This document shows positions 1-64,000 of a stretch of 64,000 bases of DNA, in pieces (the first letter of the stretch is position 1; every line of letters starts with the position of its first letter). Below the pieces are notes generated by a model. It worked only from the letters and a program-made list of their open reading frames with translations. It made no database searches and had not been told where the DNA came from. Location: IMG/VR virus record IMGVR_UViG_3300021387_001019, positions 36,934 through 100,933 of that record. One strand, given 5' to 3'. Both the position numbers and the translations under genes were made by a program. The DNA is from a virus (taxonomy: Duplodnaviria > Caudoviricetes).

Positions 1-217
1 TAAGACAAAGGTGGGTGGACTTGGTTCTGTAGTAACTGGCGAATATACGATTCAGCGTGGCACCGGCAAGAATGTAACTGAAAATCGTCGAAAAACTGCG
101 AAGGAAATTGACGGTTTTATAACTCTTGGTTGCGCAAGAAACGCAATTCTCGCCGACCGTGAGGCTTATGAAGCCTTAATCAGAATGTTGTAAGGCAAAT
201 GCGGAGGATACCGCTTA

Positions 218-353
218 TGGGACAAGTGAACATTCATTTAATATTGCAGCAGATTATAACCTGGAAAGTGAGGCTTGACGGCCTCCATTCCAGGTGAAAT
301 TTGCTGCAATCTATGAAACAACTATAGATATATCCCAAAGTTCTTGAGTCCCA
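218..353 (+). ncRNA. Structured element, unit 0 of a 5-member family (outer stem with internal loop enclosing a long hairpin)
   Basis: TGGGAC-aagt-GAAC (218-231) pairs with GTTC-ttga-GTCCCA (340-353). Inner hairpin 243-310 has loop TTGACG. Same architecture as the units at 1919-2515. Strand inferred from surrounding transcription. Confidence 0.75.
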
Positions 354-380
354 ATTATCAAAAGAAAAGGAGGTAGCACG

Positions 381-812
381 ATGACAATTTACGATAGGCT
401 TATAACTGAAGTAGAATGTGGTAAACCGTTTTCAATTAATTTGAAAACAAAAACATTAAAAATTGGAAAGGAAGTGGTGATTGATGAAGGCAACTATTCC
501 GGCGAGTTAATTGGTGATTTGCCGAAAGATCCTTGGGAGTTGGTCGAGGATTTATTCCGCGACTTTTATTTCTCAAGACCCGGCGCGTGGTCTGAAAAAA
601 AGAAGTCATACTTCGCATCTAAAAATGTGAAGGAAATGACCGACATTGAGTTAGCTTGTGGTGAACCTCGGTTGGTTGCACAGGCAAAACTTGAGGGATT
701 TGTTCTTTGCGCCGTGTTAAGCGGTGTATTTGAATGGAATCCACGATTTGGTAACTGGTTTTGGAAATCGAGGAAATATCCAAGACTCGTGTTGCTTAAA
801 GAATGGTTCTAA
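381..812 (+). CDS. Hypothetical phage protein (143 aa)
   Basis: ORF with strong RBS AAGGAGG; lies between structured units 0 and 1. Confidence 0.8.
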   Translation: MTIYDRLITEVECGKPFSINLKTKTLKIGKEVVIDEGNYSGELIGDLPKDPWELVEDLFRDFYFSRPGAWSEKKKSYFASKNVKEMTDIELACGEPRLVAQAKLEGFVLCAVLSGVFEWNPRFGNWFWKSRKYPRLVLLKEWF

Positions 813-904
813 AGTAACTGTAAACCTTGCCTGACAACTGAATATGGAACTCGTTAATTGATTGTAAACGCAAATATATTATTTATAAGAAAAGGAGATA
901 CCAT

Positions 905-1882
905 ATGATGAACGCAAGAGAAGAAAGAATTAACGCACTCAACAACGCAGGAATCGACACCGGAAAATTTGTTGCCATGAACGTACCGGAAGGTGCAACA
1001 ATTATTATTGCAACACCGGATGGTGTTCAGCATAAGTATGACAGAAATGGCAATCCTATTGACGAACTCCTGCGGAAGGTAAAGGATGTCGGGTACATCA
1101 AGGAAGACCCTCATTTCCGCCGGTGGGTAACCGCCCAGACATTCCACATTCTTGATTCTGGAATGAGCATGGAGAGGTACATTAACAGATACAAGGGTGG
1201 TTATTACTACCAGTTCTCCCAGACTCTGGACGAACTGAATGCGATTGCAAAGATGGGGAACACCCCGGAGAGAAGCAAGAGAACTCAGTTCTTCTCAAGA
1301 AATGTCGTGATTGCGCTTTGTGAGGATTATCTTGCAAAGCTTCACGCTTATGTTGATAATCTTCCGACAAAGTCCCATCGTGGAGTTCCTTACAAGAAGG
1401 TAAAAGGCTTCGGTGTTGGTGTCCATTGCAAGGACATCGAAGGCGTTGTATTTGCCCCGCTTGAGAGACATCTCAATGCAATTAAGGAACTCACCTACAG
1501 GGATGGCTACTATGCCGCTGCAAGGGAATTCAAGGGGTTTGTAGATCACATCATCAAGATTAACTTTGATGATGCAAAACTCTGCGAAAAGTGGGTAAGT
1601 GCCTACAAGGGAGCCGGTGCTTATTATACACTGATGGGACTTATTAAGTTCCATGGTTGCAGGGTATATAAGCATGAGGGAAGCCGTTACAATCCCGTCA
1701 AGACTTGCCTGAGTCTTGATGATTCTATCATGGCAGTAGAACAGAAGGTAGAGGATATTCTTAGATTCCGGTACTACTCCAGAACTCTTGCATGGTACCT
1801 TCTGTACGGAATGCTGAAGGAAGTTATCTCCGATAATAACTTCAACTTCCGTGAGAGGATGAAGGAAGTATACGGTAAATAA
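905..1882 (+). CDS. Hypothetical phage protein (325 aa), directly upstream of the structured-element array
   Basis: Long ORF with RBS AAGGAG; no recognisable catalytic motif. Confidence 0.85.
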   Translation: MMNAREERINALNNAGIDTGKFVAMNVPEGATIIIATPDGVQHKYDRNGNPIDELLRKVKDVGYIKEDPHFRRWVTAQTFHILDSGMSMERYINRYKGGYYYQFSQTLDELNAIAKMGNTPERSKRTQFFSRNVVIALCEDYLAKLHAYVDNLPTKSHRGVPYKKVKGFGVGVHCKDIEGVVFAPLERHLNAIKELTYRDGYYAAAREFKGFVDHIIKINFDDAKLCEKWVSAYKGAGAYYTLMGLIKFHGCRVYKHEGSRYNPVKTCLSLDDSIMAVEQKVEDILRFRYYSRTLAWYLLYGMLKEVISDNNFNFRERMKEVYGK

Positions 1883-1918
1883 TTTACCGTGAGCAACTAC
1901 GGAACGCAAATCCGTTAA

Positions 1919-2515
1919 TACCACAATACCATTTACTTTAAGATATTCGGAATAACAGAAGCTCTCACCCGGTTTGTCCTACCGGTTGATCGCTTCAGTA
2001 TTCCAGAATATTTATCAAGCAATTATAGAAATTTGCGAAGAATGGTTGAGTGGTGTGTAAACTCGATATGGCTGGAAAAAATTACCAAGGCAGATTACGA
2101 AATTTAATCATCAGACTATAACCGGATCTGCTGCCAGCTTTGTCTTGCTGGCCGCAGATCCTGAATATACTGATAATATGAGGCTATTAAAGAAACCATA
2201 CAAATCTGATGAGGTAATAAGGTTATAGGTAACCGAGACCAAACAAGGCAACTTGCTTTAGATTGCCTGAATGAAATCGCGGGGCCACGCGGCGTGACTC
2301 GCCGCAGGCCCTCGCGTTTCTTCCGGCTACTCATGAAACAATTACAGTTAACCTACAAAGTTGTTGAGTTTGATGTTTTTCATTATCACAAGGCAATTCA
2401 CTTTAATATGCCGCCAAGATTACGTCGCCATATTCAGGATGACTCCATGAATGGCGACGTAACTCAGCGGCACAATATGAAACTGATATAGAAATCTCGC
2501 GGAATTGCTGAGTGA
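1919..2515 (+). repeat. Tandem array of four 130-138 nt structurally conserved elements (putative ncRNA array): 1919-2055, 2081-2218, 2240-2372, 2386-2515
   Basis: Each unit has an outer stem interrupted by an AA(G)/(N)TGA internal loop, a TTTA(A/G) linker, a long imperfect hairpin with a TG(A/T)C loop, and an ATGAAAC..TATAGAAA-like linker. Stem sequences differ between units but pairing is kept. Confidence 0.8.
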
Positions 2516-2575
2516 AGTGTTAATAAGCAAGACGAGAATTGCTTATATAATATTATAAAAGAAAGGAAAAGAATT

Positions 2576-5500
2576 ATGGCAAAAAAATTCAGAGTGTGGG
2601 CAAAGACAATCGATTATTGTTATCTTGATGTAGAAGCAGACAGCAAGGAAGAAGCAATGGAAGTCGCAGAAGAGGCTGATGGTGGTGCTTTCCATAATGA
2701 CTGGTCAAATGGTGAATGGGAATTTGTAGATGAAGTAGAGGAAATTAATGATGATTCTGATGTTGATTATACATACAGCGATTTCTTTAAGAAGGAGGAA
2801 AATATATGCAGATAGGAGATATTGTAACATTCTGGAATGAAAACGATAATGCCTATTATATGGGCGTTGTAATGGAAATCAGCGGCGAAACAATCACCGT
2901 TCAGGACGCTGCCCATGAACAGCATGATGTACCGTCGGATAAAGTAATGCTTGCGGATGATACGGACATCTTGGAAGAACTGAGATGTCTGTATGGGTTT
3001 TATAACTAATTCAGTTATTAATAAAACAACGATTTGAAGGGAGATGACAAGATGGGCAAAGAATATACCAGAGAGCAGTTGTTGGATGTATTGAAAAGCT
3101 ATTTAAGAATGATCAACAATGACAATGGTCAATATCCACAAGTAGTGTTGTCTGATATTCAGAAAAGCATTGAGTTTGTACTTGAGCAAAATAAAACGGT
3201 TATTTGAAAGGAGGCGATTATATGCTCAAACTTAAAAGAGAAAAGATCAATGTGTTCGGCGAAGCAAGTGTTTCCCATGTTGAGAAGATGTGGAATACCT
3301 ATGTGGTTATTCGTGAGTGTGATGGGGTTATTCTTGCAAAAGGAAAGGAACTCAAGGGATATGTTGGTGACATCATCCGCACTATGTACACCGGGGAAAC
3401 GAAGTATGACGGTGATTACATCCTTGAATCCGATCGTCACGGAATGGTTTGCAAATTTCCTTATGGTGAACCTTGGGAACTGTATGTTAGACATTGAAAG
3501 CGAGGTGATATAGATGTACGAATTATTTATTACAATCGGTCGAATCACTTACAACTACGGTTTGTTTGAGGCAGAGTTCATCGACCAGGCAAAAGAAGAT
3601 TTGCAGAAACATATCCCCAACGGAAAGGTGTTTGCAATCGAAAAAGAAATCAATACCTTGCGGTTGGACGGCGATGAGGTAATTGATTACTGGATGTAAT
3701 AAAAGATAGGTTTCATGAAAGGTGGTGATTAAATGAAAGGACTTCAAGGCAAATCAGAGTTTACTAATTACCTAACATCAGTTCAGCGTCAGACACTTGA
3801 GCGGTTGGCGGAGATTGAGCGAGAAGACGCTGAAAGATGTGCCGAGTGCGGTGGCGAAGATTGTGTTTGTTGCGAGTATTATATTGACCGGCAAAAATGG
3901 AAATCACCAGAAGAATTATTTGCCCATGAGCTGGGAGATCCGTTTTATGATGACTACGATTATTGTAGATATGAAGATGATGAAGATGATGAAGATGAAG
4001 AATAACTAATAAAACCGGGAGGTGATACACATGTATGAAATTCGTGTTTATTATCAACGTTATAATATGAACCCGGATTATTATGAAGGCAATAAAGGAA
4101 TTGCTAAACGGTGGAAAGCAAAAACACCGGAGGAATTATTGAGGAAATGGAAACTACATGCTGAAAAGTATGAAGGCGAAACCTATTCGGTTTGGGACGG
4201 TAACCAAATCATTTTAGGTGGTGCATATGACCCGGATGATGATGAGATAATCCGGGAATATTTTGGTATTAATGATTAGGTTGTTTTAATTGGAGATGAA
4301 AAAATTATGAAAGAAAATGTTTTAGTAAGAAACGGACATCATATGCGGCCAATGTTGGCTGTTTGCAAACGTTATGGAGTAGGATTTCCTGATAAATATG
4401 ACAGAGGAGTCTGGATTTCCAAAACAGATGTCGCTACCATTGGTAAAATGATGGAAACCGATCCTACAGCCATTAGAGGCGTGTGGAATGGGAAACCTTG
4501 GTTGGCGGTTAATGGAACGAACATGCATAATCAAGTCATGTTACGTGACTTTGAGGAATTGTTTCAGCGAAAGGAGATAATTGAATGATTACTGCAAAAG
4601 AAATCGCAAAAATAGTTGATAGAAATCAGGGATATGTAAATATCCCGAGTCGTGCAAAAATGGACAATATGGTCTATTTTGTGTTCGACCTTCTAAGAGA
4701 ATCAGGAGACACGGAAACGGCAAATAAAGTATTAGATTTCTATTATGAGTTGGAAAATATGGATACATCCGAGATAGCAAAAGAAAAAATATGGGATTAA
4801 AAAGGAGGTATATATGAAATTCACGAAATATAACAATCCAAAAAAGAAATGTAAAGCAAGATATTCTCCGTATTCACAGCAGTACATTTCGGAACGGCGA
4901 GATGAGATGTATCAGCTTCTCGCCAAGGCTGAAACGGAATCGCAAAGAGATGCGATTATTAAAGCATTCGATATTACTATTCATCCGTAAGAAAGGAAGT
5001 TATACAAATGAAAGACGGTTATCATAAAATTTGTGGATATGATGTATATGTCGAAAATGATAAAGTTATTCGTGGTACAAAGGCAAACGTAACTCTTCCG
5101 GCTTATGTTTATAGGTCATGCAAAACAGGTGGATGGGATAGGGAATACAACATTTCAGTAAGCGCATTTCGGGCGGGTATTCGTCGTGGAACTATTAATA
5201 TGTTTTGAAAGGAGGCGACATTATGTCAGTAACACGCACATGGAAAGTATATGGTGCTGATGGGCATAGACAGCGTGAGAGTTTCAATCCATCTGTTAAA
5301 TGGGATTGGTCAAATAAATTAGACGGAATTCGTATTTTCGAAGCAGATAACTTCGACAAAACAGGAACCCATGATTATTCGCTTATTCGAATTACTCGTA
5401 ACACATATGAAGAATGTGACGAAGAAATGGAAGGCCAGATTACAGACGGATATTTTGAGAACTCAAGAGTTGGTAAAATAGTTGAACTATAATTTAATGT

Positions 5501-8500
5501 GGAGGAAATAATATGTGGACAAAATACAACGAAAAATTTGATTTCGATTCAAAAGACAATAACAGTACCTGGGATGCAATAGTTAATTATATGGACGATG
5601 ATAAAAGGGAGGCTGTTCATTTCGAACTTGCACCATGTACGAAAACAGAATTCATTAATAGGTATATTGAGTTAGACCCCGATTTTGAGGATCTTCTTGA
5701 GTTTGAATTTAGTATTGTAAAATAAATTATATAAAAAAATTACATTAGGAGGAAAATATTATGACAATTATTCGTGATGGAAAAGAAATTGTATTAACAG
5801 AAAGCGAACTTGTGAGTGCATATTACGAGCAGCAGCATAAATGGGATGTCGAGTATATCACTGGTAATCTTCTTGAACAGTACATTGATGAAGAGTTTTC
5901 CTCTGATAAAGAAATTCAGATGGGCAATAGACTCGTAAATGACCCTGAATTTGCCGACAAGGTAGCATATAAATATAGAAAATATCTCGATGATGCATAT
6001 GGAAGCGATACCGAATGGGAAGATTTAATTGATGCATATAATTATATTTGTAGATGTGATAATGATTGAGAGGCGATTAAATGAAATGGAAATGTAAATG
6101 CTGTGGAAAGGAATTTTTAGCAGAATCTGAAGAAGAATTTGAATATTGCGTTGAAGAAGAAGTATGGGGACATTTACAGATGCGTCACGAAGATGTGTTT
6201 GATGAAGTTCAAAATTGGGAAACACCGGATATGTTAGAAGAATGCTACGATTTCACAGAGGAGGAATAACATGATTAATAATTTTAAGCGAGGTAAATGG
6301 GTAGAAACTGTATCTTATGAAGTTAGATTTTATTTTGATTCGACCGGCGGATTTGCATTTCCGTGTGACGAGAATGGAAATCTTTTAACTAATAAGATTA
6401 AGAATCCGGCAGCTATAGAGAACTATAAATGGTGTTTAGAAAACAAAGACAAATTCCACTACTATTTTAATCAGGTAGTACAGGTTAAGAGTTCTTATAG
6501 AGAAAATAATACAGGTACTTGCCACTGTGGTAATCATATGGAGTTGTATAACGAATACCTTGGTGCTTGCGAATGTCCGAAATGTCATCAGTGGTATAAC
6601 ATTTTCGGGCAGGAACTCAAAAACCCGGAAACTTGGTCGGACGGCGATGATTGGTAAAAGAAAGGATCGTGTCGTTTTTAGTAATTAACAAAGGAGGATT
6701 AAAATGTATCAGGTTATTGTTAATTGTTGGATAAATGAAAAGCGTGATTCTGATAGCCTTTGCCCTAAATTATATAGATATAAAAAGACGGCAGAACGCA
6801 GGGCAAAAGAATTTTATACAGATAGCACTACAATTTGTGGTGATCATATTCTCAGGAAAGCATATGTTAGAAAAACATTGAGTCCTGCTACAGAAAAAGA
6901 AGCGAAAGTAGCTTATTGTAGATGTAAAAATATATGGATTGATACTCCATACGGAATTGAAAAAATCCGCAGTTCTTGGGAATATGGTTCACACGCCACG
7001 TCTGAAGAACTGTTTTATAGAAGCTGTGGCTATGGTTATGATGGAAATTATTACATTGAAGATGATTGACAAACAAAATAATATAATATATAATTACAGA
7101 AAGGACGAATACGTATGATAAAATATGAGAATATCAAGGTAGATGGTTACTTTGGAAGATGGCATGTAGTCGATAATGATGTATTCCATAGACCAATGAT
7201 TAACGGAACTGAAGATATACCTGTGTGGTTTCTCGAACATAATACCTATGGCGATGAAGCTGCGCAGATAATTGTCGATGAAAATTTAAATGTGATTCTT
7301 GATGATGTATGGAATGGTGAGCTTGATTTAAGAGAGTATGAAGAGCTTCTTCGGTGTGAAGTAGGAAGGTAATAAAAATAAAAGGAGGCGATTGAATGAA
7401 AACACGGAAACCAACAGCATATCTTGAAAAATACAGAACTGGTTACTTTGGATTGGAATACACTTACAGATGGATTGCAACAGATACATGGAATAATAAA
7501 GTGGCAAGTGGTAAAACAAGAAAAGAATGCGAAGCAGAATGCAGACGGAACGGGTATGTTCCGTACCGATAAGGAGAGAAAATACTATGGCTAATAAAAC
7601 ATATACACTGAGCGAGGTTAAGGGAAAATACCAGGGCGATATGATCTTTGTTAGAGCAGAAAATGCAATCGAAGCGATGAAGAAAGCGGGAATGACTTGT
7701 TGGATACGCAACTATGAGAGATTTAAAGATATGTATTTTGGTAAAATATATGCTGTATATGAAACAGGGAATTCGAGTTATATAGAGTATATTTGCCACG
7801 ATTAACAGCTTTCATAGAATGGAGATTGTGTTATGACAATTAATCAGCATCTTGATAATGTTTTCTATGAGGCAGCTAAGAGATTTGAGGATAACGCCAA
7901 TGGGGTGTTGTATAACTATAAATTCTATAACAGTAACATTATGTGTCCAGAGTTAATTGCTTCTGGGACAGGTTACATCATAGGTGTTCGTTATGATCGT
8001 GGTCTTGATTGTAATGTATATACGTTAGAAGATGCGACTACAAAAGAACGCCACACCGGGAACCAGTTTCGTTTTGAACTTGACTGATGAAACAGCTTTT
8101 ATAGAAGGGAGAAAGTAAAATGAAATATGGAGAGAAATATCAGACGGCATTGGTCGATAGATTTACCAAAAAGCGTATTTCTTATACCGCAACATATAAA
8201 TATACGGAATGGCAAGGATATCATACAGATAAAGAGGGAGATGGTTTGTGGCATGGTGATAAACAGATTGTTGGAACATGTCAGTTTACCGTCGCCGGAT
8301 GCAAAACGGAAAAAGCGGCGAAAGCAAAAATCAGAAGATATGTAACACAATAAAAACAGCTTGAATGAAGGGAGAAGATAACATGAATACGGAAAAAATT
8401 TACGAATCATATGTGTTAAAAATTATGAAACTCGTGGATGATCTTGGCAATGCTACTGGAAGCCTGATTGCTATTATGAATAACGACGGAAAAGAAGTTG

Positions 8501-9467
8501 ATGATGAGATTTTTGATTTGATTAATGATTTAAAAGATGGATACGATGATATTGATGAAGCTGTCAGGACTATTATGAGCAAATAAAAGACACGTTTGAC
8601 GGAGGGAGATTAAATGGCAAATTATATTGTTACATTTACAAAGTATATGGAATATTGTGTGAACGCAGAAGACGAGAACGAAGCGGAAGATAAAGCTTAT
8701 AAACTTTTTTATAGAGACGCTACATACTCAGTTGCTGATACTCATTATGATGAGGTCGATATTGAGGAAATAGATGAAGATGAATAAAATACACGCCTTA
8801 TAAAGGGAGACGATGATATGACAGAAGTCATTCAGCAATGGAAAAATGAAGCACTTGGACTCAGAAATGTTTATAAAGACACAACAGCATTTCATGTAGA
8901 TGGAAACACATTATATCTGATTACAAAATATCCGGGTTTGTTTATTGGTTATCATGGAAACTTAGTTAATAAATACGAAGAAAAACTTGGCATGAAGGTT
9001 AAGATGATTGAGTTGCATGAAGGTATTACGCAGTTTTGATGAAAGGAGATAATTATATGTCAACAAGATCTTATGTGGGAATTATTAAAGATGGGATGGT
9101 TAAATATGGATATCATCATTGTGATTCGCACTTAGAATCACTTGGTATTGAGTTATTCAATATCAAGACGGAATCTGAATTGCTCACTAAAATTGATGTT
9201 CTTGCGGAACTTGATACGGGTGGTTGTGTATCTGTAAATGATTATTTCAGAATACCAAAAGAAGATATATTCATAGAATTTTGTTATGGATTTAATGTTG
9301 ATGATAATGAATGGTATGTAAGTTCATGTCATTTTATAAACCAGGACAAAATGTACAAGCTGACTGAGTTAGTTAAAAATGATGAAGAAATGGAATATTA
9401 TCTGGATAGGTATTATGAAAAATATAGAAAAGAAATATTGAATAAAATTAGAAATGGGATTAAATGA
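2576..9467 (+). other. Cluster of ~25 small hypothetical early-region ORFs (60-143 aa)
   Basis: Closely packed + strand ORFs, mostly with GGAG/GGAGG RBS; many are acidic or carry CxxC pairs; no family recognised. Confidence 0.75.
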
Positions 9468-9525
9468 AAATCAAGTTTCATTTGATAACAAAAAAAATAT
9501 TTAGGAGGATGTTAAAAAAAAGATT

Positions 9526-10347
9526 ATGGATAACGATAACGGTGGACGTTTTAGAAAGAAGAAAATAAGTTTTTCAATGATACCGAATAGTCTTATTCGA
9601 GATAAATCAATATCACTTAAAACCAAAGGGTTATATAGTCTTATACAGTCATATATAACCTTAGATAATTTTACATTATATAAAGATTTTTTGGTTAGCA
9701 ATTGTAAAGAAGGGAAAGCAGCATTTCACGCAGCCTGGAAAGAACTAAAGGAAACAGGATACTTAAAACAATATAGGATGAATAGTTCAAATGGTTTCTA
9801 TTATGAATATGAGTTACTTGATGGACCAGACAATTCCACATATGAAGAAAACCAATTCACAGAAAGCCCACATACCGATTTTCAATATATGGAAAATCCA
9901 TCGGTGGGAAACCCAGGTATGAAAACCACGTCGATGGAAAATGGTGGTGATATAAATAATACTATAAAGAATAATACTATAAAGAATAATACTAATCAAA
10001 TCATATCTATCGCTGATGTGATGGATCAGATTGGATACACAACCTTTTCAAAGTATGATGAAAATCAAGTCAGCGAAATCGCCGCACTTATAACAGATGT
10101 GTTGAATTCGCCGGATGATAAATTCATTAGAATAGCGAAAGATAATGTGTTATGTAAAGAAGTGAAGTCAAGATATAGCAAATTAAATAAATTCCATATT
10201 GAATATATACTGGAATGTTTAAAGGAAAACAGTTCTAAAATAGCTAATGTAAAGAACTATTTATTAACTGCATTATATAATGCTCCACTTACAATGGGGA
10301 CTTACTATCAGAATAAAGTGAATACATATAATACACAAACAAAATAA
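9526..10347 (+). CDS. Replication-initiator-like protein (N-terminal wHTH; C-terminal DUF6017-like domain)
   Basis: N-terminal FSMIPNSLIRDKSISLKTKGLY...WKELKETGYL is typical of phage replisome organisers. C-terminal NVKNYLLTALYNAPLTM..YY. The linker has a 15-bp tandem repeat AATAATACTATAAAG (9955-9994). Confidence 0.7.
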   Translation: MDNDNGGRFRKKKISFSMIPNSLIRDKSISLKTKGLYSLIQSYITLDNFTLYKDFLVSNCKEGKAAFHAAWKELKETGYLKQYRMNSSNGFYYEYELLDGPDNSTYEENQFTESPHTDFQYMENPSVGNPGMKTTSMENGGDINNTIKNNTIKNNTNQIISIADVMDQIGYTTFSKYDENQVSEIAALITDVLNSPDDKFIRIAKDNVLCKEVKSRYSKLNKFHIEYILECLKENSSKIANVKNYLLTALYNAPLTMGTYYQNKVNTYNTQTK

Positions 10348-10350
10348 TAG

Positions 10351-10379
10351 TTGACATTGCAGTTTTACTGATGTAAAAT
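10351..10379 (+). promoter_or_regulatory. sigmaA-type promoter upstream of the tyrosine recombinase
   Basis: TTGACA-17 nt-TAAAAT; operator-like ACAAACAAAATAAT immediately upstream (10335-10348). Confidence 0.75.
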
Positions 10380-10430
10380 AAAAATAGAAATCAGAATGAT
10401 TCTATGATAGTATATTATAAAGGAGATGGT

Positions 10431-11420
10431 ATGATGACTTCTAAAAAGACATTGAGTGGTGTTCAGGAATACAATAATGACTATTATGATAAGTGTATGA
10501 AAGTCATTAGTTCTAATAGAGATATTAAATATCTTGAGGATTTCTATTTATCTATGAATGACAACGGGAATGCTACGAAACATCAATATATTAATAGAGT
10601 TGTAAAATTTGCAAGGTATACAAATAAGCTTAATGCGGAAGACATTAGACTTGTTGATTATACAAGATTCCTTGCAAGTTTAAATAATAAAAGCGCTGCA
10701 TATCAAAAAATAACTTATGCAGCGTTAAAGAAATTGTCGTCATTTATTGGTGAATATGGTCTTGGAAAAGACTGTGTAACTAAAAAACTGAAAACAAAAC
10801 AAAAAGAAAGCGCGGAAACCGCAAAACGCCGGGAAAAGTCGTACCTTACAGATGAGGAAATGGAAACATTGATACAGCATGTTAAAAACACATGTAAAGA
10901 TCCAAGATGGAGACAAAGAGATGTTGCAATGATGTATCTTTTTAGAGCAAGCGGTATCCGTCGGGCTGCGCTTCAAAAACTCGATATGGAAGATATTGAT
11001 TTTGAAGAAGGTACTATCAATGTAACGGAAAAAGGTGGGAAGGTTAGAACTGTATATCTTGATGATGAAACTGTTAATGAATTAAAGAAATGGTGCGACT
11101 GTAGAAAGTACTTGCATTTAAAAGATACAAACGCTGTGTTTGTTAGTACACATTTGCAGCGAATGTCTTTGCCTAATATTAATTATTTATTTACTGTTTA
11201 TGGGAAGATATTCCCGGGAAAACATTTGTCTCCGCATAAGATTCGCGCAAGTTATGGTACATCATTATATGAAGAGACTCATGATGTATATTTTGTGCAG
11301 AAAGCTATGGGGCATAGTGATCCGAGTGTAACAGAAATTTACATTCGTGGTCAGGAAAATGCAACAAAGGAAGCAAGAGATATCCTTATGAGAAGAAGAA
11401 AAGGGGTCACAACAAAATGA
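10431..11420 (+). CDS. Tyrosine recombinase/integrase family protein
   Basis: SGIRRAAL (R), EKGGKVR (K), SPHKIRASYG (HxxR), MGHSDPSVTEIY (H, Y). Start chosen at the ATG after RBS AGGAG. Confidence 0.92.
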   Translation: MMTSKKTLSGVQEYNNDYYDKCMKVISSNRDIKYLEDFYLSMNDNGNATKHQYINRVVKFARYTNKLNAEDIRLVDYTRFLASLNNKSAAYQKITYAALKKLSSFIGEYGLGKDCVTKKLKTKQKESAETAKRREKSYLTDEEMETLIQHVKNTCKDPRWRQRDVAMMYLFRASGIRRAALQKLDMEDIDFEEGTINVTEKGGKVRTVYLDDETVNELKKWCDCRKYLHLKDTNAVFVSTHLQRMSLPNINYLFTVYGKIFPGKHLSPHKIRASYGTSLYEETHDVYFVQKAMGHSDPSVTEIYIRGQENATKEARDILMRRRKGVTTK

Positions 11421-11623
11421 GAAGAAGACTTGATGTTATGCCGTTTGATATGTCTTTTGACGGAGGATTTTCACTCTGTCACGCAACTGGATATGAAGTA
11501 TGTCTTGGTGATCCAGACAACCCGGCAGACTGGTGGAATGAATACGAAGACATTGATGGAAACATTTATTACGGAAGATAAATAAAGTAAAAGGCATTTT
11601 ATTATATAGGAGGGAAAAATAAT

Positions 11624-12547
11624 ATGGGACTTTTTGGATTATTTGCGACATTATTTGGTCTTGGAGCGATGGCAAAAGATGGAGTTGAGAATTACTTTAT
11701 AAGCGAGAGTGAAAAGGAAAAAGCTATTCGCAATGGTGATCTTACATATTATTCTAACGGCAAATTTGAAAAGGTATACGCTCCGAAGGGAACACTTACA
11801 AAGGAAGTTAAAGATCCAGTAACGGGTCATATATATGATACAAATTATAAAACAGGCGAAAGACTTATTGACCTTACTGAATACTATAATAATCAGATAA
11901 TTCAAAAAGAAAGAAGGGAATGCTCGCTTAATGGAACCGCATTTTATAGAACACCTATATTTGATGTTCCTGAAGGTATGAACAAAAGAGCTATGACCGG
12001 CGGAGAAACAAGCCCTGTATATGTCAGTGATAAAATTCCTGGGTATTTTGAAAAAAGATATACATCACTTGAAAATTTAAGTAGGTGGCCTTCTTTGACG
12101 GTATATGTTAAAGGTAATTTAATACCACATTTTGGAGATGCAAAAAGGAAAGAAGTTAATGGGCCGCGCCTTAATAAGGACAATGCTGATTCAGTTGAAG
12201 CTTATTTTGAGGACGGAACAAGAGTAAGTAAAAGAGAATTTGCTAGAAGAACGAATGAATTTTTGAAACAGAGATTAATTAATAGCAGAATGAGATACAG
12301 CATTTGTTCGGTTTTTTATGAGGCAAGAGACGAAGAGACGTATGAGATAATTAATAAATCATTAAATGATGATAGAATATATAAATGTATGTCATATGGG
12401 TATGATAAATATTATGTTGAAGCTAGAGTAGAATTAGGTGAAAAATATGGTAGACCACATTATTATCTGGTTCCAATAGATGGAGCAGTTATTTATAATG
12501 AGGATGGAACTATATCAACACGTAAAATTACAGATTTCAAAATGTAA
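11624..12547 (+). CDS. Hypothetical protein with N-terminal hydrophobic anchor/signal (307 aa)
   Basis: Hydrophobic N-terminus MGLFGLFATLFGLGAMA; RBS GGAGG. Confidence 0.7.
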   Translation: MGLFGLFATLFGLGAMAKDGVENYFISESEKEKAIRNGDLTYYSNGKFEKVYAPKGTLTKEVKDPVTGHIYDTNYKTGERLIDLTEYYNNQIIQKERRECSLNGTAFYRTPIFDVPEGMNKRAMTGGETSPVYVSDKIPGYFEKRYTSLENLSRWPSLTVYVKGNLIPHFGDAKRKEVNGPRLNKDNADSVEAYFEDGTRVSKREFARRTNEFLKQRLINSRMRYSICSVFYEARDEETYEIINKSLNDDRIYKCMSYGYDKYYVEARVELGEKYGRPHYYLVPIDGAVIYNEDGTISTRKITDFKM

Positions 12548-12896
12548 AGTAAGTAAAAGATGCAAAAATATGTTTACATTCCAATCGCGATATGTTATAG
12601 TTATAATGTAAAAATCACTTATAATTAGAATTTATCGTGAGAGGAGGAACTTGCTACTATGAGTATGGAGTATGTAATTATTACAACATATGATTGGACG
12701 GATGACGCTGATGTATTTAAAGTAAAAAGTTTAAGAGAAGGCAAACGAATATTAAGGACACTATTTTCGGATTGTTGCAAGGAAAAATTTGATAGGAGAC
12801 AAACATTTATTCGTAAGAATAAATATGCACAGGTAGTAAACGGAATTAATACTACAACATTTAGATTGGCGAAAATAGAAAAGGAGGACGATACCA

Positions 12897-13103
12897 TTGA
12901 GACGAGTAAGAGGACTTGAAATATCTGATTGTATATGCACGGAATGCGGGACATTGTTCCCGATTCCGCGCAATCGCGGGAATAGAAGGGAAAACGGACA
13001 TATCAAAGATATTTGGTGTCCACATTGCAAGAAAATTACTAAGTTTAAAGAGCATAAAAAGAATCAGTATATGTTGCTCGCAGACGGAAGAATTATGTAT
13101 TAA
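12897..13103 (+). CDS. Small zinc-ribbon protein
   Basis: CTECG...GHIKDIWCPHCKK; RBS AAGGAGG before the TTG start. Confidence 0.65.
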   Translation: MRRVRGLEISDCICTECGTLFPIPRNRGNRRENGHIKDIWCPHCKKITKFKEHKKNQYMLLADGRIMY

Positions 13104-13132
13104 AAAACAACTACAAATAAAATAAGTAAATG

Positions 13133-13161
13133 TTGACAATCAATAATTACTGTGATAAGAT
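13133..13161 (+). promoter_or_regulatory. sigmaA-type promoter for the DGQHR/repressor genes
   Basis: TTGACA-17 nt-TAAGAT with extended TG; operator-like ACAAATAAAATAAG at 13113-13126. Confidence 0.75.
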
Positions 13162-13169
13162 GGGTGTGA

Positions 13170-14450
13170 ATGGAGGTGCAAATCATGAAGCCGGAATCAG
13201 CAATGATAAAAAAGATTAAAAATTTAGTTGACCGGAAATTAACCAACCCAAAAGCAGTAACAGAATTTTGCGACAGATGTTATTTGGAGTTTAACCTACC
13301 ACAAAGTAAAGTAAACGATATAATTAATGAAAGATCTCCGTATGAAAAAGAGAAAAGATTTGTGTTATATTGTTTACTAAAAACATGTAGCCTGCTGTAT
13401 AAAGAGCCAACTGAAAAGGAAATAAAAGAATACTTATCACCGGGCGAAGTCAAAAAATTTGCAGTTCAAAGATATATACCACCTGAAGAATATATTAAAT
13501 TACCATTTGTATTTGATATGGTTCAGGTAGATGAAGACCAGTGGATAGGATCGATTGACGTTGCCACGTTGATGGGTTTGGTAAGACAACAAATTTTAAG
13601 GTATAATGCTGATACGCAGCGTCCGCTTAGGGCAATCACACATAACGGTGAAAGCTATTATGTTATATCAAATAATACAAAGGCAATTCAAGCTATTGCT
13701 GATTGTTTGCGGCAAGGAATATTTGTACCAAATACCATAACATTAAACATACTTGATACCGACCCCCTGGCTGATTTTTATTATGATAAGGAAGGCAAAC
13801 GCCTTATTATTAATAATGTAACATATCTTGATATACTTGATGGATGGCATCGTATAAAAGCATATCAACATGTTTTCGATGAAAATCCAGAATGGAAGTA
13901 TTCGCTTGAACTTCGCATCACTAATTTTGGCATAGAAAAATCACACCAGTTTATATACCAGGAAGACCAAAAGACAAAAATGACGAAGTATGAAAGTGAT
14001 TCTTTCAATATTAATAATTATGGTTCAATAATTGCAGACAAGATTAATAAAATGAGATCGTGTTCGGTAAGCGGTTGCATAGGTAGAGCGGATGACATAA
14101 TTAATTTATCATGGTTAGCACCAGCAATTAATGCGTTCTTTGTTGGAAGTCGTAAGCTAAAACAATTTGAAATTGCAAAGATTACAAACGACATTGCAGA
14201 AGACTTCAACATATTAGTTGAAGCAAACCCAGAAAAATATCTTAAAAAATATACATTCAAACAGTTGACTGCAGCAGTATATGTATTTAGTAAATTTCAA
14301 GAATCGCTGGACAAAGGAAACTTGCCAGAGATTGTTGAAAAAATGACTCACGAGGTCGAAAAAATAAAAGCAATATCACCCAATATATTAGGTAAAAAGG
14401 CAGTTATAAATAATCTAAATACTATATGGGAGGATATTACTAATGTATAA
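13170..14450 (+). CDS. DGQHR/DndB-like (ParB/Srx fold) protein, similar in position to SPbeta YopQ
   Basis: YNADTQR, PNTITLN, LDILDGWHR motifs; overlaps the repressor-like gene. Confidence 0.7.
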   Translation: MEVQIMKPESAMIKKIKNLVDRKLTNPKAVTEFCDRCYLEFNLPQSKVNDIINERSPYEKEKRFVLYCLLKTCSLLYKEPTEKEIKEYLSPGEVKKFAVQRYIPPEEYIKLPFVFDMVQVDEDQWIGSIDVATLMGLVRQQILRYNADTQRPLRAITHNGESYYVISNNTKAIQAIADCLRQGIFVPNTITLNILDTDPLADFYYDKEGKRLIINNVTYLDILDGWHRIKAYQHVFDENPEWKYSLELRITNFGIEKSHQFIYQEDQKTKMTKYESDSFNINNYGSIIADKINKMRSCSVSGCIGRADDIINLSWLAPAINAFFVGSRKLKQFEIAKITNDIAEDFNILVEANPEKYLKKYTFKQLTAAVYVFSKFQESLDKGNLPEIVEKMTHEVEKIKAISPNILGKKAVINNLNTIWEDITNV

Positions 14451-15333
14451 CGAGGAATGGAAACAAGATTACCTGGATAAACAACAAATCGCAAATGTTA
14501 ATATATATAAAAATTATTTTAACAAGTCAAAAGCAACAGAGGAATCATTAGGGAAAGACCTTTGTGAGTTTACAAGATACGATATCTTGAATTATTATAA
14601 ATCAATGAGTACATCATCGTTTTTTGTACTATATAATATGCATTCATTATTTAAACGTTATACAGATTATTGCTTATCAAAAGGAGTTGTTGGAGATGGA
14701 CAAAACCATTATTGCGAGATAAATCAATCAAATATAATGGCGCAATGTGTTAATCGTAGAGTATTAAATAAAAAGATTATGACGAGAGAGGATGTGGAAT
14801 ATTTATGTGCGTCTTTTGCTAATCCAAGGGAATCATTTGCTGCACTTGCAATATTTGAGTACGGGGGTGGAAAAGAGTATAAAGATATATGGAAACTTAA
14901 ATTATCTCAATTTGACGGAAAAGGGAAGCTCTCCCTTGATCGCGGTGATGTAGAAGTAGACAATTTACTTTATATGTACGCACAGGAAGCGGATGGCGAA
15001 TTAACTTATATAACTCAAAAGTCAACAAGACCACTGATGGACGAAGGTTACATATATAAATATTCTACAAGTTGCAAAAGCGAACGTAGTCGTGACAAAT
15101 ATTGGTCATTTACCAATTCATTTAATAAGCAATTTAAAATTCTTGAGGCTGATTATATTATGCTTGGCAACATAGAGTTATCCGGCATTATAGATTTCAT
15201 AAAAAGGAAATCTGAGATCACAGGGATATCTTCAAAAGAATATCTGTTTACTCACACGGATAATATTAATTATCAGTATGATAAATCTATTAATCCACAG
15301 GTGTTTTTAAATAAAATTGGCGGGGAACTATAA
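14443..15333 (+). CDS. MrpR/YopR-like lysogeny repressor (integrase-like fold lacking a full catalytic set)
   Basis: N-terminus MYNEEWKQDYL...EESLGKDLCEFT..DILNYYK resembles integrase SAM-like domains. No HxxR motif. Synteny with recombinase and DGQHR genes as in SPbeta. Confidence 0.6.
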   Translation: MYNEEWKQDYLDKQQIANVNIYKNYFNKSKATEESLGKDLCEFTRYDILNYYKSMSTSSFFVLYNMHSLFKRYTDYCLSKGVVGDGQNHYCEINQSNIMAQCVNRRVLNKKIMTREDVEYLCASFANPRESFAALAIFEYGGGKEYKDIWKLKLSQFDGKGKLSLDRGDVEVDNLLYMYAQEADGELTYITQKSTRPLMDEGYIYKYSTSCKSERSRDKYWSFTNSFNKQFKILEADYIMLGNIELSGIIDFIKRKSEITGISSKEYLFTHTDNINYQYDKSINPQVFLNKIGGEL

Positions 15334-15359
15334 AATGTTCCCCTTGATAAAATTAATTG

Positions 15360-15388
15360 TTGACAAATAAAATAAGTTGTGATAAGAT
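15360..15388 (+). promoter_or_regulatory. sigmaA-type promoter overlapped by an operator-like motif
   Basis: TTGACA-17 nt-TAAGAT; ACAAATAAAATAAG (15363-15376) overlaps the -35 box and spacer. Confidence 0.75.
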
Positions 15389-16051
15389 GGAGAAAATGAA
15401 TGAATAAAATCTTTGAGAGAATTGTAAGGGAACTTGAAAATAATATTATTCTTGGAGTAAGAATAACATATGATAATGCATGTGGAATTTCAATGTGTTT
15501 TGAACATCCAAACATCGAGACAAACGGGAATAACATTATTATAGAAGAAAATTCTGACAGAATAGAATTTGATATTAATGACGCTACGAAAATCAAAGAA
15601 GACGAGTATTGCATAGTTATTGATTATATTGAATTTACAATCATACTTGATTTTGAGTAATAAAGATTCAAGGTAAATCAAATAAAAGCGCAAATAAATT
15701 ATATTATATGGAGGACTTTAATATGAAAAAATGCAGACTCATGAAGAACATTGATAAGATTCAGTATTCAGATGCAGAAAAGCTGATGACAATTCTCGAA
15801 GAGAAACTTGATTCATTAAGCGATAAAGAACCAATTTATGACGGCGAAACTCATGATATGTGGGAAGAAAAATTGGATGAACTTCAGGAAATAATAGATC
15901 GGATAGACGAGTCGATCTATACGGAAGATGAATTGATGTTTTTTGATTGTCTTGATGAATTAGAAGACTATCAAATGGTGTACGCCGGTCTCGGAAATTT
16001 AAGCATTGAATTGGCGGCATGAAAATATTTGAAAAATTTTAAAAAAAGTAC

Positions 16052-16079
16052 TTGCATTCTAAAATGAATGTGATATAAT
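16052..16079 (+). promoter_or_regulatory. sigmaA-type promoter for the tRNA/ncRNA island
   Basis: TTGCAT-16 nt-TATAAT with extended TG; operator-like motifs at 16093 and 16141. Confidence 0.65.
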
Positions 16080-16205
16080 GGAATTATGAAACGCAAACAA
16101 AATAATGTATTAACCACAAGAGATGCTCTTTGTATTTAACACAAACAAAATATATTTTGAAAAACTCTAAAGGAAACCAAGAGTATGGTTAGGCGGTTTC
16201 CACTT

Positions 16206-16279
16206 CCAAACCTGGCGCAATCGGTTAGCGCACCTGTCTTATAAGCAGTAGATTCTCGGTTCGAGTCCGAGGGTTTGGA
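16206..16279 (+). tRNA. tRNA-Ile(UAU)
   Basis: Acceptor CCAAACC/GGTTTGG; D arm GCGC..GCGC; anticodon loop CTTATAA (TAT at 16240-16242); T arm CTCGG-TTCGAGT-CCGAG. Confidence 0.85.
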
Positions 16280-16427
16280 CTCAAAGCAAAATAAAAATGT
16301 AATTTGGAGATCTGAATTTCCTGCATGATTATCAATATGATATCCCAATGAATGAATTTTTAATAATCCTAATTCTACCAGTTCATTCAACATGCTTATC
16401 ATATGAATACATTTTTATAAGATATTT

Positions 16428-16730
16428 AAAAGCAAAAGTATCTTGACGGGAAAAGGTGAAACGATATATCCCCTGTCTTTGCTTTGACCGGCTAGTCGGT
16501 AAATAAATTATTGATACACTGCTATATACTGAAGCTACGGCACCGCAGTTTCAAATCTGTTACTAGCAATAGACCCAGGCAGTGGGGTTAAAAGAGAAAC
16601 TTCGGTGTACGAAATCAGAACTGAGTTAACTTATATATGATAGTGAGGTGAATAAAGGATGTGGTGAGGCGACGCAAACCAACTATCGAGTGTTTAGGCG
16701 TTTAGTAACTGGAGTGTATAAGTTAACTCA
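16428..16730 (+). ncRNA. Putative structured non-coding RNA(s)
   Basis: ORF-free region with several helices, including the 16-bp TGAGTTAACTTATATA (16622-16637) / TGTATAAGTTAACTCA (16715-16730), CACTGC/GCAGTG and AAAGCAAA/TTTGCTTT. Confidence 0.45.
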
Positions 16731-17890
16731 TGAATGATTTGATAAAGGAGAGTGAAGAATTATGGTTGTTTTGATTGCAATATTACTGTTTATAATAATG
16801 ATTACAGCAGTAGTATTAATAGATATTTCAAGCGGTCAATGGAGAATGTCAAACAATATATTTGATGAAGAAGAATTAAAAGAGCAGGAAGAATATTTGA
16901 AACAGTATTTAAAGGATAAAGGAACCATAAAATGAAAAATGTAAAACTCTTAGAAGAAGATGATCTGCGCCAGATTATTGCCGAGAAATTTGGCGTTGAA
17001 ACATATCAGATTTCGATAGAAATCTCTTCTGTAGTAACCGAATACGGTAGATATGGAAGACCAAGAATTATTGTAACTGTTGATAAGGAAGATAACGATG
17101 ATGATTGAGATGGAACTTGATTTAGATGAAGAAATGGAATGGCAAGATGAATATGCCAGAAATCATCCGATTTACGAAAATGGAAAAGTAGTTGGATATA
17201 CATATCCCAACGGAAGTGTGAGGCTAATAACAGATGAAGAATTATTACAGGATTATAAGTATTGAACATAGTGGAAGAAAAGATATTCGCGGAATGCCGG
17301 TTACTGATGATAAGTATTATGGTCTGGTTGGTGCGGTTGTTGACATAGGAAACCTAAGAAAAATGGCAATGGCTGCTGACGCAGAACATATGTGGCATTA
17401 CGCCAGACTTTATATTAAATCAGGACCAAGAGTTGGCGAGATTTGGACAACTTCAAAGGTAATTGGACTTGTTATTGGGCATGATAGCATAGAAATAGAA
17501 ACAGCAAACACAATATATAGATTGGAGAAAATCGATGATTAGTAGCGTACTTGAGTGGAATATGGGAACTATTATTGGTGCCGCAGCTTGTGGAATTGGA
17601 ATTATTGGCTGCATTGGTTTATTTGTAAAAGAAATGTTTTACAGAATTGACAATGATTTATTTGAATGAGGGAGGATATTAAATCAAAATATGTACGGAT
17701 GTGAAAATGAAAGAGGCGTTTTCTACGCAAGAAAGGGATACTACAAAGGAAAAGAAGTAACGGTTACTCATCGTAATCCGCAGACTGGTGAAGTCTGGCT
17801 GGAAGATTATCAAGTTGGCAAAGACCCGGTAACTTATGGGTGCTGGGTAGATATGGATTCAGTAAATTTTAAAGGAGGAAAAATCGAATT

Positions 17891-18526
17891 ATGATTAAGA
17901 AAATTACAGTAACGGAAGCATTAAAGGAACTGAAACTTTATGACGCGAGGATTAACAAAGCTATTGAAAATGGAGTTTATATTGGTGCTGCAAAGGTAAG
18001 CTCTGACAAAATTAATTTTAAAACAAAAGACGCATTTTCTGCTGACGCAAAAGCATCTTATCAGAGTGTGATTGATCTCATCTCCAACAGAACAAAAATT
18101 AAATCGGCTATTGTTAAATCAAATGCCGAAACAGTCCTGGAGATTAACGGTGTTAAGATGACCAGGGCGGAGGCAATTGAAAGAAAATCATCTATTGAAT
18201 ATGAAAAGGCATTTCTTAATGAACTCAAGGTTCAGTTCTCTAAAGCAATGATGACAATGGATCGTGAAAACAAAAAGGTAGAAACACAGTGCGAAAGTAT
18301 TGCACTTACGGCTGCCGGAAAAGATTCTGACAAGAAAATCAAAGGTGAAGAAATCGAATCCGTAACGGAAACAATTCGCCGCCTTAATGAATTTGGTCTT
18401 GTCGATCCACTTAACATCGAAAAAGTAATTGCTAATCTTGAATCAGACATTGACGGCTTTGAAAGCGAAGTTGATGTAAGGCTCAATCTTAGTAACGCAA
18501 CAACGTTTATTGAGGTTGATATCTAA
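17891..18526 (+). CDS. Helical/coiled-coil hypothetical protein (211 aa) directly upstream of a large structured RNA
   Basis: RBS AAGGAGG; TVTEALKELK...MTRAEAIERK...LVDPL...LSNATTFIEV. Confidence 0.8.
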   Translation: MIKKITVTEALKELKLYDARINKAIENGVYIGAAKVSSDKINFKTKDAFSADAKASYQSVIDLISNRTKIKSAIVKSNAETVLEINGVKMTRAEAIERKSSIEYEKAFLNELKVQFSKAMMTMDRENKKVETQCESIALTAAGKDSDKKIKGEEIESVTETIRRLNEFGLVDPLNIEKVIANLESDIDGFESEVDVRLNLSNATTFIEVDI

Positions 18527-18540
18527 TAGAAAAAAAATAA

Positions 18541-18905
18541 TTTGCGGCTGTAGCGAAAATCACGAACATATGCCCCTTGCCGGGAGGGTTTCCCGGCGTT
18601 ATTACAAGTAATGATTGGAGAACAACATCAAATACAGATAGCACTTTGAATGCTATTATGATGAAAATGTTTTATGAACCCTCATAAATCAAAGTTCAAT
18701 TTTCATTGTTCAGTGATTAAATATCTTTAATTGTGATTCTGCTGTTATTAGGAAGTTGTTATATATGTAGAATAACAATATTGTAGCAGAACGCAAACTT
18801 AAAACTTAGGATTCTTCTCCCAGCTTTCGATAAAATCCTTGAGTGAGTTTATAAAGGTATGCGTATATGACCTGGTGATTTGTACAAGGCTGCTATAGTC
18901 GCAAA
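18541..18905 (+). ncRNA. Putative ~365-nt structured ncRNA
   Basis: Terminal 14-bp helix TTTGCGGCTGTAGC/GCTATAGTCGCAAA (with G-U pairs); AAATCAC/GTGATTT; hairpin GCCGGGA/TCCCGGC; further internal hairpins; no + strand ORF. Confidence 0.65.
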
Positions 18906-18928
18906 TTTTAATAGAAATGAATTGTTCT

Positions 18929-19078
18929 GTGCATGTGGCGGAATAGGTAAACGCACCCGGCAGTATAAAACAAGTTGATAGAGTTGCAACGAAATCAACG
19001 AGTGGGTTACGCAGACCCCGGTCGGGACGGAAAGTGATCATATCCATGTGAGGTGTAAACAAATCCTTACCATGCACA
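18929..19078 (+). ncRNA. tRNA-like RNA with a ~59-nt structured insert replacing the anticodon loop
   Basis: Acceptor GTGCATG/CATGCAC-A; Leu/Ser-type D arm TGGCGGAATAGGTAAACGC; CCCGGC/GTCGGG stem closing the insert; irregular T arm GTGAG..CTTAC. Confidence 0.6.
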
Positions 19079-19160
19079 AAAACCAACTAATTAAGCGGTG
19101 GGTTGGAGTTGGCGTCCGAAAGGTAACAATGTCCAAGGATGAAGCAACTACCGCAATTGC

Positions 19161-19233
19161 GGCGGATTGATTTGTAACAGCAGCAAGCAAGCCTTTGAAG
19201 CTTGAGGCACAGGGGCAGCACCTGTATCCGCTG
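19161..19233 (+). tRNA. tRNA-Gln(UUG), atypical D and T loops
   Basis: Acceptor GGCGGAT/ATCCGCT; anticodon arm CAAGC-CTTTGAA-GCTTG; T arm ACAGG-GGCAGCA-CCTGT (lacks TTC). Confidence 0.6.
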
Positions 19234-19332
19234 CTCGGATGAAACTTCCATTTCATCTGATATATTCTGCTATGTGTTTTCACATAAGTTCCTTTCTGCA
19301 TCGTTTGGCGGAACGTAAAACCGCCACTCTTT

Positions 19333-19416
19333 GCTCCAATGATGGAATGGGCAGACATCTCAGACTTAAAATCTGATGGGATTATTCCCGTGCCAGTTCG
19401 AATCTGGCTTGGAGCA
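19333..19416 (+). tRNA. tRNA-Leu(UAA)
   Basis: Acceptor GCTCCAA/TTGGAGC-A; anticodon arm TCAGA-CTTAAAA-TCTGA; long variable arm GGGATTATTCCC; T arm GCCAG-TTCGAAT-CTGGC. Confidence 0.92.
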
Positions 19417-19445
19417 TTAACTAATAAAATAGAAAGGAGTTAAAA

Positions 19446-20330
19446 ATGGAAAATAAATTAATTATGGTTGGTATTGGAAATAAAATTCTTTATATTGATA
19501 AAGAATATTTTAGTAAGCCAAAAAAGCGTGTAATTCGAAAAAACATATTTGAGAGTAATTCATCATCTTCGCACTCGATTGTGATAACCAAAAATGATTC
19601 TCACTTTACTGAGGAAGATCTCACCAATCAAGAAATTAACGGAAAATATAACCATAATCATGTCTTTCTAAATAATAATGGAGAAATGTGGCTGTGGGAT
19701 ATAAATGAAGGTTTTGATCGTTCGTTTCATTTTCTTACAACTTTTGAGGAAAAGTTGAAGTATGCAATGTGCGAATACCTCGGATATATGTACGGAGATG
19801 AAGACGAATTTGCTGATATGTTGGATACATTTAAAGCAATTGTGAAAGATGTGCTACCAGGATTTACTGATTTTGATATTCCTATGATTGAAAAAGATGT
19901 CTATCTGGATGAAAAAGGAAATCAAATTCCATACAAAAAATTAAAGTATGTTGGTGACAAAACTAATGAAGATGGCGATTGGATTTCTCGCTATAATTAC
20001 ATTGATGAAAACGGCAATGTAAAAGAAGCTATCCTTGATATGGAATGTGTAATTGAGATACCGGATATCGGAATGATTGATCACCAGAGTGCAGGTACTT
20101 TAAAAAATTTCCTAAGAGAAAAGGGAATCACATTGAAAGAATTTCTTATTAATAAGAAATACGTGGTGATTACTGATAGTGATGAAACTTGCCAGTGGGA
20201 GAAACTAAAACAGAGCGGAATATTTGATATTAATAGCAGCATTGTAGAAGAATACTCAACGTCAAATGATGACATAGAATATCAGAAATGGAAGGAGATG
20301 CATAAAGATGAAGAGATCACAGAGGACTAA
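19446..20330 (+). CDS. Hypothetical protein with N-terminal R-x-N-x-F-E-S-N-S-S-S-x-H-S motif (paralog 1)
   Basis: KKRVIRKNIFESNSSSSHSIVI; also IDHQS. Confidence 0.8.
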   Translation: MENKLIMVGIGNKILYIDKEYFSKPKKRVIRKNIFESNSSSSHSIVITKNDSHFTEEDLTNQEINGKYNHNHVFLNNNGEMWLWDINEGFDRSFHFLTTFEEKLKYAMCEYLGYMYGDEDEFADMLDTFKAIVKDVLPGFTDFDIPMIEKDVYLDEKGNQIPYKKLKYVGDKTNEDGDWISRYNYIDENGNVKEAILDMECVIEIPDIGMIDHQSAGTLKNFLREKGITLKEFLINKKYVVITDSDETCQWEKLKQSGIFDINSSIVEEYSTSNDDIEYQKWKEMHKDEEITED

Positions 20331-20754
20331 TGTATGGGAAACTAACTCATCTGCGGTTCACGCTTTGGCAATTGATAAATCAGGTCTTGAGCCAAGTAAA
20401 TTGCCTATGAAAGATGGATATATTATTACAGACTTTGGCGATTTCGGTGCATACAATATGGATAAAATATGTTTCGACCAAGAAACAAAGTTATCATACT
20501 TAGCAACAGAATGCTACTGTCTCAATAAATGGGATGATACTGTTGAAGACAGCTATATATGGGAAAACATTGAAAACGCAATATGCGAGTATACTGGTGC
20601 AAAAGGAATCCGCATACTTCATAAGGTTAAGCCGGAGATAAACCACCAAGAGGTGCCGGAATATGACCTTCATTTTTGCAGTCAGTATGATGAAGACTCC
20701 ATAATTAATTTCGTATTTAATAAATATGTAGGCATTAATTTTACATACGATTAA
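20308..20754 (+). CDS. NSS-motif hypothetical protein (paralog 2)
   Basis: MKRSQRTNVWETNSSAVHALAI; also INHQE. Confidence 0.8.
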   Translation: MKRSQRTNVWETNSSAVHALAIDKSGLEPSKLPMKDGYIITDFGDFGAYNMDKICFDQETKLSYLATECYCLNKWDDTVEDSYIWENIENAICEYTGAKGIRILHKVKPEINHQEVPEYDLHFCSQYDEDSIINFVFNKYVGINFTYD

Positions 20755-20763
20755 TGAGAACTT

Positions 20764-21144
20764 ATGAAGAGAGCAATACGAAGAAATTTATTTGAATCAA
20801 ACAGCTCAAGCACTCATTCAGTAGCTATAATGAGTAATGATGAGTATACTGAATGGCTAAATGGAAATAAATGGCTTTGTCGTGGAAATTGGTTATATAG
20901 AAATCTACCAAATCCGCCAGAAAGAGGAAAATTATATAATAAGGACGATGTACGATCATTTATTTCTCAGATCGGCGAAACAGAAAATAATTATTATTCT
21001 GAAGATGAATTATTTTATGATAATGATTTTGAATCTTATGATATCTGGAGTAGCAATGAATATCTAGAATATGAAGATGAAGAATATGTGACAAGCAGCG
21101 GCGAAAAAATAATTGTATGTTGCAAATATGGATTTGAAGGATAG
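20764..21144 (+). CDS. NSSS-motif hypothetical protein (paralog 3)
   Basis: MKRAIRRNLFESNSSSTHSVAI. Confidence 0.8.
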   Translation: MKRAIRRNLFESNSSSTHSVAIMSNDEYTEWLNGNKWLCRGNWLYRNLPNPPERGKLYNKDDVRSFISQIGETENNYYSEDELFYDNDFESYDIWSSNEYLEYEDEEYVTSSGEKIIVCCKYGFEG

Positions 21145-21154
21145 GAGAAACATC

Positions 21155-22057
21155 ATGTGGGCAATCTATAAGAATGGCAATTCAATTGTAAAAATTAATC
21201 TTGCGAATGGTTCTAAAATAAGAGAAACAGAAGATGATGACTTCAACCTGGAATTCCCCGAGTCTCTTGACATAAACTGCACAAACTTCTGCACCGGCGG
21301 ATGTCCATTTTGTTATCAGGGTTGCTCCGTGAATGGAATTCACGGTGATATCATGGGTGCAAAATTTATTGACACACTTAGACCTTATACAGAAGCAGCA
21401 CTCCAGGTAAACGATCTAACACATCCGCAGCTTGTAGATTTTTTATATAAACTGCATGACAAGAAAGTCATTGCAAACATTACTGTTAATCAAATGCATT
21501 TTCTTCAGAAGGAAGAATTTATTAAATCTCTTGTCGATGCAGACTTGATTAAGGGAATTGGGATCTCACTTCAGAATCCGACAAAGGAATTTATTGAGCG
21601 TGTCCAGAAATATACAAACGCCGTAATCCATGTTATTAATGGAATTCTTTCCGCAAGTGATATTGAAAAATTACGAGATAACAATCTGAAGATGCTTATT
21701 CTTGGATATAAAAATCTTGGTCGCGGAGTTGATTATTACAACGCAAACGAATTAAATATTAAATCCAGGATGAGATATTTATATGATGTATTACCTACAC
21801 TACCGGATAAATTCAATGTGTTGTCGTTTGATAATCTTGCAATTGAGCAGCTTGATGTAAAAAGAATGCTTTCGCCAGAAGAATGGGACGAATTCTATAT
21901 GGGCGATGAGGGAACTGCATCAATGTATGTGGATATTGTAACCGGGAAATTTGGCGTTAGTTCTCTTTGTAAGTCAGAAGAAATGCATCCAATCCTTGAT
22001 ACAATTGATGAGATGTTTGAGGTAGTAAAAAATGAGGCAAAACTACGAAAGTTGTAA
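21155..22057 (+). CDS. Radical SAM protein
   Basis: CxxxCxxC motif (TNFCTGGCPFCYQ); start at the ATG after RBS AGGAG. Confidence 0.88.
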   Translation: MWAIYKNGNSIVKINLANGSKIRETEDDDFNLEFPESLDINCTNFCTGGCPFCYQGCSVNGIHGDIMGAKFIDTLRPYTEAALQVNDLTHPQLVDFLYKLHDKKVIANITVNQMHFLQKEEFIKSLVDADLIKGIGISLQNPTKEFIERVQKYTNAVIHVINGILSASDIEKLRDNNLKMLILGYKNLGRGVDYYNANELNIKSRMRYLYDVLPTLPDKFNVLSFDNLAIEQLDVKRMLSPEEWDEFYMGDEGTASMYVDIVTGKFGVSSLCKSEEMHPILDTIDEMFEVVKNEAKLRKL

Positions 22058-22687
22058 AAAATGCCCGATAGTTGCAAGTGATTATTTCCGCTTGTCTTCT
22101 ATATACGGAAATGAAGACGAAGCAATACAAGATTGCTGGTGTGATAAGTTAGGATGCAAAATCTCATATGTATCTTGTGAATGCAGTGAGGAGAATAACA
22201 TGGCAAACAGAAACAATACTGTGGAATATGTCAAGCCACGAATGACTAAATACGAAAAAAATTACCGTCATAAGAAAAAGTTGCAATATTTTTATGACTA
22301 TATACAGCCACGGTGGAGTCCTTCCGGCGTATGGAAAAAACACTACGGAACCCAGAGTGAGTATTTGTGCAGGTTTTATCGTGGGAAGCGATCTAAATTT
22401 TTAAAACGACAAAGCAATAAGAAAATACGCCGTCATCAATCATATATTAGTAACGGTGGGTTTTATAAAAAGATATTTGATTATTGGTGGGAATTGTGGT
22501 GATTGTTTATCAACAGAAAGGATGGTGAAATGTGAATCCAATATTACTATTTTATCTATTTGTTGGTGCGTTTGTGCTATGGGTTTTGTTGGCCTGGGCG
22601 TTTCCAAAGATAGGTGACGTTATAAAAAGTATATTTAATGATGTGAATGAAATTATTAATGAAGAAGATGAGGAGGATAAGAATTAA

Positions 22688-23668
22688 ATGAATAAAGGAA
22701 AAATTGGTGCAATTGTTGCGGGTATTGTTATTTTTGTATTATTGATCACGGGGATTAAATGTATGGAAAAAGTTCCTGCTGGATACGTCGGAATTGTATA
22801 CAGCATGTCAGGGGGAATTTCTGATCAAGTATTAACTCAGGGTTGGCATCTTGTAAGTCCGACAAAAGATGTCACGTTGTATTCAGTTGGTATTGAACAA
22901 AGTTATCTTACGTCCGGAAGTGATGGTGATTCTAAAAACGATGATAGTTTCGAATGTCCTACTAGTGATGGCAAGGGGCTTCGAGTAGATCTTACATTTA
23001 CTTATAGGTATGATCCTGATAGAGTAACAGAATTATTCACAAGGTTTAAAGGACAGTCGGGTAGAGAAGTAAGAGATTCTTTTATTAAACCAAACATTAT
23101 TTCGTGGGTTAAAGAAATCACTGCTAAATATCCAGTGACGGAGATTCTTGGAGAAGAACGTGCTAACCTTAATATTGCTGTATCAGATTATGTTAGAAAG
23201 AAATTTGAGCCGTATGGAATTATTGTAGATAATACAAGCCTAATAAATATTGATGCTGACGATGAAACAAGAGCGAGTGTCCAGAGAAAAGTAAATGCAC
23301 AACAGGAACTTGAACTTGCGCAGATTGAACAAAAAACAGCAAAAGTTCAGGCCGATAAAGATAAAGAAGTTGCAGTTATTAAGGCAGAGCAAGAGAAAGA
23401 AACAGCAGTGATTAACGCTGAAAAGGCAAAGATTAAGGCAGAAGGTGAAGCGGAAGCAATCAGAATCCAGGCTGAAGCTGAAGCAGCGGCAAATAAAATG
23501 ATTGCAGAAAGTCTCACTGAAGAACTGATTGAATCACAGAAAATTAATAAATGGGACGGAAGTGTTCCTATGGTTACTGGCGGTGGGAATTCTATTGTTG
23601 ATTTAAGAGGAATTACAGATGAAACTATCAAGGAAAACCAGAAAGAATCTAAAACAAGCGATAATTAA
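22688..23668 (+). CDS. SPFH/band-7/prohibitin domain membrane protein
   Basis: N-terminal TM helix, VPAGYVGI, AE/AK-rich coiled coil, KWDGSVP. Confidence 0.9.
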   Translation: MNKGKIGAIVAGIVIFVLLITGIKCMEKVPAGYVGIVYSMSGGISDQVLTQGWHLVSPTKDVTLYSVGIEQSYLTSGSDGDSKNDDSFECPTSDGKGLRVDLTFTYRYDPDRVTELFTRFKGQSGREVRDSFIKPNIISWVKEITAKYPVTEILGEERANLNIAVSDYVRKKFEPYGIIVDNTSLINIDADDETRASVQRKVNAQQELELAQIEQKTAKVQADKDKEVAVIKAEQEKETAVINAEKAKIKAEGEAEAIRIQAEAEAAANKMIAESLTEELIESQKINKWDGSVPMVTGGGNSIVDLRGITDETIKENQKESKTSDN

Positions 23669-24251
23669 AAACAGACATCTTGTTAAGAAGTATCATTGGC
23701 TAAAACCGTGGCGTAGATGGCATCGTGGGCGAGAGCAGTACGGGTGGGATAAGAGGTGGCGATACCAGTATACGTCATGGAGCGGAATTCCTGATGGATG
23801 GAATAAAGCATTCGGTGATATGATGTTAGAAGAACTCAATGATGAAATCAGGCGATCTAATCTAAGAAATTTTCGTATTGTTGATATGAAAGAAAAGTGG
23901 GGAAGGCTGCAGGTTGATGCTGGTGGATTCAATGATGAAATTCTTCGCATTATAGATAAGTATGAAGCACTTTCTCAGAATATTTGTGCAGTATGTGGAA
24001 AACCGGATGTATTTGTTACAAATGATGGATGGATTTATCCATTGTGTTATGAATGTTATAAAAGGCATTGGTATATGGACAAATCTGTAAGTGATGAAGT
24101 TGTAAAAGAAGCATATAGTAAATCAACCGGGAAAGACGCTGATCCCACGATGGTATCAGTGGTTACTAAACGTATAAATGGGAAAGAAATACAGATTGAT
24201 ATAAGTGACACCGCCGAAAAAATCAGGCGGAGATATAGGAGAAAAAAATAA
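23619..24251 (+). CDS. Hypothetical phage protein
   Basis: PDGW...KEKWGRL...CAVCGKP...LCYEC. Confidence 0.7.
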   Translation: MKLSRKTRKNLKQAIIKNRHLVKKYHWLKPWRRWHRGREQYGWDKRWRYQYTSWSGIPDGWNKAFGDMMLEELNDEIRRSNLRNFRIVDMKEKWGRLQVDAGGFNDEILRIIDKYEALSQNICAVCGKPDVFVTNDGWIYPLCYECYKRHWYMDKSVSDEVVKEAYSKSTGKDADPTMVSVVTKRINGKEIQIDISDTAEKIRRRYRRKK

Positions 24252-24577
24252 TGATTAAAGAAAGGAAGTAGCGATGTGGTCGGAGGAATTGTAATGTAGA
24301 TATGGGGCAACCGTCTTGTAAAATGAAAATGATTGCATCGACGGGATGAGTAATGAGTAATGACGAAAAAGAATGTATAAAATGTAGTAATTGTAATGAT
24401 GTGTTATTGATGAAATGTTGGTGGGATGAAAGTGGTTATGGCTATTCCACAAAATTGGCACGATGTCCACAGTGCGGTAAAATTATTGTCGTGAAAATGG
24501 TAGAAGACATGTGGATGGATGTTAATAATGATATTAGATATTATAAATATTAATAATTTCAAGAAAGGATGGTGCAA

Positions 24578-25855
24578 ATGAATTATACTGAAGATTTTTT
24601 TAATACATAGCCTGACAATTTTATATTTAATGTTGGGGATCATATTGACAATAAATTTCTTCATGCAACTATTATTTCTGTTAATACCAGAAAACGAAAT
24701 GGTAAGCTTGAAAGTAGTTATGAATGTGAATGTGATAAGTGTGGACATAAATTTCACCGCCCACATGGTTAGATTGTAAATGGAATTGGATGCGGAGCTT
24801 GTTCTGGAAGAACTTTAGTAAAAGGTATAAATGATATACCTACAACTGATAAATGGATGGTAAAATTTTTCCCAGGCGGCGAAAAAGAGGCATCTAATTA
24901 TACAAAAAGTTGTTCAAATAAATTCACACCGATTTGTCCATTTTGCGGGAGAATATCGGAAACAAAGATAAGTCCAAATCAACTTTCGCGCTTGCATGGA
25001 ATAAGTTGTGTATGCAATGATGGTATATCAATCCCGAATAAAATTATTAGAGCAATTATGGAACAAGCGTTTAATAAAAGTATGATATCATCATATGAAA
25101 AAGAACATAAAGAGTATGACGAAAATGGAATATTAAGAAGATTTGATATGAAGTTCTTCGACATAAACGGAAATCCATTTTTTGTTGAAATGGACGGTGG
25201 ATTTCATGGAGAGATAAAAAGGAAACACTCAAATAAAAAAATGAAATTTTTACCGGCTAAAATGTTTATTGCAGATATAATGAAAGATAATATTGCAGAA
25301 AATCTAGGAATACCATTGATTAGGATAGATTGTTATAAGTCTGATATTGAATACATTAAACAAAATTTGTATGATTCTGAATTAGCAAATATAATTAATT
25401 TAAACAATATTGATTGGACAAGCATTGAAAATATATGTTTTAGCAATATTATGAGAGATGTATGTATATATAAAAATGAGCATCCAAAAGTATTTGTGCC
25501 AGAAATTGCAAAAAAGTTTGAATTGTCAGACGCAACTATTCGAAATTATTTAAAAAGAGGAACTAAATTAGGTATATGTAATTATAACCCTCAAGAGGAA
25601 TCGAAAAGAAGAAATTCGTTAAATACGAATTGGCATCAATCAGTTGGTGTTTATGTAGAAAATCTTGATACAGGTGAATCATGGGAGTTTAAAACAAAAA
25701 CTGATTTTTGTAATGAATCACAATACATCTTAGATGGTGATAAAATAACCAAAAGTATGTTAGAAAAAAGAATTGGAAAAGCAAATAAAGAATATATTAT
25801 ATATGATAGTGGAGAACACGACTATCTAATATGGATGATTAGGAGGAAAAAATAA
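24578..25855 (+). CDS. Zinc-ribbon + Vsr/DUF559-like endonuclease + HTH (homing-endonuclease-like), interrupted by two in-frame TAG codons (recoded gene or pseudogene)
   Basis: One frame runs from ATG 24578 (RBS AAGGA) with TAG at 24608 and 24770. Motifs CECDKCGH, CGACSG, CPFCG, RRFDMK..FVEMDGGFH..D..KD..A..LGIPLIRI. Confidence 0.65.
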
Positions 25856-26790
25856 TGGCATTTGTAAAAGCAATAAGAGAAAAAGTAAAGGCAAAAATTC
25901 TTTTATCTGGGCCTAGCGGCGCCGGAAAAAGTCAAAGCGCTTGTGAATTAGCAACTGGAATTTACAGAAAATGTGGTGGCCCTGGAATTGCATATATTGG
26001 GACAGAGGGAGATAGAGACAAATTATATGCACAAACAAAATCTAAACATGGAGATTACACATTCGAATATGATCTTCTGCAATTAACTGACCCATTTACC
26101 ACAGATAAATATATAGCAGCAATTGATGAAGCAATAGAGGCTGGGTATAAAGTGTGTATTATAGATGGTCTTAGTGCAGAATGGAAATGGCTGAATGATA
26201 CTCACGATAAGATGCCTGGAAATTCATTTACAAACTGGGGACGCCTCAAACCGAAGCACCGGGCCATGTTAGACAAGATACTTAGCGCACCAATGCACAT
26301 CATTTGTTGCGCCAGAGGAAAAGATGAGTGGCTATTAGAAGATAAAAATGGTAAATCTATTCCTAAAAAAGTTGGAATGGGAAGTCAGACTGATAAGGAT
26401 ATAAGTTATGAGGTAATGTTGTCACTTCAGATTGAACAGGATACACATCTTGCACATTCAGACAAAGATAACACGAATCTTTGGCCTGAGACTAGATATT
26501 CTGTAATTACCGCAAAAGATGGGGAAGCTATTTTTGATTGGTGTGAAAAAGGAGAAATTCCGGCACCTAAACCCGTAATCCAGAAATCAGATACGATTAT
26601 GATCGATGCTGAAGACAACCTTAAATCCATTAAAACTAAAATTATTGAAGTAGCAACAAAAGCAGGTGGCCCAACAAACGAAAAGGTAATGGGAATTATA
26701 AAAGAATTTGTACCTAGTGGCAATCCAAATTCAATTAGAGATATTGATAAGGCAAAACAGTTGCTTGACAAACTTAGTGCTTTGGTATAA
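25855..26790 (+). CDS. AAA-family ATPase (Sak4-like recombination protein)
   Basis: Walker A GPSGAGKS, Walker B CIIDGLS; adjacent to SSB. Confidence 0.8.
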   Translation: MAFVKAIREKVKAKILLSGPSGAGKSQSACELATGIYRKCGGPGIAYIGTEGDRDKLYAQTKSKHGDYTFEYDLLQLTDPFTTDKYIAAIDEAIEAGYKVCIIDGLSAEWKWLNDTHDKMPGNSFTNWGRLKPKHRAMLDKILSAPMHIICCARGKDEWLLEDKNGKSIPKKVGMGSQTDKDISYEVMLSLQIEQDTHLAHSDKDNTNLWPETRYSVITAKDGEAIFDWCEKGEIPAPKPVIQKSDTIMIDAEDNLKSIKTKIIEVATKAGGPTNEKVMGIIKEFVPSGNPNSIRDIDKAKQLLDKLSALV

Positions 26791-26793
26791 AAT
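26765..26793 (+). promoter_or_regulatory. sigmaA-type promoter for the ssb/replication operon with two operator-like motifs downstream
   Basis: TTGACA-17 nt-TAAAAT; RCAAACAAAATAAT at 26806 and 26836. Confidence 0.7.
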
Positions 26794-26875
26794 GGAACAA
26801 TGTTTGCAAACAAAATAATTAAAAACAAATTAAATACAAACAAAATAATATTGAATATAAAGGAGAACTAATAAT

Positions 26876-27295
26876 ATGAATAAAGTTGAATTAGTAGGAA
26901 GATTAACGAGAGATGTTGACGTAAAGTATAGCACCGGCGAAAATGCAACTGCCGTTGCGAGGTTTAGTGTTGCCGTAAACAGAAGATTTAAGAACTCTGA
27001 GGGAAATTACGATGCTGATTTTCCATCGGTTGTAGCATTTGGTAAAACGGCTGAGTTCGTTTCTAAATACTTCCACAAAGGTGATATGATCGGACTTTGC
27101 GGCAGAATTCAGACTGGTAGTTACACAAATCAGGAAGGTCAGAAGGTATATACGAATGATGTTATTGCAGAAGACATTGAGTTTGTTGGTGGCAAGTCTG
27201 ATAACGGAAACGCGGTAGCAACTACACCTCAGAAAAATACTGATTTTATGAATATCCCGGCTAGTGTAGATGACGATGAACTTCCGTGGGGGTAA
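26876..27295 (+). CDS. ssb: Single-stranded DNA-binding protein
   Basis: MNKVELVGRLTRD, GRIQTGSY, acidic tail DDDELPW. Confidence 0.95.
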   Translation: MNKVELVGRLTRDVDVKYSTGENATAVARFSVAVNRRFKNSEGNYDADFPSVVAFGKTAEFVSKYFHKGDMIGLCGRIQTGSYTNQEGQKVYTNDVIAEDIEFVGGKSDNGNAVATTPQKNTDFMNIPASVDDDELPWG

Positions 27296-27298
27296 TTT

Positions 27299-27826
27299 AT
27301 GGCAAAATCGAACATTAAAATTGTTCATTGCCGATACCCAAAATGTAACAAACTCCATGAAACAACAGAGTTAAAAAAGGAAGATGCAGTACAGGGTGGT
27401 AAAGGTAATTATTACCACCCAGATTGCTATCATATGATGCAAACTGTAAATCAGATTCGAGACACTTTTATAAAAGAAGTAAATTCTGCGTTAACCGGGC
27501 AACAGATAGGGGCGTTGGTTTCCACTATATATAATATTGTATTTACAAAGGGAATAGATATTGACTTTATTAAATTTGCGCTTGACTATTTTATTAAATA
27601 CAAGCCCGGAAGTTTGCGTCAGCCCTATGGGCTTCATTATATAATTCAAAATAAAGATGTGATTTCGGCATGGAACAAAGAGAAAGATAGAAAAATTCGC
27701 GAAGAATTAAAACAACAAACTGCTGAAATGCAGGATAATGATAAAGAAGAATCTATTGATTTTTCAGAAAGTAGTTTTAAATATGTACCACAAAAATCTC
27801 ATGGGTTCGCCGATATCTTTGGATAG
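27299..27826 (+). CDS. Hypothetical replication-module protein
   Basis: CRYPKC..YYHPDC; lies between ssb and the helicase. Confidence 0.7.
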   Translation: MAKSNIKIVHCRYPKCNKLHETTELKKEDAVQGGKGNYYHPDCYHMMQTVNQIRDTFIKEVNSALTGQQIGALVSTIYNIVFTKGIDIDFIKFALDYFIKYKPGSLRQPYGLHYIIQNKDVISAWNKEKDRKIREELKQQTAEMQDNDKEESIDFSESSFKYVPQKSHGFADIFG

Positions 27827-27838
27827 GAGGCGTAACGT

Positions 27839-29179
27839 ATGGATATGACCGCAATTTGTGACACACAAGCTGAAGCCGGTGTAATTGCGACTTTGGTATA
27901 TCACCCGGAATTTGTGCTGCATAGCGACTATTTAAAGCCTGGGTATTTTTATAATACAGAAAATGGTTGTATTTATTGGGCAATACAAGAGTTATACAAA
28001 AATGGTATAGATACAATTGATGCACTTAATATCAGCAATATGTTAAATTCTAATCGGGCGGTAAAACGAAAGATAGAAGAATACAATCTTAAAGATATGC
28101 AGGAATTTATTAATATGGCACAGTTTGCCGCCCGTCATACTTTAAGTGAATATAAGTTACTGGTAAATAATGTTGTTGAAACTAGTTTTAAAAGAGAACT
28201 CGCAAAAATTGCAGTAGAAATTCAATCTGATTGTTTTAATTCTGATATGGGATTAGCAAAACTTAATCAAGTTGTTAACAATAAGCTTACTGATCTAACA
28301 GAAAAATATATTACAGGCGAAGAAATCAAAACGCTTGGTGAGAGAATTGACGATATATGGGACAAGATTGAAAATCAAGATTTGTCTCGTAGATTACCTT
28401 CGAAATTCCCGTCATTCAATGATTATTTCTATTATGAACCTGGGGAATTAGTTCTATTGACAGCAAGATACAAAACCGGCAAGTCTGTTTTTTGCTTGAA
28501 TGAGACAATACATATGCTGCGGGCTGGTGTTCCAATACTTTATATTGATACCGAAATCAGTACGGAAACGTTTACAAAACGACTGATTTGTAATATTACA
28601 GGCATTCCATATAAAGTTATTCAAAATAAAACATTTAATGAGCATCAAAAAGAACAGATTAATGAGTGTATCAAATGGATCCATAATTTACCGTTCGTCC
28701 ATTTGTATTTACCTGATAGTAACATGGATGAAATATATTCTATTTGCAAGATACTAAAATACAAAATGAATTTAACAATGGTGGTTTATGATTATATAAA
28801 ATCATATAATTCTGAAGCGTATACTAACTCTGCAATACTTGGACAGATGGCGGACTTTTTGAAAAACAAAATTGCCGGAGAATTAGACCTTGCCGTATTA
28901 AGTGCGGCACAGCTAAACAGAAATGATATGATTGCAAACTCTGATAATATTGCCAAGGCTATATCTACTGGAATTTATTGGAGATTTAAAACGATAGAGG
29001 AAGAACAAAGAGATGGTATAGATGCCGGAAATGTCCTGGCATACGTTAATATAAATAGAAATGGGCCTCAAAGTGACGAAGACGGAGCAATATATTTTTC
29101 ATTTGATGGTGATAAACAAAGAATAACAGAAGCCAAAAAACAAAAAAAGGATTTGCCACAGACACCATTCGAAAAATAA
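27839..29179 (+). CDS. DnaB-like replicative helicase
   Basis: DnaB N-terminus (AEAGVIATL), ARYKTGKS, YIDTE, VVYDYIK, AAQLNR. Confidence 0.9.
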   Translation: MDMTAICDTQAEAGVIATLVYHPEFVLHSDYLKPGYFYNTENGCIYWAIQELYKNGIDTIDALNISNMLNSNRAVKRKIEEYNLKDMQEFINMAQFAARHTLSEYKLLVNNVVETSFKRELAKIAVEIQSDCFNSDMGLAKLNQVVNNKLTDLTEKYITGEEIKTLGERIDDIWDKIENQDLSRRLPSKFPSFNDYFYYEPGELVLLTARYKTGKSVFCLNETIHMLRAGVPILYIDTEISTETFTKRLICNITGIPYKVIQNKTFNEHQKEQINECIKWIHNLPFVHLYLPDSNMDEIYSICKILKYKMNLTMVVYDYIKSYNSEAYTNSAILGQMADFLKNKIAGELDLAVLSAAQLNRNDMIANSDNIAKAISTGIYWRFKTIEEEQRDGIDAGNVLAYVNINRNGPQSDEDGAIYFSFDGDKQRITEAKKQKKDLPQTPFEK

Positions 29180-29201
29180 TTAGTAAGGTGGTGTTATACA
29201 A

Positions 29202-30197
29202 ATGAAAGTAGACCAAGATAAACTGCAAGAATTATGTGACAAAATTGACTTGTTAGAATATGCAGAAAAAACAGTGGAATTTCAACGTAGGGGTTCCGGC
29301 GAGTATGCTGCTCATTGCCCTCGTCATGAAGATAAAACACCATCATTAATGATTACACCAAGCCAAAATTTGTTTTATTGTCATTCATGTCATGTAGGTG
29401 GAAATATAATTAATTGGCTCATGACGTTTGAACATCTTTCATGGAACGATGCGATAGACAAGGCAGCACATCTTGCCGGAATCGATATAAGCAATTTAAA
29501 AACTTGTGAGGCACTTGCGTACTATAAAAAAATAAAAAAATCACTTAATGCTGATTTAGGCTTTGTGACAGACAGGGCAATTTTACCATACTCTTATTAT
29601 GACCAGTTTTCAAAAGAAATACCGCAGGAATGGGTAGACGAAGGGATCTCGCCTGATATTATGAAAAAATATGACATACGAATAGATCATGGAAGTAATC
29701 GCATTGTCTATCCTGTATGGGACAACAATGATAATTTAATTGGATGTAAAGGCAGAACATTATTTCGTAACTATAAAGAACTTGGGTTAAAAAAATATCT
29801 GAACTATACAAAAATTAAATCCACTGATTATTACATGGGAATGAAAGAAAATCGTTCAAACATATTAGAATCCAGCACGGCAATTATTTTTGAAGGAATA
29901 AAATCTGTAATGAAGGTTGCATCCTGGGGTATCAATAACTCGTTAGCTGCAGAAACATCTCATATAAATACTGCTCAAACAGCAATATTAATTCAAATGG
30001 GAATTAAAGAGGTTATAATCGCATTTGATAAAGGTGTAACAATGAAAGAAATTAAGGCATCTACAGAGATGCTAAGAAGATTTACTAATGTTTCGGTGGT
30101 TTATGATAAATGGAACTTACTTAATGATAAAGAAAGCCCTTGCGATAAAGGGCGCGAAACTTGGGAAATATTATATGATAGGAGAATACGAATTTGA
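29202..30197 (+). CDS. DNA primase (CHC2 zinc finger + Toprim)
   Basis: CPRHEDKTPS...FYCHSC, IIFEGIKS, IIAFDKG. Confidence 0.9.
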   Translation: MKVDQDKLQELCDKIDLLEYAEKTVEFQRRGSGEYAAHCPRHEDKTPSLMITPSQNLFYCHSCHVGGNIINWLMTFEHLSWNDAIDKAAHLAGIDISNLKTCEALAYYKKIKKSLNADLGFVTDRAILPYSYYDQFSKEIPQEWVDEGISPDIMKKYDIRIDHGSNRIVYPVWDNNDNLIGCKGRTLFRNYKELGLKKYLNYTKIKSTDYYMGMKENRSNILESSTAIIFEGIKSVMKVASWGINNSLAAETSHINTAQTAILIQMGIKEVIIAFDKGVTMKEIKASTEMLRRFTNVSVVYDKWNLLNDKESPCDKGRETWEILYDRRIRI

Positions 30198-30991
30198 ATG
30201 AATATAACTGCGACCAATTCGTAGTTGGTACAATGAAATGGTCATTTTCTCGACTAAATAGTTATGACAACGGCTGTCATTATGAATGGAAGCGTCATTA
30301 TATAGATTGCGAGAAAGCAAAACAAGGTTTTTACGGTGCAGCCGGGGCATTTGCCCACAGCCTTTTGGAAAAGTATTGCAAAGGCGAACTTGGTTTATGG
30401 GATTTATCGCCGTATTTTGAAGAGCATTTTGCAGAAGAAGTACCTTATGATGCACCACCAAATAAATTTATTGATATAAAACAAGATTGGTTTGATAAAG
30501 TATTAAATTATTTTGATAATATTGATTTGCCGATAGATAAATATAAAGTATGTGGTGTTGAAAAGCCTTTAGATTTTATGGTAGACAAATATCCATTTGT
30601 AGGTTTTATTGATTTGTTCTTACAAGACCCTACAGACGACAAATATATATTATGCGACCATAAAAGCAGTTCAATTAAAGTCTTAAAGTCTGGGGCGATT
30701 AGCAAATCTGATAGCGACCATTTTCTGGCTTTTAAGAGACAACAATATTTGTACTCAAAACCAATTATTGAAGAATTTGGGGAAGGATGCATAAAGGAAT
30801 TATGGTGGAATATGTTTAAAGACGGCAGATACATCAAAATTCCGTTCAATGAAAAGGAGTATCAAGATACGTTAAAATGGGCGGTTGATACTATCCACAG
30901 AATTGAAAATGAAACAGAATGGTTACCAAATCCAAGTTATTTTTACTGTTGGAATTTATGCGGGATGGGATATTGTGAATATAAGTCTTGA
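30194..30991 (+). CDS. PD-(D/E)XK exonuclease (AddB/Cas4-like)
   Basis: WSFSRL..C, VE, GFIDL...DHKS, Q..LY, C-terminal CWNLC...C. Confidence 0.85.
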   Translation: MNEYNCDQFVVGTMKWSFSRLNSYDNGCHYEWKRHYIDCEKAKQGFYGAAGAFAHSLLEKYCKGELGLWDLSPYFEEHFAEEVPYDAPPNKFIDIKQDWFDKVLNYFDNIDLPIDKYKVCGVEKPLDFMVDKYPFVGFIDLFLQDPTDDKYILCDHKSSSIKVLKSGAISKSDSDHFLAFKRQQYLYSKPIIEEFGEGCIKELWWNMFKDGRYIKIPFNEKEYQDTLKWAVDTIHRIENETEWLPNPSYFYCWNLCGMGYCEYKS

Positions 30992-31030
30992 CAAATAAAT
31001 TGAATTGTAATTTAAATGAGGGAATAAATT

Positions 31031-34000
31031 ATGGATAATAATTATACTGTTCTTCATTTACATAGTATGGATTCAAATCCTAAGAGTGGTTTAACAATTG
31101 ATTCTGTTACACCATTTTATGACTACATTTTAAAAGCAAAGGAATGTGGTATGGAGTCATTAGCGTTTACTGAACATGGCTCCGTTCTTCATAATGTCGC
31201 GAAAAAACAAATGTGTGAAAAGAATGGCATCAAATATATCCACGGTCAAGAATTCTATGTAACTGAAAAAATAGACAAAGAAAATTTGGTGAGAGATAAT
31301 TATCATGTTATTCTTCTTGCAAAGAATAAAGACGGCGTTAGGGAGATTAACTATCTCTCATCAAAAGCTAATAACCGAGAGGACGGACATTATTATTATA
31401 CACCGAGGATTGAATTAAATGATGTCATTAATACTTCAGATAATGTATTAGTATTAACTGCATGTTGTGCCGGTATTTTGTGTAAAGGGACATCTGAAGC
31501 AAAGGAGAAGTTTCTTACTTTTATAATCAATAATAAGCATCGATGCTGGTTAGAAATTCAACCACATAGATTTGATTTACAGATTCAATATAATCAATAT
31601 TTATATAATATTTCGAAAGAATTTGGCATACGATTAGTTGCGACAAGCGATGTCCATGCAGTATCACAAGATCATTTGATGGGACGGGCTATCATGCAGA
31701 AATCTAAAAAAATTGAATTCCATGATGAGGATGAATGTGATCTTAGTTGGCATGATTATGATGAAATGGTTAACGCGTTTAAAAGACAGAATTCCTTGCC
31801 AGAGGATGTATATTTAAATGCTATAGCGGAGACTAATAAAATAGCTGATTTGATAGAAGATTATAAACTTGATTATACTAATAAGTACCCGCGCCGTCAA
31901 AATTCAGAGGGTGAATTCAGAAAAAGAATTAATGCGGGAATTATTGAACACGGTATTGATAAGCTTCCTGATTATGAATCCAGGTATTTACCAAGAATTG
32001 AAGAAGAATTCCAAACGTATAAACATAATGATGCAATAGACTTTATGTTGTTAGATTCAGATTATAAAAATTGGATGCGTGAGCATGGAATGTATTATGG
32101 CCCATCAAGAGGCTCTGTTTCTGGAAGTTTAATTGCATATTTAATTCATAGTACGGAAGTTGATTCAATAGAGTATGATTTGAATTTCTCACGTTTTATG
32201 AACCCGGAACGTCAAAGTTTGGCAGATGTAGATACAGATATCTATGCTGATGACAGATATAAGGTAAGAGAATATTTCTTCAATAGACCAGATGTACACT
32301 GCTGTAATATATTAACATTCAATACAATAAAAATGCGCGGGGCAATAAAAGATGTTGCTAGAGCTTTTGATATTCCCGTGGCAGAGGCGCAGGATATTAG
32401 TAATACTGTTTATGAAGACGAAAATGGGAATGAATGTGTACCTGATGATATTAGAAAAAAGTACAAAGAATTATTCTATTATGTAGATATTGTGATGGGA
32501 ACTATTGTATCGTTGGGTAGACACGCCGCAGGAATTGTAGTTTCACCGACAGAGTTGGAGTATGATTTTGGAACATTAACTATTGATTCAGATCCAAGAC
32601 CGGTAAGTCAAATAGACATGCATGAAATTGATTCATTAAATTATGTAAAGATGGATTTACTTGGTCTTAATGCGGTTGGTCTAATAAATAAGGCGTGTGA
32701 ATTAGCCGGAATTCCTAATTTGACGCCAGATATGGTCGATTTTTCTGATGAGAATGTCATTAATTCTATTGCTAAAGATACAACAATGATATTTCAGTTT
32801 GAGTCAGGATTTGCCAGCGAATCATTAAAAAAAACATTTAGCAAGGAAACTATAGATAAAATTAAAAGGAAAAATAAAGATATATCTTATCTTGACATAA
32901 TGGCTATGGTTTCCGGGGCAATTAGACCGGCTGGTGAATCATATAGAGATGCATTATTTAATGGTGAATACCATGATAATGGCGAAGAAGCTCTTAATAA
33001 ATTCTTGCAGCCGACACTTGGTTATCTTGTGTATCAGGAACAAATTATTGATTTTCTTCATGACTTTTGTGGTTTTACAATGGGGCAGGCAGATATAATT
33101 CGCCGGGGATTTGCCAAGAAGACTGGTACTGATAAATATATTCCAATCATTAAAGACGGTGGTTATATGGAAGATATACATGGGAATAAAGATGATAGAT
33201 TCATTCCTGGATATATTAGTGTTGCACAAGAAAAATATGGTATGACGAAAGAACGTGCCGAGAAAAGTATAGAATATTTTTTGCGTGTGATTGAGGATGC
33301 GTCATCATATCTATTCTCAAAAAATCATTCTGTCCCTTATAGTATGATTGGATTATATATTGGATATTTGCGATATTATTATCCGCTTCAGCTATTAACA
33401 GCAGCTTTAAATGTCTATAAAGCAAATGACGCAAAAATGCGAGAAATAAAAACTTACGTCAAATCTAAAGGTATTGAAATAAAACCTATTAGATTTGGAA
33501 AATCTCGCGCAGATTACTTTATGGATGTTGAAGAAAATTGTATATATAATGATATTGAATCAATTAAAGAATGCAATGCTAAGAGTGCAGAAGAATTATA
33601 TGAGTTAAGCAAAAATAATTATAGAAATTTCATTGATTTACTTTTTGACATCAAAGAAAAAACAACTCTTAACAAGACTCAATTAGATATATTGATTAAG
33701 CTTGACTTTTTTATTGACTTCGGAAATATAAATGAATTGTTATATATTACCGAGAAGTTCGATCAATTATATGATAAGAAATCAATCAAAAAAGACTCCG
33801 AATTAATTGAATTGATTGGAAATGAAGTCGCCCGGAAATTTTCTGATTCAGAAACTCCAACTCATGTGGATGCAATCGACCCAATAGAATTTTTCAATAG
33901 TCGTGGCATTACAGATATAAATGAAATGGAAAAATTAATGGATGATTGCCAGAAATATAAATATGAAAAACATGAGGACGGCACACGAGAAAAAATACCT

Positions 34001-34531
34001 AACGGTATTAGTTTTACTAAGATGTATAAAAAATTTGAGATAACTGAGGATGAGAAAAATCAGTTTGCAACAAAGACAGTATACGGTAAATTTGACGGTA
34101 TACATACTCGGCAGTTGTTGAAATATATGTTGGACAACTGTAAATATCCGCCGTGTACAGTTCGTCAAAAAATAAAATATGAACAGGAACTTCTCGGATA
34201 TATAGATTATAAAGACCATAATCTTGACAAAAAATATTTTGTCGTTACGCAGCTTGATACGAAATACAGCCCTAAATTTACAGCATATTGTTTGAATAAC
34301 GGTAATTCCGTTGAAATGAGAATCAGGAAGAATCGTAATCCAAAGAATAATTTCGATAAAACTAAAACTGCATATTCAAACAAACCGTTTAATAATGGTG
34401 ACATATTGTATTTGAAAGCCTGGGGCGAAGAACCGAAAATGAAGAAAACTGATAATGGATGGGAAAAAGATACTTCCACAATGCTATTATGGATGTATGA
34501 TTATGATATAGTAGATGATTTAAATTTATAA
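31031..34531 (+). CDS. dnaE: DNA polymerase III alpha subunit
   Basis: PHP domain (HLHS, TEHG, SDVH), GPSRGS, FSRFMNPER..ADVDTD, GRHAAG, KMDLLGL, YQEQI, YLFSKNHS. Confidence 0.95.
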   Translation: MDNNYTVLHLHSMDSNPKSGLTIDSVTPFYDYILKAKECGMESLAFTEHGSVLHNVAKKQMCEKNGIKYIHGQEFYVTEKIDKENLVRDNYHVILLAKNKDGVREINYLSSKANNREDGHYYYTPRIELNDVINTSDNVLVLTACCAGILCKGTSEAKEKFLTFIINNKHRCWLEIQPHRFDLQIQYNQYLYNISKEFGIRLVATSDVHAVSQDHLMGRAIMQKSKKIEFHDEDECDLSWHDYDEMVNAFKRQNSLPEDVYLNAIAETNKIADLIEDYKLDYTNKYPRRQNSEGEFRKRINAGIIEHGIDKLPDYESRYLPRIEEEFQTYKHNDAIDFMLLDSDYKNWMREHGMYYGPSRGSVSGSLIAYLIHSTEVDSIEYDLNFSRFMNPERQSLADVDTDIYADDRYKVREYFFNRPDVHCCNILTFNTIKMRGAIKDVARAFDIPVAEAQDISNTVYEDENGNECVPDDIRKKYKELFYYVDIVMGTIVSLGRHAAGIVVSPTELEYDFGTLTIDSDPRPVSQIDMHEIDSLNYVKMDLLGLNAVGLINKACELAGIPNLTPDMVDFSDENVINSIAKDTTMIFQFESGFASESLKKTFSKETIDKIKRKNKDISYLDIMAMVSGAIRPAGESYRDALFNGEYHDNGEEALNKFLQPTLGYLVYQEQIIDFLHDFCGFTMGQADIIRRGFAKKTGTDKYIPIIKDGGYMEDIHGNKDDRFIPGYISVAQEKYGMTKERAEKSIEYFLRVIEDASSYLFSKNHSVPYSMIGLYIGYLRYYYPLQLLTAALNVYKANDAKMREIKTYVKSKGIEIKPIRFGKSRADYFMDVEENCIYNDIESIKECNAKSAEELYELSKNNYRNFIDLLFDIKEKTTLNKTQLDILIKLDFFIDFGNINELLYITEKFDQLYDKKSIKKDSELIELIGNEVARKFSDSETPTHVDAIDPIEFFNSRGITDINEMEKLMDDCQKYKYEKHEDGTREKIPNGISFTKMYKKFEITEDEKNQFATKTVYGKFDGIHTRQLLKYMLDNCKYPPCTVRQKIKYEQELLGYIDYKDHNLDKKYFVVTQLDTKYSPKFTAYCLNNGNSVEMRIRKNRNPKNNFDKTKTAYSNKPFNNGDILYLKAWGEEPKMKKTDNGWEKDTSTMLLWMYDYDIVDDLNL

Positions 34532-34792
34532 GGTGGAAATTATGATAGTAACAATTAATCACAGCGATTTCGGGCATCACTGGACAATGACGCTTGACTT
34601 GGAATTTATCTGCGAGAATGTAGGTAAACGTGTTAAGGACGATGACGGGACATATACTCCGTTAACAATACCGCATACTCGCAAGATATTCAAACTAATT
34701 AGGCAGTATAAAGATGATTGCGAGGATATAGATGAATATCTTAAAAAATATCCTCGATTGTTAGAAATATGGAAGAAGGTGAGCGCGTAATA

Positions 34793-35323
34793 GTGTTAGA
34801 GAATTATAGATATACATAGGGAGAACAAAAAGAGCTGCTTGATTCGATAGTGATACTTGTTGATACTCGTGAAAAGGTCAATGACCATGTGATAAAATAC
34901 TTTGACTATAAAAAAATTCCGTGGAAAAATATGAAACTTGACTACATGGATTATAGCTTTATGATTCCTGCAAATGAAAAGCTTGGAATCTCGCGCGATT
35001 TGTATTTTAATAAAGAAATTGCAATAGAAAGAAAAGGCAGTTTGGACGAAGTGTGTGGCAATCTTACAAAAGACCGTGAGAGATTAAAACGAGAATTTGC
35101 ACTGTCACCGGATAATAAGATAATGATTATTGAATCAGCAAGTTACGTCGATATGGTAAAAGGTAATTATACATCGTCTTATGATGCAAAGAGTTTTTAC
35201 GGTACATTTCATAGTTTTTGGCATGAATTTAATTTGCCGATAGTATTTATTCCGGACAAAAACTACACGGGAATGTTTATTCATGGGTATTTCTATTATT
35301 ATCTAAGAGGATTAATAAAATAA
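34793..35323 (+). CDS. ERCC4-domain nuclease (resolvase-like); the probable true start GTG 34793 is followed by an in-frame TAG at 34817
   Basis: ILVDTREK, DYS, IERKGSLDE. The upstream extension MLENYRYT*GEQKELLDS has an RBS (AAGGTGA). Confidence 0.8.
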
Positions 35324-35840
35324 TTTTAGGAGGATATATTATGGGCAAGACAAGAGAGATAATTTGTATTCATTATATAAACAAAGGTAATTGCGATCTT
35401 GGAAAAGATGCCGAATTTTATGGGCTGTGTCAGACTTGCCCACAATATAAAAAGAAGTCTGGTGCAAAACCTGCAAGAACAGACAATAGACGAAAGAAGT
35501 TGGATAAAATAATAAAACGGGAAAGAGATGTTGGGTAATGGGAAAAAATGCAGAAAAAAGAATATTAGATGCCGGTTATGAAGATGTCATTATATTTTCC
35601 GGCGATAGTTATGATGATGCACTAATTGGAATTTCAGAAGATGGACGCGCAATCTATGACTTTAACTTAATGGTTAAGTGGTTAATGGATAATGATGATA
35701 TGGACGAAACAGACGCTATAGAATGGATTGAGTATAATACAATTCGTTCTCTTCCCTATGTCGGGGGAAAATCGCCGATTGTAATGTATGCATTGGAAGA
35801 ATAAAAAAGTTCAAAAAAATAAAATATTTGTAAAAGGGTA

Positions 35841-35869
35841 TTGCATTTTGAATTAAAATGTGATATGAT
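35841..35869 (+). promoter_or_regulatory. sigmaA-type promoter upstream of the vWA/PurA/PARP region
   Basis: TTGCAT-17 nt-TATGAT with extended TG; operator-like GCAAACAAAATAAT at 35883-35896. Confidence 0.7.
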
Positions 35870-36190
35870 TGATTTATCAATAGCAAACAAAATAATTAAG
35901 GAGGCAATAAATATGATCGAAAGACTATCTGGGGATTATAATCGCGGGTATACAAAAGCTATTATTTATATTCAAGAAGTCTTTTCGTATATTAATGATG
36001 ATCTCAAATATCATCGCAAAAGAATGAACGATAAAGTGGCGAAAGAATTACTTGAATGTTGCCTCCAAAATCGAGAAAACTTGAGAGAAAGTGTAAACGG
36101 GTTTATTCGTTGGAATAGTAAACTCGACAAATTTGAATTTTATGAACCATATAATACACAAACAAAATAAATATAAAGGAGAATAAAAAA

Positions 36191-36790
36191 ATGAATACAG
36201 GATTTATGAATGGAATGTTTGGAAAGATTGCACCAGGGATGTGCAGACTGAGTATGAATGGCGAAATCGCCGTCAAAACAAGCAATGGTTATAAAACATA
36301 TAATATGAAGACAGGACGTCTGGTTAACTGTAGCAACTTTGTTTTTGACATTGGAGAAGATTTCTTCTTCCTAATTCCGACAAATAAGGTACATAAAGGC
36401 GATATCATTCTTGTGAATGGCAAGCCTAAATGCGTTGTAAAAGCTGAGGATAACCAGATTACCGTTATTAATTATGAAGACAGTACCGTTGATACTATTC
36501 TGCCGGAACGCCATGTATTTATGGGCAACACATACTTCTACGGTCGTATAATTTCTATGTTCGGTGATAGCTTCAAAGGCGGTAAGAAGAATGGCATTAA
36601 TAATATCTTCAAATACATGATGATGTCCGAAATGATGAAGGGAGGCACTGGTTCTGGTATGAGTAATATGTTGCCATTCATGATGATGAGTAACGGTGGA
36701 TTTGAGAATATGTTTGAAGGTATGTTTGATTTTGGTGATGTTAATACAGAAGATGATGTTGAAGATGATGAAAGTGAGGATGAAGAATAA
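36191..36790 (+). CDS. Hypothetical protein with Met/Gly-rich, acidic C-terminus, translationally coupled to the vWA gene
   Basis: RBS AAGGAG; TAATG stop/start overlap with the next gene. Confidence 0.8.
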   Translation: MNTGFMNGMFGKIAPGMCRLSMNGEIAVKTSNGYKTYNMKTGRLVNCSNFVFDIGEDFFFLIPTNKVHKGDIILVNGKPKCVVKAEDNQITVINYEDSTVDTILPERHVFMGNTYFYGRIISMFGDSFKGGKKNGINNIFKYMMMSEMMKGGTGSGMSNMLPFMMMSNGGFENMFEGMFDFGDVNTEDDVEDDESEDEE

Positions 36791-37644
36791 TGGGTGGAGG
36801 AAGTTGGACACGAAGTTCGTTTGCTTCGTACACTGCAAGTAGCAAAGGTGCAACACTTGATTGTCTTGGAGTAGTTGATACATCAATAAGCAACCAGGAA
36901 ATGTTTAAGAAACGGGAAATTGACTCGGCACTTAATCCTTATGATGTTATGAGAGAATGTTTGGATAGTGAAGAACATCCAGAGACATTGCCTGTTGTAC
37001 TTGCGGTGGATCTTACAGGCAGTATGGGCCAGTCAGCAGTTGAAGTTGCCAAGAAACTTAATGTCATCATGACTAATCTATACGACAAGGTTAAAGATGT
37101 TGAATTTATGATTATGGGAATTGGCGATCTATATTGTGATATTGCACCTATTCAGATTTCACAGTTTGAGTCTGATATTCGTATTGCGGAGCAGCTGGAC
37201 AAACTGTGGTTTGAATTCGGTGGTGGCGGTAATATGTGGGAATCATATACTGCAGCTTGGTATATGGCTTCTCGCCATTGCAAACTTGATTGTTGGAAAC
37301 GTGGCAAGAAAGGCATTATCATTACAATGGGCGATGAAAGACTTAATCCTTATTTACAGCATAAGGAATTGATGCTTCAGACAGGTGACGATCTCGAAGC
37401 AGACATTTCAACTGAAGATCTTTTTGCAGAAACATCAGAAAAATATGATATTTACCATATCCAAGTTGATCATAGCAAATATGATTATGACCATGAAGGA
37501 ATCGATAAATCGTGGAAGATTCTTGGCGATAATTTTAAACGAGCAAATCTTGACAATATTGCCGATGTGATTGTGGAAATTATTACAAATAATGAGTCAA
37601 ACACCTCGGCAATACATACGAACACAGAAGGAATTTCGTGGTAA
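36790..37644 (+). CDS. vWA (MIDAS) domain protein
   Basis: MGGGSW N-terminus, DLTGSM, GGGGN..ESY, TMGDE. Confidence 0.85.
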   Translation: MGGGSWTRSSFASYTASSKGATLDCLGVVDTSISNQEMFKKREIDSALNPYDVMRECLDSEEHPETLPVVLAVDLTGSMGQSAVEVAKKLNVIMTNLYDKVKDVEFMIMGIGDLYCDIAPIQISQFESDIRIAEQLDKLWFEFGGGGNMWESYTAAWYMASRHCKLDCWKRGKKGIIITMGDERLNPYLQHKELMLQTGDDLEADISTEDLFAETSEKYDIYHIQVDHSKYDYDHEGIDKSWKILGDNFKRANLDNIADVIVEIITNNESNTSAIHTNTEGISW

Positions 37645-37685
37645 AAATGTTAACAATTTTAAAATATTGATAATGAGGAAATAGT

Positions 37686-38846
37686 ATGAACACAAAGGTT
37701 AAAGTTGTAGTAGGAGGATCGTTTGGTGACGAAGGAAAAGGCCTCGTAACAGATTATTTTTCTTTAGAACCATTTATTAACAAACAAAATATATTAAATG
37801 TGTTATCCAACGGCGGAAGTCAGCGTGGTCATACTGTTTCTTTACCTTCCGGCGAGCGTCATGTATTTCGGCACTTTGGTTCAGGAACATTTCTTGGCGC
37901 CTATACATATTTACCGAAGTATTACATTGTTAACCCTATGAATTATGTTGACGAACTTCGTCAACTGATTAATTGCAAAATACCTATCCATGAAACATAT
38001 ATTCACCCAGATTGTTTACTGACGACGCCGTTTGATATGGTTGCAAATCAAATGATTGAAGAATCTCGTGGAGATCAGCGTCATGGGAGCTGCGGCGTTG
38101 GAATTTGGGAAACCATCCTACGAGATGGAATTACAGTTTGTGAATTTTTTGAGAAATCTGATGAAGAAAAAGCTGAATACTTGCGTTTCGTCAGAGATGA
38201 TTACTTTTCTACGAGAATCTCATCCAAGGGCATTCGTCCAGATAAGGAATGGGAATCGATTATATATAGTCCCTCGTTAATTAGTAATTACATTTATGAT
38301 TTTAACTTAATGATGCGGAATAGCTTGTTTACCGATGATAGTATTTTAAATACATTTGATTATATTATCTTCGAAAATGGTCAGGGGTTGTTGCTTGATC
38401 AAAATATACAGGGTTATGGCAAGAATACAACACCGAGTAACACAGGGTTGAAAAACCCGGCTGAAATGATTAATAAATTACCTAATGATGTAAATGTTGA
38501 AGTGTGTTATGTTACGAGAACTTATATGACTCGTCATGGGGCTGGAAGATTTGATACTGAATATCAACCGGAAAAAATTGGGTTGATTTCTCCGGACAAA
38601 ACAAATCAAACTCATCCGTTCCAGGGCAAATTAAGATATGGTGTTTTGGATTGGAATGCTACTCTCCAGAGAGCAATTGATGATTTTCAGAGGTACGGAA
38701 AACCAGAATGGAATATGTCATTCTTTTTTACTCATACTAATGAGTGCGGAATTCCGTTTGAATATAAAACTAATTTCACAACATACTCATCAGATGGTAT
38801 AACAAGAGATTCCGTAAAAATTATTTATAAGGAGAATAAAAAATGA
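37686..38846 (+). CDS. Adenylosuccinate synthetase (PurA)-like protein
   Basis: FGDEGKG, GGSQRGHT, HGSCGVG, FENGQGLLLD, TTPSNT, TRTYMTRHGAG. Confidence 0.85.
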   Translation: MNTKVKVVVGGSFGDEGKGLVTDYFSLEPFINKQNILNVLSNGGSQRGHTVSLPSGERHVFRHFGSGTFLGAYTYLPKYYIVNPMNYVDELRQLINCKIPIHETYIHPDCLLTTPFDMVANQMIEESRGDQRHGSCGVGIWETILRDGITVCEFFEKSDEEKAEYLRFVRDDYFSTRISSKGIRPDKEWESIIYSPSLISNYIYDFNLMMRNSLFTDDSILNTFDYIIFENGQGLLLDQNIQGYGKNTTPSNTGLKNPAEMINKLPNDVNVEVCYVTRTYMTRHGAGRFDTEYQPEKIGLISPDKTNQTHPFQGKLRYGVLDWNATLQRAIDDFQRYGKPEWNMSFFFTHTNECGIPFEYKTNFTTYSSDGITRDSVKIIYKENKK

Positions 38847-39253
38847 GAATTAATAAGATAAAAATGGATATTGCAACTGTTCCACAGGGATATTGCCTCG
38901 TTGGAGCATTCAGCACAGATATGAAATTTGAAGTTGGAACTCCTGGACTTTTTAACAGGATGTTTGATATTACAAATAGAATTGATGAAAAATGCAAAGT
39001 TGGAACGGCAAAAAGAATTGACAATCTTTATATGCTGTTTGTGAAAGAAAGTAGTTATGACACATTAAATTCTATCAATCTTGCACTGGCACTTGATGAC
39101 CTTCATAAAAAATTGATGAAAAAGAAAGTTAGAAAGATTGCAATGCCAAAGATTTGTTCTGGAAAGAATGGGATTGACTGGGAAGAAGTCGAAGATTATC
39201 TGTTGAATGTTTTCGATGGTGATGATATTGAAATATTAGTATGTGATTATTAA
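38843..39253 (+). CDS. Macrodomain protein (Poa1p/TARG1-like), divergent N-terminal loop
   Basis: IAMPKICSGKNGIDWEEV C-terminal signature; the usual HCISAD..MGAGIA loop is replaced by GAFSTDMKFEVGTP. Confidence 0.65.
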   Translation: MRINKIKMDIATVPQGYCLVGAFSTDMKFEVGTPGLFNRMFDITNRIDEKCKVGTAKRIDNLYMLFVKESSYDTLNSINLALALDDLHKKLMKKKVRKIAMPKICSGKNGIDWEEVEDYLLNVFDGDDIEILVCDY

Positions 39254-39262
39254 GGAGTTGTT

Positions 39263-40489
39263 ATGGAAGACCATAAGCCTAAATATCTTGTGATGGTATC
39301 AAATGCCAACAATAATAAATATTACCGTATGCTCCCCAGTGCTGATGGTTCATCTTTTACGGTCGAGTATGGCAGAATTGGTTCTTCGCAGCAAACAAGA
39401 AGTTATCCCATGTGGGAATGGAATAAGAAATACAATGAGAAACTTCGTAAAGGTTATGTAGATCAAACAGACCTTATGGAAGATTTAATAAGTGTTGTAA
39501 AGGATAAGTCGGTAAAGTCTGAGTATAAAGAAATTGTTGATAAGAAAATCGCAGAAATTGTTAATCGTTTGATGAGTATGGCTCATCAGAAGGTTCAGCA
39601 GAATTATAAAATTGAATCTAATCAAGTTACTCAGGCAATGATTGACAAAGCTCAGGAAATCATCAATAGACTTCTTACAAGAGATAATGTTAATGATTTC
39701 AACAAAGACTTATTGGACTTGTTTGCAGTGATTCCTCGCCGCATGAGTAATGTAAATGATTATCTTTCGAATAAAGTTGATGACTTCGCCAAAATCATTA
39801 AAGATGAACAGGATCTATTGGATGTTATGAGAGGGCAGGTTATTACACATAGGGCTGAAGAACCGGAAGAAGTTGATAATACACCTATCCATGATGAGAC
39901 AATTCTGGAAGCAATGGGCCTCACATTTGAGCCTGTAAATGACGAAGAAATTGACATGATTAAATTAAAGCTTGGCGATTGCAAGGATAAATTTTACCAA
40001 GCTTGGCGAGTTAGCAATAGTAAAACACAAAAGCGCTTCGATGAATTCGTGTCAAAAGAAAATATTAAAGATACAAGGTTATTCTGGCATGGGAGTCGGA
40101 ATGAAAATTGGTGGTCAATTATTAATACTGGGTTAGTGTTAAGACCAACAAATGTTGTTATTACAGGGAAGATGTTTGGATATGGTACGTACTACTCTCC
40201 AAAAGCAAGAAAATCATTAGGATATACATCACTTAGTGGTTCTTACTGGGCGAGAGGTAATTCAAATAGTGCTTTTATGGCTTTGATGGATGTAGCATAT
40301 GGCACACCTTATGATGTGTATTCATTTGACAGCAAATATTCTAGTTTTAATTATGAAGCGCTTCAGAAAGCTTGTCCGGGGGCAAATTCACTTCATGCTC
40401 ATGCAGGAAGCATGTTGAGAAATGATGAAGTAATTGTTTATAAAGAAGAGCAAAGCACTATAAAATATCTTGTAGAATTGAGGAATTAA
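39263..40489 (+). CDS. PARP-like ADP-ribosyltransferase with N-terminal WGR domain
   Basis: NNNKYY..VEYGRIG..K.RKGY (WGR). Catalytic H-Y-E triad: FWHGSR, GKMFGYGTYY, LRNDEVIVY. Confidence 0.9.
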   Translation: MEDHKPKYLVMVSNANNNKYYRMLPSADGSSFTVEYGRIGSSQQTRSYPMWEWNKKYNEKLRKGYVDQTDLMEDLISVVKDKSVKSEYKEIVDKKIAEIVNRLMSMAHQKVQQNYKIESNQVTQAMIDKAQEIINRLLTRDNVNDFNKDLLDLFAVIPRRMSNVNDYLSNKVDDFAKIIKDEQDLLDVMRGQVITHRAEEPEEVDNTPIHDETILEAMGLTFEPVNDEEIDMIKLKLGDCKDKFYQAWRVSNSKTQKRFDEFVSKENIKDTRLFWHGSRNENWWSIINTGLVLRPTNVVITGKMFGYGTYYSPKARKSLGYTSLSGSYWARGNSNSAFMALMDVAYGTPYDVYSFDSKYSSFNYEALQKACPGANSLHAHAGSMLRNDEVIVYKEEQSTIKYLVELRN

Positions 40490-41205
40490 CTACATGAGAG
40501 TGCCAGAAGAAATTATAAAGGAAAAACTTGATAACCATTTTAACTGGTTAATTAAAGACGATTTATTTCCTAATCCAATACAGCAACAAGAGATTGATAA
40601 ACAATTAAATGAAATCTCTATATTTGAGAAGAAAAGAAATGGTAAATTCCGATTTAAGAAGCAGCATAATTCAAATACCAAAGAAATCAAAATCGGTGAC
40701 ATTGTTAAAAAAGATAAAAAACTTGCAACTGTAATTGATATTGATGGGGATGAGTTATGCTGCCAGATTGGGGAGGAGATAGTTATTTGGAATAAAAATG
40801 AGGTGAGAAATACATCATGATGGTATATGCAGTTTTGAAGGGTTGGTATTCGGATCGACACATAGTTGGAATAGTTGAATCAGAAGAGGAAGCAAAAGAA
40901 TTATGCAAGATGTTTAATAAAGAAACACGTTATGATAGCGATTCTGTTTCATATGAAGAATTTGATACGAAAAAATTTGCCGATAAGAGATTCAGGTTCA
41001 TCGTAAATGATTACGCTGGTCTCGGCGATTGGGAATGTGAATATGATGATTACGATCTCTATAAAAACTATAAAGACACAACAAGTCTAGGTGGTTCCGG
41101 TTTCATTGTATATGCAGAATCCCCACAACAAGCAATTAAAATTGCCCAGGATATGAGAGCGATGGAATTAGCAGAAAAGGAAGGAATTATCTGATAGGTG
41201 AGAAA

Positions 41206-41673
41206 ATGCAAACTATATATTTAGCGGCACCAATAGTCGGAATATCAGATGATATTAGACAAGAAGTAATCTACATAAAGAATATCTTATTGCAATCGGG
41301 TTTCTCGGTGTATGATCCCCGTGATCACGGAGTTATTAATGCATGGGGGATGTCGCTAAATGAGTGGGCAAGGTGCATATTTAATCTTGATGTGGTTGCA
41401 ATAGATAATTGTGACTGGATGGTTGTTTTGGATTATGGACGACAAATAACTGCTGGTACAGCTTGGGAATGTGGTTATGCATTTGGTAAAGGCAAGAAGA
41501 TTCTCATTATTGAGATGTTCAATGAAAATGAATACTCGGTAATGATGAGAGGTTGCAGTTCTAATTATTGCAAGCTTAGAGAATTTGTTAACACCGGCAT
41601 TGGCGAAATTCCCGGCAAATTTTTTATTGAGCGTGGTCGTATCCAAAAAAATGATACCGTGACGCTGAATTAA
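41206..41673 (+). CDS. Nucleoside 2-deoxyribosyltransferase family protein
   Basis: IYLAAP, VYDP, DVVAIDNCD, GTAWECGYAFGKGK. Confidence 0.85.
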   Translation: MQTIYLAAPIVGISDDIRQEVIYIKNILLQSGFSVYDPRDHGVINAWGMSLNEWARCIFNLDVVAIDNCDWMVVLDYGRQITAGTAWECGYAFGKGKKILIIEMFNENEYSVMMRGCSSNYCKLREFVNTGIGEIPGKFFIERGRIQKNDTVTLN

Positions 41674-42237
41674 CAAACAAAATAATAAAGAGAGGTAATA
41701 AATATGACGGAAAATATGGAGAATAAGATTAAAGAAGTAACAAAAATCACTGCTACACAGGCAAGAGAAGCGACTGATAAGTATCTTAGAGAGCATGATG
41801 CGAAGAAAAATGAGGAGGAACTTAACAGTGTGTATCTTGCAGTTGCAGAGGCATCTTCACAAGGACGTAGGAAAACAAAGATTGACCATGTTCTTTCCCA
41901 GTGGACGATTGATAAACTGAAAGAGGATGGTTATAAAATCAATTATATATTCGATTCTATCGCCGACATTTTCTGGTATGATAGCATTTGGAAAACAGCA
42001 AAAACACTGATTGAATGGTAATGGTTTGAAACGACATTTTCATCGGATATAAATGTTGCCATGCTCAAATGGCTGCGGTGCGAATGTAGAGTGAACATGA
42101 AAGTATAAGGACATTCGCACTGAAATTTAATATCATATCTGATATGATGTTTTATCTATATTAAAAATGATTTATTATTTTATCGTACATTGACAAATGA
42201 AATAATTAAAATGCACGAAATGTTGTGTGTTTTTGCT

Positions 42238-42610
42238 GATACATTTCGTGTATATGCGTAAACACCAAACCTGTTTGGATCTTCGAGACACGCTTGATGA
42301 CTTTGCGATACATTTCGTGTATATGCGTAAACACCAAACAAGCGAGCCGTTTCAATCCCTTCTTTAGTCATCGATGCATTTCGTGCGTGTGCGTAAATAC
42401 CAAACGTAAGTTCTTTCATGATTTGTATCTCTCTTTTCATGATGCATTTTGTGCATATGCGTAAACACCAAACCGTATGACCCATGCAGTAGAGGCAAAA
42501 GCGGTTGCGATGCATTTCGTACTAGTGCGTAAACACCAAACTTTTTAAGCTTCTTTTGTGCTTCTTTTAAAATTGATGCATTTCGTATATGCTGAATAAA
42601 ATTACCAGAC
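42238..42610 (+). CRISPR. CRISPR array: five 33-bp repeats plus one degenerate terminal repeat; five spacers of 36, 33, 35, 35 and 33 bp
   Basis: Repeats at 42238, 42307, 42373, 42441 and 42509 (first two: GATACATTTCGTGTATATGCGTAAACACCAAAC). Degenerate copy at 42575-42610. AT-rich leader on the left. Confidence 0.95.
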
Positions 42611-42709
42611 TCTGTTTGGTTGAATATTGCAACAATATTCTGAAGTCTGTAGTAAACAGACAAAGCCAATATAGTGAGGGGAAACCACTCACTAAAGTTT
42701 ACGCTTTTT
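42611..42709 (+). ncRNA. Predicted tracrRNA between the array and the cas12 gene
   Basis: Split anti-repeat GTTTGGT (42614-42620) and GTTTACGC (42697-42704) complementary to the repeat 3' half GCGTAAAC-ACCAAAC; three hairpins between them; ends in a T-tract. Confidence 0.75.
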
Positions 42710-42723
42710 ATAGGAGGTTAAAA

Positions 42724-44478
42724 TTGAAGAATAAAGAATTTACCAATGCATTAACAAGACACATTAGATTAATTCCTGAAGTTGCGGATGATATTAAAAA
42801 TGATGAAAATATTTTCAAAAAGTATCTTGATGAAAGATATGAATATATTAGAAATGGCAGATATGCCGGAAATAAAGGATTCAATTTAGTCCTTTCCGCT
42901 ACTTCGAGAGCAAAATATCTTGGGCAGAGTCAGGATGAGATTGGTGAGATATTTTATTCGTATAGTCATAGCGGGAATGATGTTGTTTCGGGATTTAGCG
43001 TAGATAAATTAAAATACTTAAAACAACTGGCACCGATTACAGAAGAAGTAATTCAGAATGAATTGAAAAAATATAAAAGCGCAATAAAACGAAACAAAAA
43101 AAATGATGGAGATGAACTAACGAAAACTGATAAAAAGAAAATTGAAGCTGAAGAAAAGAAATTAAGAAAATTTCTTGATGCAACAGAAGAAGATATTCAG
43201 TTTGAAATAAATAAAAAACAACAATACAACAAGTTCCCGGAAGATTTAAATGATAAATGGATGAATGGATGTAAGCAGCCACAGAGAATCGTTAAAAGAG
43301 TTGAGGACTTTTGGAAAAGTTCGTTAGGCGACGATGTTTTGGCTGGCAGATCTTCTTTGCCAATTAGAAGACTTGACGCACCAATCATTCTTCCAAAAGA
43401 TTTATTTTATGATTCAAACAAAAAAACATTTACTGGACTGTATCATAATTATGGTGATTTAACTAAAAAAATATTAACAGATAAAAATCCAGAGGTGTTT
43501 TTAAAGTTGCCATATAAAAAAGATGCACCACCTATGGTTTTTAAAATGGATCTTGGCTATAAGCCAAATAACGTTGTTAGAGATTTTATATATAAAATTT
43601 TTATTGGTGAAATTGAAATCATGGACTGCCAGATGAATTTTACAGAAAACAAAAAGACTCACAAAGATACTGATTTGACTTTATTTTTAACTGGAGAAAT
43701 TCTTAAAAAGAAAGAACATAACCTTGATTATGATAAAGTTATGGGGATTGATTTGGGGTGGAATAATCCTGTAAGCTGGGCTGTGAATTATGACACTTTT
43801 ACACATGATTTTTTAGGCGATATTGAATATAAGAATAAGAAACTTGCAAAAATAGACAAAGAAATTAATGATTTAAGAAAAAGTGTTGCCGATCATGCAA
43901 AGGGCGGTCATGGCTATAAAAGAAAGTGTGAGGCGCTCTTAAAAGCAAAATCATATAAGAGAAATTTTAACAAAACATTTAATGACAGATTAAGTTCTAA
44001 AGTTATACAAACATGTATAAAATTAGGAATTGGAACTATTAAAATGGAAGATCTTTCTGATATTGGAAAGAAAATTAATGGTAAAGGGATATCAAAAGAT
44101 GATGATGAGTTTAAGAATAAAATTATGGCAAACTGGTGTTATTACGAATTACAGCAGATGATTCAATATAAAGCAGCTTTAAACGGAATTGAAGTGTATT
44201 ATATTAATCCCGCATATACATCTCAAACATGTGCATTTTGTGGGCAGAGGGGTATTCGTGGTGTATTTGATAAAAATGGAAAAATGATAGATTCGTCTAA
44301 ATTTTTTTGCATACATGATTTATGTGAAAGCCATAAGATTAATTGGAAAAATGGTGCAATTAATGCTGATAGAAATGCAGCGATGGTTATTGCTAAATCT
44401 GAGGATTATGTGGGAAGTCGTAATGAAGGTCTTTGGAGAAGGAATGTGGGCAAAGATATTAATAAAAATATCGCCTGA
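42724..44478 (+). CDS. cas12f: Compact type V CRISPR effector, Cas12f/TnpB-like (~584 aa)
   Basis: RuvC-I MGIDLG, RuvC-II IKMEDLS, YINPAYTSQTCAFCG, FFCIHDLC, RuvC-III NADRNAA. TTG start after GGAGG (42713-42717), in frame with the track ORF. Subtype assignment is tentative. Confidence 0.88.
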   Translation: MKNKEFTNALTRHIRLIPEVADDIKNDENIFKKYLDERYEYIRNGRYAGNKGFNLVLSATSRAKYLGQSQDEIGEIFYSYSHSGNDVVSGFSVDKLKYLKQLAPITEEVIQNELKKYKSAIKRNKKNDGDELTKTDKKKIEAEEKKLRKFLDATEEDIQFEINKKQQYNKFPEDLNDKWMNGCKQPQRIVKRVEDFWKSSLGDDVLAGRSSLPIRRLDAPIILPKDLFYDSNKKTFTGLYHNYGDLTKKILTDKNPEVFLKLPYKKDAPPMVFKMDLGYKPNNVVRDFIYKIFIGEIEIMDCQMNFTENKKTHKDTDLTLFLTGEILKKKEHNLDYDKVMGIDLGWNNPVSWAVNYDTFTHDFLGDIEYKNKKLAKIDKEINDLRKSVADHAKGGHGYKRKCEALLKAKSYKRNFNKTFNDRLSSKVIQTCIKLGIGTIKMEDLSDIGKKINGKGISKDDDEFKNKIMANWCYYELQQMIQYKAALNGIEVYYINPAYTSQTCAFCGQRGIRGVFDKNGKMIDSSKFFCIHDLCESHKINWKNGAINADRNAAMVIAKSEDYVGSRNEGLWRRNVGKDINKNIA

Positions 44479-44541
44479 TGAAAAATCACTTTCATTGGAA
44501 AATAACAAATAAAATAATAAATAATTAAGGAGTGTAATATT

Positions 44542-45378
44542 ATGCCAGTGCATGATCAGATTGGTATTCGTATGAAAGAATACTACGAACAAATCCCTAA
44601 AACAAAACTTATGCGCCGTTGCCCGGTTGTTTGCCGGGTTGACGGCAAGTCATTCCATAGTTTCACTAAAGGGTTTAAAAAACCATTTGATGAATTATTA
44701 ATCCAGTCTATGCAGGAAACAATGAAATACCTATGTGAAAACATCCAAGGATGTGTACTTGGGTATCAGCAAAGCGATGAGATAAGCTTGTTACTTATTG
44801 ATTATAAAACCTTAGAATCACAGGCATTCTTTGATTATGAAGTCCAAAAGATATGTAGCATTACTGCCTCGATGGCAACGATGGCGTTCAATAGATTTTT
44901 AACAAATAATTATCAACAGTGGATTAAAGAAACTATTCCAGAAGATAAATTAATGGAATCTTCAAACTTACTTAATTATAAAGAGGAATTGATACTTAGT
45001 ACAGTTTATTTTAAAGCAATAGATAAAGGCGCAATGTTTGATGCACGCTGCTTTAATATTCCAAAAGAAGAGGTAACAAACTATTTCTACTGGCGACAGC
45101 TTGATGCAACACGCAATTCAATCCAGATGGTTGGTCAGGCAAATTTCAGTCATAAAGAACTTCAGAATAAATCTTGTAATGAGATCCAGGATATGCTTCA
45201 TGAACAAAGGGGTATTAACTGGAATGATTTCCCCGTGTATCAAAAGCGCGGAAGTTGCTGTATCAAAGTTAATGAACTCGTAAATGATACAATTAGAGGT
45301 AAATGGATTATTGATAAGAAAATTCCGATTTTCAAGGATAACGGCAGAGAATATATTGATCAGTATGTTCTTATATGA
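44542..45378 (+). CDS. tRNA(His) guanylyltransferase Thg1-like protein (3'-5' polymerase)
   Basis: RMKEYYE, RVDGKSFHSFT, YQQSDEIS, FDAR, WRQLDATRNS. Confidence 0.93.
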   Translation: MPVHDQIGIRMKEYYEQIPKTKLMRRCPVVCRVDGKSFHSFTKGFKKPFDELLIQSMQETMKYLCENIQGCVLGYQQSDEISLLLIDYKTLESQAFFDYEVQKICSITASMATMAFNRFLTNNYQQWIKETIPEDKLMESSNLLNYKEELILSTVYFKAIDKGAMFDARCFNIPKEEVTNYFYWRQLDATRNSIQMVGQANFSHKELQNKSCNEIQDMLHEQRGINWNDFPVYQKRGSCCIKVNELVNDTIRGKWIIDKKIPIFKDNGREYIDQYVLI

Positions 45379-45555
45379 GGATAACAGTTATGATAAGATG
45401 CCCGGTTTGCGGAAGATATCTTCCAGCACATATGGTTTATGATAGAAATAAATGTAGATATTATTGGAAGTGTGTCTGTGGTTATGGTTTAGTTACCGAT
45501 CGGGCAGGTTTGTCCGGCATGGATGTGGTTAATAGATATCATTTGGAGGTTAAAA

Positions 45556-47475
45556 ATGTCAAGGATAAATGAAATATTAAAAACAATAAAGAAAGCAAAA
45601 AATGATTACTACTTAACAGGAAGAAGCGAACTAACTGACAAACAATATGATGACCTTGTATCTGAAGCTGAAAGACTTGGTTATCATGAAGATGTTGGTA
45701 CTGCTCCAGCGAACAATATTGACAAAATCCAACATGAACATCAGATGTTGTCATTAAATAAAGCACATACAAATGAAGAAGTAAAGAAATTTATTAATAA
45801 CCATGATTTCGTAATCATGTATAAAGCAGATGGTTTAAGTATCTCAGCAACATATATTGACGGAGCACTTACTCGTCTTGAAACTCGTGGCGATGGTAGC
45901 ACAGGAAATGATGTAATGTTTCACGCAAATTCATTTATCAATTTGCCCAAGTATATTGAAAAACCAGGTAAATATGTTATTGATGGCGAATGTGTGATTT
46001 TATATGAAGATTTTGAAAAAATAAACAGCAAACTTGCTGACTCGGAAAAATATAGTAATCCACGAAATTTAGCTGCTGGATCGTTAAATCAGTTAGACCC
46101 TAATGTTTCTAAGAAAAGATATTTGAGATTTTATGCGTGGGATGTTATTGAAGGTGGATGTAGTTCATTGTATGAAAACCTTGAAGAGGCGACAAATCTC
46201 GGTTTTGATACTGTATATCATATGAAAACCAATGATACTGATCATTTAACTGATTTATTTGATATGGTTCGTCTTGCTGCCAGAAATATTGGTTTTCCAA
46301 TTGACGGAGTTGTAATTAAATATGATGACTTAAAATATGGAAAATCGCTTGGAACAACAGGTCGTTATCCTCTTAATGCGGTGGCTTATAAATTTGAAGA
46401 TGATAAATATCCTACGAAATTAATAAGGGTTGAATGGCAGGTTGGCAAAACAAGTCAGATTACTCCGGTTGCCGTTTTTCAACCAGTTGAGATTAGCGGT
46501 AGTGTTGTTGAAAAATGCAGTCTTCATAATTTAACAGTTATGAAAAGCTTGCAATTAACAAATGGCTGTACCGTGTATGTATACAAGGCCAACGATATAA
46601 TTCCGCAAATTGATAGTGCAGAACCAGATGGCAATGGAGAACTTGAAATACCCAGAGTATGTCCCATTTGTGGCGAACCGACAAAAGTAGTTAAAGACAA
46701 TGATTCAGAAATACTGATGTGTGAAAATGATCTTTGCCCAGGAAAGTTACTTGGGCTGTGGAAACATTTCGTCAGCAGAAAAGCGATGAATATTGATGGT
46801 CTATCAGAACAGACATTGAAGTTGCTCCTCACAAAAGGTTTTATAGCAGAACCATTTGTAACTATATATGAATTAAAGAACTATAAAGATGAGTTATATA
46901 AGTTGCCGGGATTCGGCAAGAAATCAGTAGATAATTTATTAAAGTCTATTGAAAAAAGCAAACAAAATGTTGACTTGGTCAACTTCATTACCGCATTCAG
47001 TATCCCTGGAATTGGGGAAGGTCAGTCAAAGATTATTGCAAAGAAGTTCCCGACATTTGATGAGTTCATGAAAGCCTGTGGCGATGGATTCCGCTTTGAT
47101 TCACTTGATGGAATCGGTGAGATACTTAACCGCAACATCCATAAGTGGTGGTTTAATAATAACTATCAAATGATTGATGTCGGAAATCTCATCACGTTTA
47201 AGCAGCCGGAGATTATGAACAAACCGGAAGGTAGTTTTCCATTGGTTGGCAAAACATTTGTAGTAACCGGCAGCGTTCACCATTTTAAGAATCGTGACGA
47301 ACTCAAGGCAAAGATTGAAGAACTTGGTGGCAAGAATTCCGGCTCGGTTAGTAAGAACACGAATTATTTAATTAACAACGATGTTACTTCAACGTCCGGC
47401 AAAAATGCCAAGGCGAAGGAACTTTGTATCCCGATAATTTCGGAAGAAGATTTCTTGAAAATGATTGATGATTAA
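45556..47475 (+). CDS. ligA: NAD+-dependent DNA ligase
   Basis: MLSLNK, KADG, TRGDG, NPRNLAAGS, DGVVIK, AYKF, zinc finger, BRCT; start at the ATG after GGAGG. Confidence 0.95.
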   Translation: MSRINEILKTIKKAKNDYYLTGRSELTDKQYDDLVSEAERLGYHEDVGTAPANNIDKIQHEHQMLSLNKAHTNEEVKKFINNHDFVIMYKADGLSISATYIDGALTRLETRGDGSTGNDVMFHANSFINLPKYIEKPGKYVIDGECVILYEDFEKINSKLADSEKYSNPRNLAAGSLNQLDPNVSKKRYLRFYAWDVIEGGCSSLYENLEEATNLGFDTVYHMKTNDTDHLTDLFDMVRLAARNIGFPIDGVVIKYDDLKYGKSLGTTGRYPLNAVAYKFEDDKYPTKLIRVEWQVGKTSQITPVAVFQPVEISGSVVEKCSLHNLTVMKSLQLTNGCTVYVYKANDIIPQIDSAEPDGNGELEIPRVCPICGEPTKVVKDNDSEILMCENDLCPGKLLGLWKHFVSRKAMNIDGLSEQTLKLLLTKGFIAEPFVTIYELKNYKDELYKLPGFGKKSVDNLLKSIEKSKQNVDLVNFITAFSIPGIGEGQSKIIAKKFPTFDEFMKACGDGFRFDSLDGIGEILNRNIHKWWFNNNYQMIDVGNLITFKQPEIMNKPEGSFPLVGKTFVVTGSVHHFKNRDELKAKIEELGGKNSGSVSKNTNYLINNDVTSTSGKNAKAKELCIPIISEEDFLKMIDD

Positions 47476-48597
47476 TTTAGAAGGAGGCAACTATGAGATG
47501 GAAAGGTTTTATCCATAGCTTTATACCACGAATATATGTGTTGAGAGATGTGGTATTAATCAGGTGGAGATCATATGAATGGATAATTAAGAAAGGAGGG
47601 TAATAGCAATGAAAATATTAAAAAATAATATGGTGGATAAAGAAATAGAAAAAGAAGAACATGATATATTTCCGGTAACAATTGAATGTGAAAATTGTGG
47701 CAGTGAATTGGAACTCGATAAATCAGATATAGATGAAGGATATAATGGGCAACACTGTGTCATATGTCCAGTATGCGGAAAAAAATCTTATTCTATAGAC
47801 GAGATCTATCCCGGAAATGCAATAACAGTTGAAAGTGTGGAATTTCCGAAGCATTTTTACTCATTTGCAGATGGTTCCCATGTTAGTAATAGTAGAATTA
47901 AAGAAGAAATTAAAAGAGCTATTGAATCTTTTCGAGAAGAACCTGAATCATTTTGCTATTCGACTGGTTATGGTGATTTTCATATAACGGTTCTAAACTT
48001 CTCAGGAGACGAAGAGTACAGTATTACAGTTTGCAATAAAGATGGAGTATATGATGCGGAAATTCCATTTGCGAAGGAAGACTATGATGCACAAAAACGT
48101 ATTAACTGGGGATGGACAAATTCACCAACAAGCAATATTGCAACAAAGAAAAATAAAGGAATAGAATGGAAATAATTGTATGAAGAAGTCGTTTAAATAC
48201 AACCACATAGAATTGAACGCCAATGACGATTCGTTTCTGAATACCAAGATAAATTTCACACCAGAAGTCTTCGAATACGATGAGAGTAAAATCCCGTATG
48301 AAGTGATGGAAGTGATATGTGACATATTTCACAAGTGGAGAATGGATTATGTAAGTAGGGCAGGCGTTCGTAACGAAAAAATTAAAAATGAAGAACCGAG
48401 ATTAAAGGCTATACGCAAACAAATTACTGACCTTAAAAAGACGGAACACAAGGCGCAGGTAATATTGAAATGGTTAGGAATTCGTAGAAAAGATGGAATT
48501 CCAGAACCTAAAGGTACTAAGTATGCTAACAGAAGTATTAAGTCTGGTTTAGCAAATGGAATTAATGAAGATGTGGATTTTATTAAGGAGGATAATG

Positions 48598-48852
48598 ATG
48601 AACAATCAGTATGAAAGCACTGATGTTATGGTATCACATCCAAAACACTATCAGAGCAAAAACGGATTGGAAGTAATAGATGTGATTGAAGCATTTACAG
48701 ACGGATTAAATGGTATAGAAGCTACTGATAGTGGCAACATTATTAAATATGTGTGTCGTTGGAAACATAAAAATGGTATACAAGATGTTGAAAAGATAAT
48801 TTGGTATGCTACGCACCTATTAAATTATTTAAAGGAGCATAATTATGAGTGA
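48598..48852 (+). CDS. DUF3310 family protein
   Basis: VSHPKHY...EVIDVI...GNIIKYVCRWKHKNGIQDVEK..WY. Confidence 0.85.
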   Translation: MNNQYESTDVMVSHPKHYQSKNGLEVIDVIEAFTDGLNGIEATDSGNIIKYVCRWKHKNGIQDVEKIIWYATHLLNYLKEHNYE

Positions 48853-49270
48853 GACATTTAGGGTATATTTAGCTGGGCCTTGTAAAAATGAACCAGATGA
48901 AGGTCTTGCATGGAGACAAAAAGCGGTGGAGATTTTTAAACAAGCAACTGAAGAAAAATATTGCAAAGTCAAAGTAATTAATCCTGTGGATTTTTTTACA
49001 TACTCCGAGCATAAGCATCAGAGTGATTCACAGGTTAAGAACTTCTATATGGATCAAATATTTCATTCAAGGGTTATTTTATGTAACTTAAATCGTACTG
49101 AAAATAGTCCAGGGACTGCGCAGGAACTTCAGTTTGCTAAAGATCACAATATACCGATTATTGGTTTTGGCACTGATGATGTATATCCGTGGCTTGTATG
49201 TGATTGTCAGGTTGTGTTCCCGTCAATGCTTCAAGCTATCGATTATATCGTTGATTATTATTTTTCTTAA
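48845..49270 (+). CDS. Nucleoside 2-deoxyribosyltransferase-like protein
   Basis: VYLAGP, VINP, SPGTAQELQFA..NIPII. Confidence 0.75.
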   Translation: MSETFRVYLAGPCKNEPDEGLAWRQKAVEIFKQATEEKYCKVKVINPVDFFTYSEHKHQSDSQVKNFYMDQIFHSRVILCNLNRTENSPGTAQELQFAKDHNIPIIGFGTDDVYPWLVCDCQVVFPSMLQAIDYIVDYYFS

Positions 49271-50634
49271 GAGGTAATAACGATGAGTGATATTAATGAT
49301 ATGTTTGGTGGGATATTCGGTGACATCTTTTTTGGAGAAAGTAATGTGAGTGTTTACGAAGATAATCTAAATGGGTACTGGGAGAGGATGGAAATAGAAA
49401 AATATCATAAACACTTATCAGAACTCAAAAACAAAGGTTACCGTATATATAGAAACTCCGATGGTAAGCATAAAGTAACAAAAGGTTAGGAGGTGAAAAA
49501 AGAATATGGGACTGTCAAATAAATGCGATTTCCAAGACACTGTGGAGATTTTTGGTGCTGACAACATAGTATCTAAGTATAAGATATATATTGGTGATCA
49601 ATTTTTGCCACTGCGTACTGAATCCGAAAAAGATCTCATCCCGTATTATCCATATTTAGTTAGCGTGATGGTATCTGATAAAGATACGGGCGGTGTGATT
49701 AGACTTCATAATAAGTCATTTATTGATGAAGAAGAACAGGAACATATTGGTTGGTACCTGAGAGATACAAAAAGATATTGGCGAAGATGTAAACGCAAAC
49801 ATCAAGAATTTGATGAGGGTGTTGCTTATGACAAAATAAATATTTTTGGAGTTGAACGTCCATATCTGCGAGAAATCATTCGTCGAGTTGCTAAATATGG
49901 CAATAATGCAATAGTTAATGATCTTCATGATACATTTCACGATAGAATGAGAAATGAATGGTATCAACTAATGATTGATGCTGGATGGCCAGAAGAAGAA
50001 AGTTATATATGGGTATATGGATGGGAAAGATGGCTGACCGAGAGGAGAAAAAATGATGAAGAATGTAACAAAGAATGAATTTATTAGATTTATTAACGAG
50101 CAGCCGAATATGCATATGGTATCCGGCAAAACAAAAGATGGTTTTCTACGTACTTATACTAAGAATGGGGAGGTCATTGCCACATGGCTTGAATCTTCAG
50201 CCGGTGACATTTGTGCGGTTGCTGAGTAGAAAGGAATGGTAATATGATTTCGGAAGTAACTGCAAAAATGACATGGGTAGGTGTCCCGCAAAGATTTGGT
50301 GAACAGGGTAAGAAGAAACTTGCTCTTTCGCTAAAAGATATGGTGGGCGCAGATAATATTGAAATTCTCAAATGGGAAAATTACAAAGAGGAAGATGAAG
50401 ACGAAGGCGGTGAACACAGAAAATGAAGTTAAAATGTTTGGAAGATCGCCCCCGTTGGACTGGTGCTTTGGAAGCTATTAAATATGGCTATCAAGAACAT
50501 CCTATTGTAACCACTCCGGCAATTCTATATGCTGTTGTTGTGTATGCGGTATATTTGATCACGCTGCCATTTGCTGCATTGAATGAACTGGTGAGAGAAC
50601 TATAAATTTTTTTGAAATATATTTAATATTTTGC

Positions 50635-50663
50635 TTGCATTTTAGATTAAGATGTGATACAAT
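50635..50663 (+). promoter_or_regulatory. sigmaA-type promoter
   Basis: TTGCAT-17 nt-TACAAT with extended TG. Confidence 0.65.
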
Positions 50664-53600
50664 CGAAGAGTAATGAAAAATAATATATTAAAACACAGAG
50701 AGGAAATAACCACAATGAGTAAAAACACAAATAAAATAAATGAAACAGAACGTAGATGCGGAACATGTATTTGGTTTGAAGGAGAGGATGATGATTCCAA
50801 TCTTCAGTTTTGTGATGAAAAAGAAATGTGGTGTTATAATTGGGGAATATGTCCTCGCTGGGAACAAAAGACAAATTAAATATTAAAGGAGAAAACTATG
50901 AGCAAAAAAATTAGATTAAAAATTTCCCCACCGTGGGTTGTGACAACCAAAAAACTTGAAGCACTCTTTGATGGCGATCCGCAGATTGCATTCAATGTTA
51001 ATTATTCTGGCAAAAATCCGTCTGTAGTGTTGGCTTGCAATAATGGTGACAAGGTCGCAGCTTTGCTTCAGATTCTTCCAAATGAATATGAATTTGGCGG
51101 CGTGAAGCTTAAAGTTATAGTTGACGGCACACCGAGCAATATTGCATTTGCTAATAAGAAAGAATTGTTCGAAACAGCATTCAAGGGCAATCCTGCATTT
51201 GCTATGGCAGTATCGCCGGTTGACGATGGATATGCCTGGTTCTCTATGGTATATGTAATTTTCCAGAATCACGTTGTTCAGTTCTTCGCCGACAATATAG
51301 CTGATGCACATGGTCTTATTAGTACTCTTTATGAAGATATTGCGAGAGAACTTCTGACAGGCGAAGGCGCACAGGGCGTATATTTCTGTACAAACGTTGA
51401 AGTTGGTAAACTTGGAAAACCCACTGGTCAGTGGCCGTAATTAGCAACTAATCTATTAAATAATAATAGAATACTACCGGGAGAAATAATATGAAAATAA
51501 TTTACGAAGCGTATGATGGAACAAAATTTGATGACTATGATGATTGCCGCTGGTATGAAGAAAAAAGAAATCACAAAGATATTTATTCAATAAAATTCTT
51601 TGATGTGAACGGCAATGAATATCACATAACAAACGATTATGATAGCAATGAAAATATATATCAGTGCTGTGAAAAGATTGTTATAGACAATAAAAGTCAA
51701 GCTGATGACCTCCTCTGGATTTCTGAGGAATACGGATGGTGTGAATTTTATCAGATTATTTCTCCCGGTATTTGGTTGAGAAAAGATAAAGGATTTGGCG
51801 ATGCCAAATGGATGAAACAATGAATATAAATAATTTAAATGATAGATATAACATAGAAAGAAATGAAAACTGGCGTGACTGGGCGGTTAAAATTCCGGCA
51901 ATGCGTTTTGATTCAGATTGGGACGTTGGAATAGTTCCACCACTTATGGGCGCCCTCGCAAGATTTTGGATTGCTAAAGGCGAGAAAGCAGTATCAGTTT
52001 ACTTTGATGCATTTTCTTATTTAGGATATATGTTTGACGACGATGGCAACCCAATTCCATATTATGAAGTATTAATGGATGATACAAAAAGATATATGAT
52101 TGATGAAACGGAAAAAATGATGGCAGACATAAGAGCGTACCTCAATTCGTAAAATAACAAATAAAATATTAATAGGAGTAATTATGAAAAAAGTAAAATT
52201 TTATTGTGTGTCAGAAGAAAGTGATGAATATATATTTGCAAATGACGCTTCAGAAATTGATCTACAAGAGGCTGCGGATTTGTGGGTCAGAGATAATATT
52301 GGCGGTTATTATGAAGTAATTGAGGAAGATGACACTATTGATCATGAGATGATTTAAACTGCCATTGACGCTATAACTCAAGTAATCAAAATGGATGAGG
52401 TATTTAAAGTATGAGCGTAATAGTGAGAAACATATAAAAGGGGCGTTGAGTTGATGTCGGAAATAAAAAAGCGAGTCAACATTTACAAGATTGATTTTAG
52501 GTGTGACATTTGCGGAACTGGATTTTACAGACAAACGGGCGTGGTAAATCTTACAAATCCACCAAAATATCCACATAGATGTACTGTTTGTGGCGCCGAG
52601 ATGATAGTTTCGGGAAAAACATATCCGTATATGATAGAGGAGGAGGTTGACGAATGACCAACGAAGAAGCCATAAAGACCCTTGAAGTAGCAAAGGCAGA
52701 GACCGAGTGGACGGCTCCGCTTGAGTATCAGGAGGCTTTTGATATGGCGATTGAGGCGCTAAAAACTGTGGACAAAACTGCAAAACAGCTTGAAATTCTT
52801 GCCGATGTACTGGACGGCTGTCCTCTCACGCATCCTTGCGACAAGCTTTGGAAGCCGACGGGATGGTGTGAAAAACATTGTAAAGACGGACAGGCAGAAC
52901 CAAGTAAAGAATGTTGGCTTAGATATGCGGAAGTAATGGCAAAACAGAATTATGTAAATTATGAGGTTGATAATAAATAAAAGAAGGGGTTAAATGAGTG
53001 CAAAAATCGGGCAAAGATGTGTTTTTTATGTGGCGCATATTTATAGTTTTGGGACAATTATAAAGATATTTGATGATGGATTAAAGGTGTTAATTCAGGA
53101 TGATGAAGGCGGCGTATACGAAAAACTTAGCTGCGATGTAACGTTACTTTAACTGCGATAAAGGGGTTTATTATGACTGTACAAGAACTGTTGACGGCGT
53201 TGGAGACAATGCCGAATGATGCACAAGTAATTGTCGTTCATCCGGATTTACGAGGTTCAGCGTTAAAAAATATCGCCATTGACGATGACAAACTCGGCAA
53301 AGGCAAAGTAAAGATTTATATCACTTAAAGCACACTATGATGAAGCTTGGGAGGAATAATATGAGCGTTAAAGCAAATTGGTCAGGAATGTACCCGTGTT
53401 TGTGTTCTGGAGAGTGGACATTATTTGTCAATGATAAAGATGTAACTGAAAAAATTCCAGAAGAACTTCGTACTGAGCCAATGTATACTTTTGGAACTTA
53501 TCAAACCTGGTATTTTGAAGATGATTGGGAAGAAGTATTCGAAGACTATGAAGATGGAATGTCTTGCAAAGAATGGATCGAGAATAACGATTACTGGTTA

Positions 53601-53708
53601 AAAGATATTACCGATGATTACAAGGTTAAAGAAGAAATTTATTTTGCAATTCAAGATGAAGATTTTCGCCATAATAGCTGTGGCGGATGTATATGAAAGG
53701 ATTGTTTT

Positions 53709-54639
53709 ATGAGTGTTTTGATTAAGGGTATGGAAATGCCGTTGAATTGCATCCAATGCGAATTTGTGAGGTTTGACCGTTACTCGAAAATATATTATTG
53801 TCACGAGACAAACATCGACATCGGTGAAAGCGAAGAATATAGATGTCCTGATTGGTGTCCTTTGGTAGAGATACCTGACAAGCATGGACGGCTGATTGAT
53901 GAAGATGATGTAAAAAGAAGAATGATTCCATTATCATTTTCCGTGCAAAACTGGATTAGCGAAGTAGAATTATCTAACTGTAGGACTGTGATTAAAGCGG
54001 AAGAGGTGAATGAATGAGCGTTTTAATTAAAGGTTTTCAGATGCCAACAAGTTGTTATTACTGTGGACTTACTGATACTTCATTTATAAATTGCCAAGCG
54101 TTTTCTCCGTGTAGACTTCTCGAAGATGATTGTGAAGAAAGAAGACCTGACTGGTGTCCGCTGGAGGATATACCTGACAAGCATGGCAGATTATTTGACC
54201 AAGATGATGTCAAGGCGGTTTTGTATGATATGCCTGATACGAAAGATAAGTGGGATGCGATAGCGTTGCTTGAGTGGGCGATAGATAAGCGCTGGTGTAT
54301 CGAAGCGGAAGGAGCGGATGAATGAGCGTTTTAATTAAAGGTATGCAGATGCCAGAACTATATGAAACGTATAAAATTAATATAGCCAAAACAAGAGAAG
54401 GAAAAATTGTTCTTGGAATGTGTAAGATAGATGAAACAAGTTATAGACTAATTGGTGAAGTTATTGAACTTCCAGAACATCATGGCAGACTAATTGATGA
54501 AGATAGACTGATGAGAGTATATGAAGACAGATTTGAAAAAGTGGCTGATAGATATGGTGTTGATTCCTCAGAAGCTGGAATTATTTCTGGGGCAATGAAG
54601 CTTTTAATGATTGAACCTGGAGTTGTTGAAGCCAAATGA
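53709..54639 (+). CDS. Three tandem paralogous small proteins (53709-54017, 54014-54325, 54322-54639)
   Basis: All begin MSVLIKG(M/F)(E/Q)MP and share (K/H)HGRL(I/F)D(E/Q)D; two retain CxxC...PDWCPL; ATGA overlaps. Confidence 0.8.
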
Positions 54640-57600
54640 AAGAACTCAGAGTTAATGTATTTAGCAAAACGTATTGGATAAATGATAAAACTGAACAGCA
54701 TTGCGAGAAATTTGGAAGAATACCAATTAAGATAGATTTTTATTCTGATTATCCAACAGCTATAAATGTTGCCTTTGATGACGGATCGATAGAGAGATAT
54801 GTCAAGGATGAGCGCGTAAAATGAAATGAAATGAAAGGGTTATTTGATGGATAGTATGCCTTATTTTTTGGCTTGTTTTTATATGGCAAAAACAGAGGAA
54901 TATGATAGATTGTTATCTAATATAAGATCTAAACATGATCCTACAGAAGCCATTGTAGATTCTAGATATAAAGATATTTCTGACAGATATGCAATGCACT
55001 GCAAAAAATATCTTTATAACAAATACCCGCAATTTAAAAAAGCGATGAATGAAGAAATCCATAGACATTTCAATTATTCTGCGCAACATTGGATAGACGA
55101 ATATGAAAGGCTAACAAGTGATGGTTGGAATATAGATGGTGGCATGAAAGGAGTTCCTGATGTTAATTAAAGAAGATGTATTAAATATTGTTCAAAATAT
55201 TGTCAACGAACCGGTCAAGCGTGATGGTGGATTACCTAAAGAAATTCGAATTTTGAAAGCCATTGAAGAGATGGAAGAATATAGAGATGATGTAATAACT
55301 TGTGATAGATGTTCTGAGTACCGAGATGGTATATGCAATTATCACAATGGCAGCGTTTATCCAGATGATTATTGTAGCTTTGCGATTGCTAAGGGATGAA
55401 AGGATCCCAATATGAAAATTCGAGAAATGATTGAGCGGGAAAAATATATTGATGATACGATTGATGAGTTGTCCGGTAGTATCAAAACGGCGCTATCAAA
55501 AGTCATCGGTGCGCCAGATGAAATTATCATTACATACGATAGTGCCAGACAAATAGCAACTTGTTTAGATTGGCTCCAGGCAATATTTAAACAGAATATT
55601 GATAATTTGTCTGTTTATGATGTGAGTATAAAAAATTTACCAGATTATTTATAAGAGGGTTATTTTATGGATTATAAATCAAAAGGCGAAATAATTGAAT
55701 ATGCAATTAAGAAAAAATGCCAGGAATATAGTCTAGTTGATTGGTGCAAGGAATGGGGCATCACGGTAGATGAATTTTATAAATTTCTTGAACTTGGTAG
55801 ACAGGCATTTAATTCTGATGAGTTAAGAAACAATAGTTGTTTTAAATAAAACGATTTTTTCTATGGGGATAATATATGAGACCAATGAAAGGATATATGT
55901 GAGTGACAAAAAAATCAGAGGATTAAGAGCAAAATGCTATTTTTATGATGATTTCATAACTGATAGCGTGACAAGCAATGAAGAGTTAGAAAAAATAATT
56001 GATGTTTTAAATCAGATACCAGAGGAATATTTAGTTTCAGTTAAAGAAATCGCTTCAGTATTAAAAAAGAATAATAGGATTGAAGAATTTGGGAATGGGT
56101 AAAAAATAATTATAACAATTATTGGGAGTGTATAATTAATGTGTAAATTTTGCGAAACGATTGAAGCTAAGAAAGAAGCACATAAAATAGCGCAATCCTG
56201 GTCAACCGATGATGAGTTGCGAAAATTCGGCAAGTACATGCAAGAATTAACTGTGGCGATTGTCGAGCACACTTGGTACAAAAAGTGTGGCAAAAAATCG
56301 GCGACAAGAGTTGTTAGCTATAGAAATCAAGGATTGGGTTTTAAGTTGAATTACTGCCCAGAATGTGGGAGAAGATTATAAAGTTGGGTTATTTGATGAA
56401 TTATAAAGAATTTGCGAAAACATTATTCGATTCTGAAGATCAAATGTTTACAAATGGTACAGATGCCCAGACTTGTTTAAATATTTTGGCGGAACATTTC
56501 TTGGGAAAAGATTTGGTGTTAAATTATCCTGGATCTATAACTCAGTGGAATTCTGAAGTTACTCACGAAATTTTGAGAGAATATCCATCTGGGAAAATTA
56601 GAAGAATACATAAATAATAAACGGAGGTATTCGATGACAGTAAAACAATTAATTGATAAGCTTTTAGAATTCCCACAGGACATGCCAGTTGCGACTTTTT
56701 ATGATATTAATCCAGGAGATATAGATGACCCCGACTGGATTAAGGTGAATATATGTACATGGGAACATCAGAATTACCCTTATAATAAACCTAGTTTTGA
56801 CTATGTAAATTTAGAATAAACCGAGGAGGATTATTTAATGAACAGGTGTGATTATTGTAGATATAAAAATTCCTGGGACTGTGAAAATGGTTGGGATCGT
56901 ATACGAAATGACGAGATATGCGATGATTTTGTACTTGAATTTTACTTATTATCCAAGAAACAACAGGAGGAGATTCAGAAAATCTTGATGCATCAAGACT
57001 AAGGAAGGCTATTTGATAAATGAAGATAAAAGAAAATATGGAAAAAGAATTTGAAAAATGCATTGAAGTAAATAGCCACGACTGTTATTCAAAATTTGTT
57101 ATAGATTATATGATCCGTTGGGCGAACATGATGGAAGAACACATATCCAATGGTGAGAACATTAATAACATTGCGGAAAAGACATCGCATGAGGCCGACA
57201 CGGATGGCATCACCGGTTTTATGTATGGATGTGCAGTCGATCTGTTATCTATACTTTGGGAATATGGAGAAGACTTGAGAAAATGGCATAATAAACAGTA
57301 CGAATATGATGGGGATGGAGTTGTTAATCCAGCGGTTTTCACTGTTAGATAATGAAGCGATACATCCAGGATTAGTTTCCAAAATAAATTTACCAAAATG
57401 AAGAGGGTTATTTCATGGATAATCAAAAATTATTTGTTTATAGAAAACCAAATGCAATGGTAGATCATGAATATACTGACGATGTGGCAATAACATATGC
57501 TTCAAGCAGAGCGCAAGCATATATGAAAATTAAGCCTTATTATGATTGCGATATAACGGATATCGAAGAAGTATATTTTAATGATGGCGGTATAGCAATC

Positions 57601-60600
57601 CTGACAAGCTACTAATAAAAAATGAGGAGAGAATTCAATGAGGACATTTAGAAAATTTTATATTTTAATTTCAGATTGTATATGTACCGGCGAGGTAGAA
57701 GAAGTACCAAAAACAATGTTTTGTACTGAAGATTGGAATTTTACAGACAACATTGAGGAGGCTGCAAAATTTGATTCCCAAATGGCTGCGCATTTGTTTT
57801 TGGCTCATCCACCTAAGAATAATAAATTATATGCAGATTTAATGATTCGCCAGGCATCTGTTGAATATAATTGGTAATGAAACAGTACTTTTATAGGAGA
57901 ACAATATGGCAATAGGATTTTATCTTGATGAATTTGAAGAAGAAAGATTTAAGTGTAAACACATTGAATGTCCATACAAAGCTTGCCAATGGCATAAATA
58001 CACATTGATGGAGATTGATAGAAATAATTACGCTAATAGATATTCTGGTGTAGCAAGCATGTTTCCACTGATTGTTGAAGATATGGAAAAATGTAAGATG
58101 TATTTAGATTTATAAAATGAGTTTTGATGAGGACAAAATAATGAAGACTGTTTATTATATTTATAAGTTTGAAGATGGCACTATTTTAACTCTTGTAAAC
58201 ACTGGATTTTCAATAGCAGAGGGATTCAAAATGAGGGAATTACATGGTGACTGCGAGCTTGAGATAAAACAGGTAAGAATTCAATAAATGAATTTTTTAT
58301 TGGGAGGAATAGTTGTTGGAAAAATTATATAAAGCTGGAGACATAATTAGGTATCCAGATAAAGATGAAACGGATTACAAATTTGAGTCAATTATTTTAG
58401 CAGAATGCGATGGTTATGAAAATGAAGTACGTAAAGATGATAAAGGCTATTACATATATATTATTAATAAGCATGATATTGACAAAGAAATAGACAATAA
58501 TGTATATGAAATTGGGGAGCTTAAAATATCTCATTTTTGTAATCGCAAAGTTGCTAAATCACTGATTAAGACTATTCTTGACAATGGATTTATTCTAACA
58601 AGAAGCGGGTCGGACGAGAAATATGTTTACCATAATGTAATTAAAATTGTTGGAGATAATTGGCAGCTATAAAATAGTATTTTTATTGAGGACAGAATAT
58701 GAAAGTATATGTAGTAACTTCCGGTACATATTCGGATTATATGATACGAAAGATTTTTCTAAATAAAGATAAGGCCGAAGAGTACAAAAAGTGGCTTCCA
58801 GATAGTAACGATGTTGAAGAATATGATACTTCGGATGATGATATTATAAATAAGTCATACAAAGTCAGAATTGATCTTAAATGGTATACAAATAAAAAAG
58901 AAAAACTTATCGCTGGAGCATGGAAGGATTGTGAATCTGATTATAATTACAATTACTATTACAATTATTCTGACTGGGAAGAGTTAACTGTTGTCAGAAC
59001 ACTAAACGGTGATAATTTTAACGAACAGTTTTATAAGGATAAATTGACAAAGCATATATATGATTTAAAAGCTTACGTTGAATATCTTAAAACGGAGGGC
59101 TACAATGAGAAACAAATAAGAGATGCAATAGCATTAAAATGAATTTTATGGAGGATAAACGATGGCAAAATACATTCATTATGGATCAACATCATTTCAA
59201 CCAGATAAATTCCAGCCAATTAAAAATCAGGAATGGGGAGCAGTAAAACCGATTGGTGGTATATGGGCCTCTCCAATTGACGCTAAAAGGGGCTGGAAAC
59301 AGTGGTGTACTTCCGAAGAATTTTGGCTAGATAAATTAGATTCCAATTTCGAATTTAGTCTTAGTGATGATGCAAGAGTTTGCCATATTAAATCCGTAAA
59401 GGATCTTAAAAAGTTGCCGGAGTGGAATGGATTATTTAAGAGCACCTGGTACTGCATTGATTTTGAGAAAGCAATGAAAAAGTATGACGCTATTGAATTA
59501 CATCTGTCTGATGAAGTTATAGATGATTATTTAGACAGTTTATACTTTAAACTTTACGGATGGGATTGTGATTCTATATTAATAATGAATCCAAATATAA
59601 TTGTAATATGAATTGATTTATTGAGGTGAATAATGGATATAACAATTGATGCTTTTGATTATATATCTCCAGAGAAAATATCCGAGATTGTAGAAGACGA
59701 GATCAGATATGCAATTCGTTCTCAGATTAAGAAAGAATCTGATATAGAACGTGTACTAACAAACTTCACGGCAGAATACGTGTTTAAGCTGATTGAAGAT
59801 GAATGGGCTGCACATAACATTGATTTCGAAAAGATTCTGAGAGAAAAGGTTGATAGTGCTATCAGGGATGACAGTGTAAAGTGGCAAATTTTTCGCCGTA
59901 AAGATGCTTGGGATAGAACAGAATCCCCAGCAGTAAAAATCCTGGATGAGGAATGTGCCAACAGTAGACCACTTATACGCGAAATGGTAGAAAAACATAT
60001 CAGAGAATATCCGTTTTATGAGTTGGATAGAGATGAAATTGGCAGTGTTATTTATAATGTAATAATGGAAAAAATATTAAAGTGCAATGAAAGAAGTGAG
60101 GATGAAAAATGATTTACTGTGGAACTGGATATACAACATTAGACGATCTTGAAAACAGACTTGATGGAGCGGTTCAGAGAGGAGAACTTACTGAGCAAGA
60201 AGCATGGGACGAATTTCAAGAAGCTGCCGCCAGAGAACGGTACGAACAGGAAATGAATGACTATATGCAACAGCAGATGATGGAAGAAGAACCATATTTG
60301 TTTTGATAGGATAGGTTTTTATTGAGGATATATTATGAGAGTAAAGATAGGAAACAAGATTGTATGGTTTGATATTGCTATTCAACCTGGCGGGACCGAT
60401 GATCATATTTATTTAGGACACGCATACGATAGAGAACATTATGTTATAGATTGTAAATCTACAGATTTGGCAACCACATTTTTAAATGATTTGTTGCAAT
60501 ATGGATTTGCTGACACGGGTAATTTTGCTGGCAACGTTTTAGATTACTCCAATGATATTAATTGGAGATAGAATAAAAGGAGAAAAAAAATGACATTTGA

Positions 60601-61154
60601 TCGTGTTAAATCACAAATCAAACAATATATAGATGAATCACATACCAATGGTGAGTTATTTGGTAAAGTAATGGATTTGTATATTGGCGATGATTCAATA
60701 CCAATTGAAATTCGTGAGAAAACCAAAAAGTTGATTGAGAAATATTTAAGTATAGAGAATTTGAAAGAACTGAATGCACTCTCTCAGAAAAAGAAAGAAT
60801 CGGAAGAAACATTTAACAATAATTGTATGTGTTCAATGAAGCAGTTAAATAATGAAGCGGAGAAGCTGGACAGTTGATAGAAAGAGTTTTTGATGGTGTG
60901 TATAAATGAATCAAATTGAAGTTTATGAAGATGAATTTCTTAATGCGATAATGGACAGAGTTTTTAGAAGGTGTTTGACTTGTAATAAATATCTTGATAA
61001 AAAAGATCCACATATTATTGCTTATAAAAACGATATACCGGCATATTTCTGTAGAGAACATATTGATGACGCAAAACATTATTTGGATTGGTATCAAGAA
61101 TTTGTAGAAGCATCGGAATAATATAAAGATTATTTGATAATTTGGAGGAATATT

Positions 61155-62072
61155 GTGAAACAAAAACATTTTTTAGATATAGAAAATTTACGCGAAAATG
61201 ATACCGAGTTAAGGCGCGGCAACGGTTATGGATTCGAAAAGGGCGACATTGTTAGTATTACGGAAAAAATTGATGGCAGTAATTCTTCTATAAGATATAA
61301 TCCAGAAACAGATAGTCTAATTGCCTTTTCAAGAAAACAGGAGTTGTCGATTAATAATACCCTTCAGGGCTTTTGGAATTATGTACAAACTCTTGATATA
61401 AAACCTTTTAAAGACCATCCATCATGGTTTGTATTTGGCGAACAAAATGGAACTAATAAAATTAAGTATAGACTAGAATATGTTAAGAAATGGATTGTAT
61501 ATGATATCTATGACTCCGATACGGAACAATGGCAACCGCAGAATGTCGTAAAGAAGTTCTGTGAAGATTATGGTTTCCCGTATATTCATGAACTGTATTT
61601 CGGGCCATTTATTTCGTGGGATCATGTTCGAAGTTTTTTACATAGTCCTGGATATGGTGATAGACAAGAGGGCGTTGTAATAAAAAATCAGACAAAGCTT
61701 AACGATCCAGATTCAAGACTTCCGTTTTATTTGAAGATCGTAAACGAAGATTTTAAAGAGTCCATGAAAACGAAAGAAAAAGTTATTGATCTAGAAAAAG
61801 AAGAAGCAAAAGCAGAGGCACAAAAAATTATTGAATCTATAGTAACAAAAAATAGGATAGAAAAAGAATTATTTAAGATGCGTGACGATGGTATTATCCA
61901 GGAAAAACTTCAGCCAAGTGACATGAAACTTGTCGCCCAGAATCTTCCCAAAAGAATCTTTGATGATTGTATGAAAGAAGAGAGGGAATTAGTACTATCC
62001 GCAGGAGAATATTTTGGAAAAATGTGCGGAGCATATACTATGAAACTAGCTAGAGAAGTGATATTGGGATGA
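61155..62072 (+). CDS. ATP-dependent RNA ligase (Rnl2-like)
   Basis: Nucleotidyltransferase motifs TEKIDGSN, VFGE, VYDI, EGVVIK, LKIV; GTG start after GGAGG. Confidence 0.85.
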   Translation: MKQKHFLDIENLRENDTELRRGNGYGFEKGDIVSITEKIDGSNSSIRYNPETDSLIAFSRKQELSINNTLQGFWNYVQTLDIKPFKDHPSWFVFGEQNGTNKIKYRLEYVKKWIVYDIYDSDTEQWQPQNVVKKFCEDYGFPYIHELYFGPFISWDHVRSFLHSPGYGDRQEGVVIKNQTKLNDPDSRLPFYLKIVNEDFKESMKTKEKVIDLEKEEAKAEAQKIIESIVTKNRIEKELFKMRDDGIIQEKLQPSDMKLVAQNLPKRIFDDCMKEERELVLSAGEYFGKMCGAYTMKLAREVILG

Positions 62073-64000
62073 CAAGGTGATAATTTATGAGAGTAACAAT
62101 AACCGATGAGACATATACACCATCGCCGCAAGATATGGCGGATGAGTTTTGGAATAGTGACGCCAATAGACAGGCAGAAATATTATATTCATTGACGCTG
62201 ATTTACAAATACAATATAGCAGATTTTTGTAATCAAATGTTTGCCGTAGGACAAGAACTAAGTGATTACGATGACGAAAGAGCAGATATTTTGCATTGTT
62301 TAAAAGAAATGATTAATCAGATTAAAAGATAAAATGATTTTTTAAAAGAAAGACATATTATGACCGAGAAAAAATTATATACTTGTGATATTTGTAAAAC
62401 TGATTATGCCAGTAAAGAAAAGGCTGTTGAATGCGAAAAGAATCATAAGCTATTAGAAACTGCGACAATAGTTGGAGTTTATAAATCTATGAACTCCATC
62501 CCAGATGGTGTTCCTACAAAAATAAGAGTTAAATTTAAAGGTATTGATGAGTTTATAGAATACAGGAGATAAAGAGGACTAAAAAATGAAGTGGGAATAT
62601 ATCAAACAAGATAAAATCTGGAAGAAGCAGCTTTATCATTATTGGTCAACTGTTACTGATGAATGGGGAACATCTTCTGATGAACGGTTTAATTATAAAA
62701 TTGATATATATTTATATAAATGTTTTTCGTTTAGAGAAGGTTTTTGGTATCAAGTAAAAGTCCCAAATTTTGTAGCTAATTATAAAAACATTGGTACGGT
62801 TTTGGATTTACTATTTAGATATATTTACGTAGATGGTGGAACACCTTGTTACCAAAGACTGGAAGATGAACTTATGAGAAAAGACTTGTGGAAACGATTG
62901 GGTAGCTGATAAAAAATATTTAATGGAGGAACAGTAATGACAGACGAAAAAGCACTTGAAGCATTTAAGAATCTATATAATGAAATAGACAAAGATAACC
63001 ATCTGTTTGTTGGAACGATTAATCCAGAATTAATCAAGGTAGCAATTAAGGCTTTGGAATATAAAAATTAGTAGCAGAATTATTGTAGACGAAATAACGA
63101 TAGAATGAATTATTAATAAGGAGAAATATTATGATAATTATTCCTTACCTTAGATCCGGTTGTCTGGATCCTACGAAGCATTTTAATACTATTAGAGATG
63201 CTGTGGAGTGGGCGTTTAATGATATGTATATACAGCCGGATAATACAGATACTATTCAAAAAAGATTTAGAATTATTGATACAGAAGAGGATTTTACGGT
63301 TTCGTTTAGTAAAAAAGATGGGGATATAATTGCTCCTGTTGGATGGTTTGGACTTTGCGGAACAAAAAATCTCGGATGAGTTTTTAAGGAGGAATAAAGT
63401 GGAAACAAGAATGTCAGGGGAAATTCGGAAAATCGGGGAAATCTGTGGTACAGGTCAAGAATTCATGGACTGGGTATGCGAAACTCTTGCAAATAAAGGG
63501 CTTCTGTACGAGATATTTGTAGAAGGCCCAATGTATGACTTTAATATAAAAGTTTACAAATTCTAATAAAATAAGTTTTAAGTCTGCGGTGGCGGAACAG
63601 GTATACGCTTAAACGTAAGAGCCTAACAAACAGGAATTTCATTAAAAGGTTTCCTTTCCGCTCACTGATAAATGTAAGGAAAAACTTAATTTAGATACCT
63701 GTGTTTCTTCTGATTTGCCGGTATCTAAAATCTCTAAAACACAGATATAATAACGAATTCTACATAATTAGATATAAGGAGAACGAGATATGAATACTTG
63801 TCCAAATTGTGGCGCTCAAGTTGTTGGCAGAAAGTGTGAATACTGCGGGACAGTGTTTGATAATATATCTCTGGATTATAATCAAATATTAAATCATCAA
63901 TATGAACAGCTTAAACAAGTGCAAAAATCATTAGAAGTACAACTTGCTATGGAAGAGTTATCAAATCACATAAAAGAACAACAACTAAAAACATGCCACG

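Follow-up and report, generated by a model that had tools for sequence, protein, structure and literature searches.

The locus comprises a CRISPR array, a predicted tracrRNA and a gene for a Cas12f-like nuclease, all on the + strand of a 64-kb window, that is, the whole stretch of phage DNA analysed (Table 1). The array, consisting of five 33-nt repeats, a degenerate sixth repeat and five spacers of 33–36 nt, precedes the gene by 150 nt and shares its strand, in agreement with the five-spacer array described in an earlier note on this DNA. The repeat, which includes the segment GCGTAAAC, forms a single array and has no further copy in the 100.9-kb phage record. Repeat 1 matches repeat 2 exactly, and the degenerate repeat stands at the opposite end; from this polarity, which is the usual one, the leader is placed on the side of repeat 1.

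Table 1. Features of the locus, with positions in the window.
Feature	Position	Strand	Remarks
Putative AT-rich leader	42100–42237	+	Upstream of repeat 1; inferred from array polarity
CRISPR array core	42238–42541	+	Five 33-nt repeats and spacers 1–4
Repeat starts	42238, 42307, 42373, 42441, 42509	+	Start-to-start 69, 66, 68, 68 nt
Spacers 1–4	42271–42306, 42340–42372, 42406–42440, 42474–42508	+	36, 33, 35, 35 nt
Spacer 5	42542–42574	+	33 nt, T-rich
Degenerate terminal (sixth) repeat	42575–42610	+	Overlaps promoter-like site 42573–42602
Predicted tracrRNA	42611–42710	+	~100 nt, split anti-repeat; co-folding and fold statistics
Anti-repeat 1, GTTTGGT	42614–42620	+	Complements repeat 3′ end
tracrRNA hairpins	42622–42640, 42645–42661, 42672–42694	+	
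Anti-repeat 2, GTTTACGC	42697–42704	+	Complements repeat 3′ end
U5 run	42705–42709	+	
Ribosome-binding site AGGAGG	42712–42717	+	6 nt ahead of TTG, read from sequence
cas12f-like gene (P0001)	42724–44478	+	TTG start, 584 aa
REC lobe, residues ~22–206	42787–43341	+	Enlarged, all-helical in AF2 model
RuvC-I catalytic Asp343 (GIDLG)	43750–43752	+	Alignment
RuvC-II catalytic Glu442 (MEDL)	44047–44049	+	Invariant in 50 sequences
Zinc-ribbon/TNB insertion, Cys503, 506, 529, 534	44230–44325	+	PF07282 E = 3e-14
RuvC-III catalytic Asp549 (NADRN)	44368–44370	+	Alignment

The repeats are unusually heterogeneous, differing at up to 5 of 33 positions, and the variation is unevenly distributed: in the 5′ part, 7 of 18 columns are variable, compared with 1 of 15 in the 3′ part that pairs with the tracrRNA (Fisher p = 0.046). 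The sole substitution in the 3′ part, a C-to-T in repeat 3, still allows a G:U pair. A separate 6-bp hairpin is formed by the 5′ half, and one compensatory change in it (A:U to G:C) distinguishes repeats 1–2 from repeats 3–4. We count this sparing of the tracr-pairing part as selection on the array. Repeat 5 has lost the 5′ hairpin and co-folds more weakly with the tracrRNA (ddG = −5.6); its weakening and the overall heterogeneity fit an old array without ongoing adaptation, possibly in partial decay. Neither the array nor the tracrRNA has a canonical promoter or intrinsic terminator above chance level. Sigma-70-like matches in the leader (42108–42136 and 42120–42148) are weak and no more frequent than in shuffled sequences, and a promoter-like TTGATG–18 nt–TAAAAT site at 42573–42602 (9/12 matching positions) is no better than chance; as a lead only, it would start transcription just ahead of the anti-repeat.

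The structured intergenic RNA of about 100 nt claimed in the earlier note was borne out by folding analysis. The intergenic segment 42575–42715 folds with −36.8 kcal/mol (z = −3.96), and none of 200 shuffles was equally stable. It contains a split anti-repeat complementary to the repeat: in silico co-folding of every repeat pairs its last 15 nt with anti-repeats 1 and 2 together, through 7 and 8 bp, respectively. For repeat 4 the co-folding ddG was −11.4 kcal/mol, compared with −2.7 ± 2.0 for 300 shuffled repeats, none of which (0/300) was as low. GTTTACGC occurs once on the + strand of the window, and of 2000 shuffled 5-kb neighbourhoods one contained the ordered anti-repeat pair. The degenerate repeat can itself pair in cis with anti-repeat 1 through its 3′ end (ACCAGAC). 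Five relatives that carry an array show the same order, anti-repeat 1 then anti-repeat 2, immediately next to it; four of them are Bacteroidales (L110, L116, L123, L128) and the fifth is an unclassified bacterium (L144). Pairs located anywhere in the 8-kb loci of relatives showed no excess (19 loci vs 18 in an order-swapped control), so that the signal lies in the array-adjacent position alone, in five loci, and is suggestive. Rfam returned no credible family in 42100–42760 at E ≤ 5, and at gathering thresholds it reported two tRNAs and nothing else.

The nuclease gene is assigned to the TTG at 42724, as proposed earlier, instead of the open-reading-frame start at 42589, because AGGAGG lies 6 nt upstream, a public gene call of 584 aa (P0002) is identical and a homologue aligns from residue 1. 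The catalytic acids of the split RuvC domain, D343, E442 and D549, align with the catalytic positions of Al3Cas12f and are fully or almost fully conserved in 50 relatives, while the four cysteines of the CCCC zinc ribbon (C503, C506, C529 and C534) are all invariant; the RuvC acids and zinc cysteines listed in the earlier note are therefore present and conserved. An AF2 model of the protein (pLDDT 87.9) places a REC lobe after the first WED strand, with helices from H28–65 through H200–206, including Lys/Glu-rich helices at residues 107–166; domain names were assigned by analogy with solved Cas12f structures. The Lys/Glu-rich segment that had been pointed out in the N-terminal half is retained in both homologues of 68–73% identity, and according to the model it is conserved helical REC sequence rather than low-complexity filler.

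Profile searches and phylogeny, the placement the earlier note had suggested as a check, and structure comparison group the protein with array-associated Cas12f and not with IS-associated TnpB. The Cas12f1-like TNB profile PF07282 matched with 53.4 bits against a cut-off of 26.3 (E = 3e-14). The closest solved structure by sequence is Al3Cas12f (E = 5.6e-35, aligned over residues 275–569), and further solved relatives are SpCas12f1, AsCas12f (8j1j/8j12/8j3r, 7wju, 8dzj), OsCas12f, CnCas12f1, RhCas12f and Un1Cas12f; the same search found no solved TnpB at E ≤ 1. A fold search with the AF2 model ranked CnCas12f1 at the top (1.4e-22), followed by Al3, As, Sp, Os and Un1Cas12f, with the modelled fold matching Cas12m, Cas12p and TnpB only at 1e-10 to 1e-9. 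By sequence, predicted fold and phylogeny, the nuclease is thus closest to solved Cas12f, with Al3Cas12f, CnCas12f1 and AsCas12f among the nearest, as its designation as Cas12f-like had implied. Its 584 aa fall within the Cas12f size range of about 400–700 aa (bioRxiv 10.64898/2026.04.20.719267). Identity as Cas12f2 was ruled out by a score of 64.7 bits with NCBIfam NF049972, far under the 450-bit cut-off.

In the tree, the phage clade is nested at 99% SH-aLRT in a gut Bacillota Cas12f group. It consists of the nuclease and two other known members, 68–73% identical, on a long stem branch of 1.03 substitutions per site (close homologues are P0003, P0004 and P0118). The next relative in the tree is 34% identical, and outside this clade no protein found exceeds 36% identity to the nuclease. 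In all, 24 of 1.84 billion cluster representatives (~15 billion proteins) match it at E ≤ 1e-30, making the sub-lineage very rare. Close relatives were absent from IMG/VR and JGI metagenome contigs, which yielded only TnpB-like matches of 25–31% identity. The nearest relatives, P0007 and P0135, match CnCas12f1, RhCas12f and Al3Cas12f at 1e-40 to 1e-61. An adjacent array accompanies 40 of the 72 placed genomic relatives; within the Bacteroidales group next to the clade the figure is 19 of 22. A distant outgroup is made up of 21 array-less cyanobacterial and archaeal TnpB-like genes. The suggestion of a distinct clade holds in a limited sense: the protein belongs to a three-member, long-branch sub-lineage, but this sits inside the known Cas12f radiation and not beside it.

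The locus resides in a large phage. The record, with a GC content of 35.6%, spans 100.9 kb and is ~52% complete, giving an estimated whole phage of ~200 kb. The phage context seen by the earlier note is corroborated by PHROG matches (DnaE-type polymerase, DnaB, Thg1-like and NAD-ligase) and by cultured relatives, of which Clostridioides phage pCD1602_4 is the best, with Bacillus phages next. The genes around the locus are all on the + strand. The neighbouring Thg1-like gene is common to 48 related phages, and Cas12f stands beside it in none of them (0/48).

Consistent with the earlier report that cas1 and cas2 are missing from the window, we found no Cas1, Cas2 or Cas4 there or in the rest of the 100.9-kb record (~52% of the phage), so the module would interfere only. 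The record also holds no TnpA or Y1 transposase and a single PF07282 gene. Spacers may have been supplied in trans by host Cas1–Cas2. Searches with the repeat 3′ core returned 92 single matches and no array in IMG/VR; the 401 genomes sampled from the class of a Clostridium MAG (G005) gave 14 single matches with one mismatch and no array, a count close to that of a reversed-pattern control. We also considered a mobile cassette. A 14-nt inverted repeat flanks the gene (42170–42183 on the minus strand, 44509–44522 on the plus strand) and TGAAA-N6-TTTCA palindromes lie at both edges of the locus. As element ends these repeats are unconvincing: among 100 shuffles, 6 gave at least 3 matches to the 14-mer, and further copies of the palindrome mark other gene boundaries in the window (9 sites vs 2.3 expected), so that this motif looks like a phage-wide signal.

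Protospacer searches returned no target in the databases covered. None was found in the phage's own genome, with up to 8 mismatches and at the peptide level, nor, with the whole array, in PLSDB plasmids or in INPHARED phages (blastn), where one low-complexity match (E = 0.03) was judged to be chance. The IMG/VR search took in spacers 1–4 of the five and likewise gave no protospacer; spacers 1 and 4 were queried as exact 24-nt seeds, and spacers 2 and 3 as codon-degenerate patterns of their reverse complements. Each of the five reverse complements has at least one stop-free reading frame, and in the case of spacers 2 and 3 the reverse complement opens with an ATG, exactly or to within one base, and an open frame follows. 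Three spacers have a GC content of 45–54%, above that of the phage, suggesting that they derive from a different genome.

Taken as a whole, the reading we consider quite likely is that of an intact, tracrRNA-dependent type V-F (Cas12f-family) interference module that a large phage, with a host of Bacillota/Clostridia type (Firmicutes-type), carries as accessory cargo within its nucleotide-metabolism region. In the mechanism we propose, the array would be expressed from the + strand, with transcription starting upstream of repeat 1, and the last 15 nt of each repeat would pair with both anti-repeat halves of the ~100-nt tracrRNA, whose ends are those predicted in Table 1. Anti-repeat 1 may form the guide-proximal duplex or pseudoknot and anti-repeat 2 the distal duplex. 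The 584-aa nuclease would bind this dual RNA and cut PAM-flanked dsDNA matching the 3′ spacer portion of the guide through its RuvC site (D343/E442/D549). As for the asymmetric homodimer that Cas12f forms on one guide RNA, a complex prediction with two copies of residues 1–340 and a 50-row alignment gave a score of 0.00 and a mark of 0.42, which counts neither for nor against dimer formation by the phage protein. The small, old-looking spacer set would most likely be aimed at competing phages, satellites or plasmids in the same host, and the module could be the active weapon against other mobile elements or the host that the earlier note envisaged.

An intact module has to be weighed against a decaying relic, captured from a Bacillota host and out of use, with a fossil array and a gene kept intact by recent capture or another role. 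The heterogeneous repeats, the degenerate terminal repeat and the weakened repeat 5 would suit such a relic, as would the lack of adaptation genes in the record, of a target in the databases searched and of a clear promoter. Yet no stop codon interrupts the 584-aa frame, all catalytic and zinc residues are in place, the repeat changes spare or compensate the tracr-pairing part, and absent protospacers are the norm for metagenomic spacers. Moreover, the whole protein, including REC, is conserved at 68–73% identity in two other lineages, which indicates purifying selection; we therefore think a relic improbable. Gene control in place of DNA destruction, with crRNAs directed at the 5′ ends of specific genes to switch off host functions or the early genes of a competitor, could draw on the stop-free reverse-complement frames of all five spacers, on the resemblance of spacers 2 and 3 to gene starts and on the GC content that assigns three spacers to a different genome. 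The RuvC triad is nevertheless intact, unlike that of known TnpB/Cas12 repressor derivatives, the gene-start pattern was noticed post hoc and in just two of a very small set of five spacers, and the codon-degenerate patterns of spacers 2 and 3 matched no gene in IMG/VR, leaving this function decidedly improbable. We also regard it as improbable that the three-member clade is a functionally distinct Cas12f offshoot, in which the enlarged REC and a single array–tracr–cas transcript would alter guide assembly, possibly with a monomeric nuclease or a cis-gated tracrRNA as the result: the degenerate last repeat would fold back in cis on anti-repeat 1, the repeat-1/spacer-1 junction would mimic this fold-back, and the spacers would address the regions around start codons in genes of the host or a rival, serving takeover and not classical immunity.

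Two further readings dispute the CRISPR nature of the locus. The gene could be an IS200/IS605-type TnpB with its own omega-RNA, the nearby repeats being unrelated. It passes the generic guided_TnpB model (107.4 vs 100 bits), a broad model that also matches Cas12f-type proteins, it matches PF01385 weakly, and the 14-nt inverted repeat and the palindromes flank it. The IS200_TnpB model (NF038281), by contrast, gave 29.9 bits against a cut-off of 425, there is one copy and no TnpA in the record, and the edge palindrome is phage-wide. The repeats show exact complementarity to an RNA encoded beside the gene, the 63-nt downstream spacer is too short for an omega-RNA scaffold outside the gene, and in the tree the protein groups within array-associated Cas12f, a long way from the TnpB genes without arrays, making a TnpB element highly improbable. 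Finally, minus-strand ORFs of 111 and 101 aa (42180–42515 and 42364–42669) cover the repeats, so that the array might be a tandem-repeat coding region. This reading is refuted by units of 69, 66, 68 and 68 nt, which break the reading frame; a 33-nt block split by unrelated sequences of 33–36 nt has CRISPR geometry, and the neighbouring genes are all on the + strand, leaving next to no probability for coding repeats.

The CnCas12f1/RhCas12f/Al3Cas12f group (8hr5, 9nzp, 9nzo/9nzr; PMC13186708) shares the RuvC and zinc-ribbon core and, according to the model, the WED-REC-WED-RuvC order; it is tracrRNA-dependent with the guide at the crRNA 3′ end, as predicted in silico for the phage system. Repeat geometry is also similar among Cas12f relatives, with repeats of ~33–36 nt and a period of ~66 nt. 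The solved proteins measure 415–508 aa compared with 584 aa, the extra length lying N-terminal to RuvC-I, where the predicted all-helical REC lobe is larger than in solved Cas12f. The phage locus is further distinguished by its array–tracr–cas order, since in most relatives the gene comes first and the array follows it, and by being carried by a phage, unlike the CnCas12f1/RhCas12f/Al3Cas12f group with its place on bacterial chromosomes. IS200/IS605 TnpB has common ancestry with the phage protein and the same WED/REC/RuvC/zinc-ribbon layout, but the phage locus is single-copy, lacks TnpA, has an array and a separate tracrRNA and lies far from TnpB in the tree.

Among phage-encoded systems, the Cas12f/Cas14-clade loci of huge phages (PMC11748809; PMC12676247) are also compact, with an array and no co-occurring cas genes, including Cas1, Cas2 and Cas4; their arrays have a median of 5 spacers (PMC11748809), and phage type V systems usually lack adaptation genes (PMC12676247), as the earlier note had stated. 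Going by their descriptions, the soil huge-phage proteins are set apart, being ~700 aa and grouping with Cas14u.5, whereas the 584-aa protein groups with gut/anaerobe Bacillota Cas12f. Cas12p ('Cas12 hacker'; bioRxiv 10.1101/2025.01.20.633832; 9jfs) is likewise of phage origin, 500–700 aa and tracrRNA-dependent, and has near the tracrRNA 5′ end the guide-proximal AAAC:UUUG repeat/anti-repeat pseudoknot that is also predicted for the phage locus and is reported to be characteristic of Cas12 tracrRNAs (bioRxiv 10.1101/2025.01.20.633832). It ranked 24 in Foldseek (2.3e-10, 13% identity) with no phmmer match at E ≤ 1, its catalytic numbering and C-terminal domain are unlike those of the phage protein, and its REC carries a β-stranded thioredoxin-binding insert in contrast to the all-helical REC predicted here. 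The sequence null, the remote fold match and the REC lobe argue against Cas12p identity.

CasPhi (Cas12j) and Cas12r are also type V systems of phages that rely on one effector, have small arrays and lack an adaptation module. Cas12r works from a crRNA and no tracrRNA, and CasPhi is not known to use anything but a crRNA, whereas the phage locus encodes a clear anti-repeat RNA. CasPhi-3 matched the phage protein at E = 4.8e-4, in the RuvC core only. CasPhi/Cas12j identity (crRNA-only, ~700–800 aa) is contradicted by this E value, the anti-repeat RNA and the length of 584 aa.

Since phage-borne compact type V systems without adaptation genes have already been described (PMC11748809, PMC12676247, bioRxiv 10.1101/2025.01.20.633832), the locus represents a new, rare sub-lineage and not a new kind of system. 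All RNA parts can be identified from sequence in a complete locus, whose potential as a compact genome editor can therefore be tested directly, with a gene of about 1.75 kb and a tracrRNA of about 100 nt; in Al3Cas12f, extension of REC has been associated with increased editing activity (PMC13186708). The phage adds one further large phage with an interference-only CRISPR module as accessory cargo, and the identity of its targets would show whether such modules serve phage–phage competition or host takeover.

The locus is likely an intact Cas12f interference module that depends on a tracrRNA and that the phage turns against other DNA in the cell it infects. Its array consists of 33-nt repeats separated by mutually unrelated spacers of 33-36 nt, with no further copy of the repeat elsewhere in the record. 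Repeats 1 and 2 are identical and the degenerate copy forms the gene-proximal end, a polarity suggesting that a leader precedes repeat 1 and that the array is transcribed on the + strand. Of the first 18 repeat positions seven vary, against one of the last 15 (Fisher p = 0.046). The 5' half forms a separate 6-bp hairpin in which a compensatory change turns the A:U pair of repeats 1-2 into G:C in repeats 3-4; in the tracr-pairing part the sole substitution, a C-to-T change in repeat 3, still allows pairing as G:U.

Features of the CRISPR-Cas module and its surroundings (window positions)
Feature	Position	Strand	Details
Five 33-nt direct repeats	42238-42541	+	start-to-start spacing 69, 66, 68, 68 nt
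Fifth spacer, then degenerate sixth repeat	repeat at ~42575	+	
Anti-repeat 1, GTTTGGT	42614-42620	+	exact complement of repeat's last 7 nt
Three hairpins between anti-repeats	42622-42640, 42645-42661, 42672-42694	+	predicted
Anti-repeat 2, GTTTACGC	42697-42704	+	exact complement of 8 nt preceding repeat's last 7
U5 run	directly after anti-repeat 2	+	
T(A/G)AAA-N6-TTT(C/T)A palindromes	42027-42042, 44479-44494, 3700, 9465, 17626, 19240, 53694, 57878, 58670		first two bracket both module edges
PurA/PurZ-like adenylosuccinate synthetase	37686-38846	+	386 aa; PF00709, 104 bits
Macro-domain-like gene, then WGR + PARP catalytic-domain protein	38843-40489	+	PARP: PF00644, 8e-22
Nucleoside deoxyribosyltransferase	upstream of module	+	
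Thg1-like tRNA-His guanylyltransferase	44542-45378	+	PF04446, 4e-30; directly 3' of cas12f
DnaE-type polymerase, DnaB, NAD-dependent ligase	module neighbourhood	+	

The region between array and gene (42575-42715) folds at -36.8 kcal/mol (z = -3.96; 0 of 200 shuffles equally stable). Co-folding of a 108-nt RNA with each repeat returned the same split duplex, formed by anti-repeats 1 and 2, and for repeat 4 ddG was -11.4 kcal/mol versus -2.7 ± 2.0 for 300 shuffled repeats, none of them as low. Anti-repeat 2 has a single + strand occurrence in 64 kb, and the ordered pair arose in 1 of 2000 shuffled 5-kb neighbourhoods. The presumed 5' end of the tracrRNA is predicted to form a guide-proximal duplex or pseudoknot and its presumed 3' end a second duplex, matching the two-duplex layout of Cas12-type tracrRNAs, which includes an AAAC:UUUG pseudoknot motif (bioRxiv 10.1101/2025.01.20.633832). 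Rfam gave no family match to this RNA. A weak promoter-like site in the degenerate repeat (42573-42602) would place the start a few nt ahead of anti-repeat 1; shuffles yield matches of this kind at least as often, making the site a lead only.

The repeat-1/spacer-1 junction (42256-42282; ACCAAAC, C, TGTTTGG) is mirrored at the degenerate-repeat/tracrRNA junction (42601-42622; ACCAGAC, TC, TGTTTGG). At both, the repeat end is able to fold back in cis on GTTTGG (rough post-hoc chance ~0.004). In spacer 1 this fold-back would mimic or compete with anti-repeat 1, and the mirrored junctions may be a trace of tracrRNA/array origin by duplication, or a cis gate. Four gut Bacteroidales loci (L110, L116, L123, L128) and one from an unclassified bacterium (L144) carry anti-repeat 1 and then 2 before the array, within the ~80-140 nt between the end of cas12f and the array and with halves ~34-50 nt apart, which suggests that the tracrRNA of these relatives is shorter or overlaps the gene.

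The long ORF from ATG 42589 passes through the degenerate repeat and the tracrRNA. We place the real start at TTG 42724, because AGGAGG lies 6 nt upstream, a public gene call (P0002) is identical over 584 aa, and Met-1 of homologue P0003 aligns to residue 1. The resulting length falls inside the quoted Cas12f range of 400-700 aa. RuvC residues D343, E442 and D549 and zinc-ribbon cysteines C503, C506, C529 and C534 are present, and across a 50-sequence alignment they vary little or not at all. The five-spacer array, the ~100-nt structured RNA, the TTG start, and the catalytic acids and zinc-finger cysteines proposed in the earlier note are all borne out.

Among solved structures, significant sequence matches are all Cas12f, led by Al3Cas12f (5.6e-35, residues 275-569) and followed by SpCas12f1, AsCas12f (8j1j/8j12/8j3r, 7wju, 8dzj), OsCas12f, CnCas12f1, RhCas12f and Un1Cas12f; CasPhi-3 is marginal (4.8e-4). 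An AlphaFold2 model built from the 50-sequence alignment is confident (pLDDT 87.9, pTM 0.72). In it an all-helical REC lobe (~residues 22-206) separates the first WED strand from the others, and RuvC carrying the zinc ribbon comes last. The best Foldseek match is CnCas12f1 (1.4e-22), followed by Al3, As, Sp, Os and Un1Cas12f. The Lys/Glu-rich segment remarked on earlier does exist (~residues 107-166); being helical in the model and well conserved in P0003 and P0004, it is part of a larger REC lobe, not a linker.

Close relatives are confined to P0003 (591 aa, 70-73% identical depending on method) and P0004 (563 aa, 68%) among 5.8 billion 90% clusters, both from short metagenomic contigs. Among 1.84 billion 50% representatives, only 24 reach E <= 1e-30, and the next relative is P0135 (559 aa, 34% identical, near end-to-end alignment). 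Scanning one genome per GTDB species yielded 80 loci. Of the 54 loci with the highest scores (L099-L152), 43 have a CRISPR array in the fetched stretch, mostly just 3' of the gene. They belong to gut Bacteroidaceae, Prevotellaceae, Lachnospiraceae, Clostridium and a Paenibacillaceae/Alicyclobacillaceae group; no array was found in the fetched stretches of the remaining 26, mostly cyanobacterial and Methanothrix. Maximum-likelihood analysis of 91 sequences, with eight short fragments excluded, recovers the phage clade as monophyletic with 100% support and gives it a long stem (1.03 substitutions per site). The clade falls inside a Bacillota group (99% SH-aLRT), some of whose members are array-bearing Lachnospiraceae genes; a Clostridium group adjoins it, and then a Bacteroidales group (arrays in 19/22). 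P0007 and P0135, from the surrounding group, match CnCas12f1, RhCas12f and Al3Cas12f at 1e-40 to 1e-61. Sequence matches, predicted fold and tree placement uphold the proposed Cas12f-like identity; the suggested distinct clade stands as a monophyletic, long-branch sub-lineage, not as one outside the Bacillota Cas12f group.

The IMG/VR record is classed linear and spans 100,933 bp (window, bases 36934-100933) at 35.6% GC; CheckV completeness is ~52%, giving a phage of roughly 200 kb. Extending what the earlier note saw in the window, we found no Cas1, Cas2, Cas4 or Y1 transposase across the 100.9-kb record (~52% of the genome). The missing half may hold adaptation genes, or adaptation may be provided in trans. 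Cas1 in five relatives examined is absent from the genome or far from cas12f; the phage is therefore not alone in having an interference-only locus. Neighbouring genes are all on the + strand. The Thg1-like gene is common to 48 large IMG/VR phages (46-74% identity), none of which has a Cas12f homologue closer than 8 kb to that gene, marking the module as lineage-specific cargo. The DnaE-type polymerase has its nearest relative in Clostridioides phage pCD1602_4 (44% identity), with large Bacillus siphophages next; by sequence affinity this fits a Bacillota host, in agreement with the Cas12f tree.

The short adenylosuccinate-synthetase homologue matches phrog_1211 (3.9e-53), which we take to be the PurZ-type enzyme PHROG, and in 11 of the 48 related loci a homologue is found no more than ~8 kb from the Thg1-like gene. 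If its product is a true PurZ, the phage may have 2-aminoadenine (Z) DNA. The macro-domain match (sub-threshold, 21.5 vs 22 bits) and the WGR-PARP gene form a putative ADP-ribosylation writer/eraser pair just upstream of the module. The tabulated palindrome has nine sites versus 2.3 expected (0/100 shuffles reach nine); at least some copies, including both at the module edges, lie just 3' of a stop codon. The motif has the look of a boundary signal used throughout the phage, whether terminator, operator or recombination site. A perfect 14-nt inverted repeat, set in a 37-nt pair that is 76% complementary, also flanks the module (42170-42183, minus; 44509-44522, plus). At least three matches to the 14-mer occur in 6/100 shuffles, and it may be chance in AT-rich spacers.

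An insertion-sequence TnpB is very improbable. The only NCBIfam model passed is the generic guided_TnpB (107.4 vs 100 bits), with IS200_TnpB (29.9 vs 425) and Cas12f2 (64.7 vs 450) both failing; Pfam returns PF07282 (Cas12f1-like TNB, 3e-14) and PF01385 below threshold. By sequence no TnpB among solved structures appears at E <= 1, Foldseek scores for TnpB, Cas12m2 and Cas12p are no better than 1e-10 to 1e-9, the 21 TnpB-like genes lacking arrays lie far off as an outgroup in the tree, and PF07282 occurs once in the whole record. That the repeats are minus-strand coding sequence is barely credible, as unit lengths of 69, 66, 68 and 68 nt break any reading frame.

A decaying relic is unlikely; repeats 3-5 diverge at 2-5 positions and repeat 5 has lost its hairpin, while active site and tracr-pairing segment are conserved. 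Gene-start-directed takeover or silencing is quite unlikely. It would draw on the reverse complements of the spacers: in all five, one or more frames are free of stops, and those of spacers 2 and 3 have an ATG at the start or within one base of it, an intriguing but post-hoc pattern among five spacers. Protospacers were found neither in the phage itself (<=8 mismatches; also at peptide level) nor in INPHARED, PLSDB or, for spacers 1-4, IMG/VR. The GC of spacers 1, 2 and 4 (45-54% vs 35.6% for the phage) points to a different source genome. Under the favoured reading, an interference module, the Cas12f, once expressed with its tracrRNA, would recognize a PAM, perhaps as a dimer, and cleave DNA other than the phage's own inside the infected cell.

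As the earlier note held, it is established that phages carry compact type V systems lacking adaptation genes: such genes are absent from huge-phage Cas12f/Cas14-clade loci, whose arrays have a median of 5 spacers (PMC11748809), and Cas1/2/4 are lacking in 84% of phage CRISPR systems (PMC12676247). Phage-encoded compact type V effectors also include Cas12p, which uses a tracrRNA, and Cas12r, which does not. The locus is therefore a rare long-branch sub-lineage of known systems, distinguished by its enlarged REC lobe, array-tracr-cas order and fully readable RNA parts. The locus would be well worth including in compact-editor screens and in studies of the targets of phage CRISPR modules.

Follow-up and report, generated by a model that had tools for sequence, protein, structure and literature searches.

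The omega-RNA (reRNA) of TnpB (IS200/IS605) is one molecule, which overlaps both the tnpB 3' end and the end of the transposon, carries one fixed guide in cis and forms a pseudoknot between its 5' strand and the bases just before the guide. In the type V-F1 systems (Un1, As, Sp and Cn Cas12f1; Al3, Os and Rh Cas12f; PDB 9NZO, 8J12, 7WJU) the tracrRNA is encoded beside the array and the gene of a TnpB-like nuclease of 400-600 aa. These tracrRNAs pair with two separate sites in the 3' part of the repeat, one of which is a pseudoknot beside the spacer, and several hairpins lie between the two pairing segments. The guide scaffolds of Al3Cas12f have 134 nt, and the Sp and As Cas12f1 tracrRNAs, of 153 and 169 nt, were called 'remarkably long' (PMC8548392). 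According to a preprint on phage Cas12, the pseudoknot, R:AR-1, is characteristic of Cas12 tracrRNAs (bioRxiv 10.1101/2025.01.20.633832).

The DNA analysed here (the window) is a 64-kb stretch of a 100,933-bp IMG/VR virus record, and an element at 42608-42709 was examined in both. We propose that the + strand from 42608 to about 42704-42709 very probably encodes the tracrRNA for a miniature CRISPR system of type V (Cas12f-like) carried by a gut phage, because it is homologous to a covarying RNA family and both of its pairing segments, i.e. the 5' strand (R:AR-1) and the 3' tail (R:AR-2), co-vary with the repeats. The architecture outlined above for the Cas12f1 tracrRNAs is found here too. On the other hand, no similarity of the element to a described RNA, in sequence or by model, was found (Rfam, the searchable papers and the Al3Cas12f supplement), and the element is about 100 nt long (153-169 nt in Sp and As) and lies after the array, directly before the gene. 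With the tracrRNA of the Cas12 hacker (Cas12p) it has in common the phage origin, an effector in the range of 500-700 aa and an AAAC:UUUG pseudoknot with the repeat end, whereas the native Cas12p tracrRNA has 185 nt and six stems (bioRxiv 10.1101/2025.01.20.633832); no solved structure of that name was present among the structure-search matches of the effector. By analogy, the scaffold logic would be that of the omega-RNA, with a pseudoknot and a last helix formed here by tail and repeat. Unlike an omega-RNA, the element is separate from the guides, none of which is fused to it, is located 5' of the gene and serves a five-spacer array.

The features of the locus (positions of the window) are as follows:

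42120-42237, + strand: AT-rich leader, on the array side bearing the identical repeats R1 and R2
42238-42541, + strand: CRISPR array, five 33-nt repeats with four spacers of 33-36 nt between them
42238-42270, 42307-42339, 42373-42405, 42441-42473, 42509-42541, + strand: repeats R1-R5
42542-42574, + strand: fifth spacer, after R5
42575-42610, + strand: degenerate terminal (sixth) repeat, 5' half retained, R:AR-2 site gone, 3' end ACCAGAC
42608-42709, + strand: putative tracrRNA, ~97-102 nt, its ends placed by homology
42712-42726, + strand: Shine-Dalgarno AGGAGG (42712-42717) and TTG start (42724-42726)
42724-44478, + strand: Cas12f-like effector, 584 aa, RuvC and zinc-finger residues intact

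The order on the + strand is leader, array, degenerate repeat, a gap of ~113 nt holding the element, and the effector gene. The element therefore lies where the original prediction, made from the window alone, had put it, between array and effector (array 42238-42610, element 42608-42709, gene 42724-44478, all +). The whole record contains a single array, and Cas1 was not found in it. Promoter-like matches in the leader (42108-42148) reach weak consensus only. The leader also includes ATGCACGAAATGT (42211-42223), which complements the first repeat in its 5' half. A -35-like TTGATG (42573-42578) and a -10-like TAAAAT (42597-42602) fall in the stretch of the degenerate terminal repeat, and relatives share this layout, where a truncated last repeat leads into the following tracrRNA and likewise has a TAAAAT-like box. 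For the spacers, neither the phage's own record nor GenBank phages contained a target, except for one 39-nt match of 87% in the latter (E 0.03), which we took as chance. Two spacers had no exact match in IMG/VR, and a scan of the repeat 15-mer against viral contigs returned single chance matches only.

The 3' 15 nt of the repeat (GCGTAAAC followed by ACCAAAC) are invariant apart from one change that preserves a G-U pair. Repeat variation had been described as concentrated in the 5' half, and the counts in repeats 3-5 agree with this, with 13 changes in the 5' 18 nt versus one in the 3' 15 nt (binomial P ~0.003). The lone 3'-half change is a C>T in repeat 3, which, again as predicted, still allows a G-U pair with the anti-repeat, the partner being G42697. 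The 5' half of the repeat forms a hairpin of its own, ATACA-TTTCG-TGTAT (42239-42255, and the same place in the other repeats), which the tracrRNA leaves untouched. Its stem contains a G-U pair in repeat 3, carries a compensatory change in repeat 4 (ATGCA/TGCAT) and is disrupted in repeat 5.

Direct reading of the element found all of the motifs listed in the original prediction at their positions. From 5' to 3' its parts are:

42614-42620, + strand: 5' anti-repeat (R:AR-1), pseudoknot strand GUUUGGU, complementary to the last 7 repeat nt, ACCAAAC
42622-42640, + strand: hairpin 1, GAATATTG/CAATATTC, 8 bp, loop CAA, aligning to family helix 2
42645-42661, + strand: hairpin 2, GTCTGT/ACAGAC, 6 bp, loop AGUAA, aligning to family helix 3
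42664-42669, + strand: AGCCAA, homologue of the 3' strand (RYRCC) of the family closing helix P1
42672-42694, + strand: hairpin 3, TAGTGAGGG-gaaa-CC-a-CTCACTA, with the conserved GUGAG-loop-CUCAC and then UAAA, a motif common to the relatives
42697-42704, + strand: 3' anti-repeat (R:AR-2), tail GUUUACGC, complementary to GCGUAAAC of the repeat
42705-42709, + strand: T5 run

The fold of the element has an energy of -29 kcal/mol (z = -4.1). P1 is poor, as GACUC (42608-42612) could form three of five pairs with AAGCC, and in the free RNA an alternative fold is predicted, in which UUGGUU (42616-42621) pairs with AGCCAA. Rfam 15 gave no relevant covariance-model match in 41000-46000, even at E up to 10.

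Taken together, GTTTGGT (42614-42620) and GTTTACGC (42697-42704) are the exact complement of the last 15 repeat nt, split 7 + 8 and separated by 76 nt with three hairpins. On the side of the repeat, the R:AR-2 site GCGUAAAC ends exactly 7 nt before the repeat 3' end and is followed by ACCAAAC. A search of both strands that allowed any split point and gaps of 30-220 nt found one exact 15/15 split anti-repeat in the 64-kb window; the chance expectation is 0.083 per simulated 64 kb (both strands), and about 1e-4 for the gap between array and gene (~113-115 nt). Co-folding with the crRNA predicted exactly the proposed split duplex with a gain of -16 to -18 kcal/mol, against -5.9 +/- 2.2 kcal/mol for shuffled repeat ends. 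Pairing of the repeat through two segments had been cited as established, and it does correspond to the canonical type V pseudoknot geometry rather than to a peculiarity of this locus (bioRxiv 10.1101/2025.01.20.633832).

Related systems were found in 70 phage loci, whose effectors are 26-38% identical in the best aligned segment. In the closest of them, L002, the hairpin GTGAG-loop-CTCACTAAA is followed by a stretch complementary to the local repeat, and the motif occurs both upstream and downstream of the gene. About 45 related phage loci carry the same motif (GTGAG-N3-16-CTCACTAAA), frequently in 2-4 copies and without exception on the strand of the effector gene; neither the searchable papers nor the Al3Cas12f supplement yielded it. 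Thirty-four non-redundant elements, named type A, align to one structure, which consists of P1 (GGYRY with RYRCC), two hairpins and the GUGAG/CUCAC hairpin and leaves the 5' GUUUUG strand and the 3' tail single-stranded. Compensatory changes occur in 17/26 pairs of this alignment. Family helix 2 shows them in 7/7 pairs.

From these 34 elements of other phage loci, with the window left out, we built the covariance model R1. Its top match, for the 64-kb window as well as for the complete 100.9-kb record, is 42608-42708 (+), at 30.8 bits and a modest, roughly calibrated E-value of ~3e-4, and it covers the full length of the model (positions 1-97 of 97). Two weaker matches, at 9109-9203 and 19466-19535, fall within reading frames, and we regard them as chance. 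When run on 90 loci, R1 gave 106 matches, all on the effector strand; they come from the phage clade and from a single Pseudobutyrivibrio MAG, and none from the Bacteroides-type Cas12f loci (L072-L075, L077, L081). In an alignment of 55 sequences, window included, 98.1% of the cells are paired, compared with 75.7% in shuffles and 33-49% with slid partners, and 22/26 pairs have changes on both sides (compensatory), although this alignment was fitted to the model, which favours pair counts. The elements were assigned to the effector strand because their frequent U-G/G-U pairs can be read on that strand only.

The original prediction had called the tracrRNA unusually short. This holds in comparison with the published Cas12f1 tracrRNAs of 153 and 169 nt (PMC8548392), but not within its own phage family, where type-A elements are 89-108 nt long, counted from the start of P1 up to the 11th nt of the tail. 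On these sequence comparisons, the element belongs to an RNA family that is conserved among related phages and has so far not been described, and its design is the known Cas12f/TnpB one. It has in common with the phage Cas12f-like loci (L002-L068, L076) the pseudoknot strand, two hairpins, RYRCC, GUGAG/CUCAC, UAAA and the tail, arranged in this order. It differs from them in that little is left of P1, the two repeat pairings adjoin each other (15 bp) and a single copy follows its array, whereas the relatives have 1-4 tracrRNA-array modules with the tracrRNA first. In addition, its effector is 30-35% identical to theirs and ~130 aa longer.

Two further arrangements were observed among the relatives. 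A second architecture, type B (~57-60 nt by model; L002:2669-2726, L009:4052-4109, L029:4088-4145 and others), displays the pseudoknot strand as a 6-nt hairpin loop, this hairpin immediately preceding the GUGAG one, and L002 carries one type A and one type B element, on either side of the gene. Furthermore, three to four tandem modules, each consisting of a tracrRNA and a mini-array of 1-3 repeats, lie behind one effector in L004:4100-4850, L011:4100-5200 and L012:4090-4900, and also in L016-L020 and L028. Both the pseudoknot pair (GUUUUG/CAAAAC, GUUUCG/CGAAAC, GUUCUG/CAGAAC) and the tail/repeat pair are matched separately within each module, and these modules look like several orthogonal guide scaffolds for one nuclease.

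The co-variation of the two pairing segments with the repeats was examined across this family of related phage loci. The 5' strand tracks the last 5-7 nt of the repeat, in the combinations GUUUUG/CAAAAC, GUUCUG/CAGAAC, GUUUCG/CGAAAC, UUCAG/CUGAA, CUUUG/CAAAG and UUUGG/CCAAA, and GUUUGGU/ACCAAAC is the instance of this rule in the window. Over 20 distinct combinations 97/100 cells are paired, compared with 82 +/- 2.2 cells for shuffled partners, and none of 5000 shuffles reached the observed 97. CCAAAA was considered as an internal partner of the 5' strand and rejected, as it does not track the changes: in the third element of L004 the strand is GUUCUG and CCAAAA is unchanged. The 3' tail forms 8-15 bp with its cognate repeat across loci, at a site separated from the repeat 3' end by exactly 7 nt, and compensatory tail/repeat variants are many, e.g. 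AUUUGUGUAAU with AUUACACAAAU and UACCGUGUAG with UUACACGGUA. The tail of the window has the family geometry in different letters; its R:AR-2 has 8 bp, whereas most relatives have 10-15 bp. An unconstrained test of tail-versus-array pairing discriminated poorly because the family tails are alike and the DNA is AT-rich, and geometry-constrained tables were used instead. The original prediction of a tracrRNA on the effector strand whose anti-repeat is in two parts is thus supported by family homology and by co-variation with the repeats across loci.

The gene call of the collection gives the same 584-aa product (P0002), and the homologue P0003 starts at the equivalent residue. Close homologues are P0003 (70% identity) and P0004 (68%); protein and three-protein-alignment scans of viral, metagenome and genome collections returned only relatives of <=40% identity. 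The effector matches NCBIfam guided_TnpB with 107 bits (cut-off 100) and the Pfam Cas12f1-like TNB with E 3e-14, and its best match among solved structures is Al3Cas12f (9NZO and 9NZR; E 5.6e-35). The RuvC residues D343, E442 and D549 and the zinc-ribbon residues C503, C506, C529 and C534 are invariant among 12 relatives. Judged by these matches, the effector is a TnpB-derived Cas12f-type nuclease; with 65 bits against a cut-off of 450 in the Cas12f2 equivalog model, it is no equivalog of Cas12f2. It is ~80-150 aa longer than its relatives of 430-510 aa. The region 43040-43240 (residues ~106-172) is Lys/Glu-rich and probably helical, and its length differs even from that in the 70% homologue. 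The reading frame is open for 45 codons upstream of the TTG (42589-42723), through the last repeat and the whole tracrRNA. Translation from ATG 42589 through the RNA was considered and rejected, as there is no ribosome-binding site there and a strong one precedes TTG 42724, in agreement with the 584-aa gene call and the start of P0003.

From 5' to 3', the proposed RNA would consist of the single-stranded GUUUGGU, two hairpins, AGCCAA (whose equivalent in relatives closes helix P1 around the 5' strand and the two hairpins), the GUGAG/CUCAC hairpin and the tail GUUUACGC. In the guide complex the tail would pair with GCGUAAAC of the repeat (R:AR-2) and the 5' segment with the last seven repeat bases, ACCAAAC, beside the spacer (R:AR-1), and in this way the tracrRNA and the 3' half of the repeat would reconstitute a scaffold like that of an omega-RNA, from which the spacer is presented to the nuclease. 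The RNA probably forms the 5' part of the cas12f mRNA, with a start of its own near G42608 inside the degenerate last repeat, and would be trimmed afterwards by host or effector activities, with read-through from the array as the alternative. We infer its expression, its exact ends, its binding by the protein and the need for it in interference.

The modest E-value, the poor P1, the predicted alternative pairings of the 5' strand in the free RNA and in a read-through transcript, the R:AR-2 of 8 bp, the failure to find a spacer target and the order array-tracrRNA-gene, which is unlike that of the relatives, count against the tracrRNA reading, and two other explanations of the element were weighed. 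It could be a structured 5' untranslated leader of the cas12f mRNA, acting in stability or translation, with a fortuitous complementarity to the repeat and a nuclease that uses the crRNA alone with the repeat's 5' hairpin. The element does end 7 nt before the Shine-Dalgarno sequence with no terminator before the gene, and the hairpin of the repeat, with its compensatory change in repeat 4, could be taken in the same sense. However, 18 nt separate this hairpin from the spacer and repeat 5 disrupts it, the homologous elements of the relatives sit downstream of the effector gene or before arrays and not before the gene, both single-stranded segments co-vary with the repeats, and an exact split anti-repeat is improbable by chance, so that we consider such a leader very improbable. 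We give equally little credence to a decayed remnant, i.e. a former tracrRNA or omega-RNA-like scaffold of a lost downstream array, which is no longer expressed or used. The weakness of P1 would fit such decay, as would the atypical order of elements, since the tracrRNAs of the relatives serve the following array and none follows here. A remnant would not be expected, however, to match the present array at 15/15 positions while most of its tail positions differ from the family consensus; moreover, the three hairpins and the nuclease gene are intact, and the 3' half of the repeat is under visible constraint.

A third alternative, which corresponds to the transcript shared with the crRNAs in the original prediction and alters the biogenesis of the tracrRNA and not its function, is that there is no separate RNA and the element is the 3' end of the pre-crRNA transcript, which acts in cis and is cut only after pairing. 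Array and element are on the same strand, and no terminator-like site was found on the + strand from the leader to the gene end; read-through between array, tracrRNA and gene is therefore possible. The full promoter match in the last repeat (9/12) is no better than in shuffled sequence, and in the one relative scanned no full sigma-70 promoter was found before the tracrRNAs on the right (+) strand. On the other hand, 26-32/34 relatives share a conserved -10-like TAAAAT box that precedes the first G of the RNA by 4-5 nt, and the window has this box at 42597-42602, which hints that the tracrRNA has its own start near 42608; because no full sigma-70 match was found in the relative, this box stays a lead only. 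Furthermore, ACCAGAC, the degenerate repeat end, and GTTTGGT form a 7-bp inverted repeat with a 3-nt loop (42604-42620), and in a read-through transcript the degenerate repeat end is predicted to hold the 5' pairing strand GUUUGGU in a hairpin. On this balance we regard an element acting only in cis as possible, although somewhat doubtful. As for transcription itself, two metatranscriptome runs from different studies contain, of this locus, only the same 178-nt contig, which is identical to the 5' part of cas12f (42856-43033) and does not reach the element; it is a weak hint of cas12f transcription or else carried-over DNA. Two DNA runs contain low-depth fragments of near-identical phages, outside 42349-42776.

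Returning to a tracrRNA with its own start, we may speculate on a coupling between guide scaffold and nuclease, which we hold to be rather unlikely. The tracrRNA would be the 5' untranslated part of the cas12f mRNA, and a start inside the decayed last repeat would tie the supply of scaffold RNA and of nuclease in one transcript. In array read-through, ACCAGAC would mask the pseudoknot strand, while pairing with pre-crRNA and a subsequent cut 7 nt before the ribosome-binding site would free the scaffold and alter the translation or stability of the nuclease mRNA. Array read-through, masking and cut would together give a built-in control of nuclease dosage; if true, such control would be without counterpart in the relatives, whose tracrRNAs precede the arrays.

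For the nuclease itself, the results give a guide design at the sequence level. The design of an sgRNA in the original prediction follows directly from the element, and the model suggests that 42608-42610 be added to it; the 584-aa phage nuclease, which appears to be active, would thus be served by a scaffold of ~97 nt and 15 nt of repeat. The natural co-variation table of both pairing segments is, at the same time, a map of the bases that can be changed jointly. For the gut-phage Cas12f-like clade, the putative tracrRNAs are about one third shorter than the characterised Cas12f1 ones and follow the same pseudoknot logic as TnpB omega-RNAs. The locus, while changing no concept, might be a clear viral example of an omega-RNA-like scaffold that is split into tracrRNA and repeat.
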